Source of the DNA: Hydrolagus affinis
Taxonomy: Eukaryota
Assembly: GCA_012026655.1 (NCBI GenBank)
Contig: JAAILG010000665.1
Location: forward strand, 1 to 64,000
Direction: 5' to 3'
DNA length: 64,000 nt
Shown: positions 1 to 64,000 of the stretch, one piece after another
Position numbering within the stretch: the stretch's first letter is position 1
Layout of the letters: every line of letters starts with the position of its first letter
The notes under the pieces: model-generated
Seen by the model: only the letters and a program-made list of their open reading frames with translations
Database searches by the model: none
What the model was told of the DNA's origin: nothing
Made by a program: the position numbers and the translations under genes

Positions 1-1854
1 GGCTCAGAGTTGTTACTTCTTTCTTAACCGGTTAGAGCTAGACATGCAGTTTGCAACATATATCAGTCTGCACATTTCTTGTGAACCCCAGTCACTCTAA
101 GCATTGTTATTTGGACTTTAGTTACCTTATAAGCTGAAGCATATGATTATAACTATCTAATTTATCTATCATGGGGTGACAGCTGCTGGAAGGCATTACC
201 TGATGTCCGAGTTCATGACATGATAGGCACGTGTAGCAATAATCTATTATATATATGTATTCAAATAGCTTAATTATATACTCCAAGTTTTAGTCAAATA
301 AAATATTGGATTTGATATAGTGCTAATAATATTTAATTGCCTTAAAACCATTTTACTGTGAGTTACTTTGAAAATTAAAAGCGCACATCTTTGATCGTAA
401 TGAGATGAATGATGCGAGTAACCTTTTTTGTTGTATTTGATGATAGAGAAATATTAGCCAAGGGGAGGTATCTGCTGCTCTTGAAAATAGTTTGCCCACA
501 TTACCAAACGAACAAGCAGACAGAAAGAACCTATTATAGAATCTCTGAACACAACATTTGCACTTCAAACAATGGAGCAGTCCCTTGGTACTGCACTGGA
601 ATGTTAGCCTAAATTAAGATCTCCATTCTTGATCCACAACCTTTTGACCCAGTGGGAAAGTGCTTCCAACAGCATCAAATCTACAAAATATGATATAAAA
701 TTATTCCCAATGAATTCTGCTAGTTTTAAATGCTTTGAAGTGAGGTTATCTTTCCAACATTCCAACTGGCAGTTCAATGCAAACCTTTCCAGAATGAATA
801 GTTTTCCTACAATAAATACAGTAGTCTGATTTTAGAGCATGTTAATATCTGCAACTGCGGTGTTACATAAACAATCTTATCAATATGTTCTTGTGGCTGC
901 AAGGAGTGTGTTTTTAAACTTGCTCTTTAAATGTTTCAGTGGTTTGCTGCAGTCGTCCTGGTTGTCATATTGGCAGTCCTTTTGGTTTGATTTAAAGTGA
1001 TTCTCTACAGGTTTCACACCGGGCCAAGTTCCAACTGGCGTTCTGGCAAATACCAGGTCCAGCTGGATGATGAACGACAGCCACCTGGCTACCAATGTGA
1101 GCTGAAGGTTGGGTCTCTGCTTGATGACTGCTATAATATAGCTTTTAAAAGTTCATTACCAAAGCTGGAGTCATTGGTTGAAAACTCTGAATTAATTTAA
1201 AAGTCTAAATTAATTGTTACAATTAATTTATGTTACTTGCAATATTTCTTCATGACTTGTTCATAGTTCTTGTTATTCTATACAATGCCTGGCTTCTGAG
1301 CACAAACTCTTAAGGCTACATTTTGAGAGATTTTGTTCATATACAGGAATTTTCTTTAAACACTTGTACCCTCAGGATATCCTGTGCACATTGCTATTGT
1401 AGTATGTGTTATGGTTTGAAATACAGAGGATATTTTGGAAGAAATTCTCACTCTGAAGTTCAAACTGTCATTGTACTGTATATGATGAGCTGTAGCTTTT
1501 TTTTGGTTTGGGTGGGAGAGAGATACAACAGCTCCCTACTTATTTCAAAATGAGTTAATTTATGGACTTTTGAACATTTAATATATTTGCTCTGAGCAGG
1601 TTATTTGCGCTATTACTAAATCAAATTAAAGTGCATTATTTATACCTATAGTTATTATGCATAGCCTTTGCAAAAAGAAATGCATTCAACTAATGTTGAT
1701 TGATGGTCAAAGTACATCTTGCACTTTGGTTTTTATATTTTATGTTTGTTTTTGTCCAGAATTGCTTAATATCATACATAATATAGGAAGTAAGTACACT
1801 TGAATAGCTAGTTCTATCCTTTAAAGACAGTCTGAATTATACAATCATCTATGA

Positions 1855-2195
1855 AGAACAACAACAAAATTACATTTGAATAGCGCCTTTAACATCAGGA
1901 GGACGTCCCAAGGCACTGGAAAGTCAGTGTTTCAGACCCGAGCTGGGATCAGGGAGGGTGGAAAGAAAGTGGGGGGGATGTGGGGTGACCGATGGGACTG
2001 TTGAAAAGGAGGGTCTTGAGGCGGGCCTTGAAGCAGGCTAAGGAGGGGGCAATGTGGAGGGATTGCGGGATGGAATTCCAGAGGTTGGGGGCAGAGTGGC
2101 TGAAAGCTCGCTTGCCGATAGTGGGTCGGGGGGCATGGAGCAGGCTGGAGCCCACTGATTGGAGGGAGCGAACTTGTATGTGGGCTAAGTGATTT
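1855..2195 (-). mobile_element. L2-type LINE 3' fragment
   Basis: RAFSHSAPNLWNSIP...FKARLKTLLF peptide and gtgaaaggcgcta-type tail ending in (TTG)n. Confidence 0.85.
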
Positions 2196-2449
2196 AGCTT
2201 CAAGTGTTGTAGGAGATCATGATATTTAATTGTGCCAGGTTTCAGCCTGGCTCAGTTGGAAACAGTTTTGTCTCTGAATCAGAAGGTTGTGACCTCAAGT
2301 CCCAAGTTGAGACTTTTTGCTTATGGTTGAGGCTAATACAGTACTTCAGTACAGTGCTAGAAAACTGCTGCAGTGTTAGAAGTAATGTCAATTTTAATAC
2401 AATAATAATTTTATGAATATAAATAAAGGATTGAAACCTAGTTTTACCC

Positions 2450-2765
2450 ATAATAATCTGTCCGCTTCCTCTGCTTGGTAGGCACTAGTCTGCTCCATGT
2501 CCTCCGCCCTACCTGCCCGGATTCCAGCCATCGCGTTTTCTGACCCCATCCTCTTGAACTCCATCATGGAATCCCTCTGCCTCGCCCCCCTCACCTCTAA
2601 GGCCCATCTCAAGATCTTCCTCTTTGACTGTGCCTTTGGCCATCCTCCCACCCCTACTTCCACTCCTTGATTCTAATCCCCAGTTCGAGTGCAATTCCTT
2701 CAGTATCCAGCGCCTTGGGATGTTCTTCTGACTTGAAAGGCATTATAAGATGCAACTTGTTTTGT
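2450..2765 (+). mobile_element. L2-type LINE 3' fragment, inverted relative to 1855-2195
   Basis: Same family tail, cagcgccttgggatgt...gaaaggc. Confidence 0.8.
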
Positions 2766-3309
2766 TGCCACTGAATGTCACAAAAGTATAATGGTTGGCA
2801 TATAAGTTATACCAGTAACCTCAACTATAAAACACAACAGTGAGAATGTTTACTTTTTTTATGTCCACCTGAATGGTGAAAAATGGCTAGTGCTACCAAT
2901 GTGATTTTGCAAAAGCACTTGTGAAATTTTGGGATCCATTTCAATTATTGCAGTGTGCTAAAAGTGAAGTTGATGATTGTTCTCCTGCACACTGAACAAC
3001 TTCTGTATATTAAAGTAGAGAATAAAACTAGCTGTAAGGTATGTCAGTACAGGTCTGGACTGGTCAGGGAAATTAAACAGGTTAAATGTAAGAATTCCAG
3101 CATATAGGCTTGGATGTATACAGTATAACATAATGGACACTCTAGTTGATCAGAGATATTAAATTATTCTTTTAAGAATGTGCCTCACCTTACTTTGCTG
3201 CACAAAAAGGAAGAATCTCACTTTGCCTTGACATTTATTATTCTTAACAATTGCAATGCCTTTTGGATGTATGTCGCATTTTAACAGTAAACTCACTTTT
3301 GTTTTGCAG

Positions 3310-3440
3310 GCTTGCATAGATGAAAACTTCGACATGGTGAAGTTTTTGGTGGAGCATGGCGCAGACACCAATCAGCCAGATAATGAGGGCTGGACCCCGT
3401 TGCATGCTGTGGCATCCTGTGGATACATAAATATAGCTGA
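3310..3440 (+). CDS. PPP1R12B: Exon 2 (131 nt), ankyrin repeats: ACIDENFDMVKFLVEHGADTNQPDNEGWTPLHAVASCGYINIAE
   Basis: ttttgcag| acceptor, |gtaagt donor, ankyrin GWTPLH motif. Confidence 0.97.
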
Positions 3441-6405
3441 GTAAGTGGGAGCATGCACAGGGCAATGTTTATAAATACATTCCAGTCTTGCTATGTAGCT
3501 GAAATGATAGGCTTTGCAGGGCTTGTGTGTATACAATGTTGTTGTACTGCTTAGCGTTTCTCTGTTAGAAAATCTCTGTACTATTTTCATTTTCAACAGC
3601 ACATACTCTGCAACAAACAAATTTATTGTAGTGTAGATAGCTATGAAACATTTCCTGGATGATGTATAACTTTGTGTTGTAATTTGTAGATGTTATTTTA
3701 ACTGTGTACATATTTCTCTAAATGCTGTTCACCATTGCCCATACTTCTCTGCTTGTCACACCATGACTACTAAAATACCCATGCAGTTTCAACTATTTGG
3801 AGTTTTCAGGTAGGGAAGGGAATGGTTAGTGCTAGATTGTATTCCAATTGAGAAAATATTCTGGTATCTGAACAGAATCTGGATAAAACGTATTCAAATG
3901 ATATTTGTCAACTACTGATGTAGATCCTTATAGAGATTATGATAGGGAATGGGAAGGAAGAGAATAGAAAAGGATATTCTTCTCCCTGGCTAATCTTGAA
4001 TAGCAGGAAAAATCTTCACTGAATTATTGCACCAGAGAGTTGTCAGGGAACACTACTGTCTTTCTCAAGGAGATGAAAATGAAAGTGAAAATACTTATCT
4101 ATTTACAATAGGTAGTTTGGGATCTCCATTATAAACCCAACCAGCTTTATAACAGGATAAGAACAGCAGACAGCTCTTCTGTGTTCATTGAGATGGTGAC
4201 AGTGGCCTCACCAGAAGGAAGCTGGCCATTTTTTCTTACATGCTGGCTGGGATTTTGATACACTGATGGAACCACACATCTATTTTGGAATTTTTGGTTG
4301 ATTATTACAACAACAATAAAATTATACTTGTATAGTGGTTTTCACGTTAGGAGGATGACCCAAGGTGCCGGGATTAAATGGTTCAAACCCCAATTTGCTC
4401 TGAGCAAACTGACATGCTATCCTGGGTATCTCTGTACACTAATCAATGTGCTCACGATAAATATATTGATGCCTTTACTTTGACCAAGGCACTGCTGGTG
4501 AGTTCCACATTCTTGCCACCTTCTACATGAAGTACTTCATCCTAAATTCCCTATTAGCTTTATCTATTTATGCTACTCCCTGGTTTTGGACTCATCAACA
4601 ATTAAAAAAAAAGTAGAACTGGTATTAACTGAATTAAACAACTTCAATTAAAGACAATGATGCCATCTAATTTTCTCCAAGCAAGATATTTGACAAAAGG
4701 AAATATAGGCAGTCATTGTTTTGTAATGTGCAGCTGTGAAGGATGGGAAAAAATAGACAGATTTGCAGATTTGCATTGTGAGCAATATGACTGTTCCCAA
4801 GGTCAACACAATTCTTCTTTGAATTGTTCTCTTGTGCCAGTTTGTGAGTTATTCAAAAATGGGTTTATTCTTTGGGATCAAATTTACAATGCATTAATGT
4901 TAACTGTGTGCTATATCTTTAGGTATTTTGATATCCAGTAGAGAGTTGTCTGTGTGGAACAGACTTCCAATAAAAGCAACCAAATGATTTATTAATTTAT
5001 TTTCTGTGATAGGAAAGTGCCACTGTATTATAGTTTGTTTCTATTTTAGTAATGACCAATGCATTAAATACAGTAAACTCAATATGTCACCATTCCCAAA
5101 GGAAAATAGCTCAGTGATTTCGTAACTGGGGCAACTATGTGCGCATTAGTCCTCCGGTGCCACAAGGGGTATTGTGCCCTACTGTATCACACACTGTATT
5201 GTAGAGTATGCATCTGTCAATATAACAGAGTGGCAAGTGTCCCCACAACTATCAGTTTATTTGTTAAAACTTGTTTGTGCAGTTAAACAATCACACTTGA
5301 ACAATTAGGCAGAACTGTACAGAAGGCGAGGTCTAAAACTTCTACACACAGCGATCTTGTCACAACAGTCAAAACAGCCTAACACCCGGCTGGTTGAGGG
5401 CTAGGGAAACCTTTTCTTGCAGTACCAGGCTGCTTAAAGTGAGAGTTCACTGAATGGTCATGGTACGGCTGGCTGAGTAGTGCCTAAATTCATTCGGATG
5501 ATATATTAATATTTTACTTACTGGGATATGTAGGAAACAACTTTATACATATAAGTGAGTGATGAAATAAAAAGGAGGAGGGGTCACTTGTTCACATTTT
5601 GAATGAAAGCGGCCAGGTTATTGACAGATGATATAAACCAGGGTCGTATTTCCAGGAATTCACTGTAATTCATTTTTGTAAACATTGCGGATTGCAGAAT
5701 TGTCAAAGATAATCAATCAAATCAATCAAAACTTACATTTATATAGTGCCTTTCACATCGATAGGACGTCCCATAATAAAATGCAGACTCAGGTTTCTTC
5801 TTTTGTATTTAAAATTATATTGAGGAAAAACTTGTGGTGCTTCCTAAAAATATTTCCTAATCCTAAACTTCTAAAAAATTGTTTGTTTTTTTGACTGAAG
5901 AGGGAGTAGATTTACTGTTTCTTCTATCATTTTGAAATCAATTTTAATTAAATAAAAATTAGGAATGTGACCTGGGGCCTAAAATTTATAACATTGATCT
6001 CCTGTCAGGATCAGAAAATGAGAGAAACTAACCATTTACTTGAAGAACTGTGCCACCTGCTGGTGTTTTTAAAATGTTCCTTAACTAAATTAAGGTGAAT
6101 TTAAGGATTGTCATAGATTTTACCCTACATATATCTTGAGTACTGTATAAGAATATAATTTTCAACACTGCTAGTGTATTTATTTGTTCCTTGATATTGT
6201 TTCAGTTTGATAGATTTGCTTTCATTCAACAATTGACATTTTTTGCCATCGATGACTATACATGCAAATTTTAAAGCTGAATTCTGTGCTTAGTACTGCA
6301 ACAATGAATTTGACTTGTTCTTTGTTTTGCTATCTCTATATCTATTCCATTCAAAGTATATCTTAGTGATTATCCAGCAGAAAGTTAGTTATCTTTATTT
6401 TGCAG

Positions 6406-6524
6406 GTATTTAATAAATAATGGAGCCCATGTTGCTGCTGTGAACAGTGAAGGAGAAATTCCATCTGATATTGCAGAGGAATCAGCAATGAAAGACCTTT
6501 TACAACAAGAAATCAGTAGACAAG
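6406..6524 (+). CDS. PPP1R12B: Exon 3 (119 nt): YLINNGAHVAAVNSEGEIPSDIAEESAMKDLLQQEISRQ
   Basis: ttttgcag| and |gtatag; phase 2 to 1; MYPT homology. Confidence 0.96.
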
Positions 6525-7334
6525 GTATAGTATGCAATTCTAGAATATCTAAACATTCTGCCGGTATCTTGATCTGTATTTTCAATAATGATATTTTTGA
6601 AATTGAGTTGGATATTTATGAGCAAGTGACATCACTTTCACAGGTGGTATCCCAGAAATGAGTAATGAGATTTTGTTTTTTGTTTTTAGCTTGAGCACTG
6701 AATTATAAGGTGATCCAGAAGCAGTGCTTTTTTTTTTCGTGATGATGTGGATTTGGATAAATTAGTTTTTCAAGTGACTAAATTATTGCATAGCACGTGA
6801 TTTTTTTTGGAGCAGGAAAAGACCTTTAGACACAACAAGCCTGTCCTTTGAAAGAGTGTTTATGAATGAAAATGTTTTGGTTTTCAAAACAAACATAGAA
6901 ATATAACTATGAGAGAGACTGGGTAAATTTGAATGAGGTACAGATTGTGGGGAATGCTATTCATTTTGAAGTCACCAACTTTGAAAGCCAGCAGAGGAGA
7001 AATTTGGCTCAACTTCATTTTGTCTAGAATAACTCGTAGAAATGGGAATACACATTGGCATAAATAAAACTTGACGCAGATTGGAAGTGTTCTGTACCAA
7101 ACATAATGCAGTATCCCACAAACAGTTGTGGATTGAAATGACCAATTTCTTATTTTTTTTGAGGGATTATTATTAGGCGTGTTAATGATTGCAGATAGGT
7201 GAGGATAAACAAAGAACATAAGAATCCAGTTGAATCATTTGTGTACTGGACTGGGGATCCAGTTCAAATGGGATCACCTGTAGATATTGCCCCCTCTCTG
7301 TTAGTCCTTAAAAGCCTGTCCCTTCCAACATGCC

Positions 7335-7440
7335 CCAGTTCTGATGAAGGGTCATGGATCCGAAAAGTTGACTCACTTTCCTTTCTCCATAGATGCTTCC
7401 TGACCTGATGAGTGTTTCCAGCAATTCCTGTTTTTGTTCC
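7335..7440 (+). repeat. Penelope-like/chondrichthyan repeat fragment with a hammerhead-like core
   Basis: ctgatgaagggtc...cgaaa...ctccatagatgcttcctgacctgatgagtgtttccagca. Confidence 0.55.
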
Positions 7441-8536
7441 ACATGTAGATATGATAATAATAATAATCCTTGCATTTGATAAAGTGCTTTTCATGTCTTC
7501 TAGATGTCTCAAAGCACTTCACAGAATATACTGTAAAATTAGTTGACTGTATAATACAGTCAAGCCTTGCCGAACGTGACTTTCTCGAGTACGGATTCGC
7601 CTATACATGAAGAAATAAATGCGGCACTTTTTTGAGTGAAATTTGCATATATGTGCTGGCTGGCCCCCGCGTGCATGCACATTTGGGAGGACGGCGGCAG
7701 CTCCCGACTAAGTCCGATGATTCCTCGGCTGGCTGATCCCGCTCGCATGCACGTTTGGGAGGACGCCGGCCCAGTGCGCAATGCACACTTGGGAGGACAC
7801 ACTTTCCTTGGCCTCGGAGTAACCTGATGGCATTGCATGGTAAACAGAAGAGACACAGAGAGAGAGAGTCTCCTAAAATTTCCAGGACCAAAAGTAAAAT
7901 AATTTAGCCAAGCTGTGGTTGTGTAAGGTGCTGTTTTATTGTCTCCAGTGAGTCAGTGAGAGCGGGGAGAGTGACGAGCGGGGAGAGCGGGCCAGCCGGC
8001 TGTAGCCTGCCTGAATCTGTAAACCCCATTTCTGTCCAGAAATAGATGAATTTGGGGGTAAGCAAAACTGCATGCAGTTTTCCAGATCTTTCCAAGGCTT
8101 TATACAGCAACATCATAATCTCTTTTGATTTGCACTCTTCCTTCTGCTGATATAATCCCGGACTTTGTTTGGCTTTTTACTGCTGTAAACCACTAAGAAT
8201 TATTATTTTAAGTCTAGACAATGGAAATAAATTAAGCGCAGTTGCAGCAATGGCAACCAATCATACACATTTGGTTGTAGACTTAAATCCAGGGGTATGA
8301 ATACCATCATAGAAACATAATCTTGCTTGCTGAAATGCCAGTACAAAATTTATTTTAATTTGTTGGAGATTAGTTTCTGTTGAAATTGTCGCTGAATTAT
8401 GCACCAGGTACCTGTAAATTAGTCCTGTCAACTATGTCTCAATTGCTGTAATATTTCAATTTTAATAAATTATCATTGTCATCATTGGCAAATTTCCTAA
8501 ATGTATACAGAAGATATACAATGAAATGTGTGTATA

Positions 8537-9180
8537 CAGGTATCCCCCGATTTACGACAGGGTTGCGTTCCTGGAAAACGTCATGCAAATCGAAAGTTTG
8601 TAAATTGGTATGCCTTTTCCCATGTGGTCCCGTTATGTAACCCGAGATGAGTTACAACCCGAGATGCGTTACTTTGATAACATTTTCGGACCTTAAACCC
8701 ACTATAATAACACACAAAACATACAAAATAACACACATAGGCAAGAAGGGGTACTTGGGGTAACTGTAAGTGATGGCTTTGTGGGGTCTCTTACCGCTAG
8801 CAGTATTACTGCTGCTGGTCTTTTTTCTGACATTGTAGAAATGCAGTAGAGGCTGTAAATCGCTCGAAATTGCTGGGGATTTTTGGGAAATACAGTAATA
8901 CTAACCACGCATGCTGTCTCTTCAAAAGAAGGTGGCTTTTAAAAAATGACGTAGCGACAAGCTATTGGCGAGTTCAACAGCTTGGATACAGTATATGTAC
9001 TGTGTATTTATCACGAAAGGAAATACTATATATTGAGCATGCGCAAAAAAGAAGCGCAAACATTTTTGGGGTTTAAAACGGAACAAAATATTGTACATCG
9101 ATTAAAAAGGTGTTAAAAAAAATTACATTCATTAAATTGAAATCATGTACATAGACACATTGAAAATCAGAGGATACCTG
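8537..9180. mobile_element. Non-autonomous Tc1/mariner (pogo/Tigger-like) element
   Basis: TIRs CAGGTATCCCCCGATTT and AAATCAGAGGATACCTG, with TA on both flanks. Confidence 0.85.
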
Positions 9181-11038
9181 TATTATTTTGTTCAGGAGAC
9201 TATACGACCATGTTGTCAGTTCTTTGCACTCTTAACCTCTTGAGTCAGAAGGTTTGGGGTTTAAGTCCTCTTTGGGACTTTAAGCTTGTTCTGTAGTTTA
9301 GGCTAACAGTCACCAGCATGGTTTATGCTGGGGTGTGCTGCATTTCAGTGTTGCCATCCCTTAGATGAAATGTGAGTTGAGGTTCCACCTGCATGCTCAG
9401 GTAAATATTACAGATCCCAAGATGTTTTTCGTAAAAAGAAGGCAGTTTTTCCCATTGTTTTAGTTAACAATCTGCTAGGTAAAATTGGTGATTTATTTCG
9501 TGGCTATTTGTGGGATATCGCTGCTGTGCGCAGATTGGTTGCTGCTTTCATTTACAAAATACATTAGAACATCCAGCACAGAAACAGTACAGAATATACA
9601 TTCATTTGGCCTAACTGATCTATACTGGCGTTTATGCTCCACATAAGTCTCTTCCTACCCCTCCTCAACCAAACCTACAAGCATAACCTTTCATTCCTTT
9701 TTCCCTATGTGCCTATCTTGCTGCCCTATATAAACTGCTATATAAATATAACCTGGGCTCGTGTGTTTCCGGACTTCGGACATCAGAAACACGTTCCGAA
9801 GTCCGGAAAAACATGAAAACCGGCTCGGCCTCAGTCCCGAGGTTGCCGGATTCAAGACGCTCCAACTTTACTAGCGAAGGCCTAAGGTAGATATAACTAC
9901 TGTTGAAGGCTACACAACTTTAAATACAATGTTAAAATGTTAGTAAATACAACAATAAACAATAAAATACAGACAGTCCTTGACTTATTGAAGCCACAGT
10001 GCAGCCCGTACCATATGGGAGAAGCTTAAATGGCAGAATGCTGGCCAACCAGAAAATGCTGCACAGGAGAAGGCCGCGCGATTTAAAGTGTGTGTAAACA
10101 TTCGTTATAGTGAACGCAGCCTTCGTTAAGCGGATAAGTGGTACAAATAGAAAACTTTGTTATAGTGAACCATCGTTGACCGAGCGTTCGTTAAGCGGGG
10201 TCTACCTGTACACTTATTTGCGGCATCATATCTCCAATGTACCAGGTCACTCTGTATAGAAAGCAGAATTGGCTATTTCTCCCTTTGTTATAGTTAAACA
10301 ATGCAAATGCAAGGATTTAAAAAAAAAATATTTGGATACAAGTTCAGCTAAATTCACTCAGCTAATCATTGTTGTATTTAACCACTAAATATGTAATAAT
10401 TGCACACATATAAATATGCATGTGTATCGAAATAATAGAAGTTAGAACTGAAGAAAACTCATTCTAATATTCACTCTTTCAAAACAAAATTCTCTGCTCA
10501 TTGTCTGTTTGGGAGGTTGTTGTATTTTGTGTATTACAGTACAGACCAATATCAGGGTTATTTGCTATTTGTGTTCTCATGTGCTGTCCTCTGCCCTTTT
10601 TGTCAGTTAGTCCGAACTCGGGGCAAAGAGCAGAGTTAAAGTCATGTGAACATGTAAACTGCATTCTTGAAATTGACTTTCACTGCCAAAAACCCTTTCT
10701 TGATAAATATGTCTAGGACACAGCCTTCAATTCTAAATAACTGTTTGAAATTGGTAGAATTAAGCTCTGAAAATAATTTTGTTTTTGAATTTCATATTAT
10801 TTATTAATTTATACAAATAAATTGCCTTCCCTATCATAAGAGATATTTGATTAATCACCATTCTACTTGTGCATAAATTAGAAAATGTATTATTTTTTAT
10901 ATTCCACAATGTCTTTTCCGATTTCTGCAATTTAAAAAATAAGTTAGTCAGAGCAGTAAACTTGACCTGCTGTGTGGTGATTTATTTTTGCAAAAATATT
11001 TTAGACAGTATAATAAAGCACATTTTGGATTTTACACG

Positions 11039-11330
11039 AGTCCTGTAACTCAGTGGTTAGAGCACTTGCCTCGGAACCGAGAGATCTGGGTTCGATTCCA
11101 GGTAGGGCGAAATCTTGGGCGGGTTTCCTTACTGCACATGCCTGATAATAATCCCTCCAAAAGCAACACAATAAGAATGTGGTCACTCATTCTACGACTG
11201 TTTGTGGGAAGCTGCTGTGCGCAATTGACTGCCGTGTTTCGCCCACAAATACAGTCAATTTACTGGACTGTATATTCTTTTGAGACGTGTAGAAGATGTG
11301 AAAAGCGCTATATCAAATACAAGTATTTAG
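11039..11330 (+). mobile_element. tRNA-headed SINE with Deu-like core and L2-type tail (younger family, about 290 nt)
   Basis: A box ctcagtggttagagc, B box gggttcgattcc, core tgtgggaagctgctgtgcgcaattg, tail gtgaaaagcgctat. Confidence 0.85.
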
Positions 11331-12414
11331 TAGCAGTTCATGTACAAATCTGCCCTCTTGAGGCACTCATGTGAATTTCATATTATACATACAGCTAATC
11401 CAAATACAGTACAGTATCGCACTAACTGCTGAATATTAACGAAAATTGCATGGAAATGTTGTGTATAATATTTTCATTTGTTTTAGCCTGCAAAATATTT
11501 AAAAAAGAGGATAGAACATAAACATTTAACTATTTGTGTTTTTGCCCTAACTCCCAGAATATTAGTAGAATGAGGGTTCACCTTTCAAATGGTACCATGA
11601 GCTAGGTTCACTGTAGATTGCTTGAATTTTAAAGCTATCTGTTCTGGCTTTCTGAAAGGACTATTTAGGACTATTTAATCCTAATCCACTTAATTTTTCC
11701 CATTCACTTTTTATATTTTTTTCTGTTTCAAATATTTATCTAATTCTAAATACAGTACAGTACTTATATTTATCTAACTCTCTTTTAAAGCTAATGTGTG
11801 TTCTGATTCAACAATCTGTAGTGCTTTCCATTTTCAAATAATACTGTATATAAGAACCTTTCACTCAACCTCATGCTTTTTTAAGCATTTATGCAATCTA
11901 ATTACTGACTGCAAATATTTACTTTATTTTATATTATTAAAAGAAAACTCACTGCTTGATCAAGTCTCCACTTAATTTTCTCTTTATACTGAAACAGGCC
12001 TAGTTTCTCTCTCCTTTCCTCCAGCTCTCAACTGTGGTATCAGCCTATTGAATCTCCTCTTTATGCTCTCCATGGCCATGACATCCTTCCTAAAGTGGGG
12101 CACCCAGAACTGTAGTTCTTGATTAATTTTTGTAACTTTCAGTATCTTTAGATCAGCTGAGCAGATGTGAGATGTGAGCAGGCAGTTACCACGCAGTTAA
12201 ATATAGTGTCAAGACAACACACTTGACCCCAATTGTGTGAAAGAAAGTTAATTAATTTACTAACATTTAAATCTTATTATTGTTTTGAATAATGTAAAAT
12301 CTATTTGTTTTGACAAATGTGATTTATTTTTGCAAATGTACTCTGTTGAATAATGGGTCATGAACCAGTTGGGATAGTATTGGAAAGAATGGTTTTATCA
12401 GTTCTGAATATGCA

Positions 12415-13040
12415 AGTACAACAACAACAAAATTACACTTGTATAGCGTCTTTCACGTCGGGAAGACGTCCCAGAGCGCTGAACAGTCAGGTCGGGACCT
12501 GAGCAGGTGGGGAAGGATCGGGGTAGGGGGGAAGGGGAAGGAGAGTGGGAGAGGGGGAAAAGTTAGGGGGGCAGTCGAAGGCGTGATTGAAGAGGAAGGT
12601 CTTGACCGGCCTTGAAGGAAGAAAGGGAGGAAGCAAGGTAGAGGGACTGCGGGATGGAGCAGAGGCTCAAAGCCCGGCCACCGATGGTTGGGTGGTTAGG
12701 GCGGTGGACGTGGAGCAGGCCTGAGTCTGCTGAATGGAGGGTGCGGGCAGGCTGATAGAGAGACAGCAGGTCAGAGAGATAGGCAGAAGCGAGGCCGTGA
12801 ATGGCCTTGAAAGTGAGGATGAAGATCTTGAATTCGATCCTCTGGGGGATGGGGAGCCAGTGGAGACGGGCGAGGGTGGGAGTGATGTGGTTGCGAAGCC
12901 TGGTGCGGGAGAGTACATGAGCTGCAGAATTATGAATGATCTGCAGCCTGTGAAGTGAGGAGCTGGGAAGGCCGACTAGGAGAGAGTTCTGTAGTCGAGC
13001 CTGGAAGTGACAAAGTGATAAAGTGAGGGACTGCAGGACC
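12415..13040 (-). mobile_element. L2-type LINE 3' fragment (C-terminal part of ORF2 plus tail)
   Basis: Peptide LVGLPSSSLHRLQIIHNSAA...HITPTLARLHWLPIPQRIEFKI. Confidence 0.9.
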
Positions 13041-13291
13041 AAGTACTGGGTATTGAGCCAACATGGGACCTTCTATATTTATGCATTAGTATGGTTATTC
13101 TTTTATATACCGTATATTTTCCTTGTTTTTGTTTGCAAATAAAAAAATGTGTTATCTCGTGATTTGGCTGGATATCAGGGGGTAGAATGAAAACAAAATA
13201 CAACTGTAATATTGAAATCAGTAAGTTACCTCATAATATGGATAGAAAATTGCTAGTACACAGGATACATCTTACAATTTCTACTCAATAG

Positions 13292-13451
13292 GAATTGATG
13301 TTGAAGCTTCAAGGAAAGAAGAAGAGCACCGAATGCTTCAGGATGCTCGGCAGTGGTTAAATAGTGGTAAAATAGAAGATCTGAAGAATTCAAAATCAGG
13401 TGGTACGGCTCTGCATGTGGCTGCTGCAAAAGGTTACTTAGAAGTTTTGAA
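13292..13451 (+). CDS. PPP1R12B: Exon 4 (160 nt): GIDVEASRKEEEHRMLQDARQWLNSGKIEDLKNSKSGGTALHVAAAKGYLEVL
   Basis: caatag| and |gtaagt; TALHVAAAKG ankyrin motif. Confidence 0.96.
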
Positions 13452-13719
13452 GTAAGTGAATATGAGATGTGATAGATCGTTTGTACGATACTAACTAGCA
13501 TCCATATTAGTACTGGATAATTCATGAAAGACAATCCTGTTGTAAGGCAGAAGAGTGGAATGGGTGTTACAATTTACTTCATTCTGACTATATAACATTG
13601 GGCAAAATCCTCATTGCTATTTGGCAAGCAATGCCTTCCTCTACCCACTGCTTTGTAGGTGGGATAAAACATGATGAGCATGGTGTTTATTTAGAATAAC
13701 CAGAATGAATAGACCAAAT

Positions 13720-14270
13720 AACAAAAAAAATCATTTGTATAGCGCCTTTCATGTTGCCTCAATGCAGCCTCAATGTGCTGGACATTTGGGGGTTTGCACC
13801 CGCGATGTGGGTTCAATTTCAGAGGGGCTGGGAGGGGAGGAGATGGCTTCATCTCCTGATGATCAAAGAGAAAGGTCTTGAGATGGACCTTGAAAGAGGT
13901 GAGGGAAGGGGTGAGGTGAAGGGATTCTGGAATGGAGTTCCAGAGAGTGGGAAGGTAAACTGAAGGTCCAACCATTGTTTGTAGAGTGGTCAGGGGATAT
14001 GGAGTAGGCCAGTGCAAAGGAAGAGGCTGGTTTGCTATGGTTTTAGATGGTCATAGAGGCAAGACTGGAGAGAGTTTAAAGTGTGGATGAGGATCTTGCC
14101 CTTGATCCTTCATGGAACGAGTTGTTAATGGAGCCTGGCGAGGAGGGTGTGATAGGCTCTTGAAACCTGGTGGTGAGACATGAGCTGCAGAATTCTGAAT
14201 GGTCTGTAGCTTGTGGAGAGTAGAGTTGGGAAGCCCAGCAAGCAGATAGTTGGGGACAAGTTTGAGAGCA
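13720..14270 (-). mobile_element. Degenerate L2-type fragment ending about 40 nt upstream of exon 5
   Basis: LLAGLPNSTLHKLQTIQNSAA peptide; family tail. Confidence 0.8.
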
Positions 14271-14311
14271 ACACAATTTATAGTAATTTGATAATGATTG
14301 TTATTTTGAAG

Positions 14312-14456
14312 GCTGTTAATACAGGCTGGATATGATATAAATATCAAGGACAATGATGGCTGGACTCCACTCCACGCAGCTGCCCACTGGTGCAAAGAAG
14401 AAGCTTGTAGGATCCTTGTGGAGGGTCTTTGTGACATGGATGTTGTTAACAAAGTG
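14312..14456 (+). CDS. PPP1R12B: Exon 5 (145 nt): LLIQAGYDINIKDNDGWTPLHAAAHWCKEEACRILVEGLCDMDVVNKV
   Basis: ttttgaag| and |gtgagt; ankyrin motif. Confidence 0.96.
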
Positions 14457-14544
14457 GTGAGTTTTTACCATGTGGCAGTGCTACTATGTAACTCTTGTTT
14501 TTAATGGAAACTGCTCATTTTAAAAAAATTGGAATTTGTAACTG

Positions 14545-14940
14545 CTCTGCCTTTCCTCATCTCCGCAACATTGCTCGACTTCATCACTACCTCAGGCCTC
14601 AATTCAAGATCCTGGTCCACACCTTCAAAGCCCTCCATGGTCTTGACACCCCTCTCCCACCCATCCCCCATCCTAACCGATGCTCCAGCCTTCTCTACAT
14701 CATCCAGCCCACCACCGTTGGGCGAACCTTCAGCCACTCTGCCCCCAACCTTTGAAATTCCATCCCGCAATCCCTCCCCCTAGCCTTAATGTCTCACCTC
14801 AAGACCGTCCTCTTCGACTGTGCTATCAGTCACCCCCTTCCCTCCATCCTCCCCGATCTCAGACCCAGCTTGGGCTTGAAACACTGACTGTTCAGTGCCT
14901 TTCCTGACGTGAAAGGTGCAATACCAAAGCATTTGTGTTG
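14545..14940 (+). mobile_element. L2-type fragment
   Basis: HLRNIARL, FKILVHTFKALHGL and GRTFSHSAP peptides; family tail. Confidence 0.85.
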
Positions 14941-15767
14941 TCGTTTTTAATATATGTGTAATATATATGCTATTTAGAACTGATGTATTTCTAATTGAAT
15001 TGAGCTTACTTCATAAACAAGCTTAGCGACTTCTATGGAGAACTTTCATTGGTTTAGTCTGAATTCAATTTTAGCAATAAAGGTGAAAGGGTAGTGAAAC
15101 ATGTTTTGGTCAGACACATACTTTTATATTGGTGTATCTTTGTACCACGATTGGTAGAAATCTATAGTGCAGGTCAAAAGTGCAGCCACTTTTAAAATCT
15201 CCAAGTTACTTTTTACTCGCTATTTACTTTGATTATTGGTTAATCTACAACAACACCAGGAACTTGCAGTTATCTAGCATCCTTCATGTCAGGGTAGGGG
15301 GAATGGCACAACACAGAACAATAAAAAAAAACAATGGGATTGGATGCCGTGCAAGGGAGAGGGGTAAGGGTGGTGGCCATAGACACATTCAATGAAATTG
15401 ATTTTGAGGTGAACTAATTCACTTGAATTATGCATGTTCCTTAAATATGGATTCTTTAGCGAAAAAACAGCAATGTGTTTTCTCCATGCTTTGAGAATAC
15501 CTTCCCATCCCGAGTCCAATTTGAATTAATTCCATGTCATTGTGAGATCAGATTGGAAATGACGATTCTAATGTATGCTATAGTTACTTGCAATTCTTTA
15601 GATTTTTTTTGTCTAGCCCAAATCTTGTTCAGAGAAGCTTAAAAGATGAAGGCTGGCAAGCATTGCTGAGTTCTAAGCTTATATTGCTCCACTTTTCTTT
15701 CTCCTTATCTGCTAATTCCATGGTAATTTGTTTATCTCACTTATAATTCTGTTGTAATATTTTGCAG

Positions 15768-15842
15768 GGCCAGACTCCCTTCGATTTAGCGGATGAAAGT
15801 ATTGTTGAGCATTTAGAGGAACTGCAGAAGAAACAGAACATT
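15768..15842 (+). CDS. PPP1R12B: Exon 6 (75 nt): GQTPFDLADESIVEHLEELQKKQNI
   Basis: tttgcag| and |gtaagc; family homology. Confidence 0.95.
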
Positions 15843-17140
15843 GTAAGCACTTTTTCTAGTTTTCTCATGTTACTCTTTAGCCAATACAAATTAAATTTCG
15901 AAAGTGAATGATTTTCAAATTGCACAACTTGAGTTTATATAGTGCTCTTCATGCGCTGCAGTGTCTTGGAGCTTTAAAATATGATAAAGTAGCTATATAT
16001 TGGTTTAAGCCTCGGAATGATAACATTATTTGTGATTTGAAAAGTAAGGCAACAGTATTAGCTGAAGAAACGTCCTAAGCTTGGTTTTATAATTTGACAG
16101 TATCCTAATTTAGAAAGATTTTGCAGAGCTTCCATGAATATGGTAAATAGTTGGCATAAATGATTATTGTTCCTTACTTAACTTTGTATGTCAATGTTTT
16201 TTCCATGGCCTAGAGTAGCCTTATTTGGGTTCCAAACATTTAATTATGTAAGAAATTATGAAGCCTTTCTTAGCTTTTGGGTCAGAATTAGTATCGATAT
16301 TAGGACGTTTTTCTTTATTATTATAAACAGGTTACTTTTGAACAGGTTATCAGGAAGGGTGGTTGAGGCCAGAACCCACTTGATTCATTCAAAAAGCAGC
16401 ATGATGTTGTGATGGGAGGACAGTAGGCTGGGTATTCTGGAAGAATGAGATCAGATGGGCGAAGAGCCTTCTTCATCCGATCCAGTATTGTGATCTTGTG
16501 ATGTTTTTAACTGCCTGAATGTTGTACACAAATCTATACACAAATGTTTCGGATTTTGACTCATGGAGATGACATCAACCAAGGACTTACCAGTAAGATC
16601 TTGGAATGAAGTTGTGTCCATAAATTGACAAATGATATGCAACCCTTATCTGATTTAGAAGTAAATAAATAAAAATGTCCCCAAAGTTTTTTTTGTGTGA
16701 AATATCACCGTTTAGAAACAGATAACTTTATTCACGGCAAAGATCACACATTCCAGGAAAAGGCTCTGAAATCCAGAGAAAACATTTCAGTTCTGTTAGT
16801 TTGGTGATTGAATTCAAGATACTGTGGATTACGCACAATATTCCGCTGCAGAGAATAGATCCCTGCAGAACATTGAACATTGAGTGTTGACGATGTGATA
16901 TTTGATCCAGTGGATTATGTGTCTCCAGATTAAAACTTTTTCATTGAGACAGCATTTCGATAATACAGCATTTCAATAAAAGTGGGTCAACTGCCTAAAG
17001 TGGGGGAGGGGAAGAAACCGTGCAGATACTGTCAAATATCTAATTGTTACACCGAGCAAAATTGCAGAGATTTCATATTTGAAGAATATTCAAAGTGTGG
17101 CCATGAAAAAATTCTGACCTTGTGATTCATTCCTGGGCAG

Positions 17141-17220
17141 CTTCGCACTGAGAAACGAGCTGTCCGGTCAACGTTAATTGAGTCAACTGTGACCTGCAAA
17201 CCACAGTCCAAGCACTTAAG
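17141..17220 (+). CDS. PPP1R12B: Exon 7 (80 nt): LRTEKRAVRSTLIESTVTCKPQSKHL
   Basis: gggcag| and |gtattc; LRxEK...LIES homology; phase 0 to 2. Confidence 0.88.
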
Positions 17221-18546
17221 GTATTCACAATTAATGCTTTTTGTGAAGAAGTATTCTATTTGGTTGTCTATTTTTGGTTTTGAGACTTATGGTAAACCTT
17301 GTTGTGACTCTGGTATCTATCCTGGCAGCTTTGCAGCAAAGGTAAAACAATATTTTTAATGAGCCTTTCTTCTATGCTAAAGAGAGCACAGTGCAGTAAC
17401 CAGAATAGTTGTAGTCTTGCATATACTAATTTATAATAAGTCAGTATACTTAAAAGTGATGTTTTACTGGTGCATAAAAGATCTCTTATTCTTATGGAAT
17501 GAAGAAAAGAAAAACAAGAATCTCTGTTAAATTCCCACTTTCTAGCTCTTTCCCGTATCACTTAATAGTTTTATAACTTATAAGTTTTATAACTTTTTTG
17601 AATAATTTTATTAATTTTAACCCCATAGCCATACTTCATAACTTACAAAACCTTTGACTGGAGATATTCTTTCTATCGTCTCCTCCCTTCCTGCAATTTT
17701 GTTAAATCTGAGAACTTTCCCCTTGTCATTGATTTTCCAACTGCAGGATATCGTTTTTCTTCCCTCATTTACCAGTCATACCATTCAAAGTGGTAATGAA
17801 CCCTTCTCACTCTCATATGCCCCAGTAGAATAAAAGGGAAAACAATCCTAATCCAGCTTCTCTTTTTTAAATACAGTAAAACATTGTTTGGGATCTAAAC
17901 AATTAGACATTGTGTTTATAAAAAGTCAGGAAAAAGATCGACTGACAATCCACTTCTGGGAGACTGCCACTAATTTCTCACTGGCTTCCAGTGAGAACCA
18001 GCTGGTTTCCTGTATAGAATGTCAAGAATGCTCATGACAAGTTCATGTTGAAAGTATACATCACTATGGACCTGCACTTGCCTGTTCAGCGCCTTGGATG
18101 TCCTCCCGATGTGAAAGGCACTAAACAAATGTAATTTTGTTGTTCTGACAAGCGATCCTTAACAAGGTTGCCCTGTATATTTCACATGTGCAGTATCCTG
18201 GTGAACCTACATTGTACCCATCTCTGATATTCTTATTATAATAGTGAGTCTGTAGCCGAACACAGCACCAATTGTGCGCTAACCAATTTAAATTCCAATT
18301 GGAATTGCTTAATTCCTATTTAATTCCAATTTGAATTCCCTACTTGTATATTAAATACCTCAATTTTTAAAATCCAGATTCTCATTTGCCTTTCTGATGG
18401 CCTTTTGTACCTGCTGTCCCACTTTTCGTGATTTATGTATTTGTTCTCCTTAGCCCCCTGCTTCAGACCCATTTAGTGTTTTACTCTTCAGGCTATGTAT
18501 GCCACCCTATTTTAATTAATTAAATTCCGTTTCATCAATATCCTAG

Positions 18547-18704
18547 TAAAGACAATCTACCTTCTGAAGAGAAGGAAACCAAGTACAAATCATCTGAGCC
18601 AGAAAAGGCTGATGAAGTGGAAGAGAGCAAAAAAGATGAATCGAGTAGCTCCAGTTCTGAGGAAGATGATGATGGTTCTGATTCTGAATCTGAAGCAGAT
18701 ACAG
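18547..18704 (+). CDS. PPP1R12B: Exon 8 (158 nt), acidic/Ser patch: KDNLPSEEKETKYKSSEPEKADEVEESKKDESSSSSSEEDDDGSDSESEADT
   Basis: tcctag| and |gtaagg; phase 2 to 1. Confidence 0.9.
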
Positions 18705-19629
18705 GTAAGGTGATCACACACCAAGGCAGGATTTTTAAAAAAAAGTTAATGATTAATGGGAACCTGACCTGTTCTTGGTAGAAAGAGCGATCTTATTGAG
18801 GTCTTCAAGATCATGCATAGAATTGATGTGATGGTAGACAACAAAGTCTTCACATTACAGTCAACTATTAATTATACATTGGGTGTGCAGCAGGAGAATG
18901 CACAACCTAACCTATGAATTAAGTGGGTGCACCAGGATTTGCAGTGACTTACCAGGGAAGATGATCGATTCCAGAACGTTGGACTTGTTTGAGAAACAGC
19001 TAAAAGTGGAAAACAGTAGGGCGAGTATTCAATAGGGTGAAATTAAACAGACCAAAGCAATGATGTGCTATTATGCATCTCTTTAAAAAAAAATTGGAAT
19101 ATTTACTGAAGCTGTTGTTGTGAATTGACACTGTAGGAATTGCTAGACAATAAAAGGCCAAGGTTCATCTTGTTTGCTTTCTACCATCCTGGTCACTGTG
19201 TGCTACAATAATTATGTATGGATTCGTCTACCAGAGTGGAAAGCATTGGGAACCTTACATCCAAAGTTCTCTGGTTCTTCCTAGCACACTACACTTGTCA
19301 TGTTATAAATTCCTCATGTAGAGTATCCCAAATATTAATTTTTAAAAAAAAGAAATCTTATCTAATTTGTTATGAATCAACACTTGCTGCTTCCACTTCT
19401 AGATTTACCATTTGCTCACTGAAATATTGTTTCCACAGATGAATCTTGGATTTACTCCCTTTCAATCGTAGTTTGTGTCCTCTGGTTCCAAAGTCTGGTT
19501 AGGATGGTCTACATTATGTAGTTCCTTTAGAATCTTAAGAACAGCAATCATATCACCTCTCAACTTTTTTCCAGTATGCTCAGTTTACACCATGCATGCC
19601 TTTTATTAAAATGTTGTTATTCTTTGCAG

Positions 19630-19745
19630 AAAAAATTAAGTCATCGACTAAAAATAATATAAACAGCAAACTGAACAGCAGCAACCCTCAGCTAGCTACC
19701 ACAGTAGGGCAGTTAGCACGATATACAGCTCCTACAACAAGAAAG
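19630..19745 (+). CDS. PPP1R12B: Exon 9 (116 nt): EKIKSSTKNNINSKLNSSNPQLATTVGQLARYTAPTTRK
   Basis: tctttgcag| and aag|gtaagg; open frame; phase 1 to 0. Confidence 0.88.
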
Positions 19746-20449
19746 GTAAGGCATCAATGATATTTATCTTCTCTTTTTCCCCATATGATTGTCTTTCTGT
19801 TTGAATATTTTTGAACAGTTGAATAGTAAGAGCTGGTGATATAATTGTTGGTTATTGTATCAGCAGTTGGGCAAGAGAATTAATTTGCTTAATCTATCCT
19901 CAAACCAATGAGCTTTATTATTTATGTAGATTCATGAATGTTAATTTAGCTTTCTCATACTGACATTTTCACAACTGGGCCTGATGATGAGGGCTACTTA
20001 TTTTACCAAAGCAGCTTGGATTGGTGGAGGGAGGGGGAGAATCTTTAAATACAGATTAAAGGTGCTTATTTACCACTCCTATTGATTCTTATTTTCTGCA
20101 CTCGGCCATCTTTCGGTTCAAACTCACTACTTTACCTCAAGTGAAACATCATTTGAATATTGTTTTATTTGAAAAATGTAATGCTAGCTTTTTGTGACTC
20201 ATACAAAATTGTTTTTCACAATTTAATGTTTGTGATATCAATAATTGCCAGTATGTGCACATGCGGCCGTGGATCAGGACGCGTTGAATCACAGGAAATA
20301 TAGTCTTGATGCATATTTATTAGCTGCTGTGACAGAGCTGTTGTAATTTTTTTGCTGTAGATTGGTGATTAAATCAGGTTTAACTTGGACTTCTCAAGTC
20401 AGTATTATGTGAGTTTTACTTTATATAGTTTGTATATATTTTTTTGCAG

Positions 20450-20671
20450 GTCATTAGCCCTTTCATTAAACCTACTGCCAAAGAGGAGGAGAGTAAGGAT
20501 GAATCTCCAGCATCTTGGAGACTGGGTCTGAGAAAAACAGGGAGCCATGATGCACTGAGCGATACTAGTGGTTCCCGAGAAGCACTGAGGGAAAAGGAAT
20601 CCTTTGGGATTATCCGATCTGCTTCAAGTCCTCGCCTTTCAACTATATTTGATAACCAGGAAAAAGGAAAG
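20450..20671 (+). CDS. PPP1R12B: Exon 10 (222 nt): VISPFIKPTAKEEESKDESPASWRLGLRKTGSHDAL...IIRSASSPRLSTIFDNQEKGK
   Basis: ttttgcag| and |gtacat; KDESPASWRLGLRKTGS and RSASSPR family motifs. Confidence 0.95.
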
Positions 20672-21086
20672 GTACATTATAATTGCAAATTATTCTCATT
20701 TTGTCCACTTTTTTGTAGAATGTGGCACAAATTGATTGCTACAACATGGGAAGGGCTCCAAGATGCTATTCACATTTGATTTAAAATTTATAAATTTCTA
20801 GAGCTATATTCATGTTTATCTCAAAATATGCCCACAGATATAGTCAATTCATTTTAATGTATTCTGTGAAGCTCTTTGAAACTTCTAGAAGATGTGAAAA
20901 GCGCTATNNNNNNNNNNNNNNNNNNNNNNNNNNNNNNNNNNNNNNNNNNNNNNNNNNNNNNNNNNNNNNNNNNNNNNNNNNNNNNNNNNNNNNNNNNNNN
21001 NNNNNNNNNNNNNNNNNNNNNNNNNNNNNNNNNNNNNNNNNNNNNNNNNNNNNNNNNNNNNNNNNNNNNNNNNNNNNNNNNNNNNN

Positions 21087-21290
21087 ACACACACATAATG
21101 AGAGAGAGAGAGATACACATACACACATAGATACGGAGAGATACGCACATATAGGTAATAAGAGAGCAATACATTTAGACAAACATTTATAGACATGCAG
21201 AGGAGAGAGACACAGACACATTCACACAGAGACACACAAAAACACATACAAAGGAGAGAGACACACACATATAGAGGAGAAAGTGACATG
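21087..21290. repeat. Degenerate (AC)/(AG) microsatellite next to an N-gap
   Basis: Direct inspection. Confidence 0.8.
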
Positions 21291-21726
21291 GAAACAATCA
21301 CAACAGCGGGGCCTCAGAGTGGAGAGAGGCTGATTTCACATTTGCGCTACACTGGGCAGGCATGTCTGGAACCGCTTGTACCACAGTAGCGGCGTCAGGT
21401 AAATGGATGACAGCAGCTTAAGCGACGAAACTTTTTTCACCTTTTTTTTAGCGGAGCGGGCTGTTTGTTTACACCGGAGGGTGTTGTTTTTTTGCAGATT
21501 CCGTGGAAAATTGCACGTGTACTTTTCTTTTGGTCTGACTTATGATATGCTATTCGACATGAAAGCACCGTGTAATGCAGGTGACTTGTTAAAAAAGCTT
21601 TGAATATCTTCTTTCCTCCTCCATAAGTGGTATAAAAATTGACGACTTCTGTGAATAGTAATTCGGATTGCTCTAAATATGGGAACAACAACCAAACTGA
21701 CTGAACTTTTTGGTGAAATTATGCAG

Positions 21727-21821
21727 GATAAAGATAATAAAACCAGGCTTGTATATGTTGCACCAACAATACCAACCAGAAGGCTGCGCAGCACATCCGA
21801 TGTTGAAGAAAAAGAAAATAG
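21727..21821 (+). CDS. PPP1R12B: Exon 11 (95 nt): DKDNKTRLVYVAPTIPTRRLRSTSDVEEKEN
   Basis: atgcag| and |gtatgg; STSDxEEKENR motif. Confidence 0.93.
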
Positions 21822-22281
21822 GTATGGGTTGTTTTGCAATAAAATGATATTGGAGCATATCGAATGTTTTAATTAAATGGAATTGTAAACTGTGTATCTC
21901 CCTCCCCACCCACCCCGAGTATAATTAAAAAAAAACTTATTTTTGTTTACAAATATAATTGTTGTTATGAGCAAAAATGTATTCGCCTCCAGATAAAGAT
22001 TATGAATTATAAGAAGAGAAGGCCCTCTGTCTGGCTTTTCAAAATATACACACTGATTAATGCTGCAAAAATTTAATTCTCCAATAATTAATGTGCCAAA
22101 CTATACACAATGCAAATGTAATCACTTGAAGCTGGTAAAATAAAAAACCTCTAATTAAACTGTTTTGTTAGGTCCTCGTAATAATTCAGTAAATATTTTG
22201 ATCAGGTCGATGGACCTAAAATTATAATATAATTGTAGTGCAAACTGTAGTTATGTGAAATCAGACGTTTTATGTTTGTAG

Positions 22282-22428
22282 GGAATCTGCAGCCAGTCTT
22301 GTACGAAGTGGTTCCTATACAAGGCGGCAGTGGAAGGATGATTTAAAGGATGCAAATCATATCGGAAATGAAGGAGGCACTTCACTAAACCCGTCGAATA
22401 CAAACATATTACCTTCCTATCAGAGAAG
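22282..22428 (+). CDS. PPP1R12B: Exon 12 (147 nt): ESAASLVRSGSYTRRQWKDDLKDANHIGNEGGTSLNPSNTNILPSYQR
   Basis: tttgtag| and |gtgagc; ESAxxLVRSGSYTR motif; phase 2 to 2. Confidence 0.92.
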
Positions 22429-23505
22429 GTGAGCAAGCACTCTTTTCCATTATGTAGATTTAAGTAAGGCTTTTAAAAAAAAACTACTATAAACCATTTA
22501 GATAAGCACCCTTTTATGCTGAAAGTATCTAAAGTAATCTGCGTGCACTCTGAGCCAGAACATTTATGTTTTCAGTTACTTAAAATATGAATAGTTTGCA
22601 GTTGTTATCTAACTAGAAGGTTGACAATATTTACATACATGGATCAACTGAAGCAATAGTATAGGGGATCATACAAGAAACTATACATCCAACCTGCATA
22701 AAACAAATGAGTTTTCCCTTTACGTTACTAGCACCTCGTCAGTTACCGCAGTTTTATAAGTGACCCATAGTAACCCTGGTTACAGGGCTCTTGTGTTCAC
22801 AATGTGAAACTAGTTGGACTAGGGCTATAATGGAAAAGTAACAAAAGAAAAATCTGCGGCCCCGTGCGTGTGCAGATTCCCACCGTCCCACTCTCCTCTC
22901 TCTCCTCCCCTTCTCCACTGTTCTTGCTGGCCTTCAGGTGCCATTGATCTCAACTTTGACTTGATTCGAATCCCGCGAACAGACCATAGTGTATTTGTCA
23001 TTTTATGCTCGCGGGATTCAAACAATTACAGTGTCGGTACCGTGCATTTTTCAATTCTAATAAATGCTCGTACCAGCATTGTAATTGTACTCAGTGGGAA
23101 ATTTCACACCAAATCTCTTCCCTCCCTCCCCCCCTCACCACACACACACAATATCTGGGTACATTGGTAATAACTACATTCTTGGGATATTTGATTCCTC
23201 ACCCCAAGATTTAATCTAGTCTGTGTTGAAATTCATTCATTCACCTTGGTCAATTTTATGGAAGGAGAAAGCAAGCAAGCAAGCAAGTTACCCTCCTATA
23301 CTATCTGAGCATCGTTCCTGGCAGTTCATCCAACGAGCAACAGTGCCCTCTTTTGTGAAGATGTTTTGAACTAGACTGTTCTTGTAGTAGGGAGATGAAC
23401 TTCGAGTGAAAGAGAATCAAACTGCAAGCATACAGTTAATAATTGAGTGATGTAGCATAGTTTCCTTCAGTTATCCATTCTTACCCAAGTGTCAACTGTT
23501 ACCAG

Positions 23506-23703
23506 TGCCTCATTCGGCAGAAGAAAAGATGAATTCAACAGTTCCTCCATTTCAGTCATTCCCATCACAACCTCAGTCACTTCAGCTACTGCTATAGCAA
23601 CACTTACCTCAGCTGCAGGCCAGCAACACAGTCGAACTGCCATCACTTCTCCCTCCTCCATCTTAAATAGTGTTGCTTCCACCACAATCAACCAACAGGG
23701 CAG
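23506..23703 (+). CDS. PPP1R12B: Symmetric 198-nt Ser/Thr-rich cassette exon, MYPT1 central-insert-like: (S)ASFGRRKDEFNSSSISVIPITTSVTSATAIATLTSAAGQQHSRTAITSPSSILNSVASTTINQQG
   Basis: ttaccag| and cag|gtaaga; open frame; phase 2 to 2; SFGRR.D and TSAAG match MYPT1. Confidence 0.8.
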
Positions 23704-24181
23704 GTAAGATTTAACACGAAAGGTATGCTTTCTCGTGTGTTCTGGTAATACCACAGCCGGATTTTAAACTTAGACTTGTGCAAACAAGTATATAAAGGAA
23801 ATACCTAACGCAAGATTTCTAAACCATCTCCACATTTCTGCTTGTTTTAATCATTGTCTTCGTATCTCTGTCCAGTGCATTCAGTCCATTAAATCTGCGT
23901 GTTTGGCTATTACTAACATATTACTAATAACACACAGTTGTTGCAAGCTTTTTCCAACTGAAGTGTGATTTACATGGTGCCTTTCAGTTAAGGCAAAACT
24001 CGAATGCCTTTATAGACACTATGCTGGAGACCAAGCAGGGAGGGTTGGGGGATGAGGGAGGTGACAGTTGGTGAAGGGGTCGAAGAGGTAAGTTTTCCAG
24101 AGGCTTGGGTGCGGATCAATGCCTGTCCCAATGTTTGGGAAGTCTTCCTGACATGAAAGGTGCTGTATAAATGTAATTTAT

Positions 24182-24281
24182 NNNNNNNNNNNNNNNNNNN
24201 NNNNNNNNNNNNNNNNNNNNNNNNNNNNNNNNNNNNNNNNNNNNNNNNNNNNNNNNNNNNNNNNNNNNNNNNNNNNNNNNN
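24182..24281. other. 100-N assembly gap; other gaps at 20908-21086, 32631-32730 and 51816-51915
   Basis: Runs of N. Confidence 0.99.
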
Positions 24282-24950
24282 CCCCCCCCCCCCCCCCCCC
24301 CCCCCCAGTCAGAGCAGACAAGTTTTCTCCCTCTTCCCCTTTTTACCACAAATCCACTTCACTCCTGTTCCTGGACTCTCTGAAGGGCCAAAGGACACCC
24401 TTGAGCTGCATATCCAGGAGCTTAAAACCATGAACGGGCACTGTATTGACACAAATTTTACATGCCATGAGCTTAATTTGTATTAGGACTTTAATAGAAT
24501 AACCAATATGTCCTTTGCTCCTTCTTGGTTAGTACTGAAGCAAAAACTGTCCATTGCAGCCCCAGAGACAAATCCAAATTATAAATTGGGAAGGAATATC
24601 TTACAGAAGTTTAAAGAGTGTTAAAGCCTAGGAGTTCACATCCTTTACTATTGTTGCACGTATTTTGGTTTGTTAGTACAGTCTTTGGTTCAAATAAAAT
24701 TGATTTGTTCCACAACTGCTGGTTTGACTGCTTCTTCTGTGATACCCTTGTACTGTTACAGCATCTTTCAAATAGACATTGGTGACTCAAGGTACCATGA
24801 CTTGCTAGTCAGATACAGGATTAGGTTTAGAAAAAAGCCTTATACAGTAATAACATTCGGGTATGGCAGTTGTGCAACTCCAGTGTCCTAGATCAGCTAA
24901 CTCAACAGGATTTGAACGTGTGGCTCGGTCTATATAAAGAATTGTAAATA

Positions 24951-25347
24951 CGGTAAAAGCTTGTTTATACGGCACCAACCAACCGGAAAGCTTAACCAAC
25001 CGGTATCACCCAATACAATACATCATTCCAGCAAATGGATCTCATACTGGAGCCATCTGGGACACTCGTGAGTATGCTCACTTTGCCATGCGTATGAATT
25101 TACTAAACTTAACGAACGCTGGAATTTTTATTTTACCGATCATTTTACCGAGTGTGCTGGAATTCTTTATTGGTAAGTATCCATACAATATTCTGTTACT
25201 ATTTAGTCTATTATCAATATGGTATGTTTTAAAATCAGTAAATTTTTTGTGTAGGATTTTCGGCAACTTGTTGCTCGAATATCTGGCATATTTGATTAAA
25301 TGGCATTAAATGGCACCCGAGTGTTCCGGATAACCAAGCTTTTACTG
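24951..25347. mobile_element. Longer related MITE; a similar right end also occurs at about 52070-52096
   Basis: ta|cggtaaaagcttgtttatacgg ... ccggataaccaagcttttactg. Confidence 0.75.
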
Positions 25348-28300
25348 CAAATTGATAGTTGAGCAAGATTGTTTCAACTTTTAGAGTAGTTGTGGCCAAC
25401 TTGTGGGCCGGAAATGTTCTACAGGTCCCCCAGGAAGCGGTCCCTCAAACATTCACACAAGTTTAGGTAAGTGTGTTCAATTGATGACATAAATCAAGAC
25501 ATATTCAATCAAGGACACTTCTCTTTGGTTCGCCATAAAGGTTGGCAACCACTGTTTTAGATGATGCTACTTATTTCTTGGATACCTATCAATTCAATGA
25601 AATATTAACGTGTATCTTACTATGCCAAAGTTGAGAGTGTCTAGAAAATGAATATTTCAGATACATTTGAGGGGAAGACAGGGTTTGGTTGATTCCAAAT
25701 CTACTTTAGTTCTACTCACATTTTCTTATTTCACATCGTTCCTGATTTTAACATTTAGTAGCATTGTGAATTCATTCATTTTGTTCGATTAAGCATTTAC
25801 TGCATAGTTGTGATTTCAGTTTCATTCAGACATGGATTTTTTTTAAAAAAACTTGGAATATGCCTTCATTCCAATAACAAATCAAGTTCAACGGACTGCA
25901 CCACAAATGTTTTTGGGGGGATAACATGAAATGTTACCCCAGCATGTGGAAGTTGAAGCAAATTTGTATACCTCCAAATATGCTTCAATTTGCTTTTGAA
26001 GGGAGTTCAAGAGAGGAAGAAGAGGAATGAAGAAGAACATTCTGTGGACACACCATAATCGCAGCCATGGTGTTCTCAATTTCTATCTGTAGTCTTTCTC
26101 TTGTCATCTGATTGTGAGGCTATGTCGCATTATGATGCATCCTTCTACCAAAGCGGAACAATCATTCACTATCTAACCTGTCAATTCCTTCTATTATTTT
26201 AAATATCTCAATCAAGTCACATCTTGACCTTGTGTAAGGGATATAATCTCCCAGTATAGCTAACAACAGCAACAAACAACAAAACTTTTAATTAAAGAAT
26301 TCCTCAACACCAAATGTTTGGTTGATCAACCACACCTAACATGCACTTTATTTAACTCCCAGTTTCAAGTGGGAACGCCTTTATACCTCCCTGAGCTTAT
26401 CCTACCCCAAACTACTCTTCCCAGCATTGCTCCTTGCCGCCAGCTCCACTATAATGTTTGTGGACTGCTAAACCAGCTTTACAATTCTCATGCACCGGGT
26501 AGCTGTTGTATATTTATAATTAATTTTGAAACTCCAACCGTGCATTCAACTTTTCATGTACTTGCGAGACACCCAGACTGGTTGCCAGAACAACTAGTTT
26601 ATTGGGAAGGGGAAAAGGAGATTGAATTCTGATTAGTAGCTGGTAAGCAAAGAGCATTGTGGTGAATCCGATGGTTATTTTCTAGCTCAAATATTCTAGG
26701 TTTAGGAGACCTACTTGTTCTAAATTTGTATTTATTTTTAACTTGGTTGGAATGTTCTGCTTGTAAAGATCAGCAGCAGACATCTCGGATGTACTAACTT
26801 GAAGATCTCGGGTGTACAGTCACTTCATTTTTTAATTGGCTATTAGTTTCTATGGTGATAAAGTATTGTCTGGTGTGTCAGTACAGTTTATTCAGTGAAA
26901 AATGCAGTGGCTTACAGTAACATTAACAGTTCTCCCTGTAGGTTCTGTAAAAGCTGCTGTGTAACCTTCCTTCTGCCCTCCAAATCTCTTGGTGCTTGGG
27001 CGACATAAGAATACACTCAGGAATGTCGGAGGAGAGCTAGTATTCCATCAATCAATGCAGTATGCTAATATAGTGCTGGTTAATCAGAATAATTCCTGTT
27101 AATCATTTTAATAGCAACCTTTTTGGGGAATGGATGTTAAGATTACAAGGTCATTTTTTTCCTTTTGTCGGTAGTTTATTTCACATTCAGCTGTCAATTT
27201 CAAGTGAGTGTTTTCTGTAAATCTGATATCTTATCTGGTCTTTGAAGTTTACAAAGGAATGAGGATCTGCAAACTACGTTGTGATAAAGGCTTGCTGTAA
27301 ATGGCCACTGTAATAATTCATTCTTCTCGTGGATGCTGGCTGACCTTTCCTCATATAGACGTGCAGATGAGACCTGAATCTTGGCAAGATTACAATGTCG
27401 TTGGATTCTGCTGTTAGTACAATGCGCCATCCAGCGACACCTTACTATAAAAGGCTTCATCAACGGCCTACAGCTTATCTAGTTTGGGACACGACATATC
27501 AAGCAACTGCCAGAATGGTGGAAGGCAAAATATATGGACCTTGGTCTTCTGTCGCCTAGTAAATTCTTATGTTAAGATAGAAATGTGATTCCTTCCCCTT
27601 TTAAAGCTGAGTTTTAAAGTTTGAGCACAATGAATTGGTGTGAACAAATAATTGACTGAATACTTCTACTTAAGTTCTGCAAGTTTTCTGAACTTCAAAG
27701 TGCAAATTGACTTTATTTGCAGTTAGTATTTGGAAAATTTCCTACTTTACAAATTGTTTATATGACCAATATTCATTCAGATTCAATGTAGAAAATATTT
27801 CATTTTTATAACATGGGAATACTTATAAGGCTTTACTGAGACATTCAGGAGAAAAGCAAGCTTAACTAATTTGCAATAATTATTTGAACACCAATATTTT
27901 TACAACCTTTAAGCTTATGTGCCTATTTTTATAATCAATATTGTAAGTTCTGTGCATTCCTGCAGGAAAAGTGTCACACAGAATAATGAATTATTTTACT
28001 ATAATATCAGCAGGGTTAGAATTCAGTTTTGTCCCGAAATAAATATAACAGTAAAATGGACAAAAACAGACAAGCTAGTTTGATAGGTTGACTGAGTCAG
28101 ATTTGAGTAAGCAATATTCATTTAAATAACTTCCATCTTGAACGCCTTTGCTTTAGTGCCAAATTAGACATAAAAACAAGTATGTTGCACTTGCCAAATA
28201 TCTCCTTGAAAGATCTGATGGTTCTCTGTCTGCAATGACATTTAAAATGCTTTGGTGGCATTTTGTTTGAAAGAAAATCTTGGACTCGTTTAATAAATGA

Positions 28301-29260
28301 ATATAATTATGTATGAGCTTGTTTCTTTTCAGAAGAAATTTTACCATGTTTTATACTAGTGTATTACGGCAAATGGGGGAAAAATTCTGATTATTCAGTA
28401 ATTTGGGAGACGGATAATACAAATTCTACCCTTCAATGTTAAAGGTTCAGAAGCTTTGAAAGTTAATGTGATATCACTTCCTGCTAAGCTGCAGTGTTCA
28501 CATAGTTATTTCTCACTCGCAGGCTCAGAGATATCTAGCATAATGCAAGGGTTTGCTTGTCTTCCATTGAGATTGCACATAGTTCCAGCAGTCTGTTACA
28601 AAGCAGCACCTTTCCGTAAGGATTCTTGTCCTGACCTTGAAACTAAGATGCAGGCCTACATAGAGAGGTATAGTTTTTTTTAACCTTAATTGCTTGGAGC
28701 TTCTGATTTATACTGTGTAAAGTGACAATTTATCATGAAAGGAGCATGTCCTATTTATAATTAAAATACACATTTGCGTTGAATTTAACCTGTGCACTAT
28801 CTTGAACAAGCCTTAAAACAACTTGTTTTCTCAATTAAATTTTTGTGTTGTAACAACTAGGAAATATTGCTTGTTTCTTAAAATTGGAAGACAAGATAGT
28901 ATGCTTGCAATAAGTAAAATAAGTAAAGGAGTAAGGTAGTACTTTGCTTGTGATAAGGAAAGGAGTGACTTGATTCCATGCTGGTTAAGATGTATTACTC
29001 TACATGTCTTGTTTGTGAAAAACAGGTTGTTTATTAGTCTAAGATGTTGATTAAAATAAATTAACCTATTTTGAAAAACAGTTTCTGATATGTCCACTGA
29101 CTTGCTGAAATGGTTATCCTATGCATAAAGTGTGAATAAAGTTTGAACGATAGCAGTGTTTTCATTACTTAAATTGAAGGAACAGTCCAAATTACTGTGC
29201 AGATCTCTTTAGAAGCATATTTTGTTTCAAAAAAACCTTCTCTGTGTTGACATATTTCAG

Positions 29261-29351
29261 ATCCTATCTCACGCCTGTCAGGGATGAGGAGGCTGAGTCA
29301 CAGAGAAAAGCTCGTTCCAGGCAAGCAAGGCAGACAAGGAGATCAACACAG
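29261..29351 (+). CDS. PPP1R12B: 91-nt exon with the inhibitory phosphosite: SYLTPVRDEEAESQRKARSRQARQTRRSTQ (MYPT1 T696 equivalent)
   Basis: atttcag| and |gtcagt; near-invariant family motif. Confidence 0.97.
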
Positions 29352-31699
29352 GTCAGTGGTGATGTCAATCTTTTAACATTTAGTCATTAAAAGTTAGAAA
29401 GATTGTCCTTTTGCTTGTTCTAAAATCAGAAACTTTTCATTATTACATGCAATTTACCTCAGAATATGGTCAGTGAGATATTTTCAATATTTGCCATACA
29501 TTTTAACTGAATCATGGTTGTAGTTTTTTCTAATCACTTTTTCCAGGAAGATTCATGCCCCTTTGGTCTTGATCATACGTTTTTGAAAAAAACATTTTTC
29601 TAGTACTTTCAGTTGACTGATTCTAATTGCCATGGTGTTATGTTTTGAATATTAACGTCGCATGGAACACAATGGTCTTTTCCAGGTTTACACATTCCTA
29701 TCTTAAAATGTAATAATGAACCAAAGCATGGCTAGATTAAATAATTCTTATCTTTGTCTCTTCATTTCTCTTCTTCTCCTCCACTCCAGGCAACACAATC
29801 CTTAAACATACCAGGTTGACTAAGTAGCACTATTTTCAAATGCTTTCGACTTGCTGAGTAAACAAATGGAACATTTAATACAGCAGATACATAGACCAAG
29901 GACTTTAAAACTGGCTTTAGGTTTGACCTCCATAGTTCCCTCTATCTACACCAGATCACCTCTTTCTGTGCAAAGGCAATGACTGCGTTGGCTTAATTAA
30001 CAGTGAGGTTAATTATTATGACTTTTTGGACCAGCAGGCATTTAAAGCTTAAAACTCAGTCTTTTAAACCATTTTGTTTTTGCATGTTTATACAGTTATG
30101 AATGCACCCTACAGAAAATAAAAGTTTTTTTCAAAAAGAACACTAGGTTTATGTGGAAATGGTTTAGTACTTCGCCTTTCTTACAATTGGGAGACAATTG
30201 AAAAGCTTGGATTTGTATATACAAAAAATTGTAAAGTATTGATATTTTGAATCAGTTTCAAAGATAAACGTTAATGTACTGATCAAAACCCTGTTGTGCA
30301 CTTATATAACTCCACTTCACCACCCAGTCCTGAAGAGAATTAATTCTTATGGTATTATTAGATTAACTAGAAATAGCATATGATGACATAATCAATGTAA
30401 CAACAGTGACGTGCTAACTATTTTGACTTAGTTACAAAGGTCTCATTATAAACTGGCTCAATTTAAGAACATAAAGCCCAGCCACTCCTCCCATAAACAC
30501 ACAACACCTACCCTATTGTGGACTTCTTCCTTAACCACTCTGTCTTCTGGGAAAAGGTATTGTGTTAATATTTCCTGAATCGCAAGATAATTAATCAAAT
30601 CTTCCAAAATATTCATCCATCCTGACATCACCACCATCAATCTCTGGCCTCTTTCCTGCTGTATGATTTTCTCAGCTTTTATTAACCTTCTATGTCCTGT
30701 AGACAAGGAGAGCGAGAGAGACAGAGAGAGAATTGACTCAGTTTCTAGTTCAGCTGTCACTGCCTAAACCCAATTTAAATCCACCTTAGTTTTTCTTCTC
30801 TCCTCCCTTTCCCGCTTTAACCTTTAAATGAGAACAAATTCAGCTCTGAGAGCCACTCACAACATGGACCTTAAATTTCCAGAATCATCTTTGTTGCTTT
30901 TCTTTGCAACATCTTCAATGCTTGGATGTTTGTTTGAAATGCCTAAAACTGACCATAGCATGAAAATGTGACCTCCATCGTAATCTAGATAATCATTTGG
31001 TTTGAATGTAGTCAGAATACTTTCAAGATACAACTTAATGTTGGATTAAAGGGACCTTACAGAGTTGCATAACATTTTAATTGAGATTGAAAAAGTAAAT
31101 GCTGAACAGAGGGTGTTTGCTTTTACAGTATGCAGAAGTAAACTTCAAGATGAACATGCAAGTAGAAAAAGAGGACACAGGTTGTGAGTTGCAAACGACA
31201 GTTTCAAAACACACAACAGGATTTATTTCAGGAAGGGTGGTTAATGTTAGGACACTTGGCTCATTTAAAAGAAGGATGATGTCAAATGGGAAAAGGGCCT
31301 ACTTCATCCAAACAAATCTTGTAATCTGTTTCTATGTCTTTCTATGTCAGAACCTTTCCTATCTTTCTCATCAATGCTTCCATGGGTTTTACTACATTGA
31401 ACCCTCTTGTTCCTAATAATAACAACAAATAACATTTGCATAGCTTGTTTCACATCAGGAGGACATCACAAGGTCATAAGTTTAAAATATGGTGTTGCCT
31501 TTCTCCCAAAATGAAGTCAAAATTCATCTCACTATATTCATTATAATCATCAAGTAGCCTTCTTGTGACATGTCCTGTTTCTCTGCTGTTCTTTTGAACT
31601 ACAGTGTTGTGTGTTTCACCCCAGTTCATACTGATGAAACATCTATATTAAAGGATTACAATTTCACTTTTAAATATTGTACTCATCTTGCTACGTTAG

Positions 31700-31894
31700 G
31701 GTGTAACACTAACAGATCTGCAGGAAGCTGAGAAAACGTTTAGTCGATCTCGTGCTGAGAGGCGAGCTCGGGAACAACAAGAGAAAGAGGAGAAAGAAAA
31801 CCAGGAAAAGCAAGATGAAGAAAAAGAGAAGCAGTCAGTAACTCAAGATTTAGAAGATCAAAAGCAACGATGGAGTAGAAACCTGGAGGACGAG
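31700..31894 (+). CDS. PPP1R12B: 195-nt exon: GVTLTDLQEAEKTFSRSRAERRAREQQEKEEKENQEKQDEEKEKQSVTQDLEDQKQRWSRNLEDE
   Basis: gttag| and |gtacgt; GVTLTDLQEAE motif. Confidence 0.96.
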
Positions 31895-31937
31895 GTACGT
31901 TAAACTGTTTGAATAATTATGAACAAAAGTGTTGTGA

Positions 31938-32450
31938 AGTCCTGTAGCTCAGAGGTTAGAGGATTGATTTTACTTGCCAGCAAGAGACCTGGATTTGATT
32001 CCAGGCAGGCTAAATTTCCTTACTCCACTCGCCTGATAATAATCCCTCAAACCAAAATTGGTCATTTTAATCCAAGACCCTTTGTGGTACACTGCTGTGC
32101 ACAATTGGCTGCCGCATATCGCCTACAAAACATACAGTTAATTCACTTTACAGTACAGTAAAAGCCAGCTTATCCGTGACCCGATCAACCTTAGCTTCTG
32201 TATAACTGGCACCTCAAAAAAAAGGTCCACATTTGAGTAACCGGAATTTATCGGGCACAAAGCATTATTTTTTAATTAAAAAATTTTTTTTTGTGTGTTT
32301 TTGGCCGAATATCCGGCACGTGCTTTAACCGGCATTGGCCAGGTCCCGAGGGTGCTGGATAAACGGGCTTTTACTGTATATTCTGTGAAGCGTTTTGAGA
32401 TGTCTAGAAGATGTGAAAAGCACTATATCAAATGCAAGGATTATTATTAG
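31938..32450 (+). mobile_element. SINE of the younger family, interrupted by a MITE
   Basis: Consensus ctttacagTA|TAtattctgtgaag is split by the 32156-32376 insertion. Confidence 0.85.
32156..32376. mobile_element. 221-nt TA-flanked MITE (TIR CAGTAAAAGCC.G.TTATCC)
   Basis: TIRs plus a TA duplication inside a SINE. Confidence 0.88.
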
Positions 32451-32517
32451 ATTATTATAATTAGATTATTATTGATGCATTTAAGTATAAATGCAAAAAA
32501 AGTTGGATTTAAAACAT

Positions 32518-32900
32518 AACAACAACAACAACAACAAATTACATTTATAGAGCGCCTTTCACGTCAGGAGGACGTCCCAAGGCGCTGCACAGGAGGCGTG
32601 TGACCCGAGCTGGGAGGGGAGTGTTTGGGCNNNNNNNNNNNNNNNNNNNNNNNNNNNNNNNNNNNNNNNNNNNNNNNNNNNNNNNNNNNNNNNNNNNNNN
32701 NNNNNNNNNNNNNNNNNNNNNNNNNNNNNNCTGAAGGCCCGGCCTCCGATGGTGGGACGGTTCGGGAGGGGGGCTTGGAGCAGGCCGAGTCCTGCTGAAC
32801 GGAGGGTCCGGGTGGGCTTGTAGGGGGAGAGTAGATTGGTTAAATAGGGCGGGGCAAGGCCGTGTAAGGCCTTGAAGGTGAGGACGAGGATCTTGAACTC
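32518..32900 (-). mobile_element. Young L2-type fragment spanning an N-gap
   Basis: (AAC)n aaattacatttatagagcgcctttcacgtcaggaggacgtcccaaggcgctg tail. Confidence 0.85.
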
Positions 32901-34030
32901 GTGTAGCAGAATAATATTTTAATTTACTATTAAAATCCAGTTGCTTGTAGAAGACATGGATTTTAATTGTACGAGCAGCGATGTTAATCAAAATGTAGGT
33001 TTTCCACTATCTGAGAGGGATTTTAACAATCCGAATGGTTTGTGCCAAACCAACAACAACAACTTGGATTTATATTGACCTCCACACCATTAGTCAACTG
33101 CAACATTTGCGTTTCCATGCATTGAATGTATTGTGATCTGAGGAAGATTAGCATGTGATAATTGTTTTTTTTTAACAGTATAATCTGTGAAGTGCTTTGA
33201 GACACATAAAAGACATGAAAAGCGCTATATTAAATGCAAATAAAGATTTTTTATATATACCGCATGAATACATTACAGGTGGAAGGGAAGCACCTGTTGT
33301 CCTGTTCCCAGGTCTCAGACAGTGTTGTTCTTAAACACCTGGTCAATTTTAGCTTTGCTCAGAAAAAAGTTTCTTGATGTTTTATTACTGCTTTTACAGC
33401 CCTGAGTGTAGATCATGACTGTACACCCAAATTTGTATGCTTCTGTTTCAGTGCACCAATGCAATAATATCTTAGTCCACTTAGTGGCACTGTACTTCTG
33501 GCTCTTTCGTTGTGAACCTTATTTCACATGCTCTTGTACAAGTCATATCCTATAAAATAATCAATTTTAACTTTAAAAGTAGAATAGACTACACTGTAGG
33601 TTCAGCGTCATTGAGCACAGTACATTTTACTTGTCAACTTGATAGCAGTTGACAGCAGTCTCGCCTCTTGAGTCAGACGTTTGAGGGATCAAATGGCACT
33701 TCAGAGCTTCTATCTCGGTAGACACTCCAGTTCTGTGGAGTGTTGCATTTTTGGAGATGACGTTAAGCCAGAGGTCTTGTGCAACACTGTGTGCAAGTTG
33801 GCTTCCATGTTTGCCTACAAATTGCAGTAAAAATCCTGTGAAGTGCTTTGAGATGCCTCGATGACGTGATACAGGACTGTATCAAAATGCAGCCATTGTT
33901 ATTATTTCTTCATGCAAAGTTAGTAAAGGAAAGCATAATCATGAAATTCAAGAAACCTATATATTATATTTTAATTAGTGTTTCTTGGTTTAATTTAGAA
34001 TGTTAATGGAAATGTTTTTCTTCTGTCCAG

Positions 34031-34217
34031 TCTGGGTTTCGACGGTCACGATATACATCACAAACAGACAGTCCAACAACACCACTGGCATCGCCTTCTA
34101 CATCAAGCAATTTCCTGTATTCAACAACCCAACAAAACCGACTGAATGGTGTTATAGGTCAAACATCATCTAATTCATCACAGTCAAAGATTATGTCCAA
34201 GGAGATGGAGAGCAATG
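34031..34217 (+). CDS. PPP1R12B: 187-nt exon: SGFRRSRYTSQTDSPTTPLASPSTSSNFLYSTTQQNRLNGVIGQTSSNSSQSKIMSKEMESN
   Basis: ctgtccag| and |gtaata; PTTP.SPSTS and KEM..N match MYPT2. Confidence 0.92.
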
Positions 34218-34769
34218 GTAATAATACTTGATGAGGTTGTTCAGATTCATGTACAGTATTCTCTCCACCCTCTTAACCTTGATTTGGAGGAACTACCATA
34301 TATTTTTAAATAATGAATAGAATGTTTAATCGCCATTTGGTTCATAATGTGTATTATGAGTTACTTGAATGCAAAGAAAAATAGTGTACTCATTTAATTT
34401 TTGGCCAGTTCCTTTCCTTGTTCCTCTTTGCTTGTAGGTGTTTTCTTGGAGTTACTGTTTTCACAGCTCCTGATTATTTATAAAGAGTGTGAACTAACTT
34501 TGGAGAAGGAAGTGGTATGGGTGGAGGGTGTGGGGAGCGGGGAGAGAGAGCTAAGACTGATTATGTCTTCACTTTCATGTCCACTTATGGATCTCCGAAC
34601 ATGTGACACTAGTCAATAATCAGGTGGGTTTAGGGCAGTTGAGGTGTCCCTGTTGTTTTGTGCACGAGAATGCATAAACGTGGATACTAACCATATGAAT
34701 GAAATCATAGAAAGGACAGTTAATAAAAAGTGACTGTTACTTCCGATGCATTATGTCAGAATAAGTCAC

Positions 34770-35195
34770 TAGAGTTTGTCGCAAGTATAGCAGGTTTCAA
34801 GCGCTCTGAGACGCCGTCCGGCGTGGAGGGCGCTATATAAATTGGGGTCAGGGGTCAGGACCCGAGCAAGGGAGGGGGGGCAGGGTGCAAGGGAGGGGAG
34901 GGACAGAGGTGGGAGGACGGCAGAAGGCACGATTGAAATGGAGGGTCTTGAGACCATCCTTGAAGGAGACAAGGGAGGAAGAGAGACGAAGGGACTGTGG
35001 GATGGAGTTCCAGAGTGTGGAGGCAGAGAGGCTGAAAGCCCGACCACCGATGGTAGGGGCGGGCAGGAGACATGGAGTAGACCGGAGCCCGCTGAACGGA
35101 AAGGGTGAGCAGGTTAATAGGGAGTCAGCAGGTCAGGGAGATAAGAAGGGGCAAGGTCTTGAGTGGCCTTGAATGTGAGGACGAGGATCTTGAAA
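34770..35195 (-). mobile_element. L2-type fragment
   Basis: Same family (gaggctgaaagcccgaccaccgatgg; gaggacgaggatcttgaa). Confidence 0.85.
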
Positions 35196-35513
35196 AAAGA
35201 CTGCCCATCCCACTTCTAGGTCTTCAGGTTTCCACTATTGTCACCTCTTTCTCAGATTGACAGACTTCCTGCATAGCATGTAGAATATTGTCAGGTACTT
35301 GCTGGAAATGTTCTACACTCCTGGTAACAGCAGTCCATTGGGCACATCTTGATATGAGGATCAGTGACTTGTAAACACTTTCCACCTGGAAAAGCTCTGA
35401 AGTGCTTTCCTGCAGTGTTGCGACTGAGTTGGAATCAATATGTTGAAATAAATAAGCCTGGTGAAATTGTCCTGAATAACATTTTTAATATCATAATTAT
35501 TATGTCAAAAAAG

Positions 35514-35635
35514 ATGGCTCTGAAAAAGCAATTGATGATGACAAAGATGCCAATGACCGACAGCTCTCAATAAGAGAAAGGCGACGTCCCAGGGAGAAGC
35601 GACGATCTACTGGAGTATCGTACTGGAGTCCAGAT
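35514..35635 (+). CDS. PPP1R12B: 122-nt exon with the second phosphosite: DGSEKAIDDDKDANDRQLSIRERRRPREKRRSTGVSYWSPD
   Basis: SIRERRRPREKRRSTG motif; atypical acceptor aaaaaag|, donor |gttagt; phase 1 to 0. Confidence 0.9.
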
Positions 35636-36039
35636 GTTAGTATTACTCTTTGATATTCTGATAGGAATGTTTCATATTCAGAGTTTATTAAATAAGTAAC
35701 TACTTTCTAAAGACAATTTTGTTCAGTTGGCATGAGTTGTGTGAGTTTTATGTTAATTGTACTTAAAACATTTATGATTTAGCTTATGATTGGCAATGTT
35801 ATCCAAAGGCATGGGGTTAACTCCTACATATATACAGTTGGCACCACATTGTATCTCTCTGTCTTCACCCTGGTTTCTAGGATCACTGATTTCTGACCAA
35901 TTGCCTGTTGGTCATCAAATCTTGTATGCACTCTTCTCTTCAGTTGAATATTGACAATAGAGGGTTTCTGCTTGATGCCTTATCTGCAGACTATCGAGAA
36001 CTCTGCAGCTCATGCCCACTTCCTGCTCTTTCAGCCTAT

Positions 36040-36350
36040 CAACCCCCGACTTTGCTTAGCTCCAATGGCTGCCCATCCTCTAGCAGATCAACTTAAAAAT
36101 CCTCATTTTCACCTTTAAATTCCTGCACGGTCTTGCCCCTTCCATACATCTGTGACCTCCTCAAGCCCTAATAATCTGGCCACTCCCTCTGCTCAACAGA
36201 CACTGGCCTGCTTCATGTCCATGCTTTAAAACCATTGGATTTCAGCATATTTGTCCCCACTCTGGAACTCCTACCTGCAGTCTCTTCAACTTGTCTCATC
36301 CCTCACCTCCTTCAAGGTCCACCTCAAGACCTTCCTCCTTGACTGCTTGG
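36040..36350 (+). mobile_element. Degenerate L2-type fragment
   Basis: aaaatcctcattttcacctttaaa...ccttcaaggtccacctcaagaccttcctc. Confidence 0.75.
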
Positions 36351-36480
36351 GCCATATGGGCTGAACTCCCATCAATAATTAATAACAAAAGTGACCTAAT
36401 TGTAGTGGATTATCAAGTGTATTCCTTTAAGAATAAACATCAGTTTGTGAGTTCTTTACTTACGTTTTGCTTTTCTCCAG

Positions 36481-36522
36481 GGTGACGAGTGTGACCGAAA
36501 GGATGATGAAAAGAGCAATCAG
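36481..36522 (+). CDS. PPP1R12B: 42-nt exon: GDECDRKDDEKSNQ
   Basis: ttttctccag| and cag|gtaagc; 14 acidic residues at the position expected for MYPT2. Confidence 0.88.
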
Positions 36523-39187
36523 GTAAGCCTGGCATTGGAATGACAATGCCATAAATAGATGAAACACAAAATTTACTTTTTAAAATTAAATCTTATTTAA
36601 TGTGCCTTTCACCGTCTTAAATAGTGTTTCAACATGATTTAACATTGCATATTGCAGGAGCATTATGCCTCCATCTAAAAACATATATGGTCATATGTCT
36701 CATATACTGAAATGTAGCAGGACATCATTCCAGTGTACAGAAAATTCTCTTGAGGACTGCACTCCTGAAACTTATTTTGCCCAACAAAACACCACTAACG
36801 GGAAACATAAGGCGAGTTTATTTACTCCACATGCCTCTGTTTACCAGCAACAAGTAGGAACCCAGTTGTCAGTGGATTGGTGGATCGCTTTTCCAGAGAT
36901 CTAATCCCTGCAAAAAAAATTATTTGGTTGTTCGACCCACAACTTTGTGGGACACCGCTGTGCGCAATTAGCTGCCGAGTTTCACCTGTAAAAATATGGT
37001 CAATTCACTTTACAGTACTTTTGAGATGTCTTTAAAGATGTGACAAGGCGTTGTTTCAAATGTAAGGATTATTATTGCAGGGCTGGCACCACATTCTGGT
37101 TCATGTAGCTCTGCAGATTTGTGCCGCACACTGCTGATGCCTCAAAATGGTGATAATTGAACCAAAGGCACATGATCACACAGCCATTGCCAGGTGTAAT
37201 TCAGATGTTTTTCACCTGCACCTCAGGGCCTAGAGTTCCTTGCAGAAATTCGAAGTGGAAGCTTGTATAATGGTGCATTTCTGAGGCATCATTTCCTTTA
37301 TTTTCCTTTAGCTTCTTTGAATTTCAAAGTTGAAAATTTCAAAAGCTTTAGCTGTTTTTACGATTGTTTTTAAATATCATAGTGCCTTCAAGGACAGGTG
37401 ATTTTCCCAATAAATTTGACTGCTTGAAGGAATTAAATGGCATATTTTAAGCAGCGACAGACATATTCAGTGATTTAAGGTTGTGAACAAAGTGTTCAGA
37501 AAGCAGGCTATTGTTTTGATTGTCTATTGTTCATTACCTTTAGGCGTTTGGTTTAAATGTTCACTCCCTTTAGAAGAATGTAGGAGTATAGAACCTCACT
37601 AGCAGACTTTTTTTCAAGCCATCTGTTAACAACGTTTGTTCTTTTCTCTTGCTTGAAGTATTTGTCAAAACTATTTGACTTATTTTTTAACTCTCAAAGG
37701 AACCAACAATACCTCATATTTGTGACACTGTACCTTCATGTACATACTGGTCCATTCAAAATAACTACTACAGCTGAGGCTACTGTAGGTATACAGTATG
37801 TAGCAATTGAAACAGATGTGATTTAAGGAGTCTAGGCACATTTAGAAAAAAGTACCAGTAATTGTCTAGTTCAGGGCTTGGATATTCCTCCTGTACATTT
37901 TTATTGTTAAGCCTGAAATAAGGAGGTCTAATTTCTGAAGTAAACTTATAGCAGCTGTTACTAATATACTCTCCAAATTCTCTTTATCGGAGAGGCAAAT
38001 TGAATTTTGAACCCTGTGTTTGAAGTCTTCAGTACCAGAGCCACTAGATGGTGCTGTCATTTCAGTGCAAGACACTTCCTTGTTTCCTGGAAAAGAGGAC
38101 AGCTTAGCTTTCAGGATTGTCAGTGTGACAACAACATTGGTATGTAAGAGGTAGCTTCCCTGTTTTGTTGTTAGAACAGTAAAAGGTTTGAAAGTAAGTT
38201 TTCCCAATGGCTCATTCAAACTAAGACTTGAAATTGCTCCAAATTTTTGTGATAAAGTGCCTATAAAATGACTATGTTTATTATTTAATTTGTGTAGACC
38301 CACATTAGAAATTGGGAGTTACTGATGTTAATAATTCCTCTTTCAGGCCTTAGCTTTAAAACACTAAAATTCATCTATCTCTAAATGCTTTTAGCTTTAA
38401 AGCAGTTTTTTTTAAAAAAGCACTTCCTTATAACTAAAAGATTGCAATAAGGAAAATGCTTCTAGACCTAGGGACACAAACACCATGTACAATGTTTAGA
38501 TCTTGAGTCTTTCTGTGAGCAAGGATTACTCAAATGTCTGTCGAAGACCTTCCTTTGGGGAAAAAGTTGCATTTTTGTTTGAACAACTTTTTTAAAAATA
38601 TTGCTGACACCTCCCAGTTGCCATGATGTCGGATTTTTGTATTTCATTTTGATAACAAATGATATTTTTTACAGTATGGATTACAGCTATGATTTACAAC
38701 AGTTGCAAAGAGCACCATAATATAAATGTTTGAAATATTTTCCACCAAAACAAGCTTTCTACTAAAGACAATTAACAGTTAACTTAAATTTTTAATACGT
38801 TTTCAAATACAGTATTACGGCAGGATTACTTGAATTTACAATAAGCACACGTAATATGATTGTAACCATCCTACAAATGCATTTTGCTCTTCGTGTGCAC
38901 ATTTACATAAAACTGATTAATATGGAGATTCTGTTTTCTTTGAACAGAAAACAGTTTCTTCTAGTTTCTAAAAAATTGCACTAAAGAATGTCTACATATT
39001 GTATTGTGGACAATATGCAATTTGATTTGTTTCCCTCAAGTACATATAATAATTTGATCAAAGCATGCTCATTTTGTTTCAGAAAGGCACGCTTTGTATT
39101 CTAAATACTTCAAACGCTGCTTCATCAAAATGTATTAGGATCGACTTCAGATTGTGCCCTTTCTAAGCACACATAGTTTCATGTTGT

Positions 39188-39207
39188 CAGCTGATTTCCT
39201 AATATGG
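39188..39207. promoter_or_regulatory. E-box CAGCTG next to a perfect CArG box CCTAATATGG
   Basis: Motif match only; about 4.7 kb upstream of the smM20-type ATG. Confidence 0.3.
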
Positions 39208-41589
39208 TAAGGTATTTCCATGCAGAATCTGTGGAGTTTATACTGTGTGGATGCAGGTCAAAGGATAAGTGAAGTAAGCAAAACTAAGTGTAATTAGCTT
39301 TTAATTGGATATTACATCCAATTAAGAAAGAAAACAAAATATTCTGACGTATTGTAAAAGAGATTTAGAACTTAATGTTTTTTAAAAAAATCTTGTGCAA
39401 ATTTGAATATTATTTTCACATATTTTCTCCTTGAACCTTTGAAGTGGCAACTTGAACATTTTGAATGGGCGATTGAACTATTAACATCAAGACACCTCAG
39501 TTTATTTTGGAATAATTAATAAAGTGTGTTAGCCAGCCTCAGAAGTAGTACTCTCGCATCTGAGTCAGAAGGTTGTGGGTTCAAGCTCCACATAGGGACT
39601 TGGAATCACATAGTTTAAGATTGCACTCTTAATGCGACGATGGGAGTGGGTTGCACCGTCTGAGATGCTGCCCTTTGGATGAGACATTAAGACAATGAGA
39701 CAAGTTGGGGGGCTTAAGGTACTCCAGACGGAAATTTTGTTTTTTCCTTTTTTTTGTTTAAAATGATGAAAAAAATCTAAACAACTCATTTCAAAGAGAT
39801 CTATGTGTGGATGATAATGTGTGAAAATGAGAGTGAAAGCTCTTTCCAGTTCCTGATGAGAATGAGAAACAATTTTCCTTTTAATCAGTTTGTTTCTCAT
39901 ACCTGTAAGCAACAATACCATATAAAAGAATTACCCTTACAGACCAAAATTAAAAAAATCTATATTTGCATACATTGGTTTGTCTCTTCGCCAGGGCCAC
40001 TTCTACTTGAGCTTCATATTCAGTGCCACTAAAATGAAAGTCTGTCCTTAATATAAACAGAACCATCTGGCCTCCCACTAAGCCAGGATAGTTTCCAGTT
40101 CTGATGCAGTTATATGAATTGCCATTTTTGTTTAGCTGAGTACTTTGTATTCTGCAGAACAGCCCTCTTGAGTCTTGAAACATCTGTTAAGTTTTATCTG
40201 TTGATTCTCATTTTGGAAAGAGGATAAGAAGAACGTCAGCCAAGGTCAGTAATTTTTTTAAATGGTCGTAAAAGCTGGAAACTGCAATCAGACTACGTAA
40301 CTGGGCAAAGAGCAATGTACTGGCAAAGAGCAAGTTAATCACACATGCATTCATATTTTGCCGTTTTTGGTTCTCTATTGCCCCTTTTAATTTATTTATT
40401 TTCCGCAACATTTTCAAACTTTGATCTCGTGGTTTTAGTTTCCTGTGATCTGGCAACATAATACTCTCTGTAAAGATAAGATAGATAGACAGATAGATAG
40501 GTAGATAGAGTAGTACAAAAAATGTGTGCACTGACCAAATAGAATCTCAAAGCAAAATGCTATCTTTGCCTTCGATCTTATTCCAATGCTAATTATTCGT
40601 TTCAGGATCTTCTATGTTTAGAAATGCATTTTTATTAGAGAGAGAGTGCAAACTTGAATGCTTATTCATCTTCAATGAATCATTAGTTACAATTGTTCCT
40701 CTGAGCAATTATAGTGGATGCAGGTGAAGCCGGACACACCGGGTGGGGGCTGGATATTTTTTCCTACTTAAGAAATGTCTGAGCTTACCAAAATACCATT
40801 CCTGCTCAGCGCATGAGCTGCGGCGGGAATGGTTAAAATACTCTCACTTCCTCCCTCCCTGAGGTGATAGCCTGTAAATGGATGAGCACGCCACCCATTC
40901 ACAAGCAGCTCAGCTATCATTCAATACTGATTTGACTCCTCCCATTCCCTCTCTTGTTTTTTCTTGTTCCTCCTTCCCCTCATTGATTGACGGCCTAACT
41001 CCAGCCGCTTGTGAACAGCTGGAGTTTGTTGTCGATTGCAATTTCACTCCTCCTACCTCCATCCCAGAGCCCCTCACGGCTGAAGGTTCAACCCACACAA
41101 GGTCTGAGTGGGTACACTCAATGGCGACTAATGGGGCATTTTGTCTGGATTAACTTTTTTTCTCCACATTACCAGGCATTTTAAAAACTGGTAAGAATAC
41201 AAATGAATCGAGGCTGAATGTTTTGTTCGATTTAGTCGATGTCCAGGGTTAACCAGCATCTAGCAAAAGCAGATTCCACTGTATCCCTAACAGATGTGCA
41301 CCACACCAATCTGACCAAGCTTCCTACAGTTGAACCCTCGGGACTGGAAATTGAAAGTCAGTTTATTTTATTTAAATGCTTGAATGCTAAAGATAATCAA
41401 TCTATTGGAGACTTGCTCGAGATAAAGGTTATTAAATTTTACGATGCTTGAGATTTCAGTTTGCCTTGTCAGCAACAAAAAATAAGATTTGTTTCCTGAA
41501 AGAAATTGAGAACTATATTACTGTTAAGGGAACCTAACTTGTTTATTATGAAAAAAAGGTCTAGTCAAAATAGCCTCCTCCTGTGTGTC

Positions 41590-42010
41590 GGACTGGTTCA
41601 GTTGGTACCCTGGTCACCTCTGAGTTTGAAGGATGTGGGTTCAAGCCCATATTGGGACTTTGAACTCTAGTGGTCTAGGCTAGGCTGACAATCCAGTGCA
41701 GTGCTGGAGCTGTACTGAATTGTTGGAGGCACCGTCCTTCAGATGTGATGTGAAACTGACGTCCTGCCTATTTAGATGACATTAAAGATCCCATGGTGGT
41801 TCATGAAAGGAGAAGGGAGTTTCCTAATATCGTGGCTGACAATCCCCAAGATGAAATAGGTCATTCTAACATGGCTGTTTTGGGCCATTGCTATATTGAA
41901 CTTGGCTGCCATGTTAGCCTACTCAGTGTAAAATCACTCCACAGCAAATGCTGAGAAGTGCTTTGAAATGTCTTCCCATATTGGAGAGTACTGTATCAAA
42001 TACAAGGATT
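41590..42010 (+). mobile_element. Older SacSINE1/DeuSINE-like element; other fragments at about 2240-2385, 9210-9560, 33655-33900, 39530-39690 and 54590-54750
   Basis: Head ctctgagtcagaaggttgtgggttcaag-like sequence, taggctgaca.tccagtgcagt, aaagatcccatgg, ttggctgcc core. Confidence 0.75.
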
Positions 42011-42014
42011 ATTG

Positions 42015-42302
42015 TGGATTCCTGTAGCTCAGTGGCTAGAGCAGTTGCCTTGTAAGCGAGAGACCTGGGTTCAATTTGAGGCAGGGCAAAACCTTGGGCA
42101 AGTTTCCTTACTCCACCCCCTGATAATAATCCCTCGAAAAAACAGTAATAATTTGGTCATTTCAATCCACAATTGTTTGTGGGATACTACTGTGCGCAAT
42201 TAGCAGCTACATTTCGCCCACATATATACAGTCAATCACTTTATAGTGTATTCTATGAAGAACTTTGAGACATGAAAAGCGCTATATCAAATGCAAGGAT
42301 TG
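42015..42302 (+). mobile_element. Full-length SINE of the younger family, abutting the tail of an older SINE
   Basis: cctgtagctcagtggctagagc...aaatgcaaggat. Confidence 0.85.
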
Positions 42303-43099
42303 TCATGGTGGAGCAGCCTAGTTTTATTTGTTAGGAAATGTGCCTCATCGGTCAGACCAGCATTTGGAGGGAAAAAAGTATTCATTACTCTCTAATTCTG
42401 TACCTGGGCTCTTGCTGTGGTACAGTTGAACGTGAGCTAGCAACTGTCTGGTATCTCAAGTCACGTGATTCTTTATGTGTGATTCTGGATAATGAGTGTC
42501 TGCAAGGCATATGACCCTTGATGCTGTTACAATCCTGCATGATCCATTTTTTAAAATCTGGTGTCCACAACCGGTTCACTTTCCAGTAGGTGTGCCTGGA
42601 GTGTGATTAGCAAGAAAGCTAGACATTCTTTGCTCCTTAATGGGGGCATAGAGAGACTTGTATCCCTCACAACAGCAAACTCAACACAATACAGAAACTC
42701 ACCTTCTGGTCTTTATTGCTTGGTTCTGGATTGGCGGTCCTTTAATAATAATAAATATTGTATTCTATTTTACTAAATCTAATCGGAATAAAAAATTATT
42801 ATGTTAAACATTACGTAATCTGTAAGTGAGCAAACCTATTAATAGCAGCAATTCTGCTAGAATATATCAACTTGTGCCATAGAAGTCCACAGTCAATATT
42901 AGAACTATTCTTTCAATAACATTCTTTGCCCTTATTTTGCAGCTTTTTATAAACCTGATTGAATGCCAATTAATTTAATATTATTGCCCAATGACTATTA
43001 ATGATATGAGAATTAGTGATTTGAGACATTAATTGCCAAAAGACTCAATAACACACTGCCTTGATAGTTAAAGTAAGAATTCATTATGTTGTGCATTGA

Positions 43100-43893
43100 T
43101 AGGGAAGGGTTAACAGTTGATCAGAACTGGATTGCTTTATTCAGGGGTTTGAACAAACCCAAACTATTCCAACAGTGATATTTTAGGTTTAATTTTTTTA
43201 AATCGCGGAGTTTCCAACTAACTCCCGAATTAGTTGACTTTCAAGTTACAAACTATTGAAACCTTTTGTGCATCAGGGAACATTTTAAAGAGTTTCTTCC
43301 GCTGAGGAACGGCTTAATTCCCAGCTGAAAGCGAATGGTGGCTTTGGCTTGATTCCAGCATTCCTATTCAATTCAGGAAAGATTTGGAATGTCAAAAGAA
43401 AGCAGTGCTTGATGCAGCCCAGCTAAGGCAGTAAGAAGAAAACTTGTTGAAGTTATACATCATCGAAACTACTCCGCCTCTAGTTTGAACGAAATCTTGA
43501 AATGAAAGATCGTGTTTTGATGGTTATCACAGTTTGGTAGTATTCAGGTAAATTGAAAACCATTTGTAAGCAGCAGCCGTATTTTGAAAAACAGCCTTTG
43601 GGATTTTATTTGATGGTTTTACTGTGGCTTAATATGTCGAACTTTTGAAGCATTTATAGCAAAAACTTCAGCTTGAAGAACGTCATATCACGCAGGATTC
43701 TATCTTACCTGTCAGCCTACACCATTACAAAAAACTCTCCACAATATTTGCTTGAAGTATGGAGCAAACTTGATGTGTGTTACCGAGCGAAGACTAGTTG
43801 ATACCACACAAAGGAAACCTACTAACAAAAGTTAATTTTTACTTCTGTGAATTTTGTACTAATTGGAAGTGAGTACCTGAAATTTGGACAGCT
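43100..43893 (+). promoter_or_regulatory. Candidate internal promoter/5' UTR of the smM20-type transcript, with inverted MCAT (TEAD) motifs at 43359-43365 and 43386-43391
   Basis: Repeat-free segment directly upstream of the alternative first exon; contains CATTCCT and GGAATG. Confidence 0.45.
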
Positions 43894-43995
43894 ATGGCAA
43901 CACTATATTCCAGGAATAAGGACCTTTCAAGGAGCAGGAAAATGCAACCAGAGACACCTCCTTGCTCACCTTCACCCACCAGCAAGACTTTCCGA
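43894..43995 (+). CDS. PPP1R12B: Coding part of an alternative first exon for a short smM20-type isoform: [34 protein letters not shown]
   Basis: gctATGg Kozak context, 34 open codons, phase-0 donor |gtaaga that fits the 50648 microexon; ungapped similarity to the recalled human smM20 N-terminus. Confidence 0.85.
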
Positions 43996-46900
43996 GTAAG
44001 AGAACTACACTGACTTTCCCTACACAGCTCTGGTATAGTAATAAAACTAGCCGAAGTTTACTTTTAAGTGGGACTCGGGAAGAAGGTTGTTTCAAAATGA
44101 AGCTGTGATATCTTTACTTTGTAATGAAGTAGAAGTTTTGAAGCAGTCAGGCGGTAATGCAAAAATAGATCCTCACAGTCTAGCAATTTTCAATTATGTA
44201 ACTTTTGGGAAGATGGAGGGTTAATTAAATGTAAATGCAAGGACTATTAAATTAAATATACTTTAGGATATACTTTTTTATAGATGAACTGTAGATTCAG
44301 ACCATTGTGAAATAGAATGTGCATTCAACTAAGCCATTTCAGTGATTTTTTTTGCTGCAGGATTTGTTTTTAGCTCTTTACAGCTGGGGTTTTTGATGAT
44401 TGTATCGAATGATTTACCAGTCTGGAGGGAACTGAGCATACAAATCAAATGCACTATTTTTGGGAATATTTTTTGTAAGTCTGACTTTTATGGTTTTGTT
44501 TGCTGTTACATTCGGACACATCTGACCTCATGTTTTCCTTCTGAATTTATATAGTATATATGTGTGCCTGAGGGATAAGCCAAATTAATAGTCTTAAACT
44601 AGTATATTAAAAGTATGGTTGTGCAGTAGAGTGGCTAATTGGTGAAACAATTAAAAAAGAATAATGTATTTTGTTTTTGTAGCAATTGTTTCATTTAGTG
44701 CCAGTTCTAATTGTGTGGTCTTTTAACATATACAGCAATGGTTTGTGGAAAGTTAGCGCAAGAGTGAAGTAGTAATTAGCAACAGCTGTTGTGTAGCTCA
44801 TGTGCTGCCGGGTAGTGTGCAAGGGAAACTAGTTTGGGGCCCAGACAAAGCTTGCCAGAAGAAAATAGCTTGAACTATGAACTACAAAACCTTTTTTTTC
44901 CCAAAGAAAAGCTTTTATCATACCAATGGACAGCACCAAATAGTTGCGTTGTAAACTGTTGTATTGTAAACTGTATGGTATCAATTCAGTTTGTCTTATT
45001 TCTTAGTTGGCTCAGGTGAGGAATCTAATTTGTGAAACTAAAATACTGTTTCTCATGGGATATGATATTGTTCTGTAGTACTTTTTTTTATTGGCTTTTG
45101 CCAGTAATTAATCTTTTGATGTCGTAAAAAAAAACTTACATTTCTTGTAAAATCAGTTTTTCGTATTGTTACTGGATTTGCCAGCTCAGTGATTAAAGGT
45201 CCATGCTCCTCAATAAAAGGTGAATCCTGAATAATTGATAATGGCAGTTTATTAATCATGCAGAATACAATTTACTGTATTTCTTGGAATTCCACAGATG
45301 TGGAGCATTATTAAACAGTTAAATTTAAAATGAAAAAAAAATACATTATTGTGGAAAAAGATAAAATTCTGATAAAGAATTAGTATGTAGTCCAAATCCG
45401 AATGAGAAGAGCCAGAATGAAAATGACAGGGCAGTTATAGATATAAAGCTGATAAATCATTCATATACAGTATACTGATTTAATACCATATTTTTAAAAT
45501 TCAGTAGAGAAGCAATCTAATGACACGTTCTCATATTTGAGCAAAACCTGATTTATGGTTGGAACTTTATGTTCCTCTTCCAATGTTTTGTTTCCTCTCC
45601 ATATTCCTTCTCTCTTGAACGCTGTGGTTCATTCGGGGATATTGCCCTATTATGTTACATCAAGTGGGATATTGATGGTGTCATTAACAATGGAACCCTT
45701 TGTTTTGAAAGACCCATCTAGGCTTATCTCATATCCAATCACATGTGTGCACTTTCAGTCGGGTCGCAATACCAGACAGGAATCTTGACCATTTTCTTTT
45801 CTCCTCAGAATTTGAAGGATATTGAAATCCTTTCACCAACAGTACATCAAAGACCAGGCATTTTATAATTGATGAGCAAGAAAGGAGTTGCAAAATGCCT
45901 CAATGTGAGATCTTTCACAGGCTTTGTGCTGTTTCTAAAAATCGGATGTAAAATCGTTAGCAATCTTAATGAGTTTTTTTTGCTTTTGTTCTGAAGAATG
46001 GTGACGGGAGCCAGGTGAAGAAGAGGCCTAGCAACATATTGTCACCTATTACATTGTGGCATTGAGTATAAATCCTAAGATGGTGGAAAAGCATAATATT
46101 TGTGAGAAATACTAGTAAACCATTAAAGTAGGAGGAGCATTCCAAGTATAGTACCACATTTAGATCACATATTTTCAAGTGATGAGAAGCAAGTATTGGG
46201 AGGTTTCTCTTTTTAACAGATATGTTTCATATAGGGAACTAGCATTTTATAAATAACTTGCAACCCTGAAGGAAAATGAGCTCCCAGCTCACAAGCATTG
46301 TCTGTTGGCAGTCTTGACAATGAGATAGCATTAATTTTTGCCCTTATTAAGACAGAAAGATTGTTGTTCATGGTTTATGTGCTGAACACCATATGGAAAG
46401 GCTTGCTTGAAGTACGAACACAACTAGAAGTTAAAATGCATCAATAAATGCTATCTCTTTGTGAATATTTTTTTGAAACTATGACCTTGTATGACTGAGG
46501 CAATTACTTTTTTTTTGAAAAGGGTAGAGTCATGGATCTCTGGGAATGATTATGAGGCAGCCTTATTGAAGTGTTCAGATTGTACTATAAATAAACTGCA
46601 TGATCAAGGTTCAGCCATCCTTGAACACCCCCCCCCACCCCCCACCCCCATTATGGTTTGAGTTTTTTTGTCTGTGGTTTGTACTGTGAGTTACATTTTT
46701 CCAACTTAATTTGTACAGCAATACGTTCACCAAGAATAAATCACTGATATAACTGCTGCTTATGTTGCAATCTAGTTCATTTCTCAGACTTTCTCGACAG
46801 TGTTATCTTTGCAGGAAAGTTGATTGGAGTGGGGAGAAGGGGTAACTCGGTAGAGTGAAACAGAAAACTAATAGTAAAATTTTAATTTTGTTAAATAATG

Positions 46901-47147
46901 GAATTCTCTTTTTTTAACCAATAATAATGAATATTATTAATCAGTTAAAGGAAACCAGAATGTTAATTTGGAGAGTCTAATAATTTTCAAAAGATGTGAA
47001 TAGAATCAAAACTGAGACTAATCAAAAGAGTAATCCTTCCAAGTATGTAAAGCGAATAGCAAAATTTAATGTATAATGAACTCAAACTGGATTGTAAAAG
47101 TGCAACAAATAAAAACTTTAAACACTGAATAATAATATTATACTGCA

Positions 47148-47955
47148 ATAATAATACTTGCTTTGGATATAGCCCCTCATCGGGTCTTCTGGATGCCTCT
47201 AAAGTGCTTCACAGAATATACTATAAAGTGTAGAGACTGTATATTTTATGGGTGAAACGCAGCAGCCTGTTGCATGCAGCAATGTCCCACAAACAGTCGT
47301 GGATTGAAAAAGAAAGTTTTCTTTGTATGAAAAATATGCATATTAAGCCAATGTGGAACTTAAATTTGTCTTAACTGCCTAAAAATAAGTAATTTTTAAA
47401 ATAATTAAGTTGACCTTGACGAGAGAAAGTATGATTGCACCTCCAATATAAAATCAAATAATGGTCAAATTTGTTATGAGAATATTATTTTCATACTACT
47501 ACACTGAGTTACAATAATAGACATATCTTCCCGTATGGTCTTTTAAGAAAAAATGACTAAAACAGTCAGTATAAACTGATATAAATCCACTGATTAAATT
47601 GGAACTGTGCCTATCGTTTTTGCCGCAGATTTAATCTAAAGTTTTGATATCTTGATTCCACTGTTAAAACGTCAAGTTCTATACATTTCTGAAAATTAAG
47701 AAATTCCCTGATTGCTGTTCTGTGAATTCTTCCTTTAATCATTTTGACATTTGAAAGATATTTCAATAATAATCCTTGCATTTGATATGGTGCTTTCCAT
47801 GCCTTCTAGACATCTCAAAGCACTTCACATAATATACTGTAAAGTGAATTGACAGTATATTTGTGGATGAAATACAGCAGCCAATTTCGCACAGCAGTGT
47901 CCCACAAACAATCGTGGATTGAAATTACCAATTTATTATTTTTTAAGGATCATTA
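47148..47955 (-). mobile_element. Two 5'-truncated copies of the younger SINE (about 47148-47310 and 47765-47955)
   Basis: taataatccttgcatttgata...gtcccacaaaca.tcgtggattgaa. Confidence 0.75.
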
Positions 47956-49564
47956 TTTGTGCAATACTTAAAATTGAAAAGTCTTTCGCAAATTTCATTT
48001 TTAACCTGATGTGAGAAGAAGGTTCCCCTCCTGAAAAATATCCTTGTCCTCAGTTTTGAAGGGTGTGGCTCTCTTTATAAATATGTTCCATGATGCATTA
48101 AATTAATTTTGTGCTTCGGGCTCTATGACACAGAAGGCCATTCTACCCTTTGTATTATTTTGTTCTCCTATGGAACAAGTTATCCTCTTTCCCCGTGCCC
48201 TCTAATAACTTTCCTACACCTGTATTTATCTGATTTCCTTTTGAATAGAGTATCTATATTTAGCAATTGGAATATTTGCTCCATGATTCTCTGGGAGGTA
48301 ACAAAAGTTCCAAATTGTTTTCGTTTTAATATACCCAAATCAAATCATTGGGTGTAACAAAGGGAGCCAGCTATAATTGCCCCTTTTTTAAACAATAAAT
48401 ATAATCAGTTGTGGGGCTTCATCCATTTTGCTGAAGATGCTATAAAACATAAAATTTATCTTGATTACAAATTTGAACATCATTAATCTTCTGTATTTTA
48501 TTTTAAAAATTGATTATATTTTGTGTTTTTCATAATTAAAAGAAACTACTGAAGTGAATTTTAATTTTTATGGATAACAAACCTGAAGTTTCTAGTTTGT
48601 CGTGGGTGCATGAGATTTTATTATGTGAAAATGTGTGTGATCTATCCTCAAAACAGAAGTCTGCCATTCCCTACAAAGGTTCCATTTGCTCTCTTGTACT
48701 CGTGAAAGTAATTAATTCTCACTTCCTTTTTCCCAACTATAATTCTGTTCTTTACAACTGACTAATCAGGCTTACTTGATGAAGGTTTGACTTGGATTAA
48801 TTTCCCCTGATCATGGAATTTAACAGCACAGAAGCCTGTGCTTGTGCTGGATCTTTGAGACAGCTTCTGACTAGTCCTGCTCCCCCGCTCTTACCCAATA
48901 GCCTTGCAAATTCTTCCATTTTAAGTATCTATCTAATTCCCTTTTGACAGCTATTACTGAATCTGCTTCCACTACCCTTTTGGGTGGTGCATTCCAGAAC
49001 GCAACTTCTTTTTGGTTCAATTCACAAATCTTGGAACAACAACTATGTACTTTAGCTAGATAGGACCATAATGATATGGAGCTACATATTTTTTACATCC
49101 ATTTTATGCTGCTAAATGAGTACTGTAAGAATATATTCAGCCAAGCTGCAATTTGTTATTCCTCATAAATAATTTTTAATGGTATCTGTTTTGTAATTGA
49201 TCATGCAAGTGTGCGCTCTTGCAATGTAATTGGGGCAGTAATACAATGTTTGAGGTAAATGGCTTCAGAGAATGAAAACAATGTGATGAAATCATATGAA
49301 GGGGAATATAGTTGAATCTTTAATTGCCACTCCTCATTATTTCAAATCAACCACATTGCTGGTAATGAATCGTGTTCAGCAACTGTATACAGCATTTCCA
49401 AAGTAGTGTTTCCTTATGGATTATGTTCATGAAATTAAAAAAACAAAAACAAAGAATGGTGAATCAGGGCGTTAGACATCCCTAATAGCAGCTGAATTGT
49501 AGCTCTCTACGATGCTACCCAGTGTGAAGGTCTGTGTATAAATGCAAGTTGTTTTTATATTAAA

Positions 49565-49847
49565 AAGTAATCCTTGCATTTGATATAGCACTTTTCACAT
49601 CTTCTAGACGTCTTCACAGAACATACTGTAAAATGAATTGACTGTACATGTGGGTGAAACACGGCAGCCAATCATGCACAGCGGTGTCCCACAAACAGCC
49701 GTGGATTGAAATGACCACTTTTTTTTTTGAGGGATTATAATTACTGTGTGGAGTAAGGAAACTTGTTCAAGGTTTCACCCTGCTGGGATTTGAACTCAGG
49801 TCTCTCGCTTGTAAGGCGAGTGCTCTAACCACTGAGCTACAGGACTA
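49565..49847 (-). mobile_element. Full-length SINE of the younger family
   Basis: Ends gtgctctaaccactgagctacaggact. Confidence 0.87.
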
Positions 49848-50081
49848 GCTTGGTTACAAAATAACATGCTTTTCAAGGAAAAGGTTATGATTATGAGGTT
49901 TACTACAGTTTAGCTTCTCCAGTCACATTTGTGCCTGATGTCACACTACTCCACAGACAATTCAGGGGCGTTCCTCATGGTAGAAAACGGCTTTGTCTCT
50001 GTGACTAACAGTCCTGCCACATACAGCATAAGGGAACTTATATACGTCCGTCCGTCCATCCATCCATCCATCAATCCATTC

Positions 50082-50311
50082 TTTGGGCAAGTTTCCTTAC
50101 TCCACACACCTGATAATAATCTCTCAAAAAAGAAACAATAATACTTTGGCAGTTTCAATCCACGACTATTTGTGGGACACTACTGTGCGCAATTGGCTGC
50201 TGCATTTCACCCACAGATATACAGTGAATTCCCTTCACAGTGTATTCTGTGAAGTGCTTTGAGACATCTAGAAGGTGTGAAAAGTGCTATATCAAATGCA
50301 AGGATTATTAC
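50082..50311 (+). mobile_element. 5'-truncated SINE of the younger family, inverted relative to 49565-49847
   Basis: gggcaagtttccttactccacac...aaatgcaaggattatta. Confidence 0.85.
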
Positions 50312-50647
50312 TATATCTTGTGATGGAGAAGTTTCTTTTTTTGAAATGGGTCAAGCCATATATTGCATATCTTTAAAGAGAGAGTGAAAAGTACTTTCAT
50401 TTAAAATTATCCTCCTCACAAGCATTACCATCTGTTTTTGTAAGAATCCAGCCTTGACTGGTACTGGATCTTGTTTATGCGAATGGGCATTGGGGCTTGC
50501 AGAGGTTGGAACTTCTGTAATTGCCCCTTGATGTATAACCCGAAAATAAATATCAATTTAACGATTCTTATCATAAAATCAGCCGTAGTTTTCACGAATT
50601 GCAGATATTTATCAGCGTTTTTCACTTTTTTGTTTTTTGTATTTCAG

Positions 50648-50664
50648 CATGATCGACTTACTAG
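50648..50664 (+). CDS. PPP1R12B: 17-nt microexon HDRLT(R)
   Basis: Long U-rich tract plus tttcag|, donor ag|gtaaga; required to bridge phase 0 to 2; human MYPT2 has HERLSR. Confidence 0.9.
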
Positions 50665-51584
50665 GTAAGACTGTATTTCTCTCATTTTAATTTGAACATA
50701 TAATGTTTAAACCCGTAGTTTTTGCTTCCTCTTGCAAAGTCAAATATTTGTATTTTCCAAAGGGTGTGATTTGTGAAAATGGCCAAAACAACTAAAAGGA
50801 AATTTATTCTATAACAATATTCCTTGTTACTGTATTACTTTTTATGACAATCTTGTTGCAACGGGCCTCACTGTTGTGCTAATTCAATTACAACATGACT
50901 GTCATGAGATCTGTCACCGTTGTTGTCAGATTTCAGTTTGCAGGAAATAGCAGCAGCCACCATTTTGCAGGAAATTAAATCCGGCCATATGTATTTATGT
51001 CAGGGGTGCCCATTTTAGATTTGTACCACATTATAATTTTAAATTTGAGTTTATGAACCAGAAATACCCCTTCATGATTGGGTTCTTCTGTGTCAGAATT
51101 TGTTAATAACATTTTTGACCTTTTTTTGTAACCATATCTTTCAGTAGTTCCATTCTGCCTATAAAGGCTGCCATGAATAAACACTTTTAGTGTAATGATT
51201 TCAGGTTAATCTACAACTTTAATTAAAGTTCATTTCAGGGTGATGAAAGAAGAATTATGAATTGTACTGAATGAATCAGATGATTTGTGCTGCTGTTTCA
51301 GTAATTTTCATGATCCTTTTTTAAAGAAGTAGACAGTTGTGTATCTGCATTTGTTCCTCTTGAAGATTGGTCCTAATATAATTATTGTAGTTAAGTATAA
51401 GTATTGTTATTCAGCGGCAATTAAAATTTTCAATATATGCTTGACCCTTGATGACGAGAGCTTTGCGGTTGCTGTGTGCAGAAATTTTAATGTCCTTTAA
51501 CGATATTTAGATTTGCAGCTAACTAGATTGCTTAATCTGCTTTTTGATATCTGACATTGGGTTAATGTTGATTTTTATGTTTAG

Positions 51585-51720
51585 GTTGGATTCAGGATCA
51601 TCAACTGACAGTTACGGTGATCGGTTGTTGAGTCGAACCAGTTCTTACACACGTAGGGAGAACCGACTGGCATCTCTTAGTAAACTAGATCAAGATGATG
51701 GCACAAAGAATTATAAAAAG
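51585..51720 (+). CDS. PPP1R12B: 136-nt exon: LDSGSSTDSYGDRLLSRTSSYTRRENRLASLSKLDQDDGTKNYKK
   Basis: gtttag| and aag|gtaaac; DSYGDR and YKK motifs. Confidence 0.94.
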
Positions 51721-52199
51721 GTAAACAATGATGCATTTAACGTGAGATTTTTCCTGAAATATCTGCGGCCTTGTATAGATTTTTGAGTGCTGCTCCTGTG
51801 TATTCATGATATTGGNNNNNNNNNNNNNNNNNNNNNNNNNNNNNNNNNNNNNNNNNNNNNNNNNNNNNNNNNNNNNNNNNNNNNNNNNNNNNNNNNNNNN
51901 NNNNNNNNNNNNNNNCCCCCCTGCCTCCCTCCCTGCCTGCCTGCCTGCCTGCCTGGCAGGCTGCTTGGTAAATTTAATAAGTGCGCATTCACAAAATGAG
52001 CATACCGCGAGTGTCCTGATCTCCCAATACAATTGGGAGATGCTGGTTGGTTGAGTATGCTGGTTGGTTGGGTGCTGGATAAATAAAGTTTTACTGTATC
52101 GAAATTATGGATATTAAAGTTAAAATATTAGACGTGGAAAATATCATGAATCTTTGAAAATACTGATTTTATTCTTTGTCTTTTTTGGGGAACAAAAAG

Positions 52200-52304
52200 T
52201 TATACGAAGAGGCTTTGGCTGAAAATGAGAAACTTAAGGCCAAACTGCAAGAGGCACAGCTTGAATTCACTGAAGTAAAATCGCAGCTGGAGAAAGCCAC
52301 ACAG
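52200..52304 (+). CDS. PPP1R12B: 105-nt coiled-coil exon: [35 protein letters not shown]
   Basis: aacaaaaag| (A-rich acceptor) and cag|gttcag; family homology. Confidence 0.93.
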
Positions 52305-52427
52305 GTTCAGAAAGATTACGAGAGATTTTAATTAAAAGATTATCTTTTAATCTTCAATCTCATGATTTAGAAAATTGCTGTTTTTGATGATTCAGCCCAA
52401 ACTAATGCAGGAATTTATCCATTTCAG

Positions 52428-52478
52428 AAGCAAGAACGAATTTCTGATAAGTCCTCTATGCTGGAGATGGAAAAAAGG
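52428..52478 (+). CDS. PPP1R12B: 51-nt exon: KQERISDKSSMLEMEKR
   Basis: atttcag|aag (NAGNAG) and |gtacgt. Confidence 0.93.
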
Positions 52479-53683
52479 GTACGTTAAAAGTTTTCCCCAG
52501 AATTTGTGAAGCATGCACAAATCAAATAAAAATAAAAAACATTACTACTTTAGTTTAGTTGCTTGATAATTCTGTGCTTGTAAACACATTTTAACTATGT
52601 TTATATTAACTTTCTTTTGAGTGGCAGAAGAGGAAAAAAGATAGATTGATTTATCCCTTTCGTCCAGGCCACTCCCATTGCTTCGTGAGCAATGGCTGTC
52701 TGTTCCATGTCCTGTGCCTTATCCACCCACAAACGGCAGAAGGGTTTTCAGCCATTCTGCTCACCCTCTCTGGTATTCCAGCATGGCCTCGCTCAAACTC
52801 TCCCTCAATCACCTTATTCAAGATCCATGTCAAGACATACCTTTAAAAAAAACTTTAAAGTTATGGAGGATATTTCATAGAGCAACACTACTTTTGTAGG
52901 CTACGTGGGTAATAATGAACAATTGCTTATTTCAGCTACAATTTGGTACATCACATGGGGCTTTTCCACCACAGTTCCCAACAGTCAATTTCGAACTTCA
53001 ATTTTGTCTTCAGAATCGAGTACAAGTCAAAGAGACTAAGCAGTTTACTTCAAGTAATGGGGGAAAAAAAACTCAGATACCCTAAGCAACTCTTTAAAAG
53101 CTTCAAAAATATTCAGATGTAAATCTTCAATTCAAGTTAATTATTAAAGAAAATAATGAAGCAATACTTTAGGCGAGCCTAATGAAATGTGCAGTGGACT
53201 ATGGCATTGAATAACCTCACAAAATGAAGAATTGAAACCTGTATTTGTACCAATGCTGGGGTTCCTTAATCTGTTTAAATAATTAGCCTAAAACTATTAC
53301 AAGGCTGAATAATTTCAAGAGGCACAGTTTTCAAGAAAACAAGACTTTTCCTCATTCTTGAATTCATGATCTTCAATTAAATCATTCTGATGGGTCTCCT
53401 GTTAACCATATCAGAACAAGTATCTCTGTCTTAGTGGTCTGAGATTTATAACATGTGTTAAACTTTTAGGATTTTCAGAAAACTCAACAACTCTTCTTAT
53501 GAGACAGTGACAGACCTGTCATATTGTTCATCTTGATAGTTTCCATGATCCAATAGTTACCAACATCAGGATACTCAGTTAAAAAGAAGAGGGGAAGAAT
53601 GAAATAAAAATAAAACTTTTTAGGATTGGAATACTTTCGTGACATATTTATTGTAATACAGAGCATATTTTTTCTTGTTGTAG

Positions 53684-53734
53684 GAAAAAAGAGCTTTGGA
53701 AAGGAAAGTTTCTGAAATGGAGGAAGAGTTGAAG
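53684..53734 (+). CDS. PPP1R12B: 51-nt exon: EKRALERKVSEMEEELK
   Basis: ttgttgtag| and aag|gtatgg. Confidence 0.95.
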
Positions 53735-53821
53735 GTATGGCCCAAATCATAAAGCTTCACTATACAGATGACAGTTCTGTGTCTTATGAAAGAGCAGCTA
53801 ATGCTAAATGAAACCTATAAC

Positions 53822-54107
53822 AATAGTAATAATCCTTGCATTGGATATACAATATAGCGCTTTTCACATCTTCTAGATGTCTCAAAGTGCTTCAAAAAAT
53901 ATACCGTAAAGTGAATTGACTGTACAGTTGTCGGCGAAAAGCGACAGCCAATTGCGCACAGCAGTGTCCAACAAACTGTCATTGGTTGAGGGATTATTAT
54001 CAGGCATGTTGAATAAGGAGACTTGCTCAAGGTTTCACCATGCCTGGAATTGAACCCAGGTTCCTTGCTTGTAAGGCGAGTGCTCTAACCACTCAGCTAC
54101 AGGACTC
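53822..54107 (-). mobile_element. Full-length SINE of the younger family
   Basis: Tail, core and tRNA head all visible on the minus strand. Confidence 0.87.
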
Positions 54108-54116
54108 CACAATATA

Positions 54117-54327
54117 CAGTAAAAGCCTGTTTATCCAGCACCCGATCTACCATAACTTCCATATAACTGGGATATAAAAAAAATCCGCCTTCAATTAACT
54201 GGAATTTATCCGGAAAAATGCATAATTTTTTTTTAAAAAAAAAGTTGCGTTTCGGCCAAATAACTGGCACACGTTTTAACCGGCAGTGGCCAGGTCCCGA
54301 GGATGCAGGATAAATGGGCTTTTACTG
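54117..54327. mobile_element. Second copy of the same MITE
   Basis: ta|cagtaaaagcctgtttatcc...ggataaatgggcttttactg|ta; internal sequence matches 32156-32376. Confidence 0.88.
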
Positions 54328-54844
54328 TATTATGATGTATTACCTTTATTATAAAAAGATTTGTGAAGTTGCGTAACCATTTGAAAGGAATGTACCATCA
54401 TGAGCAAGAAATTCCACTCAGTCATAGATTGCAAGACCACTTTTTCTTAAAATTGAAGATTTCACAGTGTTGTGGAAAATTCTTAAATATCTAAATTTGA
54501 AATCAGTTCATTTTAGCAACTGCAGAATACTAGCAATTAAAGTAAGAATGAATTCAATAATTTTGCAAAATTTTGCATTTTAAGGCCTTACACTTGGTAG
54601 CGTACTTGCCTCTGTGTTAGAAAGTTGTGAGCTCAAATCATGTATTGGGACTTTGAACTCCTATAGTCTAAATTGACACTCGAATGCAGTGCTGGGAGAG
54701 TGCTGCATTATCAACTGTGTTGTCCTTTCGATGAGAATCTAAACGTGAGAACTCTCTGAGGTATTTTGGTTCAATTGTTTTGTTTTTCCCTATTGATTTA
54801 CCATGTTTTTGACTTCTGTTATTCCTATGTCCTGTTCTCTGCAG

Positions 54845-55000
54845 AACTTTCAATAAATGAAGTAGATTGACACTTCAAGGTTTAATTGAGTGTCTGCTGA
54901 CTGAGAACAGAACCTTTACCACTGTGATTGATAAACTGTCTCTCTCTCTCTCTCTCTCTCTCTCGAGTTCTATGAGCAGTTTGAGACTGGGGACTTGTAA
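54845..55000 (+). pseudogene. Decayed homologue of the MYPT2 alternative C-terminal exon (HS-M21A type)
   Basis: Strong acceptor cctgttctctgcag|. Reads NFQ*MK*I, then frameshift, TLQGLIECLLTENRTFTTVIDKLS, then (TC)13, then EFYEQFETGDL*. Recalled human sequence: [44 protein letters not shown]. Confidence 0.78.
54939..54964. repeat. (TC)13 microsatellite inside the decayed exon
   Basis: Direct count. Confidence 0.9.
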
Positions 55001-55339
55001 CCTTTACCCTCACTTTATGCATCTCTTCCCTTCCATAACCAGACAGCTGTTTCAGCTTGACTGCTTTTTGCATGTGCAACAAGGCAATATCTGGTCTAAG
55101 TGAGATTTTCAATCTGTAACTGTTGGTTACATGCCTCATCTAACACTCTGGCCCAAGATGTCTTTCACTTTTTAAATCATCGTCATATTGAGAATAGTAT
55201 GATAACAGTTTTTCTGGAACCTTTATAAAAAAATTCCCACATACTTTTTTTTAACCATCATGTGCCATCTGTTTTGTTTTATTTTTGTGTTGTGTATAAC
55301 TGCGCAGAACACTTATTGGTCCCTTAGGAAGAGGCCAAT

Positions 55340-55915
55340 GATTATTACAAAATGCACAGTACACAGAACAACTGGATAAAGTATAGGAAACTGATTGTTA
55401 GAACCAAAAAGGGAGATAAGGAGAATTAATAGAGGGAATGAAAAAAGCATAGCAGCAAAATAAAGAGGAAATTTAAAACAAGTTTTTTTTTATAGACAAA
55501 AATGAGAGGATAATTGCAGAAATCTACACAAGAGTATGCAGGGGAAGGTAAAATTAGCTTGGAGAGAATGAAAATGACACATGTATTAAAGCAAGTTCTT
55601 GTACAGTAGAGGGAGATGACGAGGTACTGAATGAGCAGAGGTGGATGAGAACGAACAGCTGTTAGACATAGATGCCAGTCAGGAAGTGATAGACAAATGG
55701 TTTATAAAACAAAGTGGACAAGTTGCCCAGACCATATGGGTTTCATCCGCGAGTGCTGAGGGAGGTTAAAGACCAAATAGTGGGAGCTTCGGCGGAAATG
55801 TTTTTTTTAGAAGTCTTGAAAACAGGAAGCAATTCAGGCAATTAGAGGGTGGAAAATATGAATCTCATTCTTCAAAGAAAAACAAGAAAAACCTGGAAAC
55901 AACAGGCCAGCTTGT
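55340..55915 (+). mobile_element. Degenerate CR1-type LINE ORF2 fragment
   Basis: acaagttgcccagaccatatgggtttcatccgcgagtgctgagggag resembles KSPGPDG.HPRVLRE. Confidence 0.7.
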
Positions 55916-55924
55916 GTCACATAA

Positions 55925-56260
55925 ATCCAAGACTGTTTGTGGGACACTGCTGTGTGCAATTGGCTGCCACATTTTGCCTACAAATACACGGTCAATTCAC
56001 TTTACAGTATATTCTGTGAAGCACTTTGAAACGACTAGAAGATGTGTAATGTGCTACACCAAATGCAAGGCTTATTATTATAGGATTACATTGGTGGTGG
56101 CGAGAAATATTACACAAATGATATTGAATCAGAGAAATCAGTAACAAAAAGGTCTATACAACCTATTGTTGTGGGACTGTTTGTGGGACACTGCTGTGCA
56201 CAATTGGCAGTCGTGTTTCACCCACAAAATATACAGTCAATTCACTTTGCAGTACAGTAT
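55925..56260 (+). mobile_element. Two partial copies of the younger SINE
   Basis: actgtttgtgggacactgctgtg occurs at about 55932 and 56176. Confidence 0.75.
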
Positions 56261-56289
56261 ATTCTTACTCACCGAACTAGTGTGCAATC

Positions 56290-56610
56290 TAGGCTTCCCG
56301 ATTCAACGCCAATTCTGGCCAGGCTCCACTGGCTCCCCATCACCGAATGGATCGACCGACTTCAAGATCCTCACACTCGGATTTGAATCTCTTCACTCTC
56401 TGGCATATCCCTACCTCTCTGACCTCCTCATTCTCCAATCCATCAACCAATCCGATCAACTGGTACTGAATCGTTCCTTGCCCCTCCGCCCCACCATCGT
56501 AGGTTGCGCTTTAAGCCACTACTTCCCTGAAATCTTCCTCTTTGACCTCCGCCTCCCGGGCTTGCAGACAGGCTCCGGAGGGCGCTATCTGTATAAATAT
56601 AAGTTGTTGT
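56290..56610 (+). mobile_element. L2-type fragment
   Basis: TPILARLHWLPI and FKILTL peptides; tail gggcgctat. Confidence 0.75.
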
Positions 56611-59321
56611 ATGCATTCTGCTTCAACCACTGCCACTAGCAAGTAATTCCACATCCTACAACAACTCCTTCTAATCCCCTCCTTTGTTTCTATGATCCTT
56701 ATTGCAAAATGTTTGGATAATTGGAAAATATAATGGTATTTTTTGTGTGCAAAATTCTACTACTTGTGAACAAAATAACAGATGTTAGCATTTCTTTCAT
56801 TTCTGCAATTTATAAAAGGTAAATACATACAATTTTTAGCATTTCCTGAACATCAATATAAGGAAACTTTTGATACATTAACTGCTTTATAATAAAATAA
56901 ATAATTCCTCTAACTCGATGGATAATATGTTGCTAATTGTCTTCTCACCCAAGCTGAGATCAGCGAAGTTAGTCATAGATTGGAGCTCAAACCAAACCAG
57001 TGACCTACCTGGTGTATGTGCCTTGCTAACGACTCTATACATTCTCTCAACCATGAGGGCAAGCCCAAAGGCCTATTTCAAACTAAGGCTCAGAAGCATT
57101 CTTCATTTAAAGAGTTCGCCAAAGTGAACTCTGATAAGTTACTCTGGTGGGAACTGGAATTTAACAAGTGTTACTATATGAAGCGATTTCATACTCAGTG
57201 TGACATTACTTGCTAAATATAGATGCAGTTCCGAATTTAATCAATCACCTTGTCTGTCCAAGTGCAGAATATATCATTTAATCACCTTGTATTTTTTGTC
57301 CTCCATCATATGAGGGATTTAAAAAAATAAACAGTTAAATATTTGACATATATTGCAATATTTTCCACACACAGTTGTTTGGATATGGAATGCCGTTCTG
57401 GAGGCGGTGGTTGAGGCAGAATAGACTATTTGCTTTAAAAAGGAAACTAAAGAGATGTCTAAAAAGGAGAAAATTTCAGGCATTTGGTGAAAAGGCAGAT
57501 AAATATGACTGAAAGGATTACTCTCTTTGTCAGAGCCAGCACAGATACAATGAGCTAAATAGCTACCTTCTGTGTGGTAAAGTTCTGTACAGGAAACCCT
57601 TCACTGACTGACTGTCCAGGGCCTTGGGATGTGCTCCTGACGTGAAAGGCGCTACACAAATGTCATTTTGTTTTTGATGTTATTTTGAGCTCCTAAACCA
57701 AACATTGCTTTAACTAGGAACATAGTGAAAATGGCAGCGGCAACTTCCTATAAGAAAGAAATCAGGAAATAATTGTAAGCAAGAAATCAGCAACAACACT
57801 CAGGGGTCCAATGCATTGCAACAATTCTGAGATACAACTTTTTAATTCACAGAATGCAGAGCAACTGATGTATTTTACAGTCGAGTTATACAAACATTTG
57901 GGGGCTTTGGATCTTTCTTTTTCTATCTCTGTCAATCTTTCTCTGTTTGTATATCTTTCTGTGTGTCTCTCCCTTTCATTCTCACTCTGTCTTTAACCGT
58001 GAAATCCAAAACATTATGCCGCTGTGTACAAATGTTTATGAAGTGCATATAAACCCTGTGGATGCAAGGCACTTTTGATTCTAACACTCATCCTAATTTA
58101 GGAGGGAGATTTTAGATACCTTTGAATTAAGTAATCAGTAATAAAGTATATGTGAGATGATATCTGCGTTTTCATAGTCTCAATACTTTTAACTAGACAA
58201 TATACACCAGCTCAGCTTTGAAAGCTGTAACACATTGGTTTCTATTTTCCTCCACTAAAGTCTGATTTGTCTATAATTTTAGCTTTTTTCTTACCGATGT
58301 AAGAATTTGCTGAATTTTATCCATGCCCTTTCGACATAGCAGCTGTTTTGAGCAGAAGCATACAAGAGTCATTGTACCAGACAGAACATTATCAAAGCAA
58401 TGTAATGCAGCATTTTTTAAGAGGCAGAGATGTTGACCTTCATTAAATGGCTGAAAGGGCAGCTCCTTTGTACGTTGTAGTGTTCATAATTTTGTTATGT
58501 TCACTTCACCTTTTTGTAAACGACAGATAACTGCTGAGGCCTCTCTCAGGAAATGTTCTCATAATTATCATCTGAAAGCTTGACAGAAAGTAAATTGTCA
58601 CAAGTATTAAGCTTCCAGATTTTAAGCAGTAAAATCCAATAATATCGGGCAGCCACTTGCACAATTCTGTCAGTTTGATGACTTTAAACTGCCGTGATTG
58701 TGAGAATATATTTGAGAAATTGTACATGCGACAGTTTCTATCTAAAATCTGATCACTTGGGAAAATGAACTGCATTATGCTTATGATTCTTCTCTCCCTT
58801 TCGGTAAGTTTATTATGATCCATTGTTTAAAATTATTGGAAGTTTACACCTGGATTTTGTTTACATGTTTCTACTGTTAAAAAAGAAATTCAGTTATCTT
58901 TTCATGAATGTTTACTAACAATATGGATGGGTGTTATTGCTGGCGGTGAAATTTAAAGCTCAATCACTGCCCCAAAAATATACCTGAAACTAAAACGATC
59001 ACCCCCTGTGCATCAGTCAGTCAATTTCATTTTGTACAAAAAATGTCCTCGGAGACTGAGTTAGATTTTTAATTTAGTGCCAAATTAGGACAGCTATGCC
59101 ACTAGGAATTGAGAGTATCTGGACTTAATTTGCATAGATCCGGTATGGGAAAAAAAAGTATGGGCTGAAATCAAACCCACCTTCCAGCTACAAAAGAACA
59201 ATATGTTACAATCCATGTTACAATATGGTACAATATGTTAAACCAAACCAATATCGCCTTGCATCCATTGTGATGTTATTGCTTATTTCTAACGCTATTG
59301 GCAGTTCTCTATCAACACTTT

Positions 59322-59632
59322 AATAATAAAGTGCATTTGATATAGCGCCTTATCACGTCTTCAGGACGTCTCAAAGCTCTTCACAGAATATGTAAAGTGA
59401 ATTTACTATTTTGTGGATGAAATGCGGCACAATCATGTTTTGAGTGACCAAATAATAAAAATGATTATTATTATTAAGGAATTGTTATCCCGGAAAAACG
59501 ATCCGCCAATTGACTTACAACTGGGTTTTGACTTACTGCTAGGTAAACAGTGGCGTGTGTAAGGAAGGAAAGTTCCCCTAGGTTTCGCCCTGCCGGGAAT
59601 TGAACCCAAGTCATCGAGAGCTCTGACCACGA
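59322..59632 (-). mobile_element. Diverged copy of the younger SINE family
   Basis: gcatttgatatagcgcc tail; gggaattgaaccca B box. Confidence 0.7.
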
Positions 59633-60449
59633 GTGAATTTGCAAGAAAATGTGTTTTAGTTGCAGAGAAAGGTTAAACTTGTTTTGTGTTGTAGTTGGAC
59701 AGAAAGGAAAACCCACGACCAAACTGGAATAATATGATCCGGTCAGCGCTCCTTTTAAATCTTTTAAATTCTAAATTATCTTGTGTTTCTAGGATCAAAA
59801 ATAGTCCTAACACTCATTCACTCCTTGATGTAATCGGAGAGGTTCATGCCTTTCCAAATACATCATGGAGTGATTGAGTGTTAGGAAACAATAAATCAGT
59901 TAAACGTGATCTAAATGATATAGATTCCATATGTGCAAGGTTTGCCATTAAATGGCAGGCACACCATAAAATGATTAAATGCTTGGAGAAAAAGAAGGGA
60001 AAATTGTAGCAAATTGAATGCAGAAGTACTAAATAGTGGGGATTTGTTTATAGTAATATAACTCGCATAAAAGGGGTTAGTGACACTTTATAAGACACTT
60101 TAATGCTTCCTTACCTGGCCTAAAATATTATACATTCAGCCAGTAACTGGAAAACATATGGAATCAATCATTAGATTCAATGGAAGCCAAATAGAAGATT
60201 ATAAATTTCCTAAAAATGACAAGATAGATGAGATCTACCATTTCTGAAGCTGAGCAACTTCATATAATTGTTGAGGATCCAACATCTCACTAATTGTGTA
60301 ACTCCTTAAGACATAGTGAGTGTATCTAGAAGTCTAAAAGCCCAGGGAGAGAATACCCCATCAAAGTAACTCTGTTATAAACTGATGTTGCTGTATCCTG
60401 TTCTGTTTATCAAAATGAAATGCAGACATATGACAGTTTGAGTCATCTA

Positions 60450-61078
60450 TATAAGAACATAAGAATTAGGAGCAGGAGTAGGCCATTCGGCCCCTCGAGC
60501 CTGCCCTGCCATTTGATAAGATCATGGCTGATCTTCTGACCTAACTAATTACCTGCCCTACCCCCTTATCCCCTAATCCCTCTATATTTTAAAAATCTAT
60601 CAGTCTCAGCCTTGAAAATGTTCAAGGACTGAGCATCTACAGCCTTCTGGGGTAGTGAATTCCATAAATTCACTACCCTTTGAGTGAAGAAATGTTTCCT
60701 CAACTCTGTTCTAAAAAGCTGACCCTTAATTTTAAGATTATAACCCCTGGTTATAGATTCTCCTACCGGGAAACAGTCCCTTACTGTCTACTTTATCCAC
60801 CCCTTTAAGGATCTTATGTTTCAATAAGGTCTCCCCTAATTCTTCTGTTCTCTAGAGAATACAGCCCTAGTCTATTCAACCTATCCTCATAGGTCTGTCC
60901 CCTCATCCCAGGAACCAACCTAGTGAATCTACGTTTCCCCCCCTCTAAGGCAAGTATGTCCTTTATTAAGTAAGGAGATCAAAACTGCACACAATACTCT
61001 AGGTGCGGTCTCACCAAGGCCCTATACAGTTGCAGCAGGACTTCCCTACTCTTCTACTGCAAACCTTTTGCGATGAAC
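60450..61078 (-). mobile_element. CR1/HER1-like LINE 3' end
   Basis: ataagaacataagaattaggagcaggagtaggccattcggcccctcgagcctg...aaactgcacacaatactctaggtgcggtct, the typical chondrichthyan CR1 terminus. Confidence 0.88.
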
Positions 61079-62446
61079 GCATAAGGCTTTTTCTTAGATG
61101 GATTATATTGCTCATCATCATCTTGGGAAACACTTCAATCACCAATACAATATTTGCTCCTAAGATTTATTTATTACATTTCAGAAACCCTATGTAATTT
61201 TCAAAATCTGGAAAACGACAATTCAGTTAGTTTAAATCATGTTACAAAAGTACCTCTAATACATGACCAGATTCCCACGTAAACTTTACTTGCAAGAGGA
61301 GAGAAAAGACATTTTGTTAGCATTGCAAATGAATCTTGGCATTGTGTGATGTTGTTCATTGTGATAAAATACCATTCCAAATAAGTGCTTTGATTCTGGT
61401 GGAAAGACAGAAGAACCTGCCCCATCGGTTTCTCAACATGGCAAACCTCCAAAATGACTTATTAGGGCATCGACATCAGTCTGTGTTTTCCAGGAAAGCC
61501 TTTTGATTAACCATACTTGAAAGTCCAAATACAGGGTGACCAAAAAGTCATGATACCATTACTTCCAATAAGCCTTAAAGAAACAATGATTTTTTTTGAT
61601 AATAGGGTAGCTTCATGATTCTTTGGTCACGCTGTACATTTGTTCTGAGTAGTATTTGAAATAAGTGTTCTAGTTTCATTACAATTACCACAAATGAATG
61701 AGCTGCATATATTTTGATTGTTTTGTCATCAAATGTTTAAGCTATCAAAGTCAAGAATGCAATTAAATTTTGTTTATTTTTAACTCAGGAAAGTCTTAAA
61801 CTGCCATATAACATATTTCTGTGTCGTTATGACTTGAATTTCCGCTCAAATTACTCTATAACTAAACACTTACGTTGTCTCCAGAAATAATATTGGATGT
61901 GATGTACAATTACTGGTCTGTGAAGTTATTCATTGTTAACAAATTGGGTTACCAGTTTTCTCCCCTTCTGTTTCCTCATCTCTGAAAGATGCTGACTCTT
62001 GCTGGTTTACATTTGCTGGGCTGCTGGAAACCCTAATTACCATATCCAGGTGGCAATTACACAACCTAAGCCTGATAATGTCAGCAGAGTATTGGAGGCA
62101 CATAGTTTCAGTTCAAGGTTATCTCTGAAACTGTCTTGCAGTGTCTGCATCATGGGCAAGAACCATGACAGAATTTGATTCTCTCCACCTCTGGGGAGCT
62201 AAGGCTAATAGTAGGGTGCAGGATCCCTAGCTGAAATCACCTACCCAGCACAGAGTGGAAGCATAGAAGTGTAAAAAGCGGCCCAAGATATCTGTGCCGT
62301 CGTTACCTGTTACTCTCTTTTTAAAAAAAACTTAATCGAGTGTTCCGCTTCTCTATGTCCCTCAGTAGTTTACTGCTCAGGTGCTTTTAAAGTTGGAAGA
62401 GTTCAGAGAGTGTTCACCATTTTTAAATTTACTTTTCTGTCCACAG

Positions 62447-62533
62447 GTTTTAACGGAGCTGAAATCAGATAACCAAAGGCTGAAAGATGAGAACGGAGCT
62501 CTCATCAGAGTAATAAGCAAATTATCAAAATGA
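62447..62533 (+). CDS. PPP1R12B: Terminal coding exon, leucine zipper: [28 protein letters not shown]
   Basis: ctgtccacag|; TGA at 62531-62533. Confidence 0.97.
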
Positions 62534-64000
62534 AGAAAAAGAATCTGTTTGGGCAAAGAGGCAGGAACAGAAATCAACTGAGAACAAGCCTGCTTTTGCT
62601 CTGTAATAGAAGCATCACAACACAAAAGCAGTTTCGTCAGCAAAGGGGAAGGAGCTTGCACTTGCACACTGTCTGTTCATGGCTTTCTCCCTATATTATT
62701 TTCTTTATGGTTACATCAGATTGCAACTGCAAGGCTTTAAGTGATTCATTAAAATGACCTTGTTTACAAGAAATGTTGGGGCAAAAGTACAGAACTTAAA
62801 AAAAACACGCGCAAGATCATGTTTATTGAGGGAGAGCTTGCAGCTTTATCACAATCGAGCCACATTCTGTAGTGTTTCAGATATGGCTTTTAAGAAATGC
62901 CTTTCACTACCACAGCTGCTCCACATCCTGTTGATTGTGCAGCTCTTATTTGCCTGATGCACATTGGGAAGGATGTTCCTGCTGCACAGTATTCATTCAG
63001 AGACAATTCTGCACAGTAATCGGAACCACTGCAGAAACTGGCTCTTGTATTAAAAGAAATCCCATCAGCTAGTCTGTATGGTACAGAAAGTATTAATTGT
63101 ACGTGCAATATGCTCTTATTTTTAACGTGATGCTCGTATCAAGTTCAGCTGCCTTCCTTTCACTTTATTTCCGTTACCTTCATTTTAAGCAGTGTATTTT
63201 AATTCTTCCCTCATTGATTTTCTCTTGAAGTTTTGAATTGGTTGGTTGTGAGTGCTTTGAAATGGTCAAATTGCTTTTGGTCATGTCTTTGTGACTTTTG
63301 TGAAGTTAAGTATTTGTACTAATGAGGGTCACAGCTCTGTGCTCGTTTTCCCAGGAACTGTTGTTTAAAGGTGAAACCGGTTCAGATTAAGTGTTTAAAA
63401 GGGCTGTTTTAAAAGATGAATTTTAGTGTAAGGTTGTTGGTTTGCATTTTTCTCTCAACACACTCCACTTTTTGTTTGCTTTACTTCTATTTCACAATAG
63501 GCTAACTTTAGGTCATACATTGTTAACTTTTATTCTTTTGACTTTATACACTGATAAGGGATGTAGCAAATAAATGTAGGCTCAGACATCTACTGTATTT
63601 ACTCTTGAAATTTTCACTGTTGCATGAATCATATACTGTATTCCCATGTAATGCTACAGGAACTTAAAACAAAATGGTACTTTTCTGTAGATAACAGCTC
63701 CTTATAAATACAATAGCGTTCAGGGAAGGAAACCATCCAAAGACTTAAGGTATAGTTATTGAAAATTTGATGGAATACAGATGTGAACATATTTGTACAG
63801 TGCATTCCAACGCTAAAATGTCTGGTACAGACAAAGGCAATAAGGTACTGTAATTCAAGTAGCATGTATAGATCAGTGGTACATACAATCAAGGTTATCA
63901 TAGTTTAGCCTGTTTTTAAATGGTCAGATCTAAATGTGGCTGAAAATGCTTGGCCTGATTCTTATTTAAAGATTATTATGTAACATGGGTCTTGCAGTAG
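62534..64000 (+). other. Probable 3' UTR; candidate polyadenylation hexamer AATAAA at 63569-63574
   Basis: Follows the stop codon, U-rich and free of recognisable repeats; the true 3' end cannot be determined. Confidence 0.5.

Follow-up and report, generated by a model that had tools for sequence, protein, structure and literature searches.

The window analysed here, 64,000 nt of the forward strand of contig JAAILG010000665.1 from the chimaera Hydrolagus affinis (assembly GCA_012026655.1), carries a PPP1R12 gene on its + strand, whose matched exons span about 3292-62533. The closest database proteins are from Callorhinchus milii, at 96% for the query exon and 97% over 110 C-terminal columns. 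The gene can be identified as PPP1R12B (MYPT2) by an internal alternative first exon of the M20/M21 type; M20 is described as a product of the MYPT2 gene in PMC13755552. In a 22-row tree, the PPP1R12A rows are enclosed by a 100/99 branch, with the window sequence outside it, while the PPP1R12B rows form no single supported clade. Besides the terminal zipper exon of the window, the same genome holds two more, one 12A-like and one 12C-like. Judged from these comparisons, the window gene is the PPP1R12B (MYPT2) of a chimaera. One Callorhinchus milii model (P0001) stops precisely at the penultimate exon, either as a partial model or because a stop follows immediately, and the last intron of the window contains a 38-nt inverted repeat (59805-59886, 87% complementary, 6-nt spacer).

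Between the penultimate and terminal exons, with an acceptor in phase 0, lies a stretch whose sequence identifies it as a decayed orthologue of the alternative MYPT2A/HS-M21A exon of PPP1R12B, which has the same placement (Table 1). A functional MYPT2A/HS-M21A exon has an open frame of 44 codons; here the frame entered after the CAG (54842-54844) gives three codons and stops at codon 4. Both stops that the initial annotation attributed to glutamine codons align to CAA and CAG of an intact paralogue exon, and the (TC)13 repeat is indeed at the Leu-Ser codons. The frameshift that it placed near 54869 is real, a 2-nt deletion, and lies a few bases to the right. Because the two indels sum to +21 (-2+23), the old stop TAA (54998-55000) is in the acceptor frame again, as had been noted for the end of the tail. 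Each of the four AG sites within 54844-54879 runs into a stop in at most seven codons. An AG at 54890 would give a long open frame, though 46 nt inside the exon. Having coding-exon homology together with stops and frameshifts, the stretch has the sequence marks of a pseudogenic exon. Of the first 33 codons, 14 encode a residue, or show a stop or break, that is absent from all 35 intact vertebrate tails; when each intact tail is compared with the others in the same way, it has 0-3 such codons. This result is partly built in, as the 35 tails were chosen by a pattern fixing columns 2, 7, 11 and 24, and tails of other lengths were left out.

Table 1. Features of the PPP1R12B 3' region and the decayed alternative exon (window coordinates)
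Feature	Position	Strand	Basis or remark
M20/M21 alternative first exon, coding part	43894..43995	+	tblastn: small-subunit isoforms of shark, ray, chicken and coelacanth, 53-85% identity
Constitutive penultimate coding exon	53684..53734	+	phase 0 end at AAG/gtatgg
Surviving 3' splice-site region	54763..54844	+	82 nt without AG, pyrimidine tract, CAG
Decayed coding part of alternative C-terminal exon	54845..55000	+	intact copies have 44 codons plus stop
Nonsense codon TAA	54854..54856	+	paralogue counterpart CAA (Gln 4)
Nonsense codon TAG	54863..54865	+	paralogue counterpart CAG (Gln 7)
2-nt deletion, exact place ambiguous	54873..54879	+	at first leucine of heptad repeat
(TC)13 microsatellite	54939..54964	+	net 23-nt insertion, grown at Leu-Ser codons
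Putative untranslated 3' part of cassette exon, 46 nt	55001..55046	+	paralogue similarity z 4.5, 0/1000 shuffles; length fits mouse exon
Presumed ancestral donor position, CT not GT	55047..55048	+	paralogue CAG/GTGTTA aligned
TGCATG hexamer, candidate motif	55069..55074	+	just downstream of presumed exon; 17 on + strand of window
Possible second donor GTGAGA, putative	55100..55105	+	aligned to paralogue GTGAGG; matrix score <3 here
Terminal leucine-zipper exon, coding part and stop	62447..62533	+	intact, expressed; depth about 195 (X13) and 39 (X14)

Evidence for this homology comes from within the same genome, where a PPP1R12A-like locus keeps the exon intact and without a stop (G000:C22815:3156-3290, E 5.9e-11). 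In a colinear alignment to this intact exon, 87 of 133 nt of the window are identical, and the gaps amount to one deletion of 2 nt and one insertion of 23 nt (z 9.2; none of 1000 dinucleotide shuffles scored as high). Identity by codon position is 26/44, 36/44 and 25/45, so that second positions are kept best. Seven database tails compared as protein to DNA score 34-68 against the exon, each above its own random maximum (31-38) from 57 random 316-nt segments of the window, with a narrow margin for the eel tail (34 vs 31). The homology to the HS-M21A tail proposed in the initial annotation, which was to fall if no significant alignment could be found, is therefore borne out, and the human tail that it quoted agrees with the table in the supplement of PMC8373072. 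An intact tail is found in database PPP1R12B proteins of manatee, alpaca, birds and eels, and in PPP1R12A proteins of mammals, birds, a sturgeon and teleosts. No alternative exon was found in the PPP1R12C-like locus of the same genome.

The chimaera PPP1R12A-like second-zipper exon (G000:C22815:3156-3335) is intact, with 70% identity to the predicted MYPT1 tail of a crane. It is tied to its gene by inference only, because the upstream exons are on another contig (C4017). Predicted MYPT1 isoforms with this tail come from horse, cats, cattle, pig, bats, bears, dogs, squirrels, birds, a sturgeon and teleosts. One record under the name of Klebsiella pneumoniae (P0294) is a bird-type PPP1R12B exon fragment on a 317-nt contig, probably a contamination. 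Similarity between the two chimaera copies extends beyond the coding part: the non-coding flanks (54745-54844 and 55001-55160) resemble the flanks of the paralogue at a level reached by 2 and 5 of 1000 shuffles, respectively, and the flanks of the terminal exon do not. These conserved 12A/12B flanks are candidate old splicing-control elements, and their similarity would fit long-standing regulated splicing in both genes, with no present selection implied.

For cartilaginous fishes, the clusters examined comprise 82 records; 58 of them reach the penultimate exon and 3 carry the alternative exon, all from the sevengill shark Heptranchias perlo, and absence of the exon from the annotation of the other species is no proof of loss. 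The three Heptranchias isoforms (P0144, P0146 and P0148) use a damaged exon and continue beyond the old stop, where their sequence can still be aligned to 55001-55064. Their exon has a 3-residue deletion and Pro at the place of Leu 32, and it has lost the stop through a frameshift. It shares Asp 30 and Gly 42 with the window, and none of its lesions is found in the window. Since the lesions are not shared, the comparison suggests that the sevengill shark orthologue decayed separately from the chimaera exon. In a search of representative sequences with the paralogue exon, none of the 10 matches looked up of 28 was named as a cartilaginous fish, and a homologue search with the Heptranchias tail region gave 5 candidates, none of which was scored. 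Other C-termini occur after the penultimate exon elsewhere: chicken M20 (P0280) and ducks (P0188, P0194) have tails of three and six residues that lack the zipper, and stingrays (P0140, P0142) have an in-frame 19-residue insert between the penultimate and terminal exons. A search of 52001-63000 gave no homologue of the chicken and duck tails or the ray insert, a weak test given such short targets.

Mouse muscle shows a cassette event of three arcs; those at 134765897 and 134766077 delimit an exon of about 181 nt, for which the inclusion peptide comes from this tail (PMC10770608). The chimaera exon, by its alignment, likewise appears to have been a cassette with its own donor, which the initial annotation had missed, and this donor appears to be lost here. 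Nonsense-mediated decay is triggered by a stop-to-junction distance of 50-55 nt, and the mouse cassette, with about 46 nt from stop to donor, is below this trigger. The paralogue has CAG/GTGTTA 45 nt past its stop, and the window has CAG/CTGTTT 46 nt past the old stop. An exon of 181 nt plus the net 21 nt of the indels would end on the same CAG/CT at 55046/55047, and the GT donor that a functional exon has about 46 nt past its stop is absent there. Opposite the CTG of the window, the Heptranchias read-through peptide carries Val (codon GTN), in a downstream-only alignment equalled by 1 of 283 random segments. The ancestral donor was thus likely lost by a change from GT to CT, as far as these alignments tell. 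The presumed donor of the paralogue itself scores <3 in a donor matrix built from 20 sites of the window gene, so that the donor call is based on position and homology and not on strength. The paralogue GTGAGG at +91 after its stop, aligned to the possible second donor of the window, scores 6.0. The paralogue also has a downstream TGCATG, a candidate RBFOX-type motif, at a non-aligned offset.

The acceptor is well preserved. Its CAG ends at 54844 and is preceded by 57 nt (54785-54841) of 75% pyrimidine, close to the tract of about 60 nt first described. With splice matrices from 20 of the gene's 21 junctions, one unresolved junction being left out, it scores 7.4, mid-range among the 20 true acceptors of the gene, and its score is equalled or exceeded at 61 of 3565 other AG sites. 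Its pyrimidine fraction over -40 to -4 is 0.76, the highest in the gene (maximum of the 20, 0.73). The initial annotation took this survival as a hint of use. If 15% of sites have changed, a rough estimate from the changed codons, the AG survives with a probability of about 0.72, so that an intact acceptor can be explained without selection in an exon decayed to this degree. Over 54488-54929, organism B differs from the window at 9 of 442 nt (2.0%), and its seven other listed contigs differ by 0.7-2.0%; there is thus no extra conservation of the region, in a test of little power. A pyrimidine-rich stretch after the old stop (55013-55042), followed by CAG, also scores acceptor-like. The exon is further flanked by an inverted pair of a high-copy repeat (53855-54011 and 55900-56056; 157 nt, 78%), and pairing of the two could loop the exon out.

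Expression was examined in two raw-read RNA runs (X13 and X14) of one sample, tissue not stated, of organism A, a relative about 1-2% diverged; 27% and 30% of the runs were read, and reads were cut at the (TC) repeat, so the coverage test applies to the 5' half of the exon. Depth on the terminal exon and 3' UTR is 161-224 (X13) and 39-47 (X14), and coverage of the alternative exon in this single sample from a related chimaera is at intron level. In X13, consecutive 32-nt bins over 54756-54915 have depths of 1.0, 1.6, 3.0, 2.1 and 1.6, with no rise at 54845; the three loose ends listed for this run, each needing 3 reads, are all elsewhere. The bin 54879-55275, which holds the cut repeat, has 0.34 (X13) and 0 (X14), and repeat-free intron bins have 0.4-7.6 (X13). 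The junction table at wide scale is filled by repeats and displays neither the skip nor the inclusion junction; for reads joining 53734 to 54845, proposed earlier as a check, no junction end is listed at the acceptor in X13 of this one sample of a related species. The depths cap inclusion in this sample at about 1.5%, and the reads present, few as they are, look unspliced. As to the lesions themselves, a contig of organism B crosses the 2-nt deletion with 0 gaps, and a low-depth contig (3.7) of run X2 matches 54984-55185 with 0 differences, including the presumed donor position; its depth is far under that of the main contigs of the run, so that it may stem from another animal. Run X12 did not cover the exon.

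We consider it highly probable that the exon is dead and skipped, that only the usual leucine-zipper tail is made from this gene, and that MYPT1 (PPP1R12A) keeps the exon instead. Under this explanation, the ancestral exon would have been a stop-carrying cassette of about 181 nt, which swapped one zipper for a related one and had its stop some 46 nt ahead of the last junction. The PPP1R12B copy would then have come free of selection, plausibly because PPP1R12A retained its own; the donor would have changed from GT to CT, the acceptor would have survived by chance, and the exon would now be skipped in all tissues. Against a dead exon speak the intact acceptor, the most pyrimidine-rich of the gene, the paralogue-like flanks, and the GTGAG at 55100 that is common to the paralogue. 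The acceptor with its tract and this GTGAG could instead belong to a leaky or poison exon, in which weak use of the acceptor would be paired with a cryptic donor, for instance 55099/55100. The first stop would then be about 240 nt before the last junction, so that the message would be removed by nonsense-mediated decay, and such decay would mask these messages in steady-state RNA. We find this improbable, given that the 55100 site scores <3 in the donor matrix, that the Heptranchias read-through peptide appears, by eye, to lack a GT at that site, that organism B has no excess conservation and that coverage equals that of the intron.

The initial annotation, whose homology, decay and ancient duplication stand, had gone on to offer, beside a dead exon, a zipper-off switch, and this part is not supported: the ancestral GT has likely become CT, reads are at intron level, and there is no step at the acceptor, in one sample of unstated tissue. 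For such a regulated switch, 54845 would be used as a terminal exon in some tissue, giving a zipper-less protein that ends three residues past the penultimate exon. A splice to 54845 would indeed read NFQ and then stop, there is an AATAAA at 55459, and a three-residue zipper-less tail is known in chicken M20 (P0280; PMC13755552). However, X13 has neither a junction end nor a coverage step, its depth stays near 1 out to 55440, unlike a 3' end, and X14 has depth 0 in the bin holding the cut repeat against 39 on the terminal exon. The chicken tail is also unlike that of this exon, which other birds keep intact in 12B, and the Heptranchias exon is damaged without an early stop, so that no shared short tail has been kept. 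A regulated switch is thus very unlikely, and we see only a slight chance that an unsampled tissue such as heart re-uses the acceptor at 54845 to make a zipper-less MYPT2/M20, convergent with the short M20 tail of chicken. There is next to no prospect that the exon works in the species at large and was broken by assembly errors or in an allele of a single individual. The assembly does consist of many fragments (245,464 contigs), and at the two stops independent reads have a depth of 2-3, below the listing threshold for a base-by-base check. This idea is already refuted in large part, since the organism B contig has no gap across the deletion, the X2 contig matches without difference, the numerous missense changes do not look like errors, and the exons on either side are intact.

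The ancient exon duplication suggested in the initial annotation is already published: PMC8373072 lists it as PPP1R12B event 165, a C-terminal tandem exon duplication dated to the last common ancestor of Bilateria, with an orthologue in Drosophila Mbs, and PMC9741552 matches the PPP1R12B pair with Drosophila Mbs. Moreover, a database match shows that an ostracod protein carries the same tail. Intact tails have leucine mostly at positions 11, 18, 25 and 32, so that the ancestral exon would exchange one zipper-like repeat for another; by its sequence, the ancestral alternative tail is a second leucine repeat and not a zipper-less end. We found no literature on the tail peptides, and none on chimaera or elephant shark in this context among the matches listed; Dippold and Fisher 2014 and Shichi 2010 may bear on the point.

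The chimaera exon is like the MYPT2A/HS-M21A exon of event 165 in gene, intron, phase, colinear 44-codon tail and stop, and in its homology to the terminal zipper exon, but the latter is translated and intact in mouse muscle, whereas the chimaera copy is disabled by two stops, two indels and likely donor loss. As a duplicated exon in a working gene, disabled by stops and frameshifts, it resembles the pseudogenic exons of PMC2718932, a survey of four mammals; the chimaera exon differs in having a functional orthologue and a surviving paralogue copy. It also resembles the loss of a homologous exon from one paralogue after gene duplication while the other keeps it (PMC4494069), but the separation of isoforms is incomplete here, as chimaera PPP1R12A keeps both exons and PPP1R12B the terminal one only. 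The zipper-negative switch by MYPT1 E24 likewise concerns the C-terminal zipper of a MYPT subunit. The chimaera exon follows the penultimate exon and, where intact, codes for a second leucine repeat. E24 differs in lying one intron upstream of it and in shifting the reading frame by its length of 31 or 13 nt, and the role of the zipper in PKG1-alpha binding is known for that different exon (PMC13755552, PMC9367544 and PMC5087845). Thus, the exon is most likely a pseudoexon of a familiar sort, cleanly documented, and an ordinary unused fossil rather than a regulatory switch.

Read as a dead exon, it forms an evolutionary record in which a second zipper tail as old as Bilateria was lost from chimaera MYPT2 and kept in chimaera MYPT1; the same tail is used from MYPT2 in mouse muscle and is differently damaged in the sevengill shark. 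The MYPT1 copy is absent from the 11 human PPP1R12A coding transcripts given in section 13 of PMC9367544 and from the tandem-exon catalogue in the accessible parts of PMC8373072. This copy is the more useful lead: if expressed, it would provide a third MYPT1 C-terminus, with putative PKG1-alpha and M20 binding.
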